Of a stretch of DNA of 55,778 bases, positions 1 to 55,778 are shown in pieces. The DNA is from an uncultured archaeon (GTDB lineage Archaea > Asgardarchaeota > Lokiarchaeia > Sigyniarchaeales > SOKP01), in contig CAYLZE010000023.1 in NCBI GenBank assembly GCA_964388035.1, forward strand, positions 1 through 55,778. The letters run 5' to 3'. The first letter of the stretch is position 1; every line of letters begins with the position of its first letter. The notes beneath the pieces are model-generated. The model did not search any database, had not been told where the DNA came from, and saw nothing but the letters and a program-made list of their open reading frames with translations. Made by a program: the position numbers and the translations under genes.

Positions 1-677
1 TAATTAATAGGAAAATTGGCATGAAATCGAGAATCTAAATCTGCGGGATTAATGTTAAAAATGGGCTGATTATATCCTTCCAAGACGACAATTTCCCCGC
101 AATGAGGGCATTCATAGTGAAATTTCATCTTATCCATTTTTTTTTGACATTTAGGACAGGTTCGGTTTTCTAAAATTCTCCATTTAATGATTTCTAACCT
201 CTTCTCTCTCTCTTCTTGCTCCTTGGTTTTTTCTGGCATGCTCTCGTATTTACCCGTAAACTTCCAAAATTGGTCATAATTTTGATCTATCTTTTTTAAT
301 GCTTCTATTACATTTTTTAACACGTAAGGTTCATAAATCTTGATCATTCCCGCATGCCGATTAATTGATTGTTTCCACCATGAAAGTCTAACATACTTTT
401 CTCCTTTCAACAACGGATTTCGACAAATCAATAACGCAAGCATCCGATTCTCTGTTTTATTTACAATTACTCCCGATTCCGCAATTTCATACTGTTTATT
501 AAGGGAAGCATTTTTATGAAACCATTCTCCATCCAACAATGTCCCAATTAATGCCTCTTTTTCTTTTTCAGGTTCTTTTTCTTCGGATTTTTCTTTAATG
601 ATCTTTTTGCAATTTGGACATTGGTAAATTCCCGCTACCAATAATTCCATTTCTATCGCACAGGAAGGACATTTCAT
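1..677 (-). CDS. Zn-ribbon-containing hypothetical protein (partial, runs off window start; absent from ORF track)
   Basis: ATG at 675-677 gives MKCPSCAIEMELLVAGIYQCPNCKK...TCPKCQKK...YECPHCGE...; frame open to position 1; two CxxC..CxxC ribbons. Confidence 0.8.
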   Translation of the reverse strand, partial: MKCPSCAIEMELLVAGIYQCPNCKKIIKEKSEEKEPEKEKEALIGTLLDGEWFHKNASLNKQYEIAESGVIVNKTENRMLALLICRNPLLKGEKYVRLSWWKQSINRHAGMIKIYEPYVLKNVIEALKKIDQNYDQFWKFTGKYESMPEKTKEQEEREKRLEIIKWRILENRTCPKCQKKMDKMKFHYECPHCGEIVVLEGYNQPIFNINPADLDSRFHANFPIN

Positions 678-698
678 GATAATACTTTTATATATATA

Positions 699-1790
699 TT
701 AATTTGTAGTCAATAATACTCGTTCAAAATCTAAATTTAATAATTTAATTTGCTTTTTTGTAAGAGATGTTATATAATCATTGATAGGTATGAGTTGTTC
801 TCTTAAATGGATGAGATCATTTTGAATCTTATCAATCAAATTATCTTCATTATATGAAACCTTCTCAATAAAGGTTAAATAATCCAGTTTTTTCTTCTTT
901 CCTGAATAATATCCCTGCATTTGTTCAATCCTATGTTCAATTTTCTTCATGCCATATTTCTTTTGTATTAATTTCATGAGATGGTCATGCCATTCCATAA
1001 AAACAGGTTCACTTTTTACATTTTCTCCATGATTAAATTTATCTGAGAGCTTGATTTTTTCATCTTTTAAATAGGGAAAAATTTCTTTATTCTCATCCAA
1101 GGCTTGAGATATTTTTTTCTGCACGGGTCTGCTAATAAGCAAGGGATCATAAATCTCTAAGTATTCGTCCAATTTAGTTTGTATTTCTTCAAATCGTTCA
1201 AAAAATCCTTCAATGGTATGTTCTATCTTAATTGCTTGGAAAACATTTCCAAATTCATCGAATATGTCATACATGTCATCAGAAAGCGTGAAATCACCTT
1301 CTCTTGTTTCATAAAGAAAAGCATGGATCACGCCCGTAGATTGACAGCGAATTCCTTTTAAACGAGTTAAAGAAAGATTAAACTCTCTTCTTGTCACGGC
1401 CTTAAATTTTTTGGTAATGAATAGAAATAATGTTTCATCTGGAACGATAATAGTATCATTTTCAATGAGAATAGGATCACAAAATTTAATTACAAAGTCT
1501 TCCTCTTTTTGTTCCAATTCTCTTAAGGATCTTATGTTCCGAATATAACCCAAATCGACGGCGGTTTCTAAAAACCAGGGTTCCCAGAAAGTTAATAAAT
1601 TACCCTTATATACCTCATCTAACCCCATCACCCTCTCATGAGACTCCACGATTTTTGGATCGGATAAATTTCTGAAGAGATCGTTTCTTGTAATGTATAA
1701 AAAAAGAAGAATATACCTCATTGAGGAATCTTCCAGAATTTTATTGATGAGTTCTTTATCCCATTCTAATGATAATTTATTATGTTCCAT
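699..1790 (-). CDS. hypothetical protein (possible wHTH followed by coiled-coil)
   Basis: 363-aa ORF with protein-like composition; no family recognised. Confidence 0.75.
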   Translation of the reverse strand: MEHNKLSLEWDKELINKILEDSSMRYILLFLYITRNDLFRNLSDPKIVESHERVMGLDEVYKGNLLTFWEPWFLETAVDLGYIRNIRSLRELEQKEEDFVIKFCDPILIENDTIIVPDETLFLFITKKFKAVTRREFNLSLTRLKGIRCQSTGVIHAFLYETREGDFTLSDDMYDIFDEFGNVFQAIKIEHTIEGFFERFEEIQTKLDEYLEIYDPLLISRPVQKKISQALDENKEIFPYLKDEKIKLSDKFNHGENVKSEPVFMEWHDHLMKLIQKKYGMKKIEHRIEQMQGYYSGKKKKLDYLTFIEKVSYNEDNLIDKIQNDLIHLREQLIPINDYITSLTKKQIKLLNLDFERVLLTTN

Positions 1791-2032
1791 GAAAATCGAA
1801 AATTGACTTGTTATTAATAATTAATAATTACTTAGAATTCCTTTAATAATTAATTCCTACCACTTCAAACTAAACCAAGCAAGGTAAAGAATGTACCATT
1901 TCCAAAAAAGTTTTTGGTTTGGTGTTGGGTTTTAAAGGGTTTAAAGGATCTGCTTATTTAATTCTTCCATAAAGTATTTTAGGATGTATTTTCTAATGTA
2001 ACATAAATAATAATAAAAAAATAGGCGATTGC

Positions 2033-2620
2033 ATGGGAAGAAGGAAAAGAAAGCAGCAGACATACAAGCGGGTCAAGAGAGTGCCTAAGATTTTTACATG
2101 CCCCAATTGCGGTGAAAAATCCGTAAAAGTGACGGATCTTAAAGGCAATAAGCCCTTCGCGACGGTAAAATGTGGAAAATGTGGATTAACGAAAGAAGTC
2201 ATGGTGAATTCTATTGCTGAACCTGTGGATGCTTTCGGAGATTTTATTGATATTTATTATGCCGATCAAGAATTATTACGTTTGGAAAAAAGAATTAAAA
2301 AACTTAAAAGTGAAGACGAATGGGGAGATATTGCATTAGCTTACTCCATATTATCTGATCTCTGCAGGACAAAAGCTGCCATTTTGTTAGAAGAAGAAGA
2401 AATTAACATGGAAGAAGTTAATGAATGGAAACTGAGATCAGAACAATATAAAAGGCTGGAAAAAGACGCAATCTTGAAATTAGATACGCAAGAATTAGAA
2501 AGACGCTCTTCCGTTCGGACTGATGAAGAGAGTTTATTTTCTGAGCATGAGGAGGGCGGCGTTCGCAGAGAAAAGAAAATCAAGGATGTCTTTGATGATC
2601 CCGGCTTTCTAGAATTCTAG
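2033..2620 (+). CDS. elf1: transcription elongation factor Elf1 with long C-terminal extension
   Basis: MGRRKRK basic N-terminus, FTCPNCG...VKCGKCGL zinc ribbon, EPVDAFGDFID helix typical of Elf1. Confidence 0.9.
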   Translation: MGRRKRKQQTYKRVKRVPKIFTCPNCGEKSVKVTDLKGNKPFATVKCGKCGLTKEVMVNSIAEPVDAFGDFIDIYYADQELLRLEKRIKKLKSEDEWGDIALAYSILSDLCRTKAAILLEEEEINMEEVNEWKLRSEQYKRLEKDAILKLDTQELERRSSVRTDEESLFSEHEEGGVRREKKIKDVFDDPGFLEF

Positions 2621-2899
2621 AATTGAAGAGCTTGCGAATTCTTGCCTTATCTTATTTCTAAATTTATATTTAGTTACTTAACGTCTTTTTATTACCCTCA
2701 TGGAACATTTTTCGATAATCGCGATATTATCGTCTAACTTCTTAAGGTGCTCTAAATTTTAAAGCCGAGAATATTTTACTAAAGGATTGATATTCCTCTT
2801 CACAAATAGGAAATTACAACCTTCTTAACCAACCCTTCCGAATTCAAAAGGAAATATAGCGTTTGAAAAGGTTAAAAAACAAGGGGATAAGTCTTTTTT

Positions 2900-4645
2900 T
2901 TAATTAATTAATGCCCTATTTTTAACTTTTAAAGGGACATCCTTCCATATGGGTAATTTTAAAATTTTTTTTAAAAATTGCCTTAAACTCAATCTATTTT
3001 TTATTATAAAATAACTCCAATTGTTAAAAGCAAGTTTGTTAAATAATTTCATCAAGGTTATTCCTATGGGATTATATTTATAGGCGAAAAATCGTGCAAT
3101 AAATGCACCCAGCCTCTTAACTTGGGGTACTGATTCAGGATATACTGATTCTGCCAGAGATCTATGAAACATTTCATAGATAGAAATAATAGGTATCAAT
3201 ATATCCAAGAATTCTCTTACTTTATGATTATAATTTTTATTATCAATTGCTAACGTTGAAAATTCACTTATTTTTCTCACGGCATAATTGAATTGTCGTT
3301 CCCTAAAATATAGCCAAATTTTTGCCATATCATCTCTTAATTTTTTGATTTGTTGTAGAATTGGGGCATTATTAAATTGAAATTCAAACTTTTTTTCATA
3401 ATAAGAAATATATGCTAATAAAATCGAATTTCTGGAGTGTTTGTCAATGAACTGTTGATTTTTATCATCTGAGATCAAATATCTAAAGATTTTTTCATTT
3501 TTCTTCGGTTCATGAACCGTATGGGTGTATAAAGGCGTATCAAAAAGTATTTCCTTCAATCCATTCATTAGATGGATGGAATGATCATCATGGATTAAAG
3601 AGGAATATATAGAAGGATAATTCGCTCTTAAATAGGGAACCTTTTTAAATCTATTCAGGGATTTACTCGTCCAAAATTTGATCTTCTCCAGTAGGGATAA
3701 TGTTTTCAAATCCATGCTTCTCTTCTTTTTCAACCCCGTCAATTGTTCTTGTATCATTTTCGATAATTGTAGCAATTCAAGAACGTAAGAGAAAAAATCC
3801 ACGTCGTATTCTTCCTTAATTTCTTCACTTGGGATTAGACGAACGTTCATCAGGGATTTCATATCAATCTTATTATCAATGCTCATTGCATGATCTCCAA
3901 TAGAATACGAGAATATAACGTGAGCTAGCACTTCTTTTAAAGAGGAAAATCTTCCTATTTTTTTTGGTTTATTAGAATAAAAACCATGTAACAATGTATC
4001 AAAGACATAAAAAGATTTATCAGTAAATTCGGAAATAATTATTGACTCAAATTCTCCGGGATGATGGCGAATAATATTGAATTTGTTCCCCACGAGACTA
4101 ATAGCTTGATTTGATTTATGACATACCGTATAGACCCATTTTAAAAAGGGATCTAAATAATGCTGGATTCTTGAGTCATAGTTGTAAAATTGGGGAGAGA
4201 ACATTATAGGAAAACCAAATCCTCGGGAAGTGGAAAAAATGAATTGAAATAAATGCCTATATTTTTCACCTTTAAGAATCCCGGGATACTTAAAATGCAG
4301 AACATATTGGGGAAATAGAGCATCAAAACCCAAGCTCATCCATGCTTCGAAAAGAAGGATACTATCGGGAAAGCGAAAGGAATCTTTCTTGCTGGAAAAG
4401 TCTTCCGTTAATGCATCCAAAGCAGTGGGAACCAGGAAGAGCCAATCACTATCATTCAAGGACTTCATTCCTTCGCGAAACTTTTGAAGAAGCTTAGGTT
4501 TAAGTTCATTCTGAATATCTTTCTTTTTCTTATAATAATTGTTCATTACCCGTATTAATGAAACAACCTCTAAAATTCTCCTTTGAAGGTCATTTGCCAC
4601 TTTTACATGAAATTGAGATGGTTGGTTCTTTTCTATTGGCTGCAA
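2900..4645 (-). CDS. hypothetical protein
   Basis: 581-aa ORF, no recognised motif; start uncertain. Confidence 0.7.
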   Translation of the reverse strand: MQPIEKNQPSQFHVKVANDLQRRILEVVSLIRVMNNYYKKKKDIQNELKPKLLQKFREGMKSLNDSDWLFLVPTALDALTEDFSSKKDSFRFPDSILLFEAWMSLGFDALFPQYVLHFKYPGILKGEKYRHLFQFIFSTSRGFGFPIMFSPQFYNYDSRIQHYLDPFLKWVYTVCHKSNQAISLVGNKFNIIRHHPGEFESIIISEFTDKSFYVFDTLLHGFYSNKPKKIGRFSSLKEVLAHVIFSYSIGDHAMSIDNKIDMKSLMNVRLIPSEEIKEEYDVDFFSYVLELLQLSKMIQEQLTGLKKKRSMDLKTLSLLEKIKFWTSKSLNRFKKVPYLRANYPSIYSSLIHDDHSIHLMNGLKEILFDTPLYTHTVHEPKKNEKIFRYLISDDKNQQFIDKHSRNSILLAYISYYEKKFEFQFNNAPILQQIKKLRDDMAKIWLYFRERQFNYAVRKISEFSTLAIDNKNYNHKVREFLDILIPIISIYEMFHRSLAESVYPESVPQVKRLGAFIARFFAYKYNPIGITLMKLFNKLAFNNWSYFIIKNRLSLRQFLKKILKLPIWKDVPLKVKNRALIN

Positions 4646-4913
4646 ATGGATTATCCTTATCTTTATTTACTTAAATTAAAAATGATTAAATCATTACTAT
4701 AATTGGGAATTATAAAAAATTAATAAAATTAATTCTTACCAAAATCTTCATTTTCTTAAATTCCATTTCTTAAGGATATTATAAAATAATATCAAAATAA
4801 ACTTGGGAGTAAACGTGATATTGACCTTAAAAAAAGGAATTATTTAACAGTCCTAATAGCGATTAAAAACATTTAAGGTTAAAAAAAGCAAATGCTTGAT
4901 TAGTTCAATATTT

Positions 4914-5351
4914 TTATTGTTGCTGTCGTTTTGCAAATAACTCCTTTAATTCTCCCATTATTGCTCCTCTAAGACTAACAGGATTTGCAGGTCGACTTGG
5001 AGCAGGTGCTGGACCACCCGGAGGCCCCCCTGGAGGGGGAGGAGGTCTCATCCCAGGACCACCCGGAGGTCCCCCTGGAGGTCCCCCTGGAGCAGGGCTA
5101 GCAGCCAATTTTGGAGCTGCACTTCCAACACCTCCAGCTTTAATGGAGGAAACATCAGAATTAATGGCATTAATCCGGGATTCAAGTCCAGAAATCCTAT
5201 TTTGAACTTGGGCTAATGATTGATCAACAAGGTCGGGAATGCGCAATATGATGCTCATAATTTTTTCAACAATGTCTCCAAAAGCATTTATTTTTTCTTC
5301 CAAAGGACTTTTTTTTGCCTCAGCGAGAAATTTATTGAACTCATCGGCCAT
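4914..5351 (-). CDS. coiled-coil / polyproline / C-terminal amphipathic helix protein (WAVE/WASH/VASP-like architecture)
   Basis: Heptad region VQNRISGLESRINAINSDV, GPPGGPPGGPGMRPPPPP tract, terminal SLRGAIMGELKELFAKRQQQ; function is inference. Confidence 0.8.
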   Translation of the reverse strand: MADEFNKFLAEAKKSPLEEKINAFGDIVEKIMSIILRIPDLVDQSLAQVQNRISGLESRINAINSDVSSIKAGGVGSAAPKLAASPAPGGPPGGPPGGPGMRPPPPPGGPPGGPAPAPSRPANPVSLRGAIMGELKELFAKRQQQ

Positions 5352-5636
5352 TTTTTTTACTCACTTTTAAATTATTATTGTCGGTGCTTATTTTATAATT
5401 ATTATATATGTTTCATGCTAATAAATTTATTTCATCTTTTTTATGGAAGTAAATAGGGATTGGAATTAATAGTGTTCAAAATTTTTATAATGGGATTATA
5501 ATCATGGCTGAACCTTAAAGTTTAAAATGATATTTTCTTTTTGATTTGGGAACTTACTATGAGAAAAGATCCCGATCACGTGCCCTAAAATTAATAAAAA
5601 AACGGGAAAAAAAGAGAATTTAATTACATAGTAAGT

Positions 5637-6257
5637 TTAGCTCATTCCTTTGATGGTATTTTTTAATTTAATCCAAAGATCATTGACTTCTTTTCTGGTT
5701 TCATTTAATTGCTCAACTTTTTTTAAAAAAACATCACGCGCCCTATCAAATTCTCGTTGGGAATCATTTAATTCCACATCCAGTCTATCCAATTTTTCTC
5801 CTTCGATCATTTTATTCTTAGCTTTTTCCACGCTTAGTGCTTTTCTAATTACATCCGTCCTTTTGTCTGCTTCTTCTTCTAATGTACCTGCAAATTCGCT
5901 TTCTAGTTTAATCAAGTAATCTTTTTTAACTGCAAGATCTTTGATGGCATTTAAATAATTATTTACTACTTCTATATATTCATCGTTTTCATGGACCATA
6001 TCCTCATAGATTTTAACATCTTCGTCTTTAACATTAGAACGGCTCTCACGATTGAGAGTTTGCAATTGTTTTAAGACATCCCGCATCGTGCGATTCAAGG
6101 ATTGTCGAGCAATATTCAGCTCGGAAAGATCATCGGCTAAAGTTTTCTGAGCCTTCATGACAGACCTTTGATTTTTAGCAACGTTGTTCACTCGCGAAGC
6201 GAGCTCTTTTTCTAATTTAGATAGAATTAATTCATCTTCATGGGTAATAATAGGCAA
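5637..6257 (-). CDS. all-helical coiled-coil protein, possibly BAR/IMD-like
   Basis: 206 aa, nearly Pro/Gly-free heptad pattern; GAGGTGA Shine-Dalgarno upstream of TTG start. Confidence 0.75.
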   Translation of the reverse strand: MPIITHEDELILSKLEKELASRVNNVAKNQRSVMKAQKTLADDLSELNIARQSLNRTMRDVLKQLQTLNRESRSNVKDEDVKIYEDMVHENDEYIEVVNNYLNAIKDLAVKKDYLIKLESEFAGTLEEEADKRTDVIRKALSVEKAKNKMIEGEKLDRLDVELNDSQREFDRARDVFLKKVEQLNETRKEVNDLWIKLKNTIKGMS

Positions 6258-6401
6258 CGTTATTCACCTCTTTACTCTTCTCTCTCCATTAGATTTTTCA
6301 ATTTTGAAGTAATAATTTGGAAATGTACTTACCTCTTTATTATAATATTGCAAACAAATAAAGGTATTTTAATTTAATGTTCATGGTTTCAAAGGAACTC
6401 A

Positions 6402-7442
6402 TTAAGGAGGAAAACACCCCGTTAGAATATTATATTTATAATTCGCTTTAATCACTCTTGCAGTTATTCTTTTTCCTAACATTTCGGGAGAGAAGGAGAA
6501 AGGTTGTTTTAATACGATTTTCATGCCTTGCCTTGGATTGGTGTGCATAATTCCAATACATTCCGTATTCCATCTTCCTTTTGAGACGATGATTAAGTCT
6601 ACGAGTTCATTTTTTGAAAAATGGGCGTTATATGAGGAGGGGCAAGGTTTTATGTCAAAATCATATGGACCAAGTTTTAACTTAATCTCATGTTTTTTTT
6701 CCAATTCTGATAATTGATGATAAAAATAGCCCCAACTTTTTGGTCGAACCTTCTTAAGCGTTCTTCCCGTGGAATAGATCAAATATTTTTGAATCCCAAT
6801 TTGTATTTTTTTCTCGGAGTAGCCTTCATCCCTCAACTTTTTTATGTATCTAATGATTTCTTCTATATCCTTATCATTTTCGCCAGGAAACCATACTGGA
6901 GCGATTAGAACATCCATATCCGTGGTTAAGATATACTCTACATTTTTAATGAGCAAATTCATATCATATGCTTTAGAATTACATAAATATCGTGCTATTT
7001 TTTCATCTAAAGTGTTTAGACTAATGTTAATCCGTGTTACATGCCGTTCATTTAATCCATCAATAAGGTGGTTGGTTAATAATATTCCATTACTTTGAAG
7101 GGAGATGCGTTTTATCTCTTTAAGTTCCCATAAGGATTCGATCAGCTGTAATAAGTCAGGATATAATAAGATTTCACCATATGGCGAGAAGTGTATTTCA
7201 ATTTCACAAGAACTTTTAATAGCGATAACTTTCTTTAATGCATCTATAAGATAATCCTTATCAATGATAAATTCCGTAGTAAATTCACCCCCTCGGACAA
7301 AACAATAACGACATTTAAGATTACAAAGGGTACTTGGTTTTAATTCAATAATATTGGTACCTCTATCGATGATACCCAGAAAATCCACGCCAATGAGTGG
7401 AATTTTTGACTCTTTATTTACATAAATAATTTGCTCATTCAC
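6402..7442 (-). CDS. radical SAM protein (archaeal family, possible C-terminal TRAM-like domain)
   Basis: CNLKCRYC cluster motif, GIIDRGTNIIE N-terminal motif, GEILLYP, SNG. Confidence 0.9.
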   Translation of the reverse strand: MNEQIIYVNKESKIPLIGVDFLGIIDRGTNIIELKPSTLCNLKCRYCFVRGGEFTTEFIIDKDYLIDALKKVIAIKSSCEIEIHFSPYGEILLYPDLLQLIESLWELKEIKRISLQSNGILLTNHLIDGLNERHVTRINISLNTLDEKIARYLCNSKAYDMNLLIKNVEYILTTDMDVLIAPVWFPGENDKDIEEIIRYIKKLRDEGYSEKKIQIGIQKYLIYSTGRTLKKVRPKSWGYFYHQLSELEKKHEIKLKLGPYDFDIKPCPSSYNAHFSKNELVDLIIVSKGRWNTECIGIMHTNPRQGMKIVLKQPFSFSPEMLGKRITARVIKANYKYNILTGCFPP

Positions 7443-7450
7443 TTATGGTA

Positions 7451-8530
7451 TCACCATTTATATCTCAAGATGCCGACTAGTGAGCCTAGATCCTTGAGTT
7501 GTTGTCCCGGGGAATTATTACTGCTTAAAATGTAAATTTTACCTCCATAATGTTTTACGTTATTTAAGATTTTTTCTATTTGTAATTTGTGTTCTTTAGA
7601 TGTACCTCGTAAAAGTTCATCAATTAATAAAAGTTCTTCGATTGCACCCTTTTCAGAGGCCTGCGTGACCTCATCTTGACCTATTACAATTAAATCAGGA
7701 TCGGTACTAAATAAATAGATGATTTTTTCAATCTTCTCCGATTCTTGAAAGACTTTTACCTTTTTTGTTAATTTATTTAATTTTTCCGATTTTAAAGTTT
7801 CAAGTACGGCACTTTGAGTTCCGGAAGTAGCATGGACATTTTCTATCGGAGGAAGGGTGTTTGATTCTAATTGTTCTTTTATGAATTGTTCCAGCTGGAT
7901 TCTCGTATTTCCCGGTCCACAAAGTATCATTAAATTTAGGGGTGAGCTTTTGATCTGTTCTGAGAGAACTGTCGTAATTTCCTCGTAAAATTCTTTATAG
8001 ATCTTATTACGATGGGTTTTTTCATATCTTTTTCCGGGTATAGTTTTTTTAATGGTAGCAATTTGATTGTAGCTATAATTGGTGATGAGGGCAATAGTAG
8101 CTAGTCCCGATTCGACAGCAATTACGAGCATGACAAAGTTTTCTGTTAGCTGAGAGGATTCTTTGAGTTGTTCTAAATCATGAATTAACCATTTTTCTTT
8201 AATAATTTCTAATGTATCATGAATTTCTACATTAAAGGTGTGATAGGAGCCATAACTTACGAAATCTTCGGGTCCTTTTAATATCGTTCCTTTAATCCTT
8301 AATCGATTAGAAAATTCATGAAAAGCAACATCCTCCACATTTAACGTCAATCGCATGGTTTTTCGTTCTCCCGTGGTCCCTTCCTTGAGGATTACTCGAC
8401 GTTTCGTCATCATAGACACGTGATCGTCCTTTGAGATGATATTATATAACGTCCACAAGTCATTCAAGGATTCTACCTTAAGTGCAATCAATCCTTCTTG
8501 CTCTTTTAGGTTCTTTTCTAATATTTTCAA
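7451..8530 (-). CDS. pelA: pelota / Dom34 ribosome rescue factor
   Basis: ESLNDLWTLYNII, RLRIKGTI, GSYHT, PG, GQQLKDLGSLVGILRY. Confidence 0.95.
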   Translation of the reverse strand: MKILEKNLKEQEGLIALKVESLNDLWTLYNIISKDDHVSMMTKRRVILKEGTTGERKTMRLTLNVEDVAFHEFSNRLRIKGTILKGPEDFVSYGSYHTFNVEIHDTLEIIKEKWLIHDLEQLKESSQLTENFVMLVIAVESGLATIALITNYSYNQIATIKKTIPGKRYEKTHRNKIYKEFYEEITTVLSEQIKSSPLNLMILCGPGNTRIQLEQFIKEQLESNTLPPIENVHATSGTQSAVLETLKSEKLNKLTKKVKVFQESEKIEKIIYLFSTDPDLIVIGQDEVTQASEKGAIEELLLIDELLRGTSKEHKLQIEKILNNVKHYGGKIYILSSNNSPGQQLKDLGSLVGILRYKW

Positions 8531-8765
8531 AGTGTTACCTCTTCTCGTTGAATATAGGAGTTTTTTTTAAATAATCTTGATGCTTTCTGCATGGTATTCA
8601 TTCCATAAACTATAACACTCCTTCCCTAAAAAGTTTAAATTTCAACTAGTTAGAATCGAAATTCTTTAAAACAACGGCATGATAATAAAAAAGATAAAAA
8701 ATAAAAAGAGTGATAAAAAATAAAAATAGAGATAAAAAATAATTTTCTAATTAATTCTTCGAGGA

Positions 8766-8921
8766 CTAACCTTTTTTTTCAAGAGCATCCTTAACCTTTG
8801 CAAGCTCTTCTTGTCGTTTCCTTTTCTCTTCTTCCCTCTTTTTTAAATCGCTCTCATCAGGTTTTTGAAGCGGTACACCTTTTTTGATTTCAGCTTCGAG
8901 TTCCTTATCTATAGGAGACAT
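8766..8921 (-). CDS. 51-aa microprotein with WH2-like motif (below ORF-track cutoff)
   Basis: ATG 8919-8921 to TAG 8766-8768: MSPIDKELEAEIKKGVPLQKPDESDLKKREEEKRKRQEELAKVKDALEKKG; GAAGGTG SD-like upstream; GC-richer than flanking intergenic DNA. Confidence 0.7.
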   Translation of the reverse strand: MSPIDKELEAEIKKGVPLQKPDESDLKKREEEKRKRQEELAKVKDALEKKG

Positions 8922-9098
8922 CTTTTCACAACACCTTCATAAATGAAATTTATTTCATTACTTAATTGTTATTTTATTACTTATACTATTATAACAAAAT
9001 TTGCATTTTTAAATTTTGAGAAAAAAAAAACTAACTAGAATACTATGGAATTAATATTGATATGATAATTTTCGCTTAAGTCTGAGATATTTTCATTA

Positions 9099-9548
9099 TT
9101 AAAGTTGTAATTCCATTAAAAAAGCGCTTTCTCCATTCCTATAATAATTCTCTATCTCTTTTAAGACCACAAAATTAAACTTTTTATATAGTTTAAGTGC
9201 GGGAATGTTATTTGTTTTTACATTAAGGTGAATTTTAGTTATTTTTTTCATGGTACTTAATTGTTGAATGGTGTATTGTAATAATGTAGATCCATAATGC
9301 TTATTTTGTTCACTTGGGCGGATCGCGATGTTAATAATATTCGCCGAATCAGCATTTTCTTTAATGACAATAATGAACCCCATAATCTCTTTAGGGTCTT
9401 CTGTTAATTTAATTGTATGAAAGATTAAATGGTTTCTAATTAACATTTTCATCAAGCGTTTTGAAAAAGCATCTTGATTAAATACGGCGTTTTCAATTTG
9501 CATTAATTGTTGCAAATCCATATCCAGTACTTCTTCTACAATAACCAT
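9099..9548 (-). CDS. rimI: RimI/Ard1-family N-acetyltransferase
   Basis: NIAIRPSEQNKHYGSTLL, LNVKTNNIPALKLYKKFNF, NYYRNGESAFLM. Confidence 0.9.
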   Translation of the reverse strand: MVIVEEVLDMDLQQLMQIENAVFNQDAFSKRLMKMLIRNHLIFHTIKLTEDPKEIMGFIIVIKENADSANIINIAIRPSEQNKHYGSTLLQYTIQQLSTMKKITKIHLNVKTNNIPALKLYKKFNFVVLKEIENYYRNGESAFLMELQL

Positions 9549-10688
9549 TTATATTCCTCTTTCTTCTAAAAAGACATTAAGGGGCGTTTTTTCGGTAATA
9601 TATTCATCCCTTTTTGTTTTGAAAGGCAATGTTTCCAAAATATAACAAGCATAATTATTTTTCTCTAAGAATGGAATTAATCGTTTATCTTTTATCTTTT
9701 CGAGAGGAAATGTCACAATATTGCCATGGATTCCAATTTTTATCGGTGATATTTTGAGAGAATTCGTTAAAAAATAAGCTATTTCCTTCATGTGGTCATT
9801 TGAGGCTTCAATTTGGGCATACATTAATAATCCCTCAGGGGTGATGAATTCATGAGGTTGCTTAACGCCTTTGGCTCTGCGTTGATAACGTTGTTTCAAC
9901 TGCCAGTAATCTTTGCTGTAAATCGTACAGAAATGCATTTTCATGGAAACTTGAGGCGCCATCTTCTGGATTAGTTCAAATGCCCATTTTCGACTGTGTT
10001 CCACGGATGCAATCGAATTTTTTTCTAAATGGAAACCTCTTTTTTTTAATTCCGCACTATTGGGAAAACAATATTCAAATTCGTTTAAATTAATAAAATT
10101 TGCTCCGATATCACTGAGAAATAATATTAACTTTTCGGCTTTTTCTAGGTAATCTTGTTCCGGAATGAGAGGAATCTCTACACCCACATCCATGTTCATG
10201 CCGAGTGCTAATTTTATGTTAGACCATTGAGTAGGGGATGGATGAAAGCGAATTTCATCTAATCCCGCTTGACTAAGAAGCTTTGCTACGGATTTAGTGA
10301 AATTAATTCCATTAGTATAAAGATGAACATGAAATTTTGGACCCTTTTCTTTTTTCATGTATTGAATATATTCTAAACATTTGGGTAAATTCGCAGGTAA
10401 AAGTGGTTCTCCTCCCGTTATACTCATTCCCCTGGCATCCATCAAATTCACTTCTTGCAATAATTCTTTGGTGCCATTAATTTCCACTTCATTGGCATAC
10501 GTGATGCTTTTTCCTCGTCGTTCATTCGAAATAGGACAATACCAATAACAATGCGAGGGAGTTTGACAGATCCCATTTAAAAATAAAACGGTTTTTGTTC
10601 CGTTTAAACAATGCTTGCAGCCTGTTGGAATTCCCCTTCCCTTAAGATAAAAGGTGGATCCTTTTGATTCTATTATTTTGAATTTCAT
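9549..10688 (-). CDS. radical SAM protein (archaeal COG2108-like)
   Basis: GCKHC..GTKTVLFLNGICQTPSHCYWYCP, ITGGEPL, HLYTNG, LDEIRFHP. Confidence 0.85.
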   Translation of the reverse strand: MKFKIIESKGSTFYLKGRGIPTGCKHCLNGTKTVLFLNGICQTPSHCYWYCPISNERRGKSITYANEVEINGTKELLQEVNLMDARGMSITGGEPLLPANLPKCLEYIQYMKKEKGPKFHVHLYTNGINFTKSVAKLLSQAGLDEIRFHPSPTQWSNIKLALGMNMDVGVEIPLIPEQDYLEKAEKLILFLSDIGANFINLNEFEYCFPNSAELKKRGFHLEKNSIASVEHSRKWAFELIQKMAPQVSMKMHFCTIYSKDYWQLKQRYQRRAKGVKQPHEFITPEGLLMYAQIEASNDHMKEIAYFLTNSLKISPIKIGIHGNIVTFPLEKIKDKRLIPFLEKNNYACYILETLPFKTKRDEYITEKTPLNVFLEERGI

Positions 10689-10694
10689 GCTAGT

Positions 10695-11396
10695 CTAGAA
10701 AAACTTATTTCGTATGATAGAATTTTTACTTGCGATTTTCTTCATTACATCTTCAACGGATTCTTTAACGTCTAAACTTCTTTTTAGAAACACTCCAGTT
10801 CTACCGTGTTTTTCCCTTCTTGAAAGAACTGCAATTCTCTCATTAATAGTATCCATACTGATTTTGAGCTCTTTTGCCACCAATGCCTCATTATTTATGA
10901 TTGAATTTTCTTCATGACCTTTTATTGTGGGTTGAATGAGTACTAACCTTTTATCTACTCCTGCTATTCGAACCTCGTGTTGTAATTCATCCAAATTTAC
11001 CTTTCCCCCAAAATCATAGAATTCAAGGGATGTCTTGGTAAGTTTGGATAATGGAAGAGAAATACACTCTAATTCGTTCAAGTATATATATAATTTTATT
11101 GGATCTTTCGGAGTAGCCATGATTATTTCTCGAAAAGTTTGATTAAACCCGTTTTTATACAAAATATATTCAATTAAATAAGTGGGAACGGAGTTAATAA
11201 AAATGATGTCAATATCGCTACTCGCATTTACATCTCCTCGAGCCACGCTTCCATAGACGAAAGGATGAAGACCTTCATTATGAAATAGAGATAATAACTC
11301 TATCGCTCTTGTCCGCTTTATTCCTAAGATTTTCCAGTGTTCGTTAGAATAATAGATTGATTCTTTATGGGCTCTTAATATTCCAGATTTCGACAT
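10695..11396 (-). CDS. Pol-beta superfamily nucleotidyltransferase (COG2413-like)
   Basis: YGSVARGDVNASSDIDI, FYDFGG, GVDKRL, GRTGVF. Confidence 0.85.
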   Translation of the reverse strand: MSKSGILRAHKESIYYSNEHWKILGIKRTRAIELLSLFHNEGLHPFVYGSVARGDVNASSDIDIIFINSVPTYLIEYILYKNGFNQTFREIIMATPKDPIKLYIYLNELECISLPLSKLTKTSLEFYDFGGKVNLDELQHEVRIAGVDKRLVLIQPTIKGHEENSIINNEALVAKELKISMDTINERIAVLSRREKHGRTGVFLKRSLDVKESVEDVMKKIASKNSIIRNKFF

Positions 11397-11414
11397 TATT
11401 TTTCACTATTTTAC

Positions 11415-12200
11415 TCATTTTTTTGAGTCATTATTAATATAAAGAACGGTATCAATAATTTTGCTTAGTAGGAGGGTTTCAGCGTATTTAAAACTGCTCG
11501 TGACATTTAGCTGCGTGATATTTATTAGACTTTGATCGATACAGCATTGCTTATAGGCTTGCAAACATTTATTTTTTAAGAAAAGAAAAGAATGCAAGCT
11601 AAAAATGAAAGAAAGTTTCTTCCGAATTAATTCCTTTTGATCTGCAATTTCTTCAAATGCAAGATTTTTACCTTTAGGGTTAATTAAAATTATTTTTTGT
11701 ATCCTTTCATCTTCAAGAAATGGTTTTAATGGGAAAAGGTCCAGATTAATTAATATTAAAAACAATTTGTTTTCGTGCGTTTCATTCTGAGGATTCAGTG
11801 AACTTATAGTTAATGAAAGTGCTTCATTTATAAAATTCATGAGAGATGAGCTAAGGGTGGAGCTATTATTTATTTCATTCGGTTTATAGAGTATTAACTC
11901 GGCTTCGATTCCGAAGATTTTCAGTGCTAAGCAAAGATTTTCTGAGAATTTTAATCTTTTTTGATCGTCAATCATCATGATACATGAAACATGCTCTTTA
12001 TCCTTGTTTAGATGGAATTCTGGCGCAACGATCCTAGTAAAAGAATAACTATTTTCATCATGATTAACTTGTTGTATTTTCTTCACGATAGCGGGCGTAT
12101 CCCATCGATTTCTTCGCTTATAGATTTTTGTATACGCTAATATTAATATTAAGATGATGATAATGTACGTATCTATGATTATCCAATTGATTCTGAACAT
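11415..12200 (-). CDS. membrane-anchored hypothetical protein
   Basis: N-terminal hydrophobic helix followed by basic residues; 261 aa. Confidence 0.65.
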   Translation of the reverse strand: MFRINWIIIDTYIIIILILILAYTKIYKRRNRWDTPAIVKKIQQVNHDENSYSFTRIVAPEFHLNKDKEHVSCIMMIDDQKRLKFSENLCLALKIFGIEAELILYKPNEINNSSTLSSSLMNFINEALSLTISSLNPQNETHENKLFLILINLDLFPLKPFLEDERIQKIILINPKGKNLAFEEIADQKELIRKKLSFIFSLHSFLFLKNKCLQAYKQCCIDQSLINITQLNVTSSFKYAETLLLSKIIDTVLYINNDSKK

Positions 12201-12226
12201 TTATTTTAATAATTTTACTTTTTTTA

Positions 12227-12568
12227 TCATTTAATTGAATCGCTAATCCATTGCAAATAATTTGGATTTCCTTTTAATATGCGAAACCCAATACATTCTG
12301 GGGTTTCATAAGTATGAAGCTCTTGTATTTTGGTAACAATATTTTCAGATTTAGCTTCATTTGTTTTAATTAATAAGAGTATTTCGTTATCTTCTTCGAT
12401 CTTCCCTTTCCAACGATAAATGGAGTAAATTTGAGGGATAATATTTACACATGCGGCTAATTTTTCCATGACTAATGCCTGGGCAATTTTTTTCCCTTGC
12501 TCCATATTTGGAACTGTAACGAGGAACAAATAATAATTTTCTTCTTTTTCCATATTTTGAAAGCTCAA
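12227..12568 (-). CDS. cutA: CutA divalent-cation tolerance protein
   Basis: KLAACVNIIP, SIYRWKGKIE, ELHTYETPE. Confidence 0.95.
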   Translation of the reverse strand: MSFQNMEKEENYYLFLVTVPNMEQGKKIAQALVMEKLAACVNIIPQIYSIYRWKGKIEEDNEILLLIKTNEAKSENIVTKIQELHTYETPECIGFRILKGNPNYLQWISDSIK

Positions 12569-12955
12569 ATTTTTAATTAAGAGGAAAAATCGTTCATAAT
12601 AGAACGCATTTTTTATTTGAATTTGATTGATTCCATTGTAATATTTTAATTCTTGATTCTAAATCTTTTTTTCCCTTAATTTTTGCTTGGGTAAAATGAT
12701 AAGTATTCAATTAAGAAAAGAAGATAATTAGATCAAACACAAAAGGAGGATAGAAATTAAGATAATATCGTTTTACCCTAAGAATCTTATCTCGTACTAA
12801 TTAATTAATGACTTTATATATAATTGGTAAAATGTAAACTATAAATAATAGTGTTTTTACTTTATAATTAATTTAGTTTATCAACATAGTATCATGATAA
12901 ATGAAGATTTAAATATTTATTCGAATTTTTCAGTTAAAAGCACGGGTGATAAGAT

Positions 12956-13681
12956 TTGCTACATAATGTATATCTAATTCATCAATTAACGGGAATTTGT
13001 CTAATCCATCGAAAATACGGTAGTATCGAATTTAATCAGGATTTAGTTTCTGGATTCTTAACCGCATTAAAAGATTTCAGCGTGGAATTTTCAAAAGGAA
13101 GTGGTGAATTGAAAGTAATTGACATGCAAATATTTTATTTAATGCTGGTATTCAAGGAAGGAGTTTTAATCACTGCAGCTGCAGATAAAAATGATGATGC
13201 GAAAGTATGCCATAAAGCTTTAAGTGATATAATTGACACTTTTGTAGAGGAATATGGAGATAAGCTAAGAGATTGGTCAGGAGATATCCGAATTTTCAAG
13301 CCGTTTGAAGAAAAAATCGATAAAATTTTGGAAAGAGGTAGAATTTCAGAATTCCCCTTGAAAATTCCCATTCTTAAAATTTTCAAAAAGGATTTTGTGA
13401 AATCACGGGAAAAGTTAATGAAAAAAGGGTTAGTATTAAATGAGACTGAACTGCGCCAAGCCATAGATAAGAGACCCGAATGGACCAAAAAAAAGTTACC
13501 TTGGCAAGTAATTACCCAGGGATTTTTGGATGAAAATGAATATGAAATTGCTCATTATGCAGATGGATTCCATACTATTGCTGATATAGCGGAGGAAACG
13601 GGTATTCCAGAAAAGAAAGTTCAAAAAATAATAGATTCATTAGATAATTTAGGATTACTTAAGTTTATTGAAATCACTTGA
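12956..13681 (+). CDS. longin-domain protein with C-terminal NPRL2-like winged helix
   Basis: N-terminal VYLIH..TGICLIHRKY..DLVSGFLTAL longin pattern; C-terminal YADGFHTIADIAEETG..SLDNLGLL. Confidence 0.75.
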   Translation: MLHNVYLIHQLTGICLIHRKYGSIEFNQDLVSGFLTALKDFSVEFSKGSGELKVIDMQIFYLMLVFKEGVLITAAADKNDDAKVCHKALSDIIDTFVEEYGDKLRDWSGDIRIFKPFEEKIDKILERGRISEFPLKIPILKIFKKDFVKSREKLMKKGLVLNETELRQAIDKRPEWTKKKLPWQVITQGFLDENEYEIAHYADGFHTIADIAEETGIPEKKVQKIIDSLDNLGLLKFIEIT

Positions 13682-13853
13682 GCTTGCCTTTTTACCTGAG
13701 TGTTTTAAGTGAAAAATATCATGTAGTTATTTTTAAACCTTTTTTTTTCCCCTTGAATGAATATCTTTTCAGCATTAAATTATAATTTAAGAGATAATTT
13801 TGGTTAAAATTCTTTATAATAAAATTTTTGATTTTATCCCCATTTAAACTATC

Positions 13854-15326
13854 ATGAATGTAAATAAACTAGAAGAAAATGTTTATGAGATTCCAGCTCA
13901 GACCTTAATGGTCCGGATGCAAAATAAGATAGAGAAATTTAAAATGCTAGTTCCGGCCAAGATTTATGCAAATGAATATATCATGGAACGGATCAAGCAA
14001 GATAAAACCTTAGAACAAATTGCTAATGTAGCGTGCTTACCTGGAATTCAAAAACATGCGATTGCTCTCTCAGATGCGCATCAAGGATACGGATTTTGTA
14101 TAGGTGGAGTGGCGGGAACTGATGCTGAAACGGGGATGATATCTCCTGGAGGTGTAGGTTATGATATTAATTGTGGAGTGAGACTTCTATGTTCAAATCT
14201 ATATGAGAAAGACATCATAACAGATCTTCCCGAAATATTAGATACAATCTTCAGAAAAGTGCCTTCAGGTTTAGGTTCTGAAGGAAAAATAAAAATGAGT
14301 TATTCTGAATTAGATTCCGTTTTAAATAATGGTTTAAATTGGGCTCTTGAAAATGATTATGCAATTAAAAAAGACCTGGAACATTGTGAAGAACGGGGCT
14401 GGTTACCCAACGGTAATTCCGATTTAATTTCACAGCGGGCAAAAGAAAGAGCAATTTCACAATTAGGATCATTAGGTAGCGGAAATCATTTTTTAGAAAT
14501 TCAGAAAGTTGATGAAATATTTAATGAATCTATTGCAAAACAATTAGGAATCACGGATAAAAATCAAATTACCGTCATGATTCACACCGGGAGTAGGGCA
14601 TTAGGTCATCAGGTTTGTACTGATGCACTCCGTAATATTGAACGAGCAATGAAAAAATACCATGTGAATGTTCCTGACAGAGAACTAGCTTGTGTTCCTG
14701 CAAATACGAAAGAGGCGAAAGAATATCTGAGTCAAATGGCTGCTGCGGCTAATTTCGGCTTCTGTAATAGACAATTGATTACTCATTGGGTACGGGAAGC
14801 TTTTAGTGAAATTAAGAAAAAAGATTTGGATGATTTGGATATGCATCTAATTTATGGGGTATGCCATAATATTTTAAAGATTGAAGAACACGATGTAGAA
14901 GGGAAAACGATGAAATTAAATGTTCATCGAAAGGGTGCCACCAGGGCTTTTCCCCCACATCATCCCGTGCTTCCCAATGATTATAAGGAGATTGGACAAC
15001 CCGTTCTCATTCCAGGAACAATGGGCTCAGCATCCTATTTATGCGTGGGAAAACCCAAGGCAATGGAGTTATCTTTCGGTTCCACGGCTCACGGTTCTGG
15101 GAGAGTCATGTCCCGTTCAAAGGCTATTAAAAAATACCGCGGTTCTGAAGTGAAAAAGGCATTGAGTAGGCAAGGCATTTTAATAAAAGCCGCCTCGATG
15201 AAAGTAATTGCTGAAGAAGCACCCGGAGCTTATAAAGATATTGATCAGGTAGTAAACGTGAGCCATGATTTAGAAATCATCGAGAAAGTAGTCCGGTTAT
15301 TACCAATTGGAGTAGTTAAGGGATAA
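13854..15326 (+). CDS. rtcB: tRNA-splicing ligase RtcB
   Basis: DAHQGYGFCIGGV, GGVGYDINCGVR, GSGNHFLE, HTGSR, HRKGATRA, HGSGR, EEAPGAYK. Confidence 0.98.
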   Translation: MNVNKLEENVYEIPAQTLMVRMQNKIEKFKMLVPAKIYANEYIMERIKQDKTLEQIANVACLPGIQKHAIALSDAHQGYGFCIGGVAGTDAETGMISPGGVGYDINCGVRLLCSNLYEKDIITDLPEILDTIFRKVPSGLGSEGKIKMSYSELDSVLNNGLNWALENDYAIKKDLEHCEERGWLPNGNSDLISQRAKERAISQLGSLGSGNHFLEIQKVDEIFNESIAKQLGITDKNQITVMIHTGSRALGHQVCTDALRNIERAMKKYHVNVPDRELACVPANTKEAKEYLSQMAAAANFGFCNRQLITHWVREAFSEIKKKDLDDLDMHLIYGVCHNILKIEEHDVEGKTMKLNVHRKGATRAFPPHHPVLPNDYKEIGQPVLIPGTMGSASYLCVGKPKAMELSFGSTAHGSGRVMSRSKAIKKYRGSEVKKALSRQGILIKAASMKVIAEEAPGAYKDIDQVVNVSHDLEIIEKVVRLLPIGVVKG

Positions 15327-15349
15327 TCAATAAGAGTAGAAATATCGCG

Positions 15350-15784
15350 TTATATATCGAACACGACTCGTATTTCCCACTTGTCTTTTTTTTTCTCAAT
15401 GTTCATTAAAGAATAGGTTATTGCTTTTACTTCCGTTCCTATAGCATGCTTTTCTTTATCGAATTTTTCTCCCCTTAATAATGCTTTTAATTCATGCTTT
15501 TCATTGAATTTCATATATTCGATGTTAATATCACTAAAGATCAAACTTTCAACGTCAAAAATATATAAAAATTCAGATAAGAAATCAAAGAGTAAAGATT
15601 CTTTATCCTCGGAAGTTATGGTTATCTCCTTTTCTACTTCTGGAGAGATCTTGTCTAAATCTGGTGAAATCGTAGCCATCAAACCAAATGCTGCTTGGAT
15701 ATAAGCACCTTCTAAAGTAGGCGCCCAACATTTCACCTGTACATCAGCGGTATTATCTTCAAATAGGAATCCCTTCTCGCTCAT
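15350..15784 (-). CDS. archease (RtcB cofactor)
   Basis: DNTADV, LLFDFLSEFLY, EVKAITY, VVFDI; convergent with rtcB. Confidence 0.95.
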   Translation of the reverse strand: MSEKGFLFEDNTADVQVKCWAPTLEGAYIQAAFGLMATISPDLDKISPEVEKEITITSEDKESLLFDFLSEFLYIFDVESLIFSDINIEYMKFNEKHELKALLRGEKFDKEKHAIGTEVKAITYSLMNIEKKKDKWEIRVVFDI

Positions 15785-15906
15785 TTTCGTTCCTTTAAAA
15801 TAGGTCTTTTTCTAACTAATAATTTAATGCGTTTATTCCAATTTATATTTTCTTTTAAATTTCATATTTTTAGTAGTTTATAATCTTAGAATTAAATCAA
15901 TATACG

Positions 15907-16389
15907 ATGTATCGAACAATTGAGGAAGATTTATTTTTTATTCAAGAAATTACTATAAAAAAGAAATTTACCAATCATGAGATGCAATTACATCATTTTT
16001 TTCATTCTCTTACTAAAACATATCCAACCAATGTTATTGTTATCGAGCCGTTTATTTTCTTTTTTGTTGATATAAGTGACTTTTTTAAAGCGAAATTATT
16101 CATCAATGCTCTGAGAAAAAAGTTAAATAAAAAAATTTTGATTATCAGAGAGGAGAAAACCTTGTTAAATTTGATTTTTGAGCTCTTCCCAGATATTTAT
16201 ATTCACGATATCAAATATGATAATGACAGGACGATCTCCGTTTGTTTTATCTCTTGGGAAGAACGAGGGATAGCCATCGGATGTAATGGAGATTATATTA
16301 AATCGATTAATGAATTTTTTAAACATTTCGTTCGATTCAGTGAAAATATAGAAAGATTATGTATCAAATGTGAGTTAGTGGAGATATAA
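15907..16389 (+). CDS. divergent NusA-like KH-domain protein
   Basis: ERGIAIGCNGDYIK KH loop; LNKKILIIREE..LIFELFP resembles archaeal NusA. Confidence 0.55.
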   Translation: MYRTIEEDLFFIQEITIKKKFTNHEMQLHHFFHSLTKTYPTNVIVIEPFIFFFVDISDFFKAKLFINALRKKLNKKILIIREEKTLLNLIFELFPDIYIHDIKYDNDRTISVCFISWEERGIAIGCNGDYIKSINEFFKHFVRFSENIERLCIKCELVEI

Positions 16390-16434
16390 CATCGAGCGTG
16401 ATATTGATCATTTTAATAAGAGAGAATCATTAAT

Positions 16435-17229
16435 TTACCATGGCACGTCTTTCAAATTGAGAAAATATGCAATGGTGTTTGCAATAATGCTGACAGAGGG
16501 GGTTAAAATTATTAGAAAGAGGATGACATTCAAATCAGGTAATAGGATAGGTTGAGGAAAGAATAAATTGGGAATCAAGGCAAAAAGAATTGAAAATACC
16601 ACGAAGTCTAATTGATCAATCACCCAGAAAGGATCCCCGCTTTTAATACTAAATCTTCTTTTAAGAAAGGAACCTACCAGATCTCCAATACTAGCACCAT
16701 AGGAACAAAATATAACTCGGAGAAGGAGTCCAATGAATCCAGCAGAGCCCCCCAGGAAATAATACTGGTAATAATAAAGATTATTGTATAATAAATAAAC
16801 TCCTGATTTAATTCCTTTTAAAGGAATCTGCACAATATAAGCCCATAGCACTCGAAAAATTAGGAATAACACAATGGAAAGCGGAATTCCTATATATAAT
16901 GGTCCTTTAATGAGACCATTCCACGTTTTATGATCTCCGAGAATTCTCCCTCCATCTCTCCACATTCTTCCCCCGTCTATTGGTTTTCCCCCTCCAACAA
17001 TGACCATTCCTGCGTTTGAAATATATCCGGGAAAAATAAATAGCAAGCTGAAAATTAAGAGAGCAATCCAATCAAAAATAGAATACATTAGGGAAATATA
17101 AAGAAAATCTATGAGTAAAAAACAGGTAAAAATGATTGCTAGCAGGAATGTTAGACGTACATTTCTTTTTTTTAATTGATCATTCGTTGTCGTATTCTCA
17201 ACTTCTTTTTTTTCGGACAATCTATTCAT
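16435..17229 (-). CDS. carS: CDP-archaeol synthase
   Basis: PGYISNAGMV..GGGKPIDGG..DGGRILGDHKTWNG, GDLVGSFLKRR, DQLDF. Confidence 0.93.
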   Translation of the reverse strand: MNRLSEKKEVENTTTNDQLKKRNVRLTFLLAIIFTCFLLIDFLYISLMYSIFDWIALLIFSLLFIFPGYISNAGMVIVGGGKPIDGGRMWRDGGRILGDHKTWNGLIKGPLYIGIPLSIVLFLIFRVLWAYIVQIPLKGIKSGVYLLYNNLYYYQYYFLGGSAGFIGLLLRVIFCSYGASIGDLVGSFLKRRFSIKSGDPFWVIDQLDFVVFSILFALIPNLFFPQPILLPDLNVILFLIILTPSVSIIANTIAYFLNLKDVPW

Positions 17230-17591
17230 ATCAAGGGGACAATTTTTGTGTAAAGAGTGTTTAAAAATTTAAATACTTTAAGAAAAAGAAATATTGAGGT
17301 CATATTTTATAATTCTAATGAGTAGAATTAGAGCTAAAAATGAAACTTAGGGTTGCATTTTTGAATTAATTAAGGAGTAAATAAATTAGTCTGTAAATAA
17401 TAATCTTTTATATACCCGACAATATTATTTATTACTATTGCTGAAAAATGCACGATGTCATGAGAACTATTAAGACTTTAACAATTGCAAGCATTTACGT
17501 GTTAATAATAAGTTTTAAATAGATTGCAGTCGAAACATTTTTATGTCGTGTGGAAAAAATATAATTGCAGCCTGTCATGAGGTTATTCTAA

Positions 17592-18896
17592 GTGTTGACA
17601 AATAAAGAGAATGAGTTTGACATAGAAAATTTTTATAATCAATATCTTAAAGGTCCTAAGATTTTCCAAAGAAGAGATGCATTAGATTCTACCTACATTC
17701 CCGAGCAATTACCTCATCGGGATAAGGAAATTAAATTAATCGCACAATTAACTGCTTGTGCTCTCGTGGGAGATGTGCCATCCAGCTTTTTGTGTTATGG
17801 AATGACGGGAACTGGGAAAACCGCCACGATCAGATATGTTAGTCAAAAATTAGCCCAATATTCTCCAGAGAAAAAGCCATGGTGGATTTATATTAATTGT
17901 AATGTTGTGAGTACCCCTTACAGGATCTTGGCCCATATTTACAATACTATAGCCGGGAAAGAACGAATTCCTCCCACGGGACTTCCCAAAGATGTTATAT
18001 TTAAACAATTATTAGGGCTCCTTGATCAGAAAGTGGGGAATAATATTTGTTTTCTTGTATTAGATGAAATCGATATCCTCACTGAGAAAAACGGGGGTAA
18101 TGAAATTCTTTATGATTTGACGCGATTAAATGAGAATTTAGATTTCTGTAAAACAAGTTTAATAGGGATATCGAACAAGCTTAATTTTAAAGATAATTTG
18201 GATCCTAGAATTTTATCGAGTTTGGGAGGAGAATCACCCACTGTCTTTCAGCCGTATAATGCAAATGAATTAGCGGATATTCTTAAAGAACGAGCAATGG
18301 TGGCATTTTATCCGGAAACGTATAGTGAGGGTGTTATTCGTTTATGTGCAGCTTATGCCGCGAAGGAATGTGGGGATGCGAGAAAAGCATTACAACTATT
18401 GAAAAAGGCAGGAGATATAGCCCAACGCAAAAATAATAGAACCATATTAGAACGATATGTTGAACAGGCACATTCAGAGCTGGAAAAAGATCAAGTAGAA
18501 GAATATATCTTAGGAATGCCGCTTCAAGCAAAAATCGTATTGACCGCTACATATTTAATCACGAAATTCTGTCCAAATCACGTGATTATTTCAGGAGATA
18601 TTTATGATGTCCATTCTGAGCTCTGTAATTTCATACCCAAGGCTCGACGATTAACCGAACGAAGGATAGGAGATTATATTAACGAATTAGCATTAGCAGG
18701 ATTGATTTCCGCCAGTATTAAATCTAGGGGTTTTTATGGGAGAACAAAAATCATAACATTGGCAATAGGATTGGATATTATAGAACGAACATTATCTAAC
18801 AAAGACGAGATGGCCGAGATATTGAATTATAAACCAATTTTTCTCCAGAAAGATAAGGTAAAAATAAATAATAACGTATTTAAGAAGTTATATTAA
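17592..18896 (+). CDS. cdc6: Orc1/Cdc6 replication initiator
   Basis: YIPEQLPHRD, Walker A GMTGTGKT, Walker B LVLDEID, GDARKALQLL, C-terminal wHTH SRGFYGRT. Confidence 0.96.
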   Translation: MLTNKENEFDIENFYNQYLKGPKIFQRRDALDSTYIPEQLPHRDKEIKLIAQLTACALVGDVPSSFLCYGMTGTGKTATIRYVSQKLAQYSPEKKPWWIYINCNVVSTPYRILAHIYNTIAGKERIPPTGLPKDVIFKQLLGLLDQKVGNNICFLVLDEIDILTEKNGGNEILYDLTRLNENLDFCKTSLIGISNKLNFKDNLDPRILSSLGGESPTVFQPYNANELADILKERAMVAFYPETYSEGVIRLCAAYAAKECGDARKALQLLKKAGDIAQRKNNRTILERYVEQAHSELEKDQVEEYILGMPLQAKIVLTATYLITKFCPNHVIISGDIYDVHSELCNFIPKARRLTERRIGDYINELALAGLISASIKSRGFYGRTKIITLAIGLDIIERTLSNKDEMAEILNYKPIFLQKDKVKINNNVFKKLY

Positions 18897-19582
18897 CTCA
18901 CAAATTGCCATTCGTTTATTTTTTCGCTTATTTTCTGTAAAAAATCTAAGGCAGCTGCTTCATTTTTTTCTTTTAATAATAGAAAGAGCTTAGCAAGGTG
19001 CTTGCAAAATTTCTTATTTACAGCTCTATGTGTTTGGAAATCATAACAGTCATGTCTGAGAAGCATTTTATTCGTATCTATTTCAATTTCATAGGATTTT
19101 TCTTTTGTACCCTTAACTTCTGCTTTTAAATATCCTTTTTCTTCATCAAAATTAATTATATTAAATGAATCATTAGAGACGGAAGCTGCTCTATTAATTG
19201 TTCCTTTTTCCAAAAAAGCCTTTAGAAGTACATTAAATTCGGGTTTCTTATCTGATTTGATCTTGGAAGGAGCAAATATCTCTTCCTTATTTAATTCTAA
19301 AGCGTTCATAATTTTATTTTTCCTCATGATTTGCCATGATTCAAGCTGCTTTCTTAAATTGGCAGACAATGTTAAGGTGTCATTTTCACGAGTTAGAAAT
19401 TGCTTTTCTAGAGATTTGTTTACCAGATTTCGGGCATTTTCAGGGGATAAAAGGAAGAGTTCAAACGAAATGGCATGAATTAGATCGGGGAATGAGATCG
19501 AGGGAAGATCTATTATTTTCCATATATATAATAACAGCTCGGATGCCTCATTACGAGGGACATTCAGGTTCATCATTCTCAC
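18893..19582 (-). CDS. DUF2240-like N-terminus plus SWIM-type zinc finger protein
   Basis: ISFELFLLSPENARNLV; HDCYDF..KKFCKHL. Confidence 0.7.
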   Translation of the reverse strand: MRMMNLNVPRNEASELLLYIWKIIDLPSISFPDLIHAISFELFLLSPENARNLVNKSLEKQFLTRENDTLTLSANLRKQLESWQIMRKNKIMNALELNKEEIFAPSKIKSDKKPEFNVLLKAFLEKGTINRAASVSNDSFNIINFDEEKGYLKAEVKGTKEKSYEIEIDTNKMLLRHDCYDFQTHRAVNKKFCKHLAKLFLLLKEKNEAAALDFLQKISEKINEWQFVS

Positions 19583-19678
19583 CAGGATTGGATTAATATT
19601 GTTAAATAATCATTTTAATATCTCTTCCTAATTAAAATTCATTATTGAATAAGATTAGTTTACTATATTTTAAGAAAA

Positions 19679-21508
19679 TCATGCAATCTCCTTCAAGTTT
19701 AATTCAAGATACTTAAAACTATCTAAATCCACGATGGGTACCATCCCGGGAGTAGGCGTGATTCCCATACTTCGCATAAAATCGGTTTGTGCTTGAAAGC
19801 AACCAGAATTTACGAGTGATACATTCCTGTATTGTCCATATCCATTAATATGAAGGTGCCCCGTATGAAAAATATCGGGTATCTTATCAATAATCAGCCA
19901 ATCTTTTTTTACCGGGGCAATTTGAGTTTTTTTCCCATATACGGGTGCTAAATGCCGGCATATCAGCAATTCTTTCATCGATTCAGCAGGTTTGTCATTT
20001 TCTAGACCGGGAATAAGCATGTTCATATCAAGCAAGCTATCGCCGTGATATACTAACGTGGAAACATCGTGAGTTTGTATGTAGGAGGGATTCCCAACGC
20101 ATTTTATCCCAACATCGATTAAGTCCTTGCTGTATTTGGAGGGTACTGCGGGTCTTGGAATTGCATTTCTAACGGGTTCATGATTTCCTGGGCTATAAAA
20201 AATTTGAATATAGGATGGTATTTGAGATAACAACTCGGTAGCATATTTATATTGCTGATAAATATCCGATATTAATAAATCTGCTTTTTGATCGGGGTAA
20301 ACACCTATGCCATCCACTAAATCTCCATTTATAATTAAATATTTTACTTTTCCTATTCGGTTTCTTAGGGAATTGTTTCCAATCTTGCCGTTCAAGATCT
20401 TAATAAATCTTTTCCATAATTTTTCCTCAAATTCCTTGCTACCCATGTGCGTATCGGAAACTAGCGCTAATGAAACAGGATCTTGCGATCGATTGGGTTG
20501 ATGATCCAGAGGAAGATCAATTTTTACGATGTTATTTGCATATATTAATCCTTTCCGATTCTGCTGGCCGGGATTATAAACGCCCTCGACGAATATCATT
20601 TGGTCTTCCACTGTTCTTTCAATCAATTTAATTGAATCAACATTTTCAGTATCCTTTCTCAAAAGTATCTTTATCGAACCGGATAAATCTTCCACTGTGA
20701 GCAAATAATTTCCATTCTTTGTCAATCTAATCTCATCCACCAATCCGATAACTGAAACATCCACTTTACGGGTTATTCTGAAGATGTTTTTCACATTATT
20801 GGCAGAAGAAACATCCGGTCTTTTTCTCATCAAGCTTCGAAGCGTATTAAATTTATCCAAGGTTAAATCATAAAAATCATCATAATCTCCATTAGTATAC
20901 AATTTTCCCGTGGGATCTTTCAAGATCTCATATTTAAAATCATAATCCTTAGCAATGGGATTAAAGGCAAAAACTGATTTACTACATCCAGAGAGAGATT
21001 TGCTCTCAAGAATTTTCTTTTCTATCTTAATCTTTTTTTTTTCCTCCAATATCGTGTCTATTTCCACAGATTTATCATCTATCGAGGATTCGCTTTTTAA
21101 AGGTTGACTTTCTTCAATAGAAATTGATTCTGATTTTGGTCTGGATTCCACCTCTTGATTTACTGATGGTGTTTTTAATACTAAATTTTTTGGAGGCTCT
21201 ACAAGATCATCATTTCCCGTTAAATTTAATGGCTGCTTTTCGACCTGTTTCTCATTATATACTCTTCTTTTAAGGGCTCGTTGGATTTCTTCATTTTGTA
21301 GCTTTTTCAAAACCTCCAAAGTAAGATGACTATTAAAATCCGGTAGAAAACTTACTTCTTTTATTATTAATTCAATAGCATGATTTTTCTCTCCCATTTC
21401 CAAGAAAATATCTAGAATTTCGGGAGACACATTAATGCCAGACTTAACAAAAGTATCGATTACGACCTTTTTTAGTTTTTTATCCGGAGAGCTCATTTTT
21501 AATCCCAC
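19679..21508 (-). CDS. polB: DNA polymerase D small subunit DP1 (3'-5' exonuclease)
   Basis: OB fold LEDLSG, SDTHMGS, GDLVDGIGVYPDQ, PGNHE, YHG, RHLAP, HTGHLH. Confidence 0.96.
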   Translation of the reverse strand: MGLKMSSPDKKLKKVVIDTFVKSGINVSPEILDIFLEMGEKNHAIELIIKEVSFLPDFNSHLTLEVLKKLQNEEIQRALKRRVYNEKQVEKQPLNLTGNDDLVEPPKNLVLKTPSVNQEVESRPKSESISIEESQPLKSESSIDDKSVEIDTILEEKKKIKIEKKILESKSLSGCSKSVFAFNPIAKDYDFKYEILKDPTGKLYTNGDYDDFYDLTLDKFNTLRSLMRKRPDVSSANNVKNIFRITRKVDVSVIGLVDEIRLTKNGNYLLTVEDLSGSIKILLRKDTENVDSIKLIERTVEDQMIFVEGVYNPGQQNRKGLIYANNIVKIDLPLDHQPNRSQDPVSLALVSDTHMGSKEFEEKLWKRFIKILNGKIGNNSLRNRIGKVKYLIINGDLVDGIGVYPDQKADLLISDIYQQYKYATELLSQIPSYIQIFYSPGNHEPVRNAIPRPAVPSKYSKDLIDVGIKCVGNPSYIQTHDVSTLVYHGDSLLDMNMLIPGLENDKPAESMKELLICRHLAPVYGKKTQIAPVKKDWLIIDKIPDIFHTGHLHINGYGQYRNVSLVNSGCFQAQTDFMRSMGITPTPGMVPIVDLDSFKYLELNLKEIA

Positions 21509-21737
21509 CCGTGCGAAACAAGATCATTATTGACTTATTCAATTAAACAATTATTATTAAAGGAAAAATATGATTGTTTTTCCTTTAAATACAAAGAGAC
21601 TAATAATTTTGTTATGTTTAAGAAAAATCACCATTCTCCATGAGTTATTATGATTTGGAGCAAATTAGTCTATTAATAATTTTATTTAATTTTACCCATG
21701 AGCATATTATTCTTGTAATTGGTTCTTGAAAGAATGA

Positions 21738-24700
21738 TTGAAATTATGGAGAAAAGGAGATAGAAGGTCCATGAAAGAGATATCAGAAAAGATGGAACTG
21801 TATTTTAACCGGATCCAAGATGAAGTAAATCAATGTTATCAAATAGCAGAAAAAGCTCGAATGAGAGGGTTGGATCCCGAGCTTTTCGTAGAATCGCCCC
21901 AAGCCCGCGATTTAGCAGGTCGAGTAGAAAAATTAATCGGCCCTCAAGGGATTGCAGACATCATACGGGAGTTAAAAAGTCAGAATTTTAATGATGATCA
22001 AATCGTATTTAAAGTGGTTTCCGATATTTTAGATCAAAAAATTGGGAATATAGATCGCATGGAAGATAGGGTGGAACGAGCAATTAGAGCGGGACTTGCC
22101 ATCAAGACCATGGGTGTGGTAAGCGCTCCGCTTGAAGGCATCTCAAAAGTCTTAATTAAAGAAGATCAAAATGGAGATAAATACTTGTCCTTATATTTTG
22201 CAGGACCGATTCGAGCTGCAGGAGGGACTACTGCGGCGTTATGCGTATTGATTGCAGATTATGTCCGTGAAAAGTCGGGAATTCCCAAATACATGGCAAC
22301 TGAAGGAGAGATAGGGAGATACGTGGAGGAAATTAAGCTTTATGATCGTTCGGTACATCTTCAATATCCTTCTTCGAATAATGAAATAAGATTTGCCGTA
22401 AAATCCTTATCTGTCGAGATTAATGGAGACCCTACTGAAGATGTGGAAGTTTCTGCGTTTAGGGATCTACCACGAATAGACACAAATAACATTCGGGGGG
22501 GCGCTTGTCTAGTTTTAAATGATGGTATCCTTTTAAAAGCTCCAAAACTCCTTAAAATTGCTCGGAGCATGAATATCAATGGTTGGGAATGGTTAGCAGA
22601 GTTGAAGAAAATTGCACTTGAAGAAGGGACCGAGGAATCTCAGAACGAGAAGCCATCAAGTAGTGCTGAAAAGGAAAAAAAAAAGATCGTCCCGAATCCA
22701 AAGTATATTAAAGATATCATCGCAGGGCGTCCTGTTTTTGGAGATCCTTCCATAGTGGGAGGCCATCGCATTAGATACGGAAGGTCTCGAAACACGGGAT
22801 TAGCAGCAGGGGGCATGCATCCCGCCACTTTAGCGATTTTAGATAATTTTGTTGCGATTGGAACTCAATTGAGGATTGAACGACCGGGAAAGAGTACCAG
22901 CATATGTCCGGTAAGTAGTATTGAACCACCGATTGTAAAATTAAAAAATGGAGATGTCATTAAGGCAACGAGCTATGAAAAAGCGAGAGAGATTTTCCCA
23001 GAGGTAAGTAAAATCTTGTTTTTGGGTGATATCTTATTTGGATTTGGAGAATTTGCAGAAAATAATCATGTATTAATACCTTCTGGCTATGTGGAAGAAT
23101 GGTGGGCTTTGGATCTGGAAAACGCCTTAAAAAGCAATCCAAATACCGTGTTTGATGTTTCAAGCTACCTCTCGGATCCCTTTAATCACATCCCCACGGC
23201 AGAAGAAGCGATAAATATCTCGAAAACCTTGGGAGTTCCCTTACATCCCGTCTATTTAGATTTTTGGAACAATCTTACCGTAGAAGAAGGTCTTGCATTG
23301 AGAAATGCATTTTTAAAAGGATATTCTAATGGAATAATGGATTTGGATGACACTCCGCAAATAAAAGAAATTTTAGAAAAAGCTTTTATTCTTCATCACC
23401 TCAAGGAAGGAAAAATAATCTTTAGCAAGGCCATGAATCTGATTTATAAAGAAATTTTTGATTTGGATCATAAAAATGATTTTCAATCGCCTGAATTCAG
23501 CGATATTTTTGACTTTTTCTCTCACATCTCTTCCATTAAAATAAAAAATAAGGCTCCCTATTTCATGGGCACTAGGATGGGACGTCCTGAAAAATCCGAG
23601 CGAAAGAGCATGAAGGGCGTGCAAGCTCTTTTCCCATTAAGTGATAAAGTAGGAAGTTCGAGAAAATTGGAAAAAGCAGTGGAACTCGAGAAGATCAATA
23701 TCGATGTATGCAGAAAAAAATGCTCTCAATGCGGCACCATTTCAATTTTTAATAAATGTCCCAAATGTGGACAGCATACGGAACCTCAAAAAATTTGCGA
23801 AAAATGCAAGAAATTTTTTCCGAAAAATGAAGAAACGTGCGATAAATGCGGAAACGTATTAAAATTTTCAAACCAAGCCAATTTTAACATAAAGAATCAC
23901 GTCTTAACCATTTTAAAAAAATATCGAATGAGTTTACCGGATAATGTTAAGGGAATCATTGGATTAACTAACAAGTTCAAAATCCCCGAACCACTCGAAA
24001 AAGGCATCTTGCGAGCAAAAAATGACGTGTTAGTATATAAAACGGCAGAAATTCGATATGACGCCACGGATATCCCGTTAACCCATTTCAAGCCGAAAGA
24101 AATTGGCATCTCAATTGCCAAATTGAAAGATTTAGGCTATGATGTTGATCATGTAGGGGCTCCCATTGAAAGCGAAAATCAAATAGTAGAACTTAGGATT
24201 CAGGACGTCGTGTTATCCGACGATTGCGCGGATTACCTCATTAAAGTGGCCAATTTCTTGGATGATGAATTGGAGTATTTTTACGGGATGGAGCGTTTTT
24301 ATCACGTTTCTAAAAGAGAGGATCTGATCGGGCATTTAATCGTGGGACTCGCCCCCCATACCAGTGCGGGAATTATCGGTAGAGTTATAGGATTCTCCCC
24401 AGCCCGCTCGATCTATGCACATCCCTTCTGGCATAGCGCTAAGAGAAGGAACTGCGACGGTGATGAAGATGGCGTGATGCTCCTGCTCGATCCAATCTTG
24501 AATTTCTCTCGGTATTATTTACCAAGCAAGATCGGAGGAAGAATGGACGCTACCTTGGTGATCTCTTCGGTATTAGATCCCAATGAAATCGAGCCGGAAG
24601 CGCATAATATTGATACCTTGAGTAAATATCCTTTAGAATTTTATGAAGCCACGCTCAACTATCCCGCTCCCGGAGAAATAGAGAAAATCATGAAATTGGT

Positions 24701-25211
24701 AAAAACCAAATTAGGCACGCCCGACCAATATGAAAACATCGAATATAACATTCCTACGGAGGATATTAATGCGGGGGGGTACGTATCCGCTTACAAAACC
24801 TATGAAAGCATGGACGATAAAATTGAAGCTCAAATGCATCTAGCACAAATCATTAGAGCCGTCGACGAAAAAAACGTGGCCAAGAAAATTTTATCAACTC
24901 ACTTTACCCCCGATATATTAGGAAACTTAAGAAAGTTTGCGGTTCAAGGGTTTAGATGCGTGAAGTGCAATGCGAGTTATCGAAAGCCCCCCCTTTCCAA
25001 TGCCGGTAAATGTACAAAATGCGGAGGGCACGTCATTTTAACCGTTAACAGGGCGGGAATTGAAAAATATATTCCGCGCGCCAAACAGCTCTGCGAGGAT
25101 TTCAAGCTGGATGAATATACCATACAAAGAATGGAATTAATTGAAGAATACGTGAGTAGTTTGACCAATAATCCTAAAATAAGGCAACAAAAATTATCGG
25201 ACTTTTTTTAA
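21738..25211 (+). CDS. polC: DNA polymerase D large subunit DP2 (likely start 21771)
   Basis: AGPIRAAGGT, RYGRSRNTG, RMGRPEK, KRRNCDGDEDG, C-terminal PIP box QQKLSDFF; no intein. Confidence 0.98.
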   Translation: MKLWRKGDRRSMKEISEKMELYFNRIQDEVNQCYQIAEKARMRGLDPELFVESPQARDLAGRVEKLIGPQGIADIIRELKSQNFNDDQIVFKVVSDILDQKIGNIDRMEDRVERAIRAGLAIKTMGVVSAPLEGISKVLIKEDQNGDKYLSLYFAGPIRAAGGTTAALCVLIADYVREKSGIPKYMATEGEIGRYVEEIKLYDRSVHLQYPSSNNEIRFAVKSLSVEINGDPTEDVEVSAFRDLPRIDTNNIRGGACLVLNDGILLKAPKLLKIARSMNINGWEWLAELKKIALEEGTEESQNEKPSSSAEKEKKKIVPNPKYIKDIIAGRPVFGDPSIVGGHRIRYGRSRNTGLAAGGMHPATLAILDNFVAIGTQLRIERPGKSTSICPVSSIEPPIVKLKNGDVIKATSYEKAREIFPEVSKILFLGDILFGFGEFAENNHVLIPSGYVEEWWALDLENALKSNPNTVFDVSSYLSDPFNHIPTAEEAINISKTLGVPLHPVYLDFWNNLTVEEGLALRNAFLKGYSNGIMDLDDTPQIKEILEKAFILHHLKEGKIIFSKAMNLIYKEIFDLDHKNDFQSPEFSDIFDFFSHISSIKIKNKAPYFMGTRMGRPEKSERKSMKGVQALFPLSDKVGSSRKLEKAVELEKINIDVCRKKCSQCGTISIFNKCPKCGQHTEPQKICEKCKKFFPKNEETCDKCGNVLKFSNQANFNIKNHVLTILKKYRMSLPDNVKGIIGLTNKFKIPEPLEKGILRAKNDVLVYKTAEIRYDATDIPLTHFKPKEIGISIAKLKDLGYDVDHVGAPIESENQIVELRIQDVVLSDDCADYLIKVANFLDDELEYFYGMERFYHVSKREDLIGHLIVGLAPHTSAGIIGRVIGFSPARSIYAHPFWHSAKRRNCDGDEDGVMLLLDPILNFSRYYLPSKIGGRMDATLVISSVLDPNEIEPEAHNIDTLSKYPLEFYEATLNYPAPGEIEKIMKLVKTKLGTPDQYENIEYNIPTEDINAGGYVSAYKTYESMDDKIEAQMHLAQIIRAVDEKNVAKKILSTHFTPDILGNLRKFAVQGFRCVKCNASYRKPPLSNAGKCTKCGGHVILTVNRAGIEKYIPRAKQLCEDFKLDEYTIQRMELIEEYVSSLTNNPKIRQQKLSDFF

Positions 25212-25333
25212 CCTCTTCTTATTATGGTCAATGTTGAGCGCCATGCCCATAAATAAAAATTATAAGGAATATTATATTCCCAAGAATTATAGGAAGTTAA
25301 AAGAGCCTTAAAAAAATACGGCTTTTTATCCAT

Positions 25334-25470
25334 GCAGGAGTCGCCAAGCTCGGTCAATGAGCAAGATGTGCTCGACTAACGGCGCTAGACTGAGGCTCTA
25401 GTGACATAGGTCTACGTGGGTTCGAAAAGATCACGTCTCCTCGACGATTTCTGAAATCCCACCTCCTGCA
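25334..25470 (+). tRNA. tRNA-Leu(GAG) with D-loop intron (25358-25379) and T-loop intron (25427-25456)
   Basis: Acceptor GCAGGAG/CTCCTGC, anticodon arm CTAGA-CTGAGGC-TCTAG, long variable arm, both inserts form BHB-like motifs. Confidence 0.92.
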
Positions 25471-25718
25471 TTCTAACTTTTCTTTTATTGGGATTTATTC
25501 ATGATCAAGAGTGATTTTATTGTTCCAGAGTGGTTATTATCTTTTAATTGAAGATCAAGTTATACCATGGTACTATCTTCTAACCTTTCATGTTTTAATT
25601 TCAATCATGCTAATAATTACCGATTTTGAATAAAAGTAAATAAATTTTTATTGATAAACTTACATGGTTTTATGTAAGAATCAATGGATTCAAGAAAAAT
25701 TCCTATCGAATAAAAGGA

Positions 25719-26747
25719 TTGGATATGTCTGTGGACCGAAAAAAGTTGGAAGCCCTATTAAAGTGGTATCAACAATCCATCGGAGAAGATTTGATCGCCG
25801 CCATCATCGTAAATCGGGATGGGCTTGTCATGGATGCCTTGACCTCATCGGGTTCTTCGGGAGAGAGCGAGATTGATGAAGCAGTAATCGGAGGCGTTAG
25901 TGCCATCGTGGAGCCCGTGTTAAAGCGCATAACTCAAGAATTCAATTCAGGTTCGTTTGGAACGGGTACTTTTGACACGGAAGAATATCGATTAATATTT
26001 TGTGAAGCAGGGCCCGAAGCTGTTTTCATTACCGTCTTAAAGGCAGTTGCAGGCGTGGATCCGGTATTTCCGTTTGCTTACATTGCCGCTGAAAAAATTT
26101 CCAGAATTTTTGATGGACGGACGGTGAGTCCTGTAATACCAAAGATCACTTCCAGCGATGAGCAAGATGTAATTGATAGAAAAATGGATACTCTACAAAA
26201 AATAAAGATTAAATCCGGAGAATATGCCTATAAACTGGTGCTTGCAGGTGACGGGGGAGTCGGTAAAACCAGCATGGTTCATCGTTTTGTAGAAAATACG
26301 TTCGATAAAGATTATAAAAGCACCATCGGAACATCCATCATGAAAAAAGAGTGCAATTTTGAAAATTTGGGAAGTTCTGTTAGGTTCGTTATATGGGATC
26401 TCGCAGGGCAAGCACAGTTTGCTCGGGTTCGCCAAAATTATTTGGCAAATGCGGAAGCAGGCATCTTAGTTTTCGATGTTTCACGAAAAGAGACTTACGA
26501 TAACGTGGAAAAATGGTACGGAGAAATTCAAAAAGCATCGGTTAAAATTTCTCAAATTCTGGTGGGGAATAAGATTGATCTCGAAAATGAACGGGTAGTT
26601 TCTACTTTAGAAGGAGAAAAACTGGCAGAAAAGCTAAATGTTCCCTATATCGAAACCAGTGCCTTAACGGGAGAGAATATTAACGATGCATTCGAAATAT
26701 TGGCATTGCGTTTAATAAAACGACATGTAATCACGGAACAGCTTTAA
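25719..26747 (+). CDS. Roadblock/LC7 domain fused to Rab/Ras-like small GTPase
   Basis: AAIIVNRDGLVM roadblock; GDGGVGKT, YKSTIG, WDLAGQ, NKID, ETSA. Confidence 0.92.
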   Translation: MDMSVDRKKLEALLKWYQQSIGEDLIAAIIVNRDGLVMDALTSSGSSGESEIDEAVIGGVSAIVEPVLKRITQEFNSGSFGTGTFDTEEYRLIFCEAGPEAVFITVLKAVAGVDPVFPFAYIAAEKISRIFDGRTVSPVIPKITSSDEQDVIDRKMDTLQKIKIKSGEYAYKLVLAGDGGVGKTSMVHRFVENTFDKDYKSTIGTSIMKKECNFENLGSSVRFVIWDLAGQAQFARVRQNYLANAEAGILVFDVSRKETYDNVEKWYGEIQKASVKISQILVGNKIDLENERVVSTLEGEKLAEKLNVPYIETSALTGENINDAFEILALRLIKRHVITEQL

Positions 26748-26906
26748 GAAAAAAATTTGGAGAATCTTTCGTTTAATTTTTCCATTCATCTTGAAGCAAA
26801 TTAAATCCTTGCAGTTCTTTTTTATTTTATGGATTTTATCAAATTTAAAAAAAATCCGTCTTGTGACCTTAAATTGGATAATTTTTTTAAATTAATTGTT
26901 AAAATA

Positions 26907-27022
26907 AGCCCCTGGAGGGATTTGAACCCTCGGCAAATTGATGTTTCTTTCCTAATTCTTGCCATGCTTAACAAGAATTAGTATATACGAATCAATCACT
27001 CTACCACCTGAGTTACAGAGGC
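26907..27022 (-). tRNA. tRNA-Thr(CGT) with canonical 37/38 intron (26943-26985)
   Basis: GCCTCTG/CAGGGGC acceptor, ATTGA-TTCGTA|A-TCAAT anticodon arm, GAGGGTTCAAATCCCTC T arm. Confidence 0.93.
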
Positions 27023-27469
27023 CTCTTTTCGCTAAATCGAGGCAAAGAACAACGCAATGGCGTAGTTTTGCCTCTCAAACGTGTCGAAACCTAAAGTGAG
27101 CATTCTTAAAGTTATAAGGAATTAAGGTATTGATAAATTAAAAATTTTATTAGGGGGAATGATAGAAATTGAGAACGAAGTCTAAGGTGTTTCTAAAGAG
27201 GCACTCTTTTTATTATTATTTTAATCCACTGATATCCTCTTTAAATTGGTATAATGCGTTATCGCGAGACCTATTGAAATTCCTTTTTAAACTATTTTTA
27301 GCATGCATTAATTATTTAAAGTTCCCCCAAGCATATTTATTAGAACCATGGATTTTTTTACCTGGAACGGTTTAATAAAAGTGATAGAAAGAAAAATAAA
27401 TATCTCTTTTCCTTCTTTCTTAGTCATGCCTTACTAAAAAGAATTTTTTGAATAGGAGGAACCAATAAA

Positions 27470-28513
27470 ATGAATGCGGATGAGCGCAAGATAGAACAAG
27501 TCGGAGAAATAAAATTAATTGAGGAAATTGAAAAGATCATTTCGGAAAAAATGGGAGATTCGCTTAATCGAGACGATTGTTTTTATTTTTCAATGGAAGA
27601 GCTTATTTCTCCCGATAAGAAAAAAAAGCAAACCCTTGTTTTTAACACGGACATGTTAGTATCCACCACGGATGCCCCTCCGCAAATGTCCTTTTATCAA
27701 ATGGGACATAAAGCCGTGATAATGAATCTCAGCGATCTCATCGTGAAGGGTGTCCTTCCAAAAGCAGTCATGATCTCCTTGGGGTTGAATAGGGAGATGC
27801 TACTAAAGGACTTTAAACATCTCGTGGAGGGGATCGTGGATTCTTGCAAGGAATGGAATATTGATTATATTGGAGGAGACGTGAATGAAACCAAAGAACT
27901 GATAATTAGCCCTACTATCTTTGGAGTTCAAGAAGCATCCAAGATCATTCCGAGAGGGGGAATTCAAGTAGGGGATATTGTTGCGATTAACAGCAAATTC
28001 GGATTGACGGGAACTGGATTTGACATCTTGCTCAGCAAAAAGAATAATCAAAATACGCTCTTAAAATATAAAAAATCCATTCAAGCGGTATTAGAACCCC
28101 GGATTTTAGGACGAGAAGCTTTGATTTTAGCTGAGAAGAATTTAGCCACAGCAAGCATTGACTCATCCGATGGGCTTGCCAAATCTCTCCAAGATTTAAT
28201 GCTATCTAATTCGGGTCTTGGATTCGAAATCAGATTTGATGAAAACCTCATCCATGAAGAAGCCTTGCAATATTCCCAGGAAACGCAAGTTCCCTTAGAA
28301 GAACTGGTTTTTAATGCGGGCGAAGAATTTATTCATCTATTTATTATTCATCCAAGCAATCTTGAGAAAGCGCGAGAAGAGGTCAAAAGACAAGGCGGTG
28401 CCCTTCTCGAAATTGGAAAAATCATATTCACGGAAAAAATATATATTCTAAAGGAAAGTGAGCGCCTTGAACTCAAATCCCATGGGTTTGTACACCTTAT
28501 TGAAAAGGATTGA
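27470..28513 (+). CDS. thiL: thiamine-monophosphate kinase
   Basis: GEIKLIE, DDC, NTDML, MNLSDL, GGD, DSSDGLA, GEEF. Confidence 0.92.
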   Translation: MNADERKIEQVGEIKLIEEIEKIISEKMGDSLNRDDCFYFSMEELISPDKKKKQTLVFNTDMLVSTTDAPPQMSFYQMGHKAVIMNLSDLIVKGVLPKAVMISLGLNREMLLKDFKHLVEGIVDSCKEWNIDYIGGDVNETKELIISPTIFGVQEASKIIPRGGIQVGDIVAINSKFGLTGTGFDILLSKKNNQNTLLKYKKSIQAVLEPRILGREALILAEKNLATASIDSSDGLAKSLQDLMLSNSGLGFEIRFDENLIHEEALQYSQETQVPLEELVFNAGEEFIHLFIIHPSNLEKAREEVKRQGGALLEIGKIIFTEKIYILKESERLELKSHGFVHLIEKD

Positions 28514-28641
28514 AACAGACCGAAAAGAAAGCTTATTCAGTCCAGATAGTAAAAGTTTTATATTATCAATGATTTAATTTCATACTATTATAGGCTATTT
28601 AATTTCTTTCTATTGCTTATAATTCAAGATTCGGCGCATTT

Positions 28642-28767
28642 GGGCTATTGGCGCAGACAGGTAGCGCAGCAGGCTTTTAATCTTTCAAAAAGGAGAAACC
28701 TGACGGTCAGGGGTTCGAAAAAAGAGGGAAATTCCACCCTTTTTCGAGTATCCCCTATAGCCCGCCA
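28642..28767 (+). tRNA. tRNA-Lys(TTT) with 37/38 intron (28680-28697) and T-loop intron (28720-28750); CCA encoded
   Basis: GGGCTAT/ATAGCCC acceptor, CTTTTA|A anticodon loop, AGGGG-TTCGAA|T-CCCCT T arm. Confidence 0.92.
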
Positions 28768-28993
28768 TACTTAACCTTGATAACAAGTTCCGATATTTTC
28801 TTGGTAAAAACTTGGTTTTAAAAAAGAACTATATTCAATAATTTTTTAATCACCAATGTGGGATTTATTTTCAAACCATGATACCTTGAAAAAAGGATAA
28901 AAAGAGAAAGTAAGATAAGGTCTGCTTTCTTTAATTATTAAATAAAGAGATGCTCGATTAAATCTCTAAAATACATTCACATGTATTGATTGC

Positions 28994-29983
28994 ATGGAAA
29001 AATATAAATTACCCGCGGATGAGCCCGAAGAGCTATTAATTAAGTCCCACGAGGAGTCCAGTCCGGAGTATGGATGTAAACCAGAAGAAAGAACCGTTCT
29101 CGACCTTTTCGAATATGGAGTAATAAACTTGGATAAACCGAGTGGTCCGACAAGTCATGAAGTGGTATCTTGGATAAAGAAAATCATGAATGTTTCCCGG
29201 GCAGGGCATGGAGGCACCTTAGATCCCAAGGTGACGGGAGTATTACCCTGTGCGTTGGGAAGAGCGACACGGGTCCTTTCCACGCTATTATCTGCGGGAA
29301 AAGAATATGTGGGAGTAATTAGATTTCATTCTCCTCAAACTCGAGTGCGAATAGAAAAGATTTTCCAGGTCTTCACGGGAAAAATATACCAGCGTCCTCC
29401 TTTGAAATCTTCAGTAGCCCGAAAATTACGAGCACGAGAAATATACTACACGCAAGTTCTTGAAATCGAAGATGTTCATGCCTTATTTCGCGTGGGTTGT
29501 GAGGCGGGGACTTACATACGAAAGCTTTGCTATGATATTGGAGAAGCGCTATGTTCGGGAGCCCACATGCTCGAGTTGAGGAGGACGAGGGTGGGGAATT
29601 TTAGAGAAGAAGAAAATCTGATTACCTTACAAGATTTAAAGGACGCGTTAACAATTTATGAACAAGAAGGGAATGAGGTATACTTAAAGAAATTCCTGAT
29701 GCCCATGGAAAAAATGGTGGAGCATGTTCCAAAGATCTACATACGTGATACTGCGGTTGACGCCGTCTGCCATGGTGCAGATCTTGCCTCCGCGGGGATT
29801 TGTTATATCGATGCCAGAATAAAACCTCAAATGCAAGTAGCACTCATGACACTCAAGAAAGAACTGATTGGACTTGCTGTTGCTACAACTGATGCGATTA
29901 AAATGTTGAAGGCAAAATCGGGCATAATGGCTAAGACCAACAAGATTTTCATGGAACGCAACGTCTATCCCTCTTGGAAGTAA
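28994..29983 (+). CDS. cbf5: H/ACA pseudouridine synthase Cbf5
   Basis: INLDKPSGPTSHEV, GHGGTLDPKVTG, YQRPP, CEAGTYIR, PUA domain. Confidence 0.97.
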   Translation: MEKYKLPADEPEELLIKSHEESSPEYGCKPEERTVLDLFEYGVINLDKPSGPTSHEVVSWIKKIMNVSRAGHGGTLDPKVTGVLPCALGRATRVLSTLLSAGKEYVGVIRFHSPQTRVRIEKIFQVFTGKIYQRPPLKSSVARKLRAREIYYTQVLEIEDVHALFRVGCEAGTYIRKLCYDIGEALCSGAHMLELRRTRVGNFREEENLITLQDLKDALTIYEQEGNEVYLKKFLMPMEKMVEHVPKIYIRDTAVDAVCHGADLASAGICYIDARIKPQMQVALMTLKKELIGLAVATTDAIKMLKAKSGIMAKTNKIFMERNVYPSWK

Positions 29984-29994
29984 AGAATTAGAGC

Positions 29995-30645
29995 ATGTAC
30001 AAGATTAAGATGAATGGCGAGAATTCTCATTATTTTTCAAGGAGTCCCGATGGGGATATCAAAATACATACCGTATCTGCCAGTTTAAAGAGGCACCTTT
30101 ACATTTTCAAGACGCTTCCCGGAGTCTTTTCATATAAGAAAATTGATTTAGGAACAGAGGTCATGATTAAGCACATGTATATCCCTACTGAAGAAAGTTT
30201 TTTATTAGATTTGGGATGCGGCTATGGTCCAATTGGTATCGTGGTGGGCCATGAGTCTCCTAAAAGCATTATTTACATGATTGATATTAACAAGCGTGCC
30301 ATCTGGTGTGCAAAGGAAAACGTGAAGCTAAATTTACCGATTAGTGAAAAGAGGGTGAATGTTTTAGAAGGAAATTACTTCGAGCCAATAAAAGAAAAAA
30401 ACCAAAAATTTGATGGAATTTATATGAATCCCCCCCAGAGAAAGGGGAGAAAAGAATTTTTAAATCTATGTAATATTATACCAGATTATTTAAAAGAGAA
30501 GGGATGGTTCCAATTTGTAGTCCGGAAAAAAATGGGAGCCCCTTTCATTTATCAGTATTTAACATCGCATTTCAAGAATGCTCGAGTTGAAATCATTTGC
30601 AAGCGTAGCGGTTATTGGCTATTTAATTGTATTTTTAATTTGTAA
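29995..30645 (+). CDS. RsmC-like class I SAM methyltransferase
   Basis: SHYFS, PGVFS..IDLGT, LDLGCGYGPIG, NPP. Confidence 0.9.
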   Translation: MYKIKMNGENSHYFSRSPDGDIKIHTVSASLKRHLYIFKTLPGVFSYKKIDLGTEVMIKHMYIPTEESFLLDLGCGYGPIGIVVGHESPKSIIYMIDINKRAIWCAKENVKLNLPISEKRVNVLEGNYFEPIKEKNQKFDGIYMNPPQRKGRKEFLNLCNIIPDYLKEKGWFQFVVRKKMGAPFIYQYLTSHFKNARVEIICKRSGYWLFNCIFNL

Positions 30646-30748
30646 GTTCACCTTTCCTAATTATTCCTAAATATTAATTATAATAAGAAAATTTTTTTAC
30701 GAGGAATACTTATAATCGATTAACTCACGAGAAGAGAGGATTTATTTT

Positions 30749-31006
30749 TTGGGAAAAAAGAAAAAGATTGACGTTCTTCGTCATATACTCGTCCCTCAAC
30801 ACGTACTTTTAACGAAAGAAGAGACGGAAGAACTTTTAGAGAAATACAAGATACGCCTTAATGATTTGCCCCAAATATATGAGAAGGACCCAGTATCCAT
30901 TGCTATCGGGGCAAAGGAGGGAGACGTGGTCAAAATCGTTAGAGAATCAGGGACAACCGTGTCGAAAATAGAATATTTCCGTTATGTTAAAAGAGAACGA
31001 TCTTAA
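30749..31006 (+). CDS. rpoH: RNA polymerase subunit Rpo5 (H)
   Basis: HILVPQH, LPQIYEKDP, GDVVKIVRES. Confidence 0.96.
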   Translation: MGKKKKIDVLRHILVPQHVLLTKEETEELLEKYKIRLNDLPQIYEKDPVSIAIGAKEGDVVKIVRESGTTVSKIEYFRYVKRERS

Positions 31007-31212
31007 CCAAGATCATGGATCGTTTTGTATTCAAATGAAGTCTTAATGAATGAATAAATCCATTATTCTTTCCTCAATGCATTTTTACGCGTTTGGGAAG
31101 GGATTCAGTGAGGTATTTGCGTGTACAAAAAAGAAAAAATATTTTAGAAATGTCGAATTATTTAATTATATTGAGACTACTTCTATAGAATTTATAACAT
31201 TTAATTTAAACC

Positions 31213-34200
31213 ATGACATTAACTAATTCTGATAAATGGAGCATTTTAAGGCGCATGTTTGATGAGCTGGGCCTTGTAAGGCAACATCTTGATAGTTACA
31301 ACAATTTTATTGAACATGAGATGCAAGACATTGTAGCAGAATCAGGAGAAGTCGTTCCGGACATTCCGGGATTTAAAATTAAATTTGGAAAGATCAAGGT
31401 CGGAACCCCTAAAGTGAGGGAAGCCGACGGAGCTACCATGGAAATTACACCCATCGAGGCTCGTATTCGGGAATTGAGTTATGCAGCAGACATCACTTTA
31501 GAAATGACTCCCGTGGTTATTGATGAGAGGACTCAAAGAGAAGAAAATGAAGAAACCTTGGAAATATACATTGGAAAAATTCCCATCATGTTGAAGAGCA
31601 AGAGATGTCCTCTTGAAAATCTTTCCGAACAAGAATTAATTAATCGAGGAGAAGATCCCCTAGATCCTGGCGGATATTTCATAATAAACGGTACTGAGCG
31701 AGTGTTAGTTACCCAAGAAGATTTGGCACCCAACAGAATTTTGGCGGAAGAAGCCAGCAGGAGTTCCAGTGCCACTCATCAAGCAAAAGTGTTTTCTACG
31801 AGAAGCGGGTTTAGAGCTCCGGTTACCATTGAAAGGAAAAAGGATGGAAACTTGCGCGTTTCTTTTCCTTCGGTTCCTGGCAAGATCCCCTTAGCAATTC
31901 TCATGCGAGCGTTAGGACTGCATTCTGACAGGGAAATTTTTGAAGCAATTTCTGAAAATGAAGAAATTCAGAGAGAATTAATCCCAGTCGTGGATGTTGC
32001 TTCTGAAATTCAAGTCTTAAAGGATCCCGAAAAGTCCCAGCAAAATGCGCTGGATTATATTGGAAAAAGGGTTGCGATTGGGCAAACGAAGGATTATCGT
32101 ATCAGAAGGGCACTCCAGGTTTTGGACAGGTATCTATTACCCCATATCGGAAATGCTGAAGAAGATCGCATTAAAAAAGCATATTATTTGGGGCAAATGG
32201 CCCAGAAAGTCATGGAACTTGCCTTAGGGTTTAGGGAACCCGATGATAAAGATCATTACGCGAATAAGCGATTAAAGTTAGCCGGAGAGTTATTCACTTC
32301 TTTATTTCGAGTAGCATTTTTAAATCTAGTAAAAGATATTAAATATCAATTAGAAAGAACGGCGGTGCGGGGTAGAGCACCCAATATTAAAACGGCAGTT
32401 CGTGCGGATGTTATTACGGAAAGGATTCGACATGCCTTAGCCACGGGGAACTGGGTTGGTGGTAAGGCAGGAGTGAGCCAGTTGCTTAACAGGACGAATC
32501 ATATCGGCACGCTAAGTCATTTAAGAAGGGTTATATCCCCTTTAAGCCGCAGTCAACCCCATTTTGAAGCCCGTGATTTACATCCTACTCAGTGGGGAAA
32601 GATATGTCCTGCAGAAACTCCCGAAGGACCAAATTGTGGTCTCGTAAAGAATCTGGGTCTTGCTTCCATTATTTCGGTGGGAACCGATGAGAAAATAATT
32701 GAAAATATATTGGTTGATCTGGGGGTCATCCCGATCAATGAAGTAAAAAATGTCAAGGGAGAGAAAGTCAAGGTCTTCTTGAATGGTAAATTAGTGGGCA
32801 TTCATCAACAACACAATCAATTCATTCGTCAACTCAGAGAGAAAAGAAAAAAGGGAGAAATCGGTCAGTTTGTTAACATAGGCTTTTATAATGATTCAAA
32901 TGAAATTCAAATTAATTGTGATGAAGGAAGGGCAACCCGGCCTTTATTTATTTTAAAAAATAAGGAATTGTTAATTACTCGAGAAGATATCGATAAATTA
33001 AAACAGGGAAAATATATCTGGTCCGATTTGATCCGAAAAGGGATTATTGAATACTTGGATGCAGAAGAGGAGGAGAATGCTTTGATTGCAATGTTTGAAG
33101 AAGACATCACTGCCGAACACTCGCATTTAGAAATATCTCCCGCCGCAATATTAGGAATATGTGCTTCCATCATCCCCTTTCCGGAACACAACCAATCACC
33201 CAGAAACACGTATGAAGCAGGAATGGTAAAGCAGGCGTTAGGATTATTTGCAGCTAACATGCATCTTAGATTGGACACCAGAGGACATACCCTACATTAT
33301 CCGCAACAACCCTTAGTGAATACCAGTCCCATGGATATCATAGGAATTAATCAGCGTCCTGCCGGTCAGAATTTTATCATTGCGATGATGAGTTTTGAGG
33401 GTTTTAATATTGAAGATGCTATTATCATTAATAAAGCTTCAATTGAAAGAGGATTAGCACGATCTCATTTTTTCAGGACCTATGATGCGGAAGAAAGGAA
33501 ATATCCCGGCGGAGAAGTAGATAAATTTGAGATTCCTGAAAGAGGCGTGCGGGGATTTAAGTCTGCCGAATCTTACCGATTATTATCTGAGGAGGATGGA
33601 ATAATCGAACCAGAAACTAAGGTGGATGGAGGAGACGTTTTAATTGGAAGGACTTCCCCCCCGAGATTCATAAAATCATATGAAGAATTCGAATTAATGC
33701 AGCCGAATCGTCGAGAAACCTCGAAAAACATGCGTCATAATGAGAAGGGGATTGTTGACACTGTCATTATATCTGAAACAGTAGATGGAAATAAGTTAGT
33801 AAAGATAAAAGTCAGAGATTTGAGAATTCCGGAATTAGGAGATAAATTTTCCTCCCGGCACGGACAAAAAGGAGTGTTGGGCTTGGTTCAAGCGGAAATT
33901 GACATGCCCTTTACTTCTTCGGGTGTAATTCCAGATATCATCGTTAATCCTCATGCTATGCCTTCTCGGATGACCTTAGGTCAACTATTTGAAGGAATCA
34001 GCGGTAAAATTGCTTGTGCTGAAGGGAAGCTGGGAAATGCGACGGCCTTTGAATGGAAGGATATAACTAAATTACAAGAAGAATTGCTTGCCGCGGGTTT
34101 TGAATTTAACGGCAGAGAAGTCATGTATAATGGAATCACGGGGGAAAAATATGAGGTAGGAATTTATTGTGCCCCCATCTATTATCAAAAATTATATCAT

Positions 34201-34575
34201 CTTGTCGCAGATAAAGTTCATGCTCGCGCCCGAGGTCCCGTGCAAATTCTCACGAGACAACCCACGGAAGGGCGTGCGAGAGAGGGAGGATTAAGATTCG
34301 GGGAAATGGAACGTGATTGCTTGGTGGGCCATGGGTCGGCCTTATTACTAAAAGAAAGATTGCTTGATGAATCCGATAGCTCTGTCATTTTAGTTTGCGA
34401 AAAGTGTGGATTATTAGCCGTTTATGACCGCAATAGAGATAAGAGATATTGCCCGGTGTGCGGTGAAGGTACCGTCATCTCAAAAGTAGTATGTTCGTAT
34501 GCTTTTAAATTACTCTTGCAAGAGATGATGAGCTTAGGGCTGGCACCGAGATTACAATTAAAAGAAGTTATTTAA
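31213..34575 (+). CDS. rpoB: RNA polymerase subunit Rpo2 (B), unsplit
   Basis: GGYFIING.ER, ETPEGPNCGLVK, GDKFSSRHGQKG, RQPTEGRAREGGLRFGEMERD. Confidence 0.99.
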   Translation: MTLTNSDKWSILRRMFDELGLVRQHLDSYNNFIEHEMQDIVAESGEVVPDIPGFKIKFGKIKVGTPKVREADGATMEITPIEARIRELSYAADITLEMTPVVIDERTQREENEETLEIYIGKIPIMLKSKRCPLENLSEQELINRGEDPLDPGGYFIINGTERVLVTQEDLAPNRILAEEASRSSSATHQAKVFSTRSGFRAPVTIERKKDGNLRVSFPSVPGKIPLAILMRALGLHSDREIFEAISENEEIQRELIPVVDVASEIQVLKDPEKSQQNALDYIGKRVAIGQTKDYRIRRALQVLDRYLLPHIGNAEEDRIKKAYYLGQMAQKVMELALGFREPDDKDHYANKRLKLAGELFTSLFRVAFLNLVKDIKYQLERTAVRGRAPNIKTAVRADVITERIRHALATGNWVGGKAGVSQLLNRTNHIGTLSHLRRVISPLSRSQPHFEARDLHPTQWGKICPAETPEGPNCGLVKNLGLASIISVGTDEKIIENILVDLGVIPINEVKNVKGEKVKVFLNGKLVGIHQQHNQFIRQLREKRKKGEIGQFVNIGFYNDSNEIQINCDEGRATRPLFILKNKELLITREDIDKLKQGKYIWSDLIRKGIIEYLDAEEEENALIAMFEEDITAEHSHLEISPAAILGICASIIPFPEHNQSPRNTYEAGMVKQALGLFAANMHLRLDTRGHTLHYPQQPLVNTSPMDIIGINQRPAGQNFIIAMMSFEGFNIEDAIIINKASIERGLARSHFFRTYDAEERKYPGGEVDKFEIPERGVRGFKSAESYRLLSEEDGIIEPETKVDGGDVLIGRTSPPRFIKSYEEFELMQPNRRETSKNMRHNEKGIVDTVIISETVDGNKLVKIKVRDLRIPELGDKFSSRHGQKGVLGLVQAEIDMPFTSSGVIPDIIVNPHAMPSRMTLGQLFEGISGKIACAEGKLGNATAFEWKDITKLQEELLAAGFEFNGREVMYNGITGEKYEVGIYCAPIYYQKLYHLVADKVHARARGPVQILTRQPTEGRAREGGLRFGEMERDCLVGHGSALLLKERLLDESDSSVILVCEKCGLLAVYDRNRDKRYCPVCGEGTVISKVVCSYAFKLLLQEMMSLGLAPRLQLKEVI

Positions 34576-34786
34576 TTATATTAGTCACTTTTTTATTCTC
34601 GTTTTTTTGTTTTTTACTTTATTTTTCTGTTTTTTATGCGAGTATTAACTGTTTTAAGGATGGTTGAAGTAATTTAAAAGAGGATTAATTGACTACTTAC
34701 TATTTGCTACTAAATGTATTTTTATAGTCTTTACGTAAAATTTAAAACTTAAAAAATAAATAAAAAAAAGATTTTTAGATATAAAA

Positions 34787-35227
34787 TTATAATCCGAATC
34801 CTAATACGGCATAAGTTTCCGGTACGATCGAGAAAAGTATGTACATTATAAAAAGCAGAAGCAGTGATATCCAAGTGGCATGATCCCATGGTATGTCTAT
34901 GAGGTATTTTGTGAAAACCAAAAGGATGAGAAAGCCTAAGATAGGAACTAAACGCACCACGTAATTAGCTCCTCCCCCATCAATTAAGTTCCGGATTCCA
35001 GCAAAAAGATCTCCGATTGCTCCTAAAATCAGACCTAACACGCCTAAAATAATCGGTAAGAGCAAGACGGTTATTACCGCTAAAAGAAAAATCATCAATC
35101 TTTTATCGTGTGCTTTGGCTTTGGACTCTAATACGATAACAATGGCATAAATTATCAAGGTTAGTATAATAATAGCAATAATTATCGCCAATATCGTGAG
35201 TAGAGTTGAGCCCAACTGAAATAACAT
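34787..35227 (-). CDS. membrane protein (about 4 TM)
   Basis: Long hydrophobic segments. Confidence 0.75.
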   Translation of the reverse strand: MLFQLGSTLLTILAIIIAIIILTLIIYAIVIVLESKAKAHDKRLMIFLLAVITVLLLPIILGVLGLILGAIGDLFAGIRNLIDGGGANYVVRLVPILGFLILLVFTKYLIDIPWDHATWISLLLLFIMYILFSIVPETYAVLGFGL

Positions 35228-35400
35228 TTGAATTCCTCTTTTTTATTAAGAATGGTGTGTATTAATTATGAAGTATTTTATAAAAATTATATCCTATGAT
35301 ATATAAACCTTTTTTATTTGAGAAAAGGGAGTAAAACTTGCGATAAATCTATTTTCTGAGGCACTGTTACTGGAGAATTTCGCTTTCTTACTCTATAAAA

Positions 35401-35676
35401 TTAAAGTCCAAAATTTAGAAATAAGAAATACAAAAATAATCCTAAAAAGAAGGATCCGAAGGTGATGGTAATAATGGATAACCGAATGGAGGTTTCCCGG
35501 TTATATCTCGTGTATAATACCAAGACCAAAAAGAATGTCAATCCCAAAACCAAAAATATCCAGCCAAGAACCCATAATGCGATGGAGGGAAGGTCTGCTA
35601 GATTTTTAAATTTAGCTTCTTCTTGTGAAAGGTAGATGACCGAAAAAATCGTCCATGTAGGGTTCCAAGCAATCAT
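35401..35676 (-). CDS. small membrane protein
   Basis: Two to three hydrophobic segments. Confidence 0.65.
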   Translation of the reverse strand: MIAWNPTWTIFSVIYLSQEEAKFKNLADLPSIALWVLGWIFLVLGLTFFLVLVLYTRYNRETSIRLSIITITFGSFFLGLFLYFLFLNFGL

Positions 35677-35794
35677 GGTTCTGTAAATAAATAATTAATG
35701 ACCTATTTTTAACTTTTTCAATAAAAATATTAGTTATGATCACTTACTAAATGTATAAAAAGTAAAGAACAGCGATTAAAAAGGAGAAATAACC

Positions 35795-36571
35795 ATGCAC
35801 TTTTTAGAGCAAGTGGTAAATACACCACAATTAAAAGATCCAGCGGAAAAGCACATGGACGTTCATCGTCACTTCACTAAATATTCTCGTGGGGTATTTT
35901 CGGGTCCTGCCTTAAAGATCGCGAAAACCAGTTCAAAAATCACATTAAAAGGTAGTCGAGACTATGAAGATTTGATACAAGAAATCGTGATTCAAGCTCT
36001 TCCTGAAAGTAACATTAGTGTAAAGGGGGTTTTAATCACTACAGAAGATATCTCCGATAGAATAGCGGACTTAGGGTTGACTTGGGGGCTCAAAGCATCA
36101 ACAGGTCAAACCAAGAATTTTAAGGCAGATTTCTCGGAGGAAGTAAGTAGAGAAAAATTATTAAAAATAATAGAAGCTTTCAGAACCTATGCATATTTAC
36201 TAATAAATTTTAAAAATGATGCTAACTATAAGGTTTCCACGAAAATAAGACTCCCGCAACCCTCTAAAAAACAACCCATGGAGGAAGATATTAACTCGAT
36301 GGTAAATTTTTGTACCGGGGTTTTAAAAACTAACAAGGATAATGTTAATAGAGTGATTAAATCCGCTCTTTTTGATTTTCAAGGTGAAATTCCTGAAGAA
36401 TGGAAGCAAATTTCCCTCATGAATAATTATAAAATATCAGACCTTGAAGTTCCGAAAAACTTGAAAGATTCGAAGTTATTACGAAGCCTGGCAATAAGAA
36501 AAGGGGAATTAGAGCGCATCATAAGCGTGGATGGTAAAGATTTTAAAAAGCAATACTCTATTGTTGTATGA
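35795..36571 (+). CDS. hypothetical protein
   Basis: 258-aa ORF with AGGAG SD; VHRHFTKYSRGVFSGP motif; family not recognised. Confidence 0.75.
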   Translation: MHFLEQVVNTPQLKDPAEKHMDVHRHFTKYSRGVFSGPALKIAKTSSKITLKGSRDYEDLIQEIVIQALPESNISVKGVLITTEDISDRIADLGLTWGLKASTGQTKNFKADFSEEVSREKLLKIIEAFRTYAYLLINFKNDANYKVSTKIRLPQPSKKQPMEEDINSMVNFCTGVLKTNKDNVNRVIKSALFDFQGEIPEEWKQISLMNNYKISDLEVPKNLKDSKLLRSLAIRKGELERIISVDGKDFKKQYSIVV

Positions 36572-36779
36572 TTAAACCCGAGTATAGGGTTATTATTACG
36601 CCTCGAACCAAGGAATCTATAATTTTACCTTCTTTTTAAAAGTATAGGTAAACGAGAACCAATATTTAAAAAGGTAAAATGATCAATTAAGAGAACGCCT
36701 TATAATACTCGCGAGTCCTTGAATAAAAAGAAAACTTAATTTTTGTTCCTATCTTATATAACTTAATTAAAAAGCTAAA

Positions 36780-37406
36780 ATGGAAGTAAGAATGGAAGAA
36801 TTAAATAAATACTTGGAATCTTTTCTTTTCATTATAGGAGGAGATATTGCCATAGAAGTCGGGAAAGAACTGATTCTTTCAGCGAACGAAAACATCACCG
36901 ACGAGGAAATTACGGAGAATATCAAGGAGCGGATAAAAAAAAGCGGTAAAAAAGTCGATTTCGAGCCAGATGATGAAGAAATCTTGAAATTGAATACCGT
37001 TCGAAAAACTTTATATAAATTATATGGAGAAAAACTTGCACAATTCCGAAGAATTCGTGATAAATCCACGGGAAAGTTTTTGCGTTTAGCATGAACTCTG
37101 GAATGGTTTATATATTTCTGGTGGCACGAATTCGATCGAATTGAAGAATTATTATTAGAAAAGAAGAAGTTAGTCCAAAGAAAATTGAGGGATAAGCTGA
37201 GATTCGAGGAAAATAATTATTTCTTCGTGTGCGAGAGTTGCCAGGATAAAACAGTCAAATATAATTTTGATGAGGCGTATGAACTCAATTTTAGATGTCC
37301 CAAATGTGGAAATGCCCTTAAAGCTCAGGACAATCAGGCAATCATCGAGTTACTAAAGAAAAGAATAATCATCTCAGAGCAATTTAAAATTACTTCGGAT
37401 ACGTAG
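36780..37406 (+). CDS. tfe: transcription factor E alpha (TFE), interrupted by a 30-nt BHB-type intron; 198 aa if spliced
   Basis: ORF-track pieces 36780-37094 and 37185-37406 share one frame; TDEE..LNTVRKTLYKLY wHTH, RDKSTG|WFIYFW after removing 37074-37103, FVCESC..FRCPKCG zinc ribbon. Confidence 0.92.
37074..37103 (+). other. putative archaeal (BHB) intron in tfe mRNA
   Basis: 30 nt, contains in-frame TGA (37092-37094), hairpin AGTTTTTGC/GCATGAACT, 3-nt bulges GA|A and AA|T flanking ACGG/CTGG. Confidence 0.8.
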
Positions 37407-37410
37407 TTAA

Positions 37411-37929
37411 TCATTTTTTTTTCTTTATGAAAGCAATATCGCCTAAATTGCTTCCTGTTGATTTCTTTAAGTATCCCTCGTAATCAACCGGAGTTTCCTT
37501 TACTTCATTTACGATTTTAATCCCTAGAAATTTTTCTATTTTTCGAGCTAAAGGTATTGGGGGTTTAATCTTTCCCGCTTCAATACGACGAATAAGAGAA
37601 CCCCTTTCATGAATCTTTTGGGCAAATTTTTCTTGAGTGAGATTCTTCCGCATGCGAGCTTGATGTATTTTTATTGCGTAATCTTCTGCGATTTCCGTGG
37701 AAGGTTCTTCAATTTCCTTATCATACACACGGGATTTCGTTTTATTAACAGGGGTTGATGTTGAGGGTTTTCTTGTAGAGGGAGTTTGAGGATTTTCGAC
37801 GATCCTTTTCCCGTATTGAGCACAATTTGGACATACTATCATTTTAGCTCCCTCTATTATTACGGTTTGCCCTTTTCCCCATATGATCGAACCACATAAT
37901 TCACATTCGGTGGAACGAAGTTTCGACAT
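37411..37929 (-). CDS. archaeal multiprotein bridging factor aMBF1
   Basis: CELCG..IEGAKMIVCPNC Zn ribbon plus Cro-type HTH (LTQEKFAQKIHERGSLIRRIEAG), LGDIA tail. Confidence 0.93.
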   Translation of the reverse strand: MSKLRSTECELCGSIIWGKGQTVIIEGAKMIVCPNCAQYGKRIVENPQTPSTRKPSTSTPVNKTKSRVYDKEIEEPSTEIAEDYAIKIHQARMRKNLTQEKFAQKIHERGSLIRRIEAGKIKPPIPLARKIEKFLGIKIVNEVKETPVDYEGYLKKSTGSNLGDIAFIKKKK

Positions 37930-38148
37930 TAGAATGTATAACCTCCTTTATAATTAATTTAACTTATATATAATAAATAAAGAAGAAAACGGTAAAATTT
38001 TCTATGGTTTCACCCGATCTTATGTTATAAAATATAAAGTATAAATTTTTTTTTTGTTTCTCTCTTTTTGTTATTATAAATGTGGTAGTTTATTCACATT
38101 TATATTACTGTTAATTTATTATATTATTAATTAGAAAAAAAAAAATTT

Positions 38149-39360
38149 ATGACGACTACTAAAGATAAGAAGAAGAAAGAAGAAAGTACCAAAGATGGCG
38201 AATATTTGATCACTTATACCCGTCATCTTGAAAAACGGCTAAGGAATTTGGAGACCGAGAAACAACTATTAGATGCAGAGAGATTAAGATTAGAACAGGA
38301 ATTACACAGTTTAAGGAATGAGATTGATAGATTAAGAGAGCCTCCCTTGGTTTCAGCTACAGTGGTGGATCTTTTGGATGAAAATGGAAGAGCCATCGTA
38401 AAAAGTTCCACCGGTCCAAGCTTTGTAGTTAACACCAGCAGGAAAGTGAGAAATGAAAAGCTCGATCCTGGAATGAGAGTTGCATTGAATCAAAGAACCT
38501 TTGCTATCATGGAAGTATTGCCCACTAAATTGGATCCTCTCGTAAAAGGCATGGAACTGATAGATTCCGTACCGGATGTTTCATATAGTGATGTGGGAGG
38601 TTTACAAGATCAATTGCAAGAAGTAAGAGAAACCGTGGAGTTACCCTTGCGCAAACCAGAATTGTTTAAAAATATTGGTATTGAACCTCCAAAGGGGGTG
38701 TTATTATATGGTCCTCCAGGAACTGGGAAGACATTAGTAGCTAAAGCGGTCGCTCATGAAACGGAAGCAACTTTTGTTAGAATAATAGGTTCGGAATTAG
38801 TGCAAAAATTCATTGGAGAAGGAGCTCGATTAGTGAGAGAAATATTTAGTTTAGCAAAGCAAAAAGCTCCTACCATTTTATTTATTGATGAATTAGATGC
38901 TATTGGCTCCCAAAGGTTAAAAATTGCTACTTCAGGAGATAGAGAAGTTCAACGTACCCTCATGCAATTACTCAGTGAGTTAGATGGATTTGAGCAGAGA
39001 GGGGATGTGAAAATTGTTGGAGCAACAAATCGTATTGACATCTTGGATCCCGCATTATTAAGGCCCGGCAGATTCGACCGTATCATTGAATTTCCAATGC
39101 CCGAAGAAGCAGGACGAGAAGCAATTTTCAAAATTCATTCCCGAAATCTTAGAATTGATGAAAATCTTAACTTTAAAAAATTAGTTACCTTAACAGAAGG
39201 AGCAACGGGAGCGGATATTAAAGCAATTTGCACGGAAGCGGGGATGTTTGCCATTAGAAAAGAAGCAGAAAAAATAATTTTCGAAGATTTTATTGATGCG
39301 GTAAATAAAGTAATGAAAAAATCCAGAGAACAAGCTTCGGATTCTAAGCTTTACTCTTAG
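38149..39360 (+). CDS. pan: proteasome-activating nucleotidase
   Basis: Coiled-coil, [27 protein letters not shown]-terminal HbYX motif LYS. Confidence 0.97.
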
Positions 39361-39415
39361 AATCTTTCTTACTTTAATTTTTTACCTTTCTATTTTTTGA
39401 TTAGATTTTAAATCG

Positions 39416-39916
39416 ATGGAAGAGATTAAAATGGATCCTAATATCATCCTTGATCTACGCAAGTTAAAGGCTATTGCTGATTACCAATTTGGTCCTTCCA
39501 TCACGGATATTTTATTTAATAATCTAAACCGAATTGAACTGCGGAAATCAAAGAATACCGGCAAGATCCGATATATCTATGAGGAGGACAAATTATTATT
39601 AAATTTAAGACCAAATAATGGTCTTTTTACCCTAAGTTTTTTGTCCGCAGAAAAAATTATTAAGAACACCAAATCTCCCAGATTGAGGGTCGTGGTATTA
39701 AGTGAGATATCGGAATACATTCGGAATGGGAGAAACGTGTTTTGCAAGCATGTCGTAAATCTAGATGGAATGCTGCGCCCACTTGATGAGATCATTGTTG
39801 TAAATCAAGAGGATGAGTTGCTAGCCCTTGGCAGATTAAAACTCCCTCCTAGTCATGTAATTTCTTTTAATCAAGGGATCGCAATAAATGTAAGGAAGGG
39901 ATTAAATTCAAATTAA
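39416..39916 (+). CDS. PUA-domain RNA-binding protein (ArcTGT C-terminal-like)
   Basis: IADYQFG, SKNTGKIRYI, GRNVFCKHV, RPLDEIIVV. Confidence 0.85.
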   Translation: MEEIKMDPNIILDLRKLKAIADYQFGPSITDILFNNLNRIELRKSKNTGKIRYIYEEDKLLLNLRPNNGLFTLSFLSAEKIIKNTKSPRLRVVVLSEISEYIRNGRNVFCKHVVNLDGMLRPLDEIIVVNQEDELLALGRLKLPPSHVISFNQGIAINVRKGLNSN

Positions 39917-39982
39917 AACTTATAAAGTTAAAAAGTTAAAAAGTTTTCATGCATTTAATTAATCCATGAGTATAGAAAAAAG

Positions 39983-40477
39983 GTGATGAAATTAATGGTC
40001 AAATTACCTAAAGAGATGCAGAAAAAAGAGAAAGCTCGTCCAAAAAGAGCTCAAATGGTAAAGAAGAGAGAAGGGGGATCCCAGTTCAGTTCCAGACAAA
40101 TGAGGCGAAAGATGCAACAACAAGGAATAGACATGGAACCCATTGAAGCAACGCGAGTTATTATTGAACAACCGAATCAGACATTGGTTATTGAAGAACC
40201 TGAAATAGTGTTGATGAAACAAGCCGGACAAGAAATTTATCAAGTAATAGGAGAAGCGGTAAAATTAACCCCAGATCAAGTAACAATTAATGCCGAACAA
40301 CCTGGTGAAGTCATAGAATCCATACATGAGGAAGAAATTAAACCTACTATAACTGAAGAAGACATCATGCTAGTTGCGGCACAATCGAATGTTGATAAAA
40401 AGGAAGCAGAAGCAGCATTAATTGAACATCAAGGAGACATAGCTAAGGCGATATTATTTTTAAAAAATAGAACGTGA
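39983..40477 (+). CDS. nac: nascent polypeptide-associated complex protein
   Basis: RQMRRKMQQQGI, ATRVIIE, YQVIG, EDIMLVAAQ..GDIAKAI UBA. Confidence 0.93.
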   Translation: MMKLMVKLPKEMQKKEKARPKRAQMVKKREGGSQFSSRQMRRKMQQQGIDMEPIEATRVIIEQPNQTLVIEEPEIVLMKQAGQEIYQVIGEAVKLTPDQVTINAEQPGEVIESIHEEEIKPTITEEDIMLVAAQSNVDKKEAEAALIEHQGDIAKAILFLKNRT

Positions 40478-40534
40478 AAAGAGAGAGATTATTTACGTAA
40501 TGTTCATATAGTAATATAAGAAATATCCTCTTGA

Positions 40535-40903
40535 ATGAGTGAATCATTAATGTCCAAAAAAATTAAAGCAAAAGATAGAGCTCCAAAAAAGGTACCCGAA
40601 GAAGAAAATCCTTTTATAAAAATTATTAGGTTTTCGGGTTGGTTTTTCCTCATTTTGCTCGGATTTTTTCTAGGTATCTGGGTTTTCTTTGATACACTTT
40701 TAGAAATAATTGAGCTCACTTTAGATGCTAGCTCTTTTACGATAATAATATTTTTGGGTACTTCGGGCGCCTTAAGCTTTGGATTAGCAACAAAAATCAA
40801 GAATAATGAATTGTTGACGCGTCAATTTTTTATTGATTGGATTGTAGGAGAATTCATTTTTTGCATGTTTGCTATTTTCTCTGTTGCAATCTATCAGTTT
40901 TAA
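40535..40903 (+). CDS. membrane protein (3 TM)
   Basis: Three hydrophobic helices. Confidence 0.7.
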   Translation: MSESLMSKKIKAKDRAPKKVPEEENPFIKIIRFSGWFFLILLGFFLGIWVFFDTLLEIIELTLDASSFTIIIFLGTSGALSFGLATKIKNNELLTRQFFIDWIVGEFIFCMFAIFSVAIYQF

Positions 40904-41305
40904 GTTCTTTCTAAATCGTGATTTTGAATCATTCTTCCTTCTTTTAGCACATGAAAAGTTAGATCAAAATATAAATAAAGGAAAATTAAGAAGATGGGAG
41001 CCAATATCCGACATTTTCTCAAGTAGATAGAAATCAGAAAATTCCTAGTCTCTCATGATACTAATATTCAAACGTATATTGCCTAATCAATCGAGATGGT
41101 CTTTATGACTATTTAATTTTTTAATAAAATAGATTTAAATTGAATAGTAAATAATTTTTCATATCGAATCAGCTAATGCATTGATTATAATCATCACAAT
41201 AATAGTTGAGAGAACTTTATTTATTCTTCCGACAAAATCATTAAGCTTTATAACTAACCCTTTGCGTTAACTGAATTTGAATAAACATATACCAAGGGAG
41301 AAAAA

Positions 41306-43441
41306 ATGGATTTAATAACATCTCAAGAAAAAAGAAACAATAAGTCCGTGGGCAATTTGGGGAAGTATAATTATTTAAAACGACTTCTTCCCCGCGTTTT
41401 CAGGACGGAAGGAGACATGGTCGAGTTTGATCCATCCAAGATTCAAAAGAGTATCATGATAGAAACGGGCATGGACCCAGATTCGGCAGAACTAATAACT
41501 GAAATTGTGGTCAGGCGGATCATATCATCGGGGATCAAGTTTCTTTCGGGCCCTCATATTCGAGAAATTGTTTGCTCTGTTCTTTCCGAACAACATTTTG
41601 AGGAAGAGAGAAAATTATATACTCGAATAGGAATGCCATTAATGGATTATGAAGCAATATTAAATCAAGGAGTCAATGAAAATGCCAATCAAGACATGAA
41701 TCCAGAAAGCATTCATCACTGGGCAGCCAATAAAATCTCGGAGGAGTATGCACTTTTAAGGATTTTAGATTCTGAAGAAGCTAAAGCTCATTTATATGGG
41801 GATATTCACGTTCACATGCTAAGGTACTTTGATTTAAGGCCTTTTTGTCAATCATGGGATGCACGAATGATCTTGGAACATGGATTACCCCCCGTTTCCA
41901 GCTGGACGCATTGTAGCAAATCTTCTCCCGCAGGTAGTTTACGCGTAGCCGTGACTCATCTTGCCAAATGGTTAGGAACCATACAAGGGGAATTTAGTGG
42001 GGGACAGGGCTTCGATTATTTGACCCCGTTTCTTGCTCCGTTTGCTAAGGGAATCTCTGTTCGAGAAATTGAACAATGCATGCAATGCCTCATTTTCGAA
42101 ACGAATCAGATTTTTGCGGCCAGAGGTGGCCAAGTACCGTTCACATCCATATCTTGCATCCCCACCATTCCTAATAGTTTAATGGAAATACCAGCAATAG
42201 GCCCCCATGGTAAAACTGTAGGTACTTATAGAGATTATAAGGCAGAATGCTTGAAATTATTTGATGCTTTAACAGACGTGTACATCAAGGGAGATTCCAG
42301 CGGCAAACTCTTTGCGTTTCCAAAACATGAAGTAAAAGTCAAAAAGGAATGGTTGCGAGAGTTTGAACCGTCCTACTTGAAATTAATGGAAGAAGCTGCT
42401 ACCATGGGGACACCGTACTTTTTAAACATGTGTCCGGATTGGATGCCCGATGAAATTCACAGTCAATGCTGCAGAAAATTTCTTCGAGGAGATGAAATAA
42501 TTAGCAAATGCATTTTAGACCCCGAAAAAAGAAAACTTACTAATATCTGGGAAAAGTACGTTACAATTGGATCGCTTCAAAGCGTGAGTTTAAATTTACC
42601 GAGATACGCGTACCTTTCTCAGGATGAGGAGGAGTATTTAAAGATCTTGGATAAAAAGATGGAGTTATCTGCCCGGATCTTGAGAAAAAAATGGGATTTA
42701 ATGGAAAAGCGGTTGAAGACGGGGCATTTACCTTTATGTAGTGGAAAAATAAATGGCGAACCAATTTTTAAGCTTCAAGATCAGAACCTCTCAATTGGTT
42801 TTACCGGATTGAATGAGGCTGTAAAAAGTTTAACTGGATCTGAACTACATGAGAATAATGATGCATATGCGTTAGGGAAAAAAATATTGGAATACATGGT
42901 CGCAAAGTGCAATACAATGACGGAGCGTGATAATAAAGCTTATTCATTGTGGGAACAACCTGCAGAAGCATCCAGCAATAGATTTGCGAGATTGGATTTA
43001 AAACATTTTCCCAAAAAAGCTATTCCTCAATCCAGCGGTAACTCTGCATATTATACCAATTCAAGCCATCTCCGCTATGATGCTGACGTTCCTTTATGGG
43101 AGAGAATCAGAAAACAAGGGGATTTTCATCCGATTGTTAGCGGGGGTGTGATTACTCATATATGGTTGGGAGAGCAAAAGCCGGATATCGAAGGCCTATG
43201 GGACCTTACCAAAAAAATCTGCCTAAATACAAATACTGCCTATTTTACATACACCACGGATTTTACCTATTGTCCTTCTTGCGTGCAAATGTTTAGAGGA
43301 GGACAGTGGACATGTCCACAGTGCAAATCCACGGATGTAAAAGTATATTCTCGCATAACAGGATACTATAGTGAAGTGAATCGATATAACGAGGGAAAAA
43401 GGGCAGAATGGGAATCTCGCAGGAGAGAGCACCTTTTTTAA
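41306..43441 (+). CDS. nrdD: anaerobic (class III) ribonucleotide reductase with ATP cone
   Basis: ATP cone FDPSKI, HLYGDIHVH, SGGQG, RGGQVPF, YYTNSSH, glycyl-radical motif YSRITGYY. Confidence 0.95.
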   Translation: MDLITSQEKRNNKSVGNLGKYNYLKRLLPRVFRTEGDMVEFDPSKIQKSIMIETGMDPDSAELITEIVVRRIISSGIKFLSGPHIREIVCSVLSEQHFEEERKLYTRIGMPLMDYEAILNQGVNENANQDMNPESIHHWAANKISEEYALLRILDSEEAKAHLYGDIHVHMLRYFDLRPFCQSWDARMILEHGLPPVSSWTHCSKSSPAGSLRVAVTHLAKWLGTIQGEFSGGQGFDYLTPFLAPFAKGISVREIEQCMQCLIFETNQIFAARGGQVPFTSISCIPTIPNSLMEIPAIGPHGKTVGTYRDYKAECLKLFDALTDVYIKGDSSGKLFAFPKHEVKVKKEWLREFEPSYLKLMEEAATMGTPYFLNMCPDWMPDEIHSQCCRKFLRGDEIISKCILDPEKRKLTNIWEKYVTIGSLQSVSLNLPRYAYLSQDEEEYLKILDKKMELSARILRKKWDLMEKRLKTGHLPLCSGKINGEPIFKLQDQNLSIGFTGLNEAVKSLTGSELHENNDAYALGKKILEYMVAKCNTMTERDNKAYSLWEQPAEASSNRFARLDLKHFPKKAIPQSSGNSAYYTNSSHLRYDADVPLWERIRKQGDFHPIVSGGVITHIWLGEQKPDIEGLWDLTKKICLNTNTAYFTYTTDFTYCPSCVQMFRGGQWTCPQCKSTDVKVYSRITGYYSEVNRYNEGKRAEWESRRREHLF

Positions 43442-43499
43442 AAGATTTTTAATTTTAGATGAATTAGATAAAGAACGAGCAATTAGTAAAAAAATACAA

Positions 43500-44543
43500 T
43501 TAAAATTTTAAAAGTTCATATGGATGAGCACAAGGAGAGCCATCAGAAATAAAAATTTCATCCGTACCAATATTAGCTATCCAAGACCAAATAGTGCTGG
43601 TAACATCTCCTCCAAATTCGAAATGATTACACACGCCTTCTTCATGACTACTTAAAAAATATTTTAATTCCTCGATGGTTATTTTAGAATCCCGTCTTTC
43701 ATACCAATTTCGCATTTTATTGAGTCGTTCGTGGCTATTGGGAAAGTTAATCCTCTTATCTTCGTGCTTTTTTAACCTTTTTGTTTCGTAATGATTGGTA
43801 ATCGCCATGAACCCCTCTGTGCTATCTGTTACAATAACTTCATCCTTTGCAGTCTCAACCCGCGAAATATTATTTTTTTTATCGGCAATTAAATAGATAT
43901 GACCGCATATGTGGGGAATTTTTTCAAGGAAATTAACCGCCTCTTTCGTGTTCTTGAAGTTATCTAAAATCCATCGCGTAATAACATTCATTCTTAACCC
44001 GGGACTCCATTCTGTTTTATAAAAGGGGATAACGTGCATGCTCATGGCTAATCCCGCTTTATTTACTCCTCCATATCGTCCAACCGCATGATCCGTGAAA
44101 GAAAGATTAGATATACCGTCTTTGGGATCATTCTTAATAACAGTAAAATACTCTTTAAAAGATTCCGTCCAATCATAATTTCGAGCAAATAATGGGGAAT
44201 TTGTGGCAGAATGATCGCTACTAATAGCTAAAGAAGAGCACCCAAAATCAATTCCTTGCAAAGCTAGTTCTCTTGCTCGGTCTATCATGTCTTTTCCTAA
44301 CGATAAAACAAACGCATCTAATAGAGTAGAATCAAATCCTGTAATGTCAATTATGCCTTGTAACTCATTGAGAATTCCGGGAGAATATTGTTTGACATGC
44401 TCGCGACATTTTTGAGCAAACTCTATTGTTGGTTTGGTGGCAGGAGGTAATTGAAAGGATGCTTTTAACAAATTCCCTGCTTGAACTCCAATATCATAAT
44501 AACTACCAGAAAAATTTAATTTAATCAAGATATCACATCTCAA
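43500..44543 (-). CDS. C45-family Ntn-hydrolase (acyl-CoA:6-APA acyltransferase-like)
   Basis: GSYYDIG, GCSS nucleophile, ARNYDW, GVNKAGL, TNHY. Confidence 0.85.
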   Translation of the reverse strand: MRCDILIKLNFSGSYYDIGVQAGNLLKASFQLPPATKPTIEFAQKCREHVKQYSPGILNELQGIIDITGFDSTLLDAFVLSLGKDMIDRARELALQGIDFGCSSLAISSDHSATNSPLFARNYDWTESFKEYFTVIKNDPKDGISNLSFTDHAVGRYGGVNKAGLAMSMHVIPFYKTEWSPGLRMNVITRWILDNFKNTKEAVNFLEKIPHICGHIYLIADKKNNISRVETAKDEVIVTDSTEGFMAITNHYETKRLKKHEDKRINFPNSHERLNKMRNWYERRDSKITIEELKYFLSSHEEGVCNHFEFGGDVTSTIWSWIANIGTDEIFISDGSPCAHPYELLKF

Positions 44544-44832
44544 CGCTCTTTTGTTACTTCAATCAATGCAGCTCCTTTAATAAAGATTTTCCTCAATGTT
44601 AATGCTATTTTTGGTGCATAAGCAAGGAGAAAATTATTATTACCTCCAACATGAATAAGATCAAGGTTGACATTAGAAATCATTAAGGAATTGATTGAAC
44701 ATCACCATGGCATGTTATCAAAAATAATAAATACTGTCAGAGGGACTTTAAATTTTTTATATTAATTTAGGGGATAAATCAGGGGATATCTCAATATCTC
44801 AAAGCTTTTTTTGCCATGAGAGCTTTCTTCCC

Positions 44833-45153
44833 ATGATCATGAAGGATGTCACTCTTAATGAATTTCAGGATAAAATTGAAAAATGGATTTTGAATCATGG
44901 TGGCTATTGGTCACCCTTGGCAATGCTTGCCTCCATCATGGAAGAGCTCGGTGAATTATCGAGGGAAATTAATCATCTTGAGGGAATTAAACCAAAGAGA
45001 GAAGTCAATGATACCTCGAGCTTGGGAGAGGAGCTCGGGGATCTTTTATTCTCCGTCATCTGTGTTGCTAATCATTACAAGATTGATCTTTCCGTTCATT
45101 TAGATCAAGTGATTAAAAAATATGATTGTAGAGATTCGGATAGATTTACATGA
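44833..45153 (+). CDS. MazG-like nucleotide pyrophosphohydrolase
   Basis: GYWSPL..EELGELSRE, EELGDLLF, RDSDRF. Confidence 0.92.
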   Translation: MIMKDVTLNEFQDKIEKWILNHGGYWSPLAMLASIMEELGELSREINHLEGIKPKREVNDTSSLGEELGDLLFSVICVANHYKIDLSVHLDQVIKKYDCRDSDRFT

Positions 45154-45259
45154 ACAGACCTATTCCAAGTTAATAATATAACATGGACCACGGAGGGCGC
45201 AATTTTAGCAGGAAAGATACTTTACAGTGGTACTTATAGGAAGCAGGTTGAGAATTTCC

Positions 45260-45868
45260 TCACGATTCATTTAAAAATTCCCACGTTTCTATTTTAAATG
45301 TTTTAACCTCCTTTCCAATCAATTTTGAAATTTCATCTTTTTTCTCCAAAATTAATTGATCGGTGGGATTATCTTTTTCATGAATAAAGAGAAGCTCCTT
45401 ATCCTTCCAATTTTCCTTTTTCAATTGTTCTATCATGTTTTGGCATTTTTTTTCAATGCCTTTTAATGCTTGCTCGGATAAATTGGGACTAATTTTCCGA
45501 TAATCTTCAAAAAATAGCGGTCCTCCCGTGACAAATAAATTTCTGGGATCAAAACCAACCTTTTTTAATCTTTTTTTAATCGTATTGGATGAGATTAACG
45601 CAATATTTCCCTTCTCCATTAGCTCACGTAATCGAGGCAGCACGTTCTCTTGAGATTCTATTGATTCTTTATTCGTTTCAAGCATGCTATATTCCGAAAA
45701 AATCGGTTCTAATTGAGATTGTAAAGAAGAAATTAGTTCCTTGAAGAAAAGCGCTTGTTTTTCATCAAATTCATAGTTGGGAACTGCTTTTCTTATTAGC
45801 ACTTTTATATCCATTAAGATATTTATAGCCGTTAAAATTGATTTCACTTGGTTGGCTTTAATTTTCAT
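45260..45868 (-). CDS. DUF2100-like protein
   Basis: VTGGPLFFEDYRKISPNLSEQALKGIEKK motif. Confidence 0.7.
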   Translation of the reverse strand: MKIKANQVKSILTAINILMDIKVLIRKAVPNYEFDEKQALFFKELISSLQSQLEPIFSEYSMLETNKESIESQENVLPRLRELMEKGNIALISSNTIKKRLKKVGFDPRNLFVTGGPLFFEDYRKISPNLSEQALKGIEKKCQNMIEQLKKENWKDKELLFIHEKDNPTDQLILEKKDEISKLIGKEVKTFKIETWEFLNES

Positions 45869-45968
45869 GATGACATGGAATAGTGCTTAAATATTTATAA
45901 CACAAATATTAAAGACTTAATTTTCTTAAATATTTTATAAGTAATAATATTAAACTAGTGGATATTTC

Positions 45969-46619
45969 ATGGCTAAGGATAAAAAAAGGCGGGAATTTAA
46001 TATAAAAACCGCCAAATATTTTACTAAAACATGCTCGAATTGTAAAAAGGAATATCCCAATTGGTTCACTAACTGTCCTAACTGTAATACCCCCTGGGAT
46101 TCGGATCTAAAAGAAGAGCAAGAAGCGAAGACAAGCCCCAGTAAAAATATCAAAATCATTGCCAAAATCTCGGAAGAGGATTTTGATTCTACCATAGAAA
46201 CCGTTCAATTGGTTTTCAGCGCGGATAATGGAGAATCTTGGTACCAGATTAAGATGGATAACGAAGAGTTTTATTACATTGCGGAGATCCCGGATGTTTC
46301 CCAAGGCTCAGTAATAATCTATTATATAGAAGTGAATTTTCCCAATGGAGAAAAAGTAATCGAAAATAACGATAACAATTTCTTTCTTTATCACGTGGGA
46401 GAATCTCAAGATGAAGAGACTATTCCAGTAAAAAATGAGAAAGAATTCCACATCGAGCCTTCAAACAAAATTGTTCAACTTTCCAAAAAGGAGGAAGAAT
46501 CGGGAAGTTCTCCAAAACCGATTATAAAAGAAGGCGGGCTGAAAATCTGTCCTTTCTGTAAATCTAGAATAAAAAGTAGTTTGCACGTGTGCCCCATTTG
46601 CGGGAAACAGCAAAATTAA
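45969..46619 (+). CDS. double zinc-ribbon protein with central Ig-like beta domain
   Basis: CSNC..CPNC and CPFC..CPIC; VQLVFSADNGESW..YIAEIP..IIYYIE. Confidence 0.75.
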   Translation: MAKDKKRREFNIKTAKYFTKTCSNCKKEYPNWFTNCPNCNTPWDSDLKEEQEAKTSPSKNIKIIAKISEEDFDSTIETVQLVFSADNGESWYQIKMDNEEFYYIAEIPDVSQGSVIIYYIEVNFPNGEKVIENNDNNFFLYHVGESQDEETIPVKNEKEFHIEPSNKIVQLSKKEEESGSSPKPIIKEGGLKICPFCKSRIKSSLHVCPICGKQQN

Positions 46620-46684
46620 AAATTAGTGAAAAAAGAATCGGATCCTGTTAGATTAATAGTGATTTAATTATGATGGAAGTGAAT

Positions 46685-48379
46685 TCAACGGAGTGCCGAC
46701 CCGCATTTATTGCAAAATGCGTATTCTTTTGAAAGAATTGCCCCGCAATTCCTGCAAATGACGATATCTTTGTTTTTCTCTTCTGCTTTTTTCTGAGCAC
46801 CTAAAGAAGCAAAAGTACTTGGAATGGAGCTCCCTTCTTTTTTTACGGATGAGAAGGTTTCGGAAGTTTTCGGGGATGCCGCCTTTTCCAGGAACCCGAA
46901 TGGAGCTGGTGCCGTCTCCTTAGAAGGAATCGACGTTTCTGATTTTTTAGATAACGTTTCAAATAAATTACTTTTTGGTGCTCCCTCTTCGGCCATCTGT
47001 TCCTTCTCTTCCACGGGTTTTTGGATGGCAGCAAAAAAAGAAGGACTGGTAATTTCTTCTTCCCCTGATATATTTTCCTTGGTCTTTTCTTTCTTTTTCC
47101 TTTTTTCCAGCTTTTTACGCTCCTTTTTGGATAATTCTTCAGAGGCGTCCTCAGGGGTTGTTTCGGAAGATTCACTGATAGGAGCGGTCGGAAAACCCGT
47201 GAAAGGCGTGGAAGGGGTGCGAGTTTCTGTTGGTGTTTCGCGTTTTGGTAAGATGAACGGTGCTGCTACTTCAGGCTCCTTAACAGGAGATTCTTCAATG
47301 GTCGGTTTATGAAATGCTTTGGGGGGAGGGACTGGTGTCGGTGTTTTGGAAGAAAAGGGAATTACTTTTGGTTTATAAGATTCTCCTTGCGTGGGTTGAG
47401 GTGGACGCGGTGGGGGAGTAATATCTTGCGTCGAGGTCTTGCCCAAAAATTCATCAAAAGATCGTTCTATCTTTGGTGCGGGAGGAGGATTTAACGCGGG
47501 CATTTCATTAGATGGAGCTTCTTTGGATGTGTAGAAGTAATTAGAAGGAGGGGGTGAAACATTCTCCACTGGAGAAGGATTTGTGGAAAAGTAGGTTTGT
47601 TCCGGTTCTGGCTCAGTATAGGTAGGCTCTTGGGGCACTTTTTTAAAAGGTTCGGGAACAGGCGATTGCATGTAATCGCTTGCTGGTTCGGGCTCGGCCA
47701 TTAGTGGTGCAGCAGGTTCAACACGAAGTGGCTCAGTATATTGTGGCTCCGCATGAGATATTTCTGGTTCTGGAACCCCCGGAGAGGTTGCCGTAATAAT
47801 ATTTCCGGGGCCGAATACGGTGCTTTCAGCAATAAGCCTTTCCGGAACTCCCTTACCAATCATGAGACAAGCAAGAATATAAAAACAGTCCCCAACACCA
47901 TCTCCGGTCTTGGCGGAAGTTTCCATGTAGTATAAATTAAATTTTCGGGTAAAATCATTTATTTCTTCAGCAAAAACAGCCCGCTGATCTTCAAGATCAC
48001 TCTTGTTGCCTACTAATAATAAAGGTATTACTATATTCGTGTTTGCTCTAATTTCCTCAATCCAATTAGGCAGATGTTGAAAACTTTCATAAGAAGTCAC
48101 GTCAAAAATTAATAATCCTCCCAATGCGCCCTTGTAATACATGGGACGTATCGAGGAAAACCGTTCCTGTCCACCCGTGTCCCAAATCTGAAGTTTAGCT
48201 TTCAATTCGCCCTCTTCAGTATTAACAGCAATGGTTTTTACATGAAAGTCCACCCCGATAGTCATCTTATAATCTTCTGTAAAGAACCCTTTCGAGAAGC
48301 GGAGGGTTAAAGCCGTTTTTCCTACCCCTCCATCACCTAATACTACGCATTTGAATAAAAAGTCATATTCCTCAACCAT
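46685..48379 (-). CDS. Rab-like small GTPase with long Pro-rich disordered region and C-terminal zinc ribbon
   Basis: GDGGVGKT, TIGVDF, KLQIWDTGGQERF, YYKGA, NKSD, ETSAK; CRNC..CNKC. Confidence 0.93.
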   Translation of the reverse strand: MVEEYDFLFKCVVLGDGGVGKTALTLRFSKGFFTEDYKMTIGVDFHVKTIAVNTEEGELKAKLQIWDTGGQERFSSIRPMYYKGALGGLLIFDVTSYESFQHLPNWIEEIRANTNIVIPLLLVGNKSDLEDQRAVFAEEINDFTRKFNLYYMETSAKTGDGVGDCFYILACLMIGKGVPERLIAESTVFGPGNIITATSPGVPEPEISHAEPQYTEPLRVEPAAPLMAEPEPASDYMQSPVPEPFKKVPQEPTYTEPEPEQTYFSTNPSPVENVSPPPSNYFYTSKEAPSNEMPALNPPPAPKIERSFDEFLGKTSTQDITPPPRPPQPTQGESYKPKVIPFSSKTPTPVPPPKAFHKPTIEESPVKEPEVAAPFILPKRETPTETRTPSTPFTGFPTAPISESSETTPEDASEELSKKERKKLEKRKKKEKTKENISGEEEITSPSFFAAIQKPVEEKEQMAEEGAPKSNLFETLSKKSETSIPSKETAPAPFGFLEKAASPKTSETFSSVKKEGSSIPSTFASLGAQKKAEEKNKDIVICRNCGAILSKEYAFCNKCGSALR

Positions 48380-48722
48380 ATCAATATCTCCCCGATTTTA
48401 ATTTTGTTCAGTCCTACGATTACTTAGTTTTTCCATAGATGATATAATATTAATATAATAAATTTATGTAATTTAATTTTATTTATCTTTCTTGCTCCAC
48501 AATATTTAGGGTTAGGATCGATCACGTATTGACATCAGAATAAAATTTGGATCTCCATCCCTCGTGAATAGAAGATTATAGCGAAATTAAAACGATTAAA
48601 AAGGGATGATATGGGAAACCTATTATAAAGCTCTTTTTAAGATAATGCTGAGCCAAAAATAGGCAGTGAAAAGTTTTTAACCAACAAGCTCGTGTTTTAA
48701 CAGAAGTCATGAAATATAAAGA

Positions 48723-48826
48723 TGGAGCCAGAGGAGAGAAGGGTTCTCCAGCAGGGCACTCCCATTGGAATTGAACTCCCGTCATCAACTCTGCAGGCTG
48801 ACGCTCCACCACTAAGCGACTCTGGC
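48723..48826 (-). tRNA. tRNA-Cys(GCA) with T-loop 58/59 intron (48741-48770); CCA encoded
   Basis: GCCAGAG/CTCTGGC acceptor, TCAGC-CTGCAGA-GTTGA, perfect BHB GTTC-AA|T..GAAC-CC|T. Confidence 0.93.
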
Positions 48827-48832
48827 TCTGTA

Positions 48833-48953
48833 GAACAGCAATGGGCCCGGAGGGTAAATGTTGGTGCGAGCAGATGGCTCTAAACTTTACAGAAACCGGG
48901 CGATCTCATGTTCGATTGTTAACCCAATTCGGTTTATACGAGAACCTTGTGTA
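48833..48953 (-). ncRNA. candidate structured RNA directly upstream of tRNA-Cys
   Basis: GC-rich about 120 nt in AT-rich context; stems TCTCGT/ATGAGA, GCCCGG/CCGGGC, GTAAA/TTTAC, GAGC/GCTC. Confidence 0.45.
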
Positions 48954-49244
48954 GTAATATTAAAAATAAAATTTTAACTTTGTGGTTTTGGACGGGGCGA
49001 CGTTTTTTCTTTCATGGATTTAACAACGAGTTCCGAGTCATGCCTAAAAATCGCGGAAAATAGGAGGAATGGGGGAAATGATATAAAATGAAGGGAAAAG
49101 GTAGGAAACTCATGATTGATGAGAGCAACAATCCTCTTAATTTTATTAGGTTGAAAGATAAAATTAACATTTTTGAAATATTTAAAACAAATTTTTTTAC
49201 ATTAGGTTCATTTTTTTTTGTAAAAATTATCGGAAGGTTTTAGA

Positions 49245-50273
49245 ATGAAAGCAGAAGAGATAGACTTTTATCATCTGGGATTTGAATTCATGGAAACCGA
49301 GACAATGTACGTGGCGGATTATAAGGATGGGGCTTGGAGTGAAGGGAAATTGGTCCCTTTTGGACCGTTCGAGATTTCCCCCGGCGCATGCGTGTTAAAT
49401 TATGGTCAAGGCATCTTTGAGGGCATGAAAGCGTTAAAAACTAAAAAGGGCGAGATCGTGTTATTTAGACCCGAAGAAAACGCAAAGCGGTTAAATGAAA
49501 GTGCGGAACGATTATTAATGCCGGCTTTTGAAGTTGAGAAGTACGTGGATGCGGTTAAAAAAGTAGTAAAAGCCAACCAACAATATGTTCCTCCTGAAGA
49601 TAGTGGCGGAGCCTTGTATGTTCGCCCCATTTTAATTGGAAACGGTCCCATTTTGGGCGTTGCGCCCGCACTAGAATATAAATTCATCATTTATGTGGTG
49701 CCCGTGGGACCTTATTTTCCTGAAGGGTTTAAAGCCATCGATTTAGAGATTTCGAAAAAATATACCAGAGCTGCACCCGGAGGAACCGGATATGCTAAAA
49801 CGTGTTGCAATTATGCCGGTACGATGAAACCTGCCAAAGAAACCAAGGCGAAGGGATATGCTCAGATCATCTATTTGGATGCGGAACATAAGAAATATTT
49901 AGAGGAAGTAGGAACAGCTAATATTTTCGTCGTTATAAATGGAAAGCTGGCTACTCCCAAGATAACGGGCACCATTTTACCGGGGGTTACCCGAAAATCC
50001 GTTTTGGAGCTAGCCTCAAAAAAGCTTGGAATGGAGGTGGAAGAACGGGATATCTCCTATGAAGAGTTATTTGACAGCACTTGCACGGAAGCCTTTTGTA
50101 CGGGAACTGCCGCCGTGATTACCCCCATCGGTTCCGTGGCCCTTGAGGATAAAAAGCGGGTATATAATGAAGGAAAGCCAGGTAACATCACGGTACAATT
50201 ATATGACCTCTTAACGGGAATACAGAAATTAGAATTAAAAGATGAATTTGGTTGGGTCGTAAAAGTGGATTAA
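49245..50273 (+). CDS. ilvE: branched-chain amino acid aminotransferase
   Basis: LNYGQGIFEGMKA, LFRPEEN, LYVRP, RAAPGGTGYAK, EEVGTANIF, ILPGVTR, GTAAVITP. Confidence 0.95.
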   Translation: MKAEEIDFYHLGFEFMETETMYVADYKDGAWSEGKLVPFGPFEISPGACVLNYGQGIFEGMKALKTKKGEIVLFRPEENAKRLNESAERLLMPAFEVEKYVDAVKKVVKANQQYVPPEDSGGALYVRPILIGNGPILGVAPALEYKFIIYVVPVGPYFPEGFKAIDLEISKKYTRAAPGGTGYAKTCCNYAGTMKPAKETKAKGYAQIIYLDAEHKKYLEEVGTANIFVVINGKLATPKITGTILPGVTRKSVLELASKKLGMEVEERDISYEELFDSTCTEAFCTGTAAVITPIGSVALEDKKRVYNEGKPGNITVQLYDLLTGIQKLELKDEFGWVVKVD

Positions 50274-50597
50274 AATAATCCAAGTTAAGTCTCCGAAAAA
50301 CATCCCAATGTTTCTTGCATTTATTTCAGATTAAATATACACTTTTTATTTTTCCTTTCTCTTTTTATTACCATTTTAAGATTATCGTCATGATTCATTT
50401 CATTCCATGTTGATTGAACATGATGATCGGAGATCTATTAAGAAATGGATTCCATATTAAAGGTAAGAGCTTGAATCAGATACTCGTACAAATTGGAATT
50501 TCCTCTCAAGAAATATAACATGAAAGCATGGTGGCCAGCTCTAAAAAATGCAAGGTCTAAAAAAAGAACAAAATAATTAATTATTCCTTTTCTCCTC

Positions 50598-51113
50598 ATG
50601 AAAAAAAAAAGAATCCTGGTGTTGGGAGATACTCATTTAAGGGGAAATGAGCCCCTGCCTAATGGCTTGCTGCATGAAATCAAAAATGCGGATTATATCA
50701 TCCATTTAGGAGATTATATTTCCCCTTCCTTGGTAACTTCCCTCATGCACATTAAAAATCGTACCTTTCTCGGCGTATTTGGCAATGCGGACCCTCTCAG
50801 CATCAGGAAAATGCTTCCTGCCATTAATGAAGTAACGATTCAAGATAGTAAAATTTGCTTTACTCATCCCTTTGAGGGCGGAGATATAGAAATTACTGAA
50901 AGACGGGTACTTTCCAAGCTAAAAAACAAAAATCCGGATGTTATTCTTTATGGCCACACGCATGAACCCAGGATTTATAAAATAGAGGAAATTCTAATCA
51001 TAAATCCCGGAAAGGCCTATACGGAGAAAGGCACGTTTGGAGGACCAGCTACCTATGCATGCGTGGAAATCGATGCAAATGTCAAGGCACAAATTAAAAC
51101 TATTACCGAATAA
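50598..51113 (+). CDS. YfcE/MJ0936-family metallophosphoesterase
   Basis: GDTH, HLGD, GNAD, THP, GHTH, NPG. Confidence 0.9.
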   Translation: MKKKRILVLGDTHLRGNEPLPNGLLHEIKNADYIIHLGDYISPSLVTSLMHIKNRTFLGVFGNADPLSIRKMLPAINEVTIQDSKICFTHPFEGGDIEITERRVLSKLKNKNPDVILYGHTHEPRIYKIEEILIINPGKAYTEKGTFGGPATYACVEIDANVKAQIKTITE

Positions 51114-51143
51114 CTAATAACGTAAAAATCTCATCTTTTTTAC

Positions 51144-51362
51144 TCAAGGTTTCTTGCGAATGATCTGATTACAGTTATAACATATTACAATTTCCCACTT
51201 ATTCTTCCTACCCAGAGTAAAAAGGTATTCACAATTATTTTCTAACTCATGATAACAATTCGGACAGAGTTCATTTGTATAATCCTCATCATATTCCACT
51301 ATTTTTGCACTACTCATGCACATTTTTCTCAATTTCCGATTTCTTTGAGTGAGTTCTATCAT
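51144..51362 (-). CDS. small zinc-ribbon protein
   Basis: CPNC...CYNC. Confidence 0.55.
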   Translation of the reverse strand: MIELTQRNRKLRKMCMSSAKIVEYDEDYTNELCPNCYHELENNCEYLFTLGRKNKWEIVICYNCNQIIRKKP

Positions 51363-51831
51363 AGCTTTATTCCCAACATTTGGAATTATACTCTTTCCAT
51401 GAGGAGTAATAAAAAGTACACGAAATTACCAGCTCATTTTAGAAGGAACAATCCTCATAAAATAAAATTCTTGCATCCAAAATAAATGCTAGTCAACCTA
51501 ATCCGCCAAATAGAACGGAAGCAAGGATTATATCATTGAAGAGAACCTTTCTTTAGGTTAATAGGGTTGAAAACCCGAAATGGGCCGTCAAGTTTTTGAT
51601 ATATTATCAGATATCCCTGTATTTCCTTCAAACTTCATGGGAAAAAAGAAAAACAGGTTGGTTTTCGAAATTTATCGACTGAAACTTACATGTGGAAATC
51701 GATAATAAGAGAATATATCAATACCTTCAGGAAAATCTTAAGGATTATACAAAAATTAAAGAATTTATAAATACTATGTATTAAAAAATTTTGCCAAACA
51801 CATAAAAATATTCCTTTTATATATAAGTTCA

Positions 51832-52560
51832 ATGAATGATAAAAAGGAGATACTCGCAATAGCCCATCGGGGGGCGAATACTATTGCCCCTGAAAACACC
51901 CTTAAAGCTTTTCAAAAAGCCATTGAGTTAGGAGCTGATTTTATTGAGTTTGACCTCTGGCGCACGAAAGATGGACATCTCATGGTAAGCCATGATAATT
52001 CTCTATTGAGAAGAGCTCGTAAAATTGGATTCATGACCAAAAAGACTTTATCAGAGCTCAGATCTTTAACTGTGGGCGATAATGAAAAAATACCCCTGCT
52101 CTCCGAAGTTATAACGCTCGCAAAGGGAAAAATCGGATTGATGTGCGAGCTTAAAGCAAGAAATATTGCTTCCGAAGTAGTTGAAATCCTGGAAAAAGAA
52201 GGGATGCTTGACTCCTCCATCATCATCTCTTTTCATCACGAACAACTTGTAAAAATTAAGAAAAGTAATCCTTCTATAAAAGTGGGGGCAATTCTACCGA
52301 CCGGAGTAGGGTGGATCCTAAATTGGATCATAAAAAAACCGATGATAACCTCTGCCAGTAAACATGATTTCTTTTCAATCAATCTATTTTACCCGCTAAT
52401 CAATAAAGCGTTTGTAGATTTAGCCCACAAAAAAGGACTGCTTGTCTATCCTTGGACCGTTAATTCAAAAAAAACCATGAAAAAACTCATTAAACTTGGC
52501 GTGGACGGAATTCTCACCAATGATATTCAAGCTCTAAAAAGCGAATTAAATCCCTCCTGA
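51832..52560 (+). CDS. glycerophosphodiester phosphodiesterase
   Basis: AHRG..PENTL.AF, IEFD, HD, ELK, WTVN, GVDGILTN. Confidence 0.93.
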   Translation: MNDKKEILAIAHRGANTIAPENTLKAFQKAIELGADFIEFDLWRTKDGHLMVSHDNSLLRRARKIGFMTKKTLSELRSLTVGDNEKIPLLSEVITLAKGKIGLMCELKARNIASEVVEILEKEGMLDSSIIISFHHEQLVKIKKSNPSIKVGAILPTGVGWILNWIIKKPMITSASKHDFFSINLFYPLINKAFVDLAHKKGLLVYPWTVNSKKTMKKLIKLGVDGILTNDIQALKSELNPS

Positions 52561-52575
52561 AGAAAATCTATAAAT

Positions 52576-52839
52576 CTAGTCATTATCTAATTTGTTTTTA
52601 AAAGAAGCAAGCTCTTTTCGTAATAAATATCGAATAAATGGGGGTAAACGAGGATTTTTATCACCTATCTCTCTTGCTCTTTCTAAATGACTTGGATTAA
52701 AAATACCTTGTTGGACCTCTAAAAAAGTTTTATATACATGCGAAGTATCTTTGAAAAAGTCCATGCGTTCTTTGAAAGCCCTGTTCTCAAGTGATTTATT
52801 GGTTGTTTCATACATTTTTTCCTTATTTCTAGTGCTCAT
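52576..52839 (-). CDS. small hypothetical protein
   Basis: 87-aa ORF with AGGAG SD upstream. Confidence 0.55.
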   Translation of the reverse strand: MSTRNKEKMYETTNKSLENRAFKERMDFFKDTSHVYKTFLEVQQGIFNPSHLERAREIGDKNPRLPPFIRYLLRKELASFKNKLDND

Positions 52840-53278
52840 TTTTCTCTCCTTTTAATTCTGATTGTTGCGAATGCTTTTATTTTAGATTCATTAAAAGAAT
52901 AATATCAAATTAAATAAAAAGCGCTTGCGGTATAACTTTCCCCCAAAGACTTGGAAAGAAATTGAATTTGGACTTTAAAAGAATTTAACTCGTGAATTAC
53001 TTGAATGATGCTTTAAATCATGATCTTTAATCAACATTCTGTTTCCAATTGCATGATCAGTACACGCTTATTAATCAATCAAATAAATTAGATGGGAAAA
53101 GCATTTTTTTAATTTTCATAAAACGCGTTTTAACGCCATATTATATACTAAGATTTTAACGATCATTATTCTCTTAAGAGCTCCACATTTTAAAATTACT
53201 TCAAAAAAAATTTCCCTTCAAAGTCATCTTAAACGTCCAAATTGGAAATATTCTGAAAAAAAGTATTATAAAGAAGTA

Positions 53279-53476
53279 GTGAAAGTGATTGAAAGTGCTT
53301 GCTCTCTGACATTCGAGCAAGCAGTTAATTTTAGAAACGAAAATTGGAAAGAATATAGCATTGGATGCATTTTATGCGGAAATCTCTGTAAATACATTGA
53401 ACAGTTTAATTTACCATCTCAAAATGATGTGAAAAACCATGATGGAACGCTAAAAAAATGGCTAAAACCCGAGTAA
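53279..53476 (+). CDS. small Cys-rich hypothetical protein
   Basis: 65 aa, CILCGNLC. Confidence 0.4.
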   Translation: MKVIESACSLTFEQAVNFRNENWKEYSIGCILCGNLCKYIEQFNLPSQNDVKNHDGTLKKWLKPE

Positions 53477-53852
53477 ATGATGTCTATTCCTCATAACGCC
53501 ATATAATGTGAAGAACCTAAACCATATCACTCGACAATTATGAATTGAAAAATATTTAAAAATAAAATTTAATCGTGAACATAAGAACAACATTTCCCCT
53601 TCTCTTTTTACGTGCAGCTTCACGCTGCATTCATTTCTTGTCTTTCTTTTCTCCGTTTTCCGTCAACAAATACTTTTCATGCTACTTCTTACACGCATTC
53701 TTTTCAAATACCCTCAAATTCTAAGCCTGAACCAACAAGCCCATTTCAACGCCAAACACTCGTGCTGTTGAGAGTGGCGGGCTAAACTGGTCGCCCAAAA
53801 GCTTCCAGCGTACACCCCCACCTCACCAACCCCGTCTTTTACGGGTGCACTC

Positions 53853-54085
53853 GTCTCGCTCTCACGGTACGCGTCACCGCATCCCGTCCGACTTCTCAGT
53901 TCACACTCACATTCACGCTATAAGTTCTCTTTCCATCACGCGCGGCGATCTCGCGAACACTTCTCAATGCTCACGCCACTTCATGCCGGAAATCCAGGAG
54001 ATGACCTCTGACCTTCACAGGATGCGTCTTATCACCTCCACCCGCATGAATGCAGCTTTACCTAATCCGTCAAACAGAACGAGAT
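53853..54085 (-). other. large expansion segment ES39 (helix 98) of 23S rRNA
   Basis: About 230 nt between conserved flanks, closed by GTCTCG/CGAGAT. Confidence 0.8.
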
Positions 54086-54150
54086 TGGGAGATTATTTTC
54101 AGGACCAGCTTCGTGCTTAGATGCTTTCAGCACTTATCTGTTAGCGCGTG

Positions 54151-54186
<36 letters not shown>

Positions 54187-54273
54187 TAGAGGCGCCCGCA
54201 AATTGTTCCTCTCGTACTGAATTTCCGTTACCCTCAATCTCCCGACAAACCCAGTAGATAGAATCCGACCTGT

Positions 54274-54482
54274 TTCGTGTGGATAAAGATTGGGAAAAGC
54301 AGATTAACTCTTTCGTTAATTCCGTCAAACTTATAAAAATCAAATTTTTAAAATCAAGAAGGGGATTCTTAGGGGTTCACCCTCATTGACTTTATTTTAA
54401 TTTGTTAACTTGGTTTACTCTTCTTTCTTGAAAATTAACTTCAAATTCACTATTAGTGAATCCCTTACAATCTTTCATCCAA
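54274..54482 (-). other. 209-nt archaeal BHB intron in 23S rRNA peptidyl-transferase region
   Basis: Splits conserved CCGTCGTGAG|ACAGGTC; CGTG/CACG core, bulges AG|T and AA|A, 13-bp terminal stem. Confidence 0.88.
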
Positions 54483-55778
54483 CTCACGACGGTCTGAACC
54501 CAGCTCACGTTCCCTTTTAATGGGCGTACAGCCCCACCCTTGGCAGTTATGTGCGCTGCCAGGATAGGAAGAGCCGACATCGAGGAAGCAAGCCACGAGG
54601 TCGATAGGAACTCTTACTCGTGACAACTCTGTTACCCCCGGGGTAATTTTTCTATCACGTCAGTCATCCACACGAGATAAACTAACGATCGCTAGACCAG
54701 GCGTTAGCCTCAGGATTCCTTGGTGATCAGAATCCAGTCAGGCCAGCTTTTGCTCTTAAACTCTTCAGCGGATTCCTGACCCGCTTGAGCTGACCATTGG
54801 TTTCTCTAGATATTTTTTCTAGAGAGAGCCGCCCCAGCCAAACTGCCCACCTGCGGGTGTCCGACACTTTTGGTGCCGTTAGTGGTTTCAGGAGAGAAAG
54901 CCGGTATTCCAATGTTGCTCCGCTATCACCGAAATGATAACATCTACGCTCCCGACTATACTCTGTATCTAACCCAAAATCACAGCAACAGGCTGCAGTA
55001 AAACTCCACGGGGTCTTCTCGTCCCACCAGGTATCTCCGGACCGTTCGCCGGAGTGTAATTTCAATCGTCAGAAGGCTGGGACAATAGGGAGAACGTTGG
55101 ACCATTCATGCACGTCTGAACTTACCAGACAAGGCATATGGCTACCTTAAGAGAGTTATAGTTACTCCCGGCGTTTAGCAGGACTTATTGCGGTTGTAAC
55201 CGCTGTTTATCGGACTGCCACTGGCCAGGTTTCAGCTCCTGTAAACAAGCTTTCGCTCTATCAGGAACCTGTGTTTTTGTTAAACAGTCGCCCCCCCTGA
55301 GTCACTGCGACTTGAGAACCCCCGTACACTGTAAGGCGTACAGAAGTTCGCAAGCAAGCCTTATCCCAAGGTTACGGCTCTAATTTGTCGATTTCCCTAG
55401 CCTCCTTTACACGAATACGCCTTAGGCTACTCACCTAGGGGCACCTGTGTCGGTTCTGGGTACGATCACGGCATTCCTTGCTTCTGCCTTTTTATTAAGT
55501 CCTGGGCTCGGCGGAACCTTCCACAATTGGATGGCTATTCATGGTTTGGGCTGGGTCTAAGATTTACTCTATTCACCAGCGTTATCCATTTAAATAGGGA
55601 GATATTCGATGGCCCTATTCCACCTTCCCGGAACTGTTAGCATGAAGCCGTGCGTCACCGCAAGCGTAGTGCCGTGGTACAGGAATATAAACCTGTTTCC
55701 CTTTCGCGCATGTCAGTTAAGGATGCGCTTAGGATCGACTAACTCTTCGCTGACGACGCATTGCGAAGAAACCCTTGC

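What the first reader, a model, noticed from the sequence alone, without database searches (positions are those of the whole stretch)
37074..37103. tRNA-type (BHB) intron inside the mRNA of basal transcription factor TFE
Seen: tfe is split into two same-frame ORFs by AAGTTTTTGCGTTTAGCATGAACTCTGGAA (30 nt), which carries an in-frame TGA. Deleting exactly these bases joins GGA to TGG and gives RRIRDKSTG-WFIYFWW, the conserved TFE wing motif. The result is a full 198-aa wHTH + Zn-ribbon protein. The RNA folds as outer helix (ATAAA-T-CC/GG-TTTAT), central ACGG/CTGG (3 of 4 paired), 3-nt bulges GA|A and AA|T, and inner hairpin AGTTTTTGC-GTTTA-GCATGAACT. The predicted cuts after the second bulge base coincide with the frame-restoring junctions. 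Known: EndA cuts BHB motifs this way and RtcB ligates; the well-documented archaeal mRNA intron is in crenarchaeal cbf5. Inference: this is spliceosome-independent mRNA splicing in an Asgard archaeon. Unspliced RNA would yield a 104-aa wHTH-only product, so splicing could act as a switch, analogous to RtcB-ligated XBP1/HAC1 splicing of transcription-factor mRNA in eukaryotes. I do not know of a description for tfe.
Basis: partly seen in the sequence, partly recalled or inferred. Interest (0 to 1): 0.95.

Follow-up and report, generated by a model that had tools for sequence, protein, structure and literature searches.

The report
tRNA-type mini-intron in Asgard tfe
The only gene for the basal transcription factor TFE in this Loki-type Asgard archaeon is broken by a 30-base hairpin that, judged from eleven related genes, is very probably cut out of the messenger RNA by the tRNA-splicing enzymes; the papers I could search report this kind of splicing inside an archaeal coding sequence only for cbf5.

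Summary
Window 37074-37103 is a 30-nt insert with an in-frame TGA in the genome's only tfe. Deleting exactly these bases gives a 198-aa TFE. Pfam and solved TFE structures put a gap exactly there.

The insert is not an accident of this assembly. I found it at the same codon junction in 11 distinct tfe alleles from independent assemblies. All 11 carry a stop. Five are 31 nt long and also shift the frame, so only exact excision can give TFE.

- The inner hairpin and the central helix covary.
- Exon synonymous sites next to the insert are frozen only in intron-bearing alleles.
- 123 of 127 species representatives of the family with a tfe match lack the insert precisely.
- The genome has two EndA paralogues, and RtcB lies in this window.

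No RNA data exist, so splicing is inferred. The bulge-helix-bulge (BHB) core is relaxed and is not the minimum-energy fold in 9 of 11 alleles. The "switch" idea is untested.

The scan has already noted such mini-introns in other genes of this genome. I confirmed one myself (MoCF_biosynth gene, contig C47). This is a new member of a known kind.

The parts
36780..37073 (+). tfe exon 1 (98 codons, ends ..RDKSTG at the tip of the winged-helix wing)
   Evidence: ORF list and translation. Pfam TFIIE_alpha profile 39-67.
37074..37103 (+). 30-nt mini-intron; an equivalent placement is 37073-37102, because the flanking base is A on both sides
   Evidence: Its removal restores the frame and the conserved wing motif. 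Homologues and solved structures have a gap exactly here. Ten other alleles carry a 30- or 31-nt insert at the same junction.
37092..37094 (+). in-frame TGA inside the intron
   Evidence: All 11 alleles have an in-frame stop in the insert: TGA in G000 and G001, TAG in ERZ27283517, TAA in the others.
37104..37406 (+). tfe exon 2 (wing strand WFIYFWW, helix, zinc ribbon; stop at 37404-37406)
   Evidence: Pfam profile 69-105 plus zinc-ribbon hits. It is open and conserved in every allele whose contig reaches that far.
37051..37059 (+). 5' strand of the exon-exon clamp helix (pairs with 37125-37133)
   Evidence: 9 of 9 pairs in all 11 intron-bearing alleles; mean about 6 of 9 in 23 intronless alleles. 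Present in every minimum-energy fold and in the RNAalifold consensus.
37060..37067 (+). 5' strand of the outer BHB helix h (5 + 2 pairs with one bulged U at 37065); pairs with 37105-37111
   Evidence: 89.6% of cells paired over 11 alleles.
37068..37071 (+). 5' strand of the central helix H; pairs with 37098-37101
   Evidence: Pair 37070/37099 is GC in 7 alleles, GU in 2 and AU in 2. Pair 37068/37101 is A.G in 10 alleles and A-U in 1.
37072..37074 (+). 5' three-base bulge; predicted cut between 37073 and 37074
   Evidence: Sequence. The rule 'cut between the second and third bulge residue' is from PMC2738675.
37075..37097 (+). inner hairpin h' (9 pairs, 5-nt loop)
   Evidence: 92.9% of cells paired; 4 of 9 pairs have changes on both sides. 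Predicted in every allele.
37098..37101 (+). 3' strand of the central helix H
37102..37104 (+). 3' three-base bulge; predicted cut between 37103 and 37104 (the 31-nt alleles have four bases here)
37105..37111 (+). 3' strand of the outer helix h
37125..37133 (+). 3' strand of the exon-exon clamp (His-Glu-Phe codons)
   Evidence: The His codon is CAC in 10 of 11 intron-bearing alleles and in 4 of 21 intronless alleles.
14016..15323 (+). rtcB, the presumed exon ligase, in the same window
   Evidence: Pfam RtcB, 552.7 bits; the only match in the genome.

Best explanation
Window 37074-37103 is a bulge-helix-bulge-type mini-intron in the pre-mRNA of the single tfe gene.

Proposed mechanism:
- The transcript folds so that a 9-bp exon-exon clamp and a 7-bp outer helix hold the two exons together.
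- A 9-bp intron hairpin stacks on a short central helix.
- The two splice sites then lie in small bulges on opposite strands.
- The two-subunit splicing endonuclease EndA cuts after the second base of each bulge.
- RtcB joins the exon ends, which the clamp still holds.
- The 30-nt intron leaves, probably as a circle.
- Only the spliced mRNA encodes full-length TFE. The unspliced mRNA stops after 104 codons.

What is shown:
- the insert, its exact position and its stop codon
- the same insert in 11 alleles
- covariation
- exon synonymous constraint
- precise absence in relatives
- presence of the enzymes

What is inferred:
- that cleavage and ligation happen
- that EndA is the nuclease
- the role of the clamp
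For: (1) The gene is single-copy. Only one TFIIE_alpha match is over the cut-off in G000. The weak second hit is a DtxR-like repressor by my reading of its ORF.

(2) Eleven distinct alleles from independent assemblies (NCBI MAGs, ENA, JGI, Logan) have a 30- or 31-nt insert at the same ..STG|W.. junction.

(3) Every insert has an in-frame stop. The five 31-nt forms also shift the frame. Yet exon 2 stays open and conserved wherever the contig reaches.

(4) Covariation:
- 88.2% of cells are paired, against 16-41% for slid registers.
- 5 pairs and 14 cells change on both sides.
- 0 of 500 shuffles reach the observed score.
- One central-helix pair runs GC, GU, AU.

(5) Exon synonymous constraint appears only in intron-bearing alleles:
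- The codon difference is 0.29 in the 18 flanking codons against 0.46 in the rest of the gene. In intronless alleles it is 0.48 against 0.46.
- The Arg codon is CGT in 11 of 11 intron-bearing alleles and in 1 of 21 intronless alleles.

(6) The clamp has 9 of 9 pairs in 11 of 11 intron-bearing alleles and in 1 of 23 intronless alleles. It is predicted in all folds.

(7) The insert is precisely absent in 123 of the 127 family species representatives with a tfe match and in solved TFE structures.

(8) There are two EndA paralogues of about 200 aa. By my reading one keeps and one lacks the catalytic His, which fits the broad-specificity two-subunit form (PMC5829648). RtcB lies in the window.

(9) A second gene of the same genome (MoCF_biosynth, contig C47) is split at Pfam profile 66|67 by a 30-nt insert whose minimum-energy fold is a textbook BHB.
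Against: - No RNA-level evidence. No spliced cDNA-like protein was found among 520 TFE relatives in the protein collection.
- The BHB core is relaxed. The central helix has 3 pairs plus an A.G, and the 3' bulge has 4 bases in the 31-nt alleles. There the frame-restoring cut is one base off the strict rule.
- The BHB core is the minimum-energy fold in only 2 of 11 alleles. Elsewhere it is 7-14 kcal/mol above a rival pairing of 37066-37069 with 37121-37124.
- One allele (ERZ23498458) keeps only 2 of 4 central pairs.
- The frozen exon flanks could partly reflect shared descent of the intron cassette rather than selection.
- The alleles were found through truncated ORFs. The universal stop codon is therefore partly an ascertainment effect.
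Confidence: 0.82

Rival explanations
1. The insert is removed from the RNA, but not by EndA acting on a BHB. Some other nuclease, or another structure such as the clamp plus the 37066-37069/37121-37124 extension, defines the cuts.
For: Thermodynamic predictions prefer the rival pairing in 9 of 11 alleles and in the RNAalifold consensus. The 31-nt alleles do not fit the strict two-bases-into-the-bulge rule.
Against: The rival fold places the junctions in a large loop, with nothing to define exact cuts. The central-helix pair changes GC/GU/AU, and the A.G becomes A-U in one allele; only the BHB model explains this. No other exact RNA excision-ligation pathway is known in archaea (established knowledge; PMC7714728).
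Confidence: 0.06
2. tfe is a decaying pseudogene, or is expressed as two separate polypeptides (a split gene), and no splicing occurs.
For: Gene callers annotate two ORFs. TFE is not indispensable in every archaeon (my own knowledge, unchecked).
Against: - The same break recurs in 11 alleles from at least four separate places in the TFE tree, with both halves intact.
- There is no second tfe.
- The 27 codons between the insert and the first possible start of exon 2 (TTG at 37185) are fully conserved, so they must be translated.
- The hairpin covaries, which decay does not produce.
Confidence: 0.04
3. The ribosome deals with the insert by stop-codon readthrough, or by hopping as in phage T4 gene 60.
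For: The last exon-1 codon is GGA, and a GGA lies near the 3' end of the 30-nt insert. A hairpin follows the take-off site, as in gene 60 (sequence).
Against: - Landing on that GGA resumes in the wrong frame (my reading).
- The 31-nt alleles have no such GGA.
- The stops are TGA, TAA and TAG in different alleles.
- Readthrough would add 10 unconserved residues at the wing tip and cannot fix the 31-nt frameshift.
Confidence: 0.03
4. Assembly or sequencing artefact.
For: The genome is a fragmented MAG with 7% contamination.
Against: Ten other alleles come from unrelated projects and assemblers. Their hairpin sequences differ, but the structure and position are the same.
Confidence: 0.01

Closest known systems
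cbf5 pre-mRNA intron of Crenarchaeota (Desulfurococcales, Sulfolobales; Watanabe 2002, Yokobori 2009 = PMC2738675)
   Same: - A short intron inside an archaeal coding sequence.
- An unconventional (relaxed) BHB.
- Cuts between the second and third bulge residues.
- Dependence on a two-subunit EndA.
- Patchy distribution, with exact loss in some lineages.
- The gene is mis-annotated as two ORFs.
   Different: - A different gene (basal transcription factor TFE) and a different phylum (Asgard, Promethearchaeota).
- The intron sits at a loop of a winged-helix wing, not in a catalytic codon.
- A 9-bp exon-exon clamp, visible as frozen synonymous sites, flanks the motif.
- Splicing of cbf5 was shown experimentally; splicing here was not.
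Noncanonical tRNA introns of Asgard archaea and Thermoproteales (Marck and Grosjean 2003; bioRxiv 10.64898/2026.10.13.758758)
   Same: The size class is about 30 nt. The architecture is relaxed BHB, and the presumed enzymes are the same. This window itself holds tRNA and 23S rRNA introns.
   Different: The host RNA is an mRNA, so there is no tRNA body to hold the exons. The exon-exon clamp may take that role. The flanking helices have to be written in synonymous codon positions.
BHB intron in the 5' UTR of Haloferax volcanii HVO_1309 (PMC7714728)
   Same: EndA substrate in an mRNA. A circular intron is expected.
   Different: That intron lies in an untranslated leader and is 46 nt. This one interrupts the reading frame, so splicing is needed to make the protein.
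IRE1/RtcB splicing of XBP1 and HAC1 mRNA in eukaryotes
   Same: Spliceosome-independent removal of a short intron from a transcription-factor mRNA. Ligation is by RtcB in metazoa. Translation of the unspliced RNA gives a different product.
   Different: The nuclease is IRE1, which cuts in the loops of twin hairpins. Here the nuclease is presumably EndA, cutting in the bulges of a BHB. Regulation by stress is the essence of the IRE1 system; here no regulation is shown.

Membership tests
Archaeal BHB intron (EndA/RtcB-spliced), strict hBHBh' form | [quoted passage not shown] | tested here: not met
   The central helix has 3 standard pairs plus A.G in 10 of 11 alleles (A-U in one). Five alleles have 4 bases in the 3' bulge.
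Archaeal BHB intron, relaxed form as accepted by two-subunit EndA | At least one well-formed 3-nt bulge next to a short central helix and a flanking helix; the second site lies in a bulge or loop at the symmetric position | tested here: met
   The 5' bulge at 37072-37074 lies between H and a 9-bp hairpin. The 3' site lies in a 3-nt bulge closed by the 7-bp outer helix.
Archaeal BHB intron | The predicted cuts (after the second bulge base) give the functional RNA | tested here: met
   For the six 30-nt alleles the cuts coincide with the only frame-restoring junction. For the five 31-nt alleles one cut is off by one base.
Archaeal BHB intron | The helices are maintained by compensatory change | tested here: met
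   5 pairs have double changes. 88.2% of cells are paired against at most 41% for slid registers. 0 of 500 shuffles reach the observed score.
Archaeal BHB intron | The host encodes the splicing endonuclease and the RtcB ligase | tested here: met
   Two tRNA_int_endo matches (100.7 and 69.8 bits) and one RtcB match (552.7 bits).
Archaeal BHB intron | Excision and exon ligation are observed in RNA | not testable with these tools
   No transcript data are held. No spliced-form protein is on record.
IRE1-type unconventional splicing (XBP1/HAC1) | Cuts lie in 7-nt loops of twin hairpins and are made by IRE1 | tested here: not met
   The junctions lie in bulges flanking one helix, not in hairpin loops. 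IRE1 was not searched for.
Translational bypass (T4 gene 60 type) | Matched take-off and landing codons that restore the frame, with a stop directly after take-off | tested here: not met
   The only downstream GGA gives the wrong frame and is absent in the 31-nt alleles. The stop lies 6 codons after GGA.

The most novel reading that the evidence does not exclude
Splicing of the tfe mRNA is rate-limiting and regulated. One possible route is competition between the BHB fold and the rival 37066-37069/37121-37124 pairing. The amount of a general transcription initiation factor would then be set by the tRNA-splicing machinery. That would be an archaeal forerunner of RtcB-dependent XBP1/HAC1-type control, in the lineage closest to eukaryotes.
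Probability: 0.1. Interest if true: 0.9.

Novelty: new member of a known kind. Interest (0 to 1): 0.72.

Why it matters
- The papers I could search confirm splicing inside an archaeal coding sequence for one gene only, cbf5 (PMC7714728, PMC2738675). They hold nothing on mRNA introns in Asgard archaea.
- Here the interrupted gene is a core part of the transcription machinery shared with eukaryotes (TFIIE alpha). The host belongs to the archaeal group closest to eukaryotes.
- Together with the other mini-introns of this genome, it suggests that protein-coding genes of some Asgard archaea routinely need RNA splicing.
- This bears on how intron-containing genes and separate RNA processing arose.
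- On the practical side, standard gene callers split or truncate such genes. Here tfe is annotated as a 'hypothetical protein'.
- The exon-exon clamp gives a testable rule for how an mRNA can stand in for the tRNA body during cleavage and ligation.

Tried and rejected
- **Pattern scans.** I scanned genome contigs and metagenome contigs for the exon-1/intron boundary. They returned only the alleles already known (G001, G054, G055) and chance bacterial matches.
- **Search for a spliced, cDNA-derived TFE.** The best relative of the window's protein is 73% identical. A 95% match to G054 comes from an intronless genomic contig.
- **My own genome-wide scan for BHB plus joined ORFs.** It was too noisy. 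It gave 411 real hits against 578 with a decoy pairing rule, and 28 against 56 after tightening. The decoy is itself a poor control in A-rich coding DNA. It did recover tfe, and it gave the C47 case that Pfam confirmed.
- **BLAST of the intron against the whole genome.** There was no copy beyond chance. This gives no support for recent spread or for descent from the tRNA-Leu T-loop intron.
- **Readthrough, hopping, split gene, pseudogene and artefact.** All were considered and rejected (see the rival explanations).
- **ARAGORN** found no tRNA in the window in its default mode. Rfam, and ARAGORN with introns allowed, found one.
- **Contig L049** (protein P0020) shows tfe broken after ..RDK by unrelated sequence. 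I treated it as a chimera or rearrangement and left it out.

Full report
**The observation**

The window holds one tfe gene at 36780-37406 on the + strand.
- An ORF of 104 aa ends at TGA 37092-37094, and the same frame reopens directly after.
- Removing 37074-37103 (30 nt) gives a 198-aa protein.
- Pfam TFIIE_alpha matches exon 1 at profile positions 39-67 and exon 2 at 69-105.
- NCBIfam's two TFE equivalogs are the best hits.
- Against solved TFE chains (6pln, 6kf4) the ten inserted codons face a ten-residue gap between ..ETG and WYYYYW.

The insert therefore sits at the tip of the winged-helix wing. Alone, the 68-nt stretch does not fold better than shuffled sequence (z = -1.0), so the case rests on comparison with relatives.

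**Is the gene needed, and is there a spare copy?**

In the whole assembly (5.47 Mb, 96.7% complete) only this locus passes the TFIIE_alpha cut-off. The one weak extra hit is a 124-aa DtxR-like repressor by my reading of its ORF.

**The same insert elsewhere**

- Among 41 relatives, the congener G001 has a 30-nt insert with TGA at the same codon junction.
- Among 135 species representatives of the family, 127 have tfe. Four carry the insert: both species of the window's genus, and 2 of the 9 tfe-bearing genomes (10 searched) of another genus. In those two the gene appears as two half matches.
- A search with the 104-aa fragment found many truncated TFE N-termini that end a few unconserved residues after ..RDKSTG. 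Their contigs gave further alleles.

In all there are 11 distinct sequences, from NCBI MAGs, ENA, JGI and Logan assemblies. Six have 30 nt and five have 31 nt, always between GGA and TGG. Every insert holds an in-frame stop (TGA, TAA or TAG). The 31-nt forms also shift the frame. Where the contig reaches, exon 2 is open to the normal end. Readthrough, hopping, decay and artefact cannot account for this. Exact removal of the insert can.

**Structure**

- 88.2% of cells are standard pairs, against 16-41% when partners are slid by 1-3 columns.
- Five pairs (14 cells) change on both sides.
- No shuffle out of 500 reaches the observed pairing, double-change cell count or covariation score.
- The inner hairpin is almost entirely rewritten between lineages yet keeps 9 pairs.
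- One central-helix pair is GC in 7 alleles, GU in 2 and AU in 2.
- The A.G at the outer end of that helix becomes A-U in the JGI allele.

**A feature outside the given coordinates**

All 11 intron-bearing alleles have identical codons for Ile-Arg upstream (ATT CGT) and nearly identical ones for His-Glu-Phe downstream. Together these form a perfect 9-bp helix, 37051-37059 with 37125-37133.
- Pairing is 9 of 9 in 11 of 11 intron-bearing alleles. The mean is about 6 of 9 in 23 intronless alleles, and only one of those reaches 9.
- The synonymous codon difference in the 18 codons around the intron is 0.29, against 0.46 in the rest of the gene, for intron-bearing alleles. For intronless alleles it is 0.48 against 0.46.
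- Every minimum-energy fold and the RNAalifold consensus contain this clamp and the inner hairpin.

I read the clamp as the mRNA's substitute for the tRNA body. It would bring the splice sites together and hold the exons for ligation. This role is inference.

**Weak points of the BHB model**

- The BHB core (outer plus central helix) is the minimum-energy fold in only two alleles. Elsewhere a rival pairing of 37066-37069 with 37121-37124 is 7-14 kcal/mol better by nearest-neighbour rules.
- The motif is relaxed, not strict: three standard pairs plus A.G, and a four-base 3' bulge in the 31-nt alleles. In those alleles one cut must be one base off the usual rule.
- One short metagenomic allele keeps only two central pairs.
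- The frozen flanks could in part be inherited together with the intron.

**Enzymes**

The genome has two tRNA_int_endo genes of about 200 aa. By my reading one keeps the catalytic His and the other does not. This fits the two-subunit EndA, which is known to accept relaxed motifs (PMC5829648, PMC2724299). The single rtcB lies in this window at 14016-15323.

**History**

On a TFE tree the 11 intron-bearing alleles need about five changes (at least three on well-supported branches). One intronless species is nested among the 31-nt alleles. That species differs from its neighbour at 36% of codons, so the loss is not very recent. The pattern recalls the gain and loss of the cbf5 intron (PMC2738675). 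The intron has no detectable copy elsewhere in the genome.

**Context in this genome**

Earlier notes of this scan report similar mini-introns in other genes of the same assembly. I tested this independently.
- My crude scanner was too noisy for counts, but it recovered tfe.
- It also gave a 30-nt insert on contig C47 that splits a MoCF_biosynth domain exactly at profile 66|67.
- That insert folds as a textbook BHB with its own long exon-exon helix.

So tfe is one member of a class in this organism.

**Literature**

I found no paper on an intron in tfe, or on mRNA BHB introns in Asgard archaea. A 2020 paper states that cbf5 is the only other BHB intron reported in an archaeal mRNA besides its own 5' UTR case (PMC7714728). 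A 2026 preprint on Asgard tRNA introns does not mention mRNA.

**Verdict**

The core interpretation is supported, at about 0.8 for EndA/RtcB splicing and about 0.9 for RNA-level removal of some kind. The switch idea is untested, at about 0.1. No RNA evidence could be obtained.

Noticed in passing
L065 (G000 contig C47:27267-28223, minus strand); intron between locus positions 616 and 645: A second protein gene of the same genome is split by a 30-nt insert. Exon 1 ends at MoCF_biosynth profile 66 and exon 2 starts at 67. The minimum-energy fold is a textbook BHB with a long exon-exon helix.
   Followed up: partly
L066 (G000 contig C50:18835-20114, plus strand); gap between locus positions 235 and 266: A candidate 29-nt hairpin insert lies near the start of a zinc alcohol-dehydrogenase-like gene. 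Exon 2 begins at ADH_N profile position 15; exon 1 is too short for a Pfam hit.
   Followed up: partly
window 26907-27022 (-): A tRNA (Rfam 53 bits; ARAGORN calls tRNA-Thr CGU) with an anticodon-loop insert of about 43-45 nt. ARAGORN missed it in default mode.
   Followed up: partly
window about 25415-25475 (+): A T-arm-like sequence (GGGTTCGAA .. ATCCC) is interrupted by an insert of about 30 nt that begins AAG and ends CTGAA. Rfam did not call a tRNA here, and BLAST shows no significant similarity to the tfe intron.
   Followed up: partly
L006 (G011:C27, tfe): This intronless tfe allele still has all 9 clamp pairs and the ATT CGT codons, but it has changed the Ser, Thr and Gly codons at the junction. 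It may be the trace of a recent exact intron loss.
   Followed up: no
G007, G018, G044, G047 (one genus of the same family): Four of the six genomes of this genus show no recognisable tfe, with either the protein or the Pfam family. Two of the four are 90-94% complete. The gene may be missing, unassembled, or broken beyond recognition.
   Followed up: partly
L049 (ENA ERZ23495098 contig, 852 nt): tfe reads normally up to ..FRRIRDK and then continues into unrelated AT-rich sequence with no exon 2 nearby. It may be a chimeric contig, a rearrangement, or a much longer insert.
   Followed up: no
window 35795-36571 (+) and 37411-37929 (-): The neighbours of tfe are conserved in the intron-bearing loci of other genera: a 258-aa protein without a Pfam hit upstream, and a zinc-ribbon plus HTH_3 protein (MBF1-like by my reading) convergent downstream, followed by a proteasome-activating AAA ATPase. 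The interrupted gene is therefore the orthologous tfe.
   Followed up: partly
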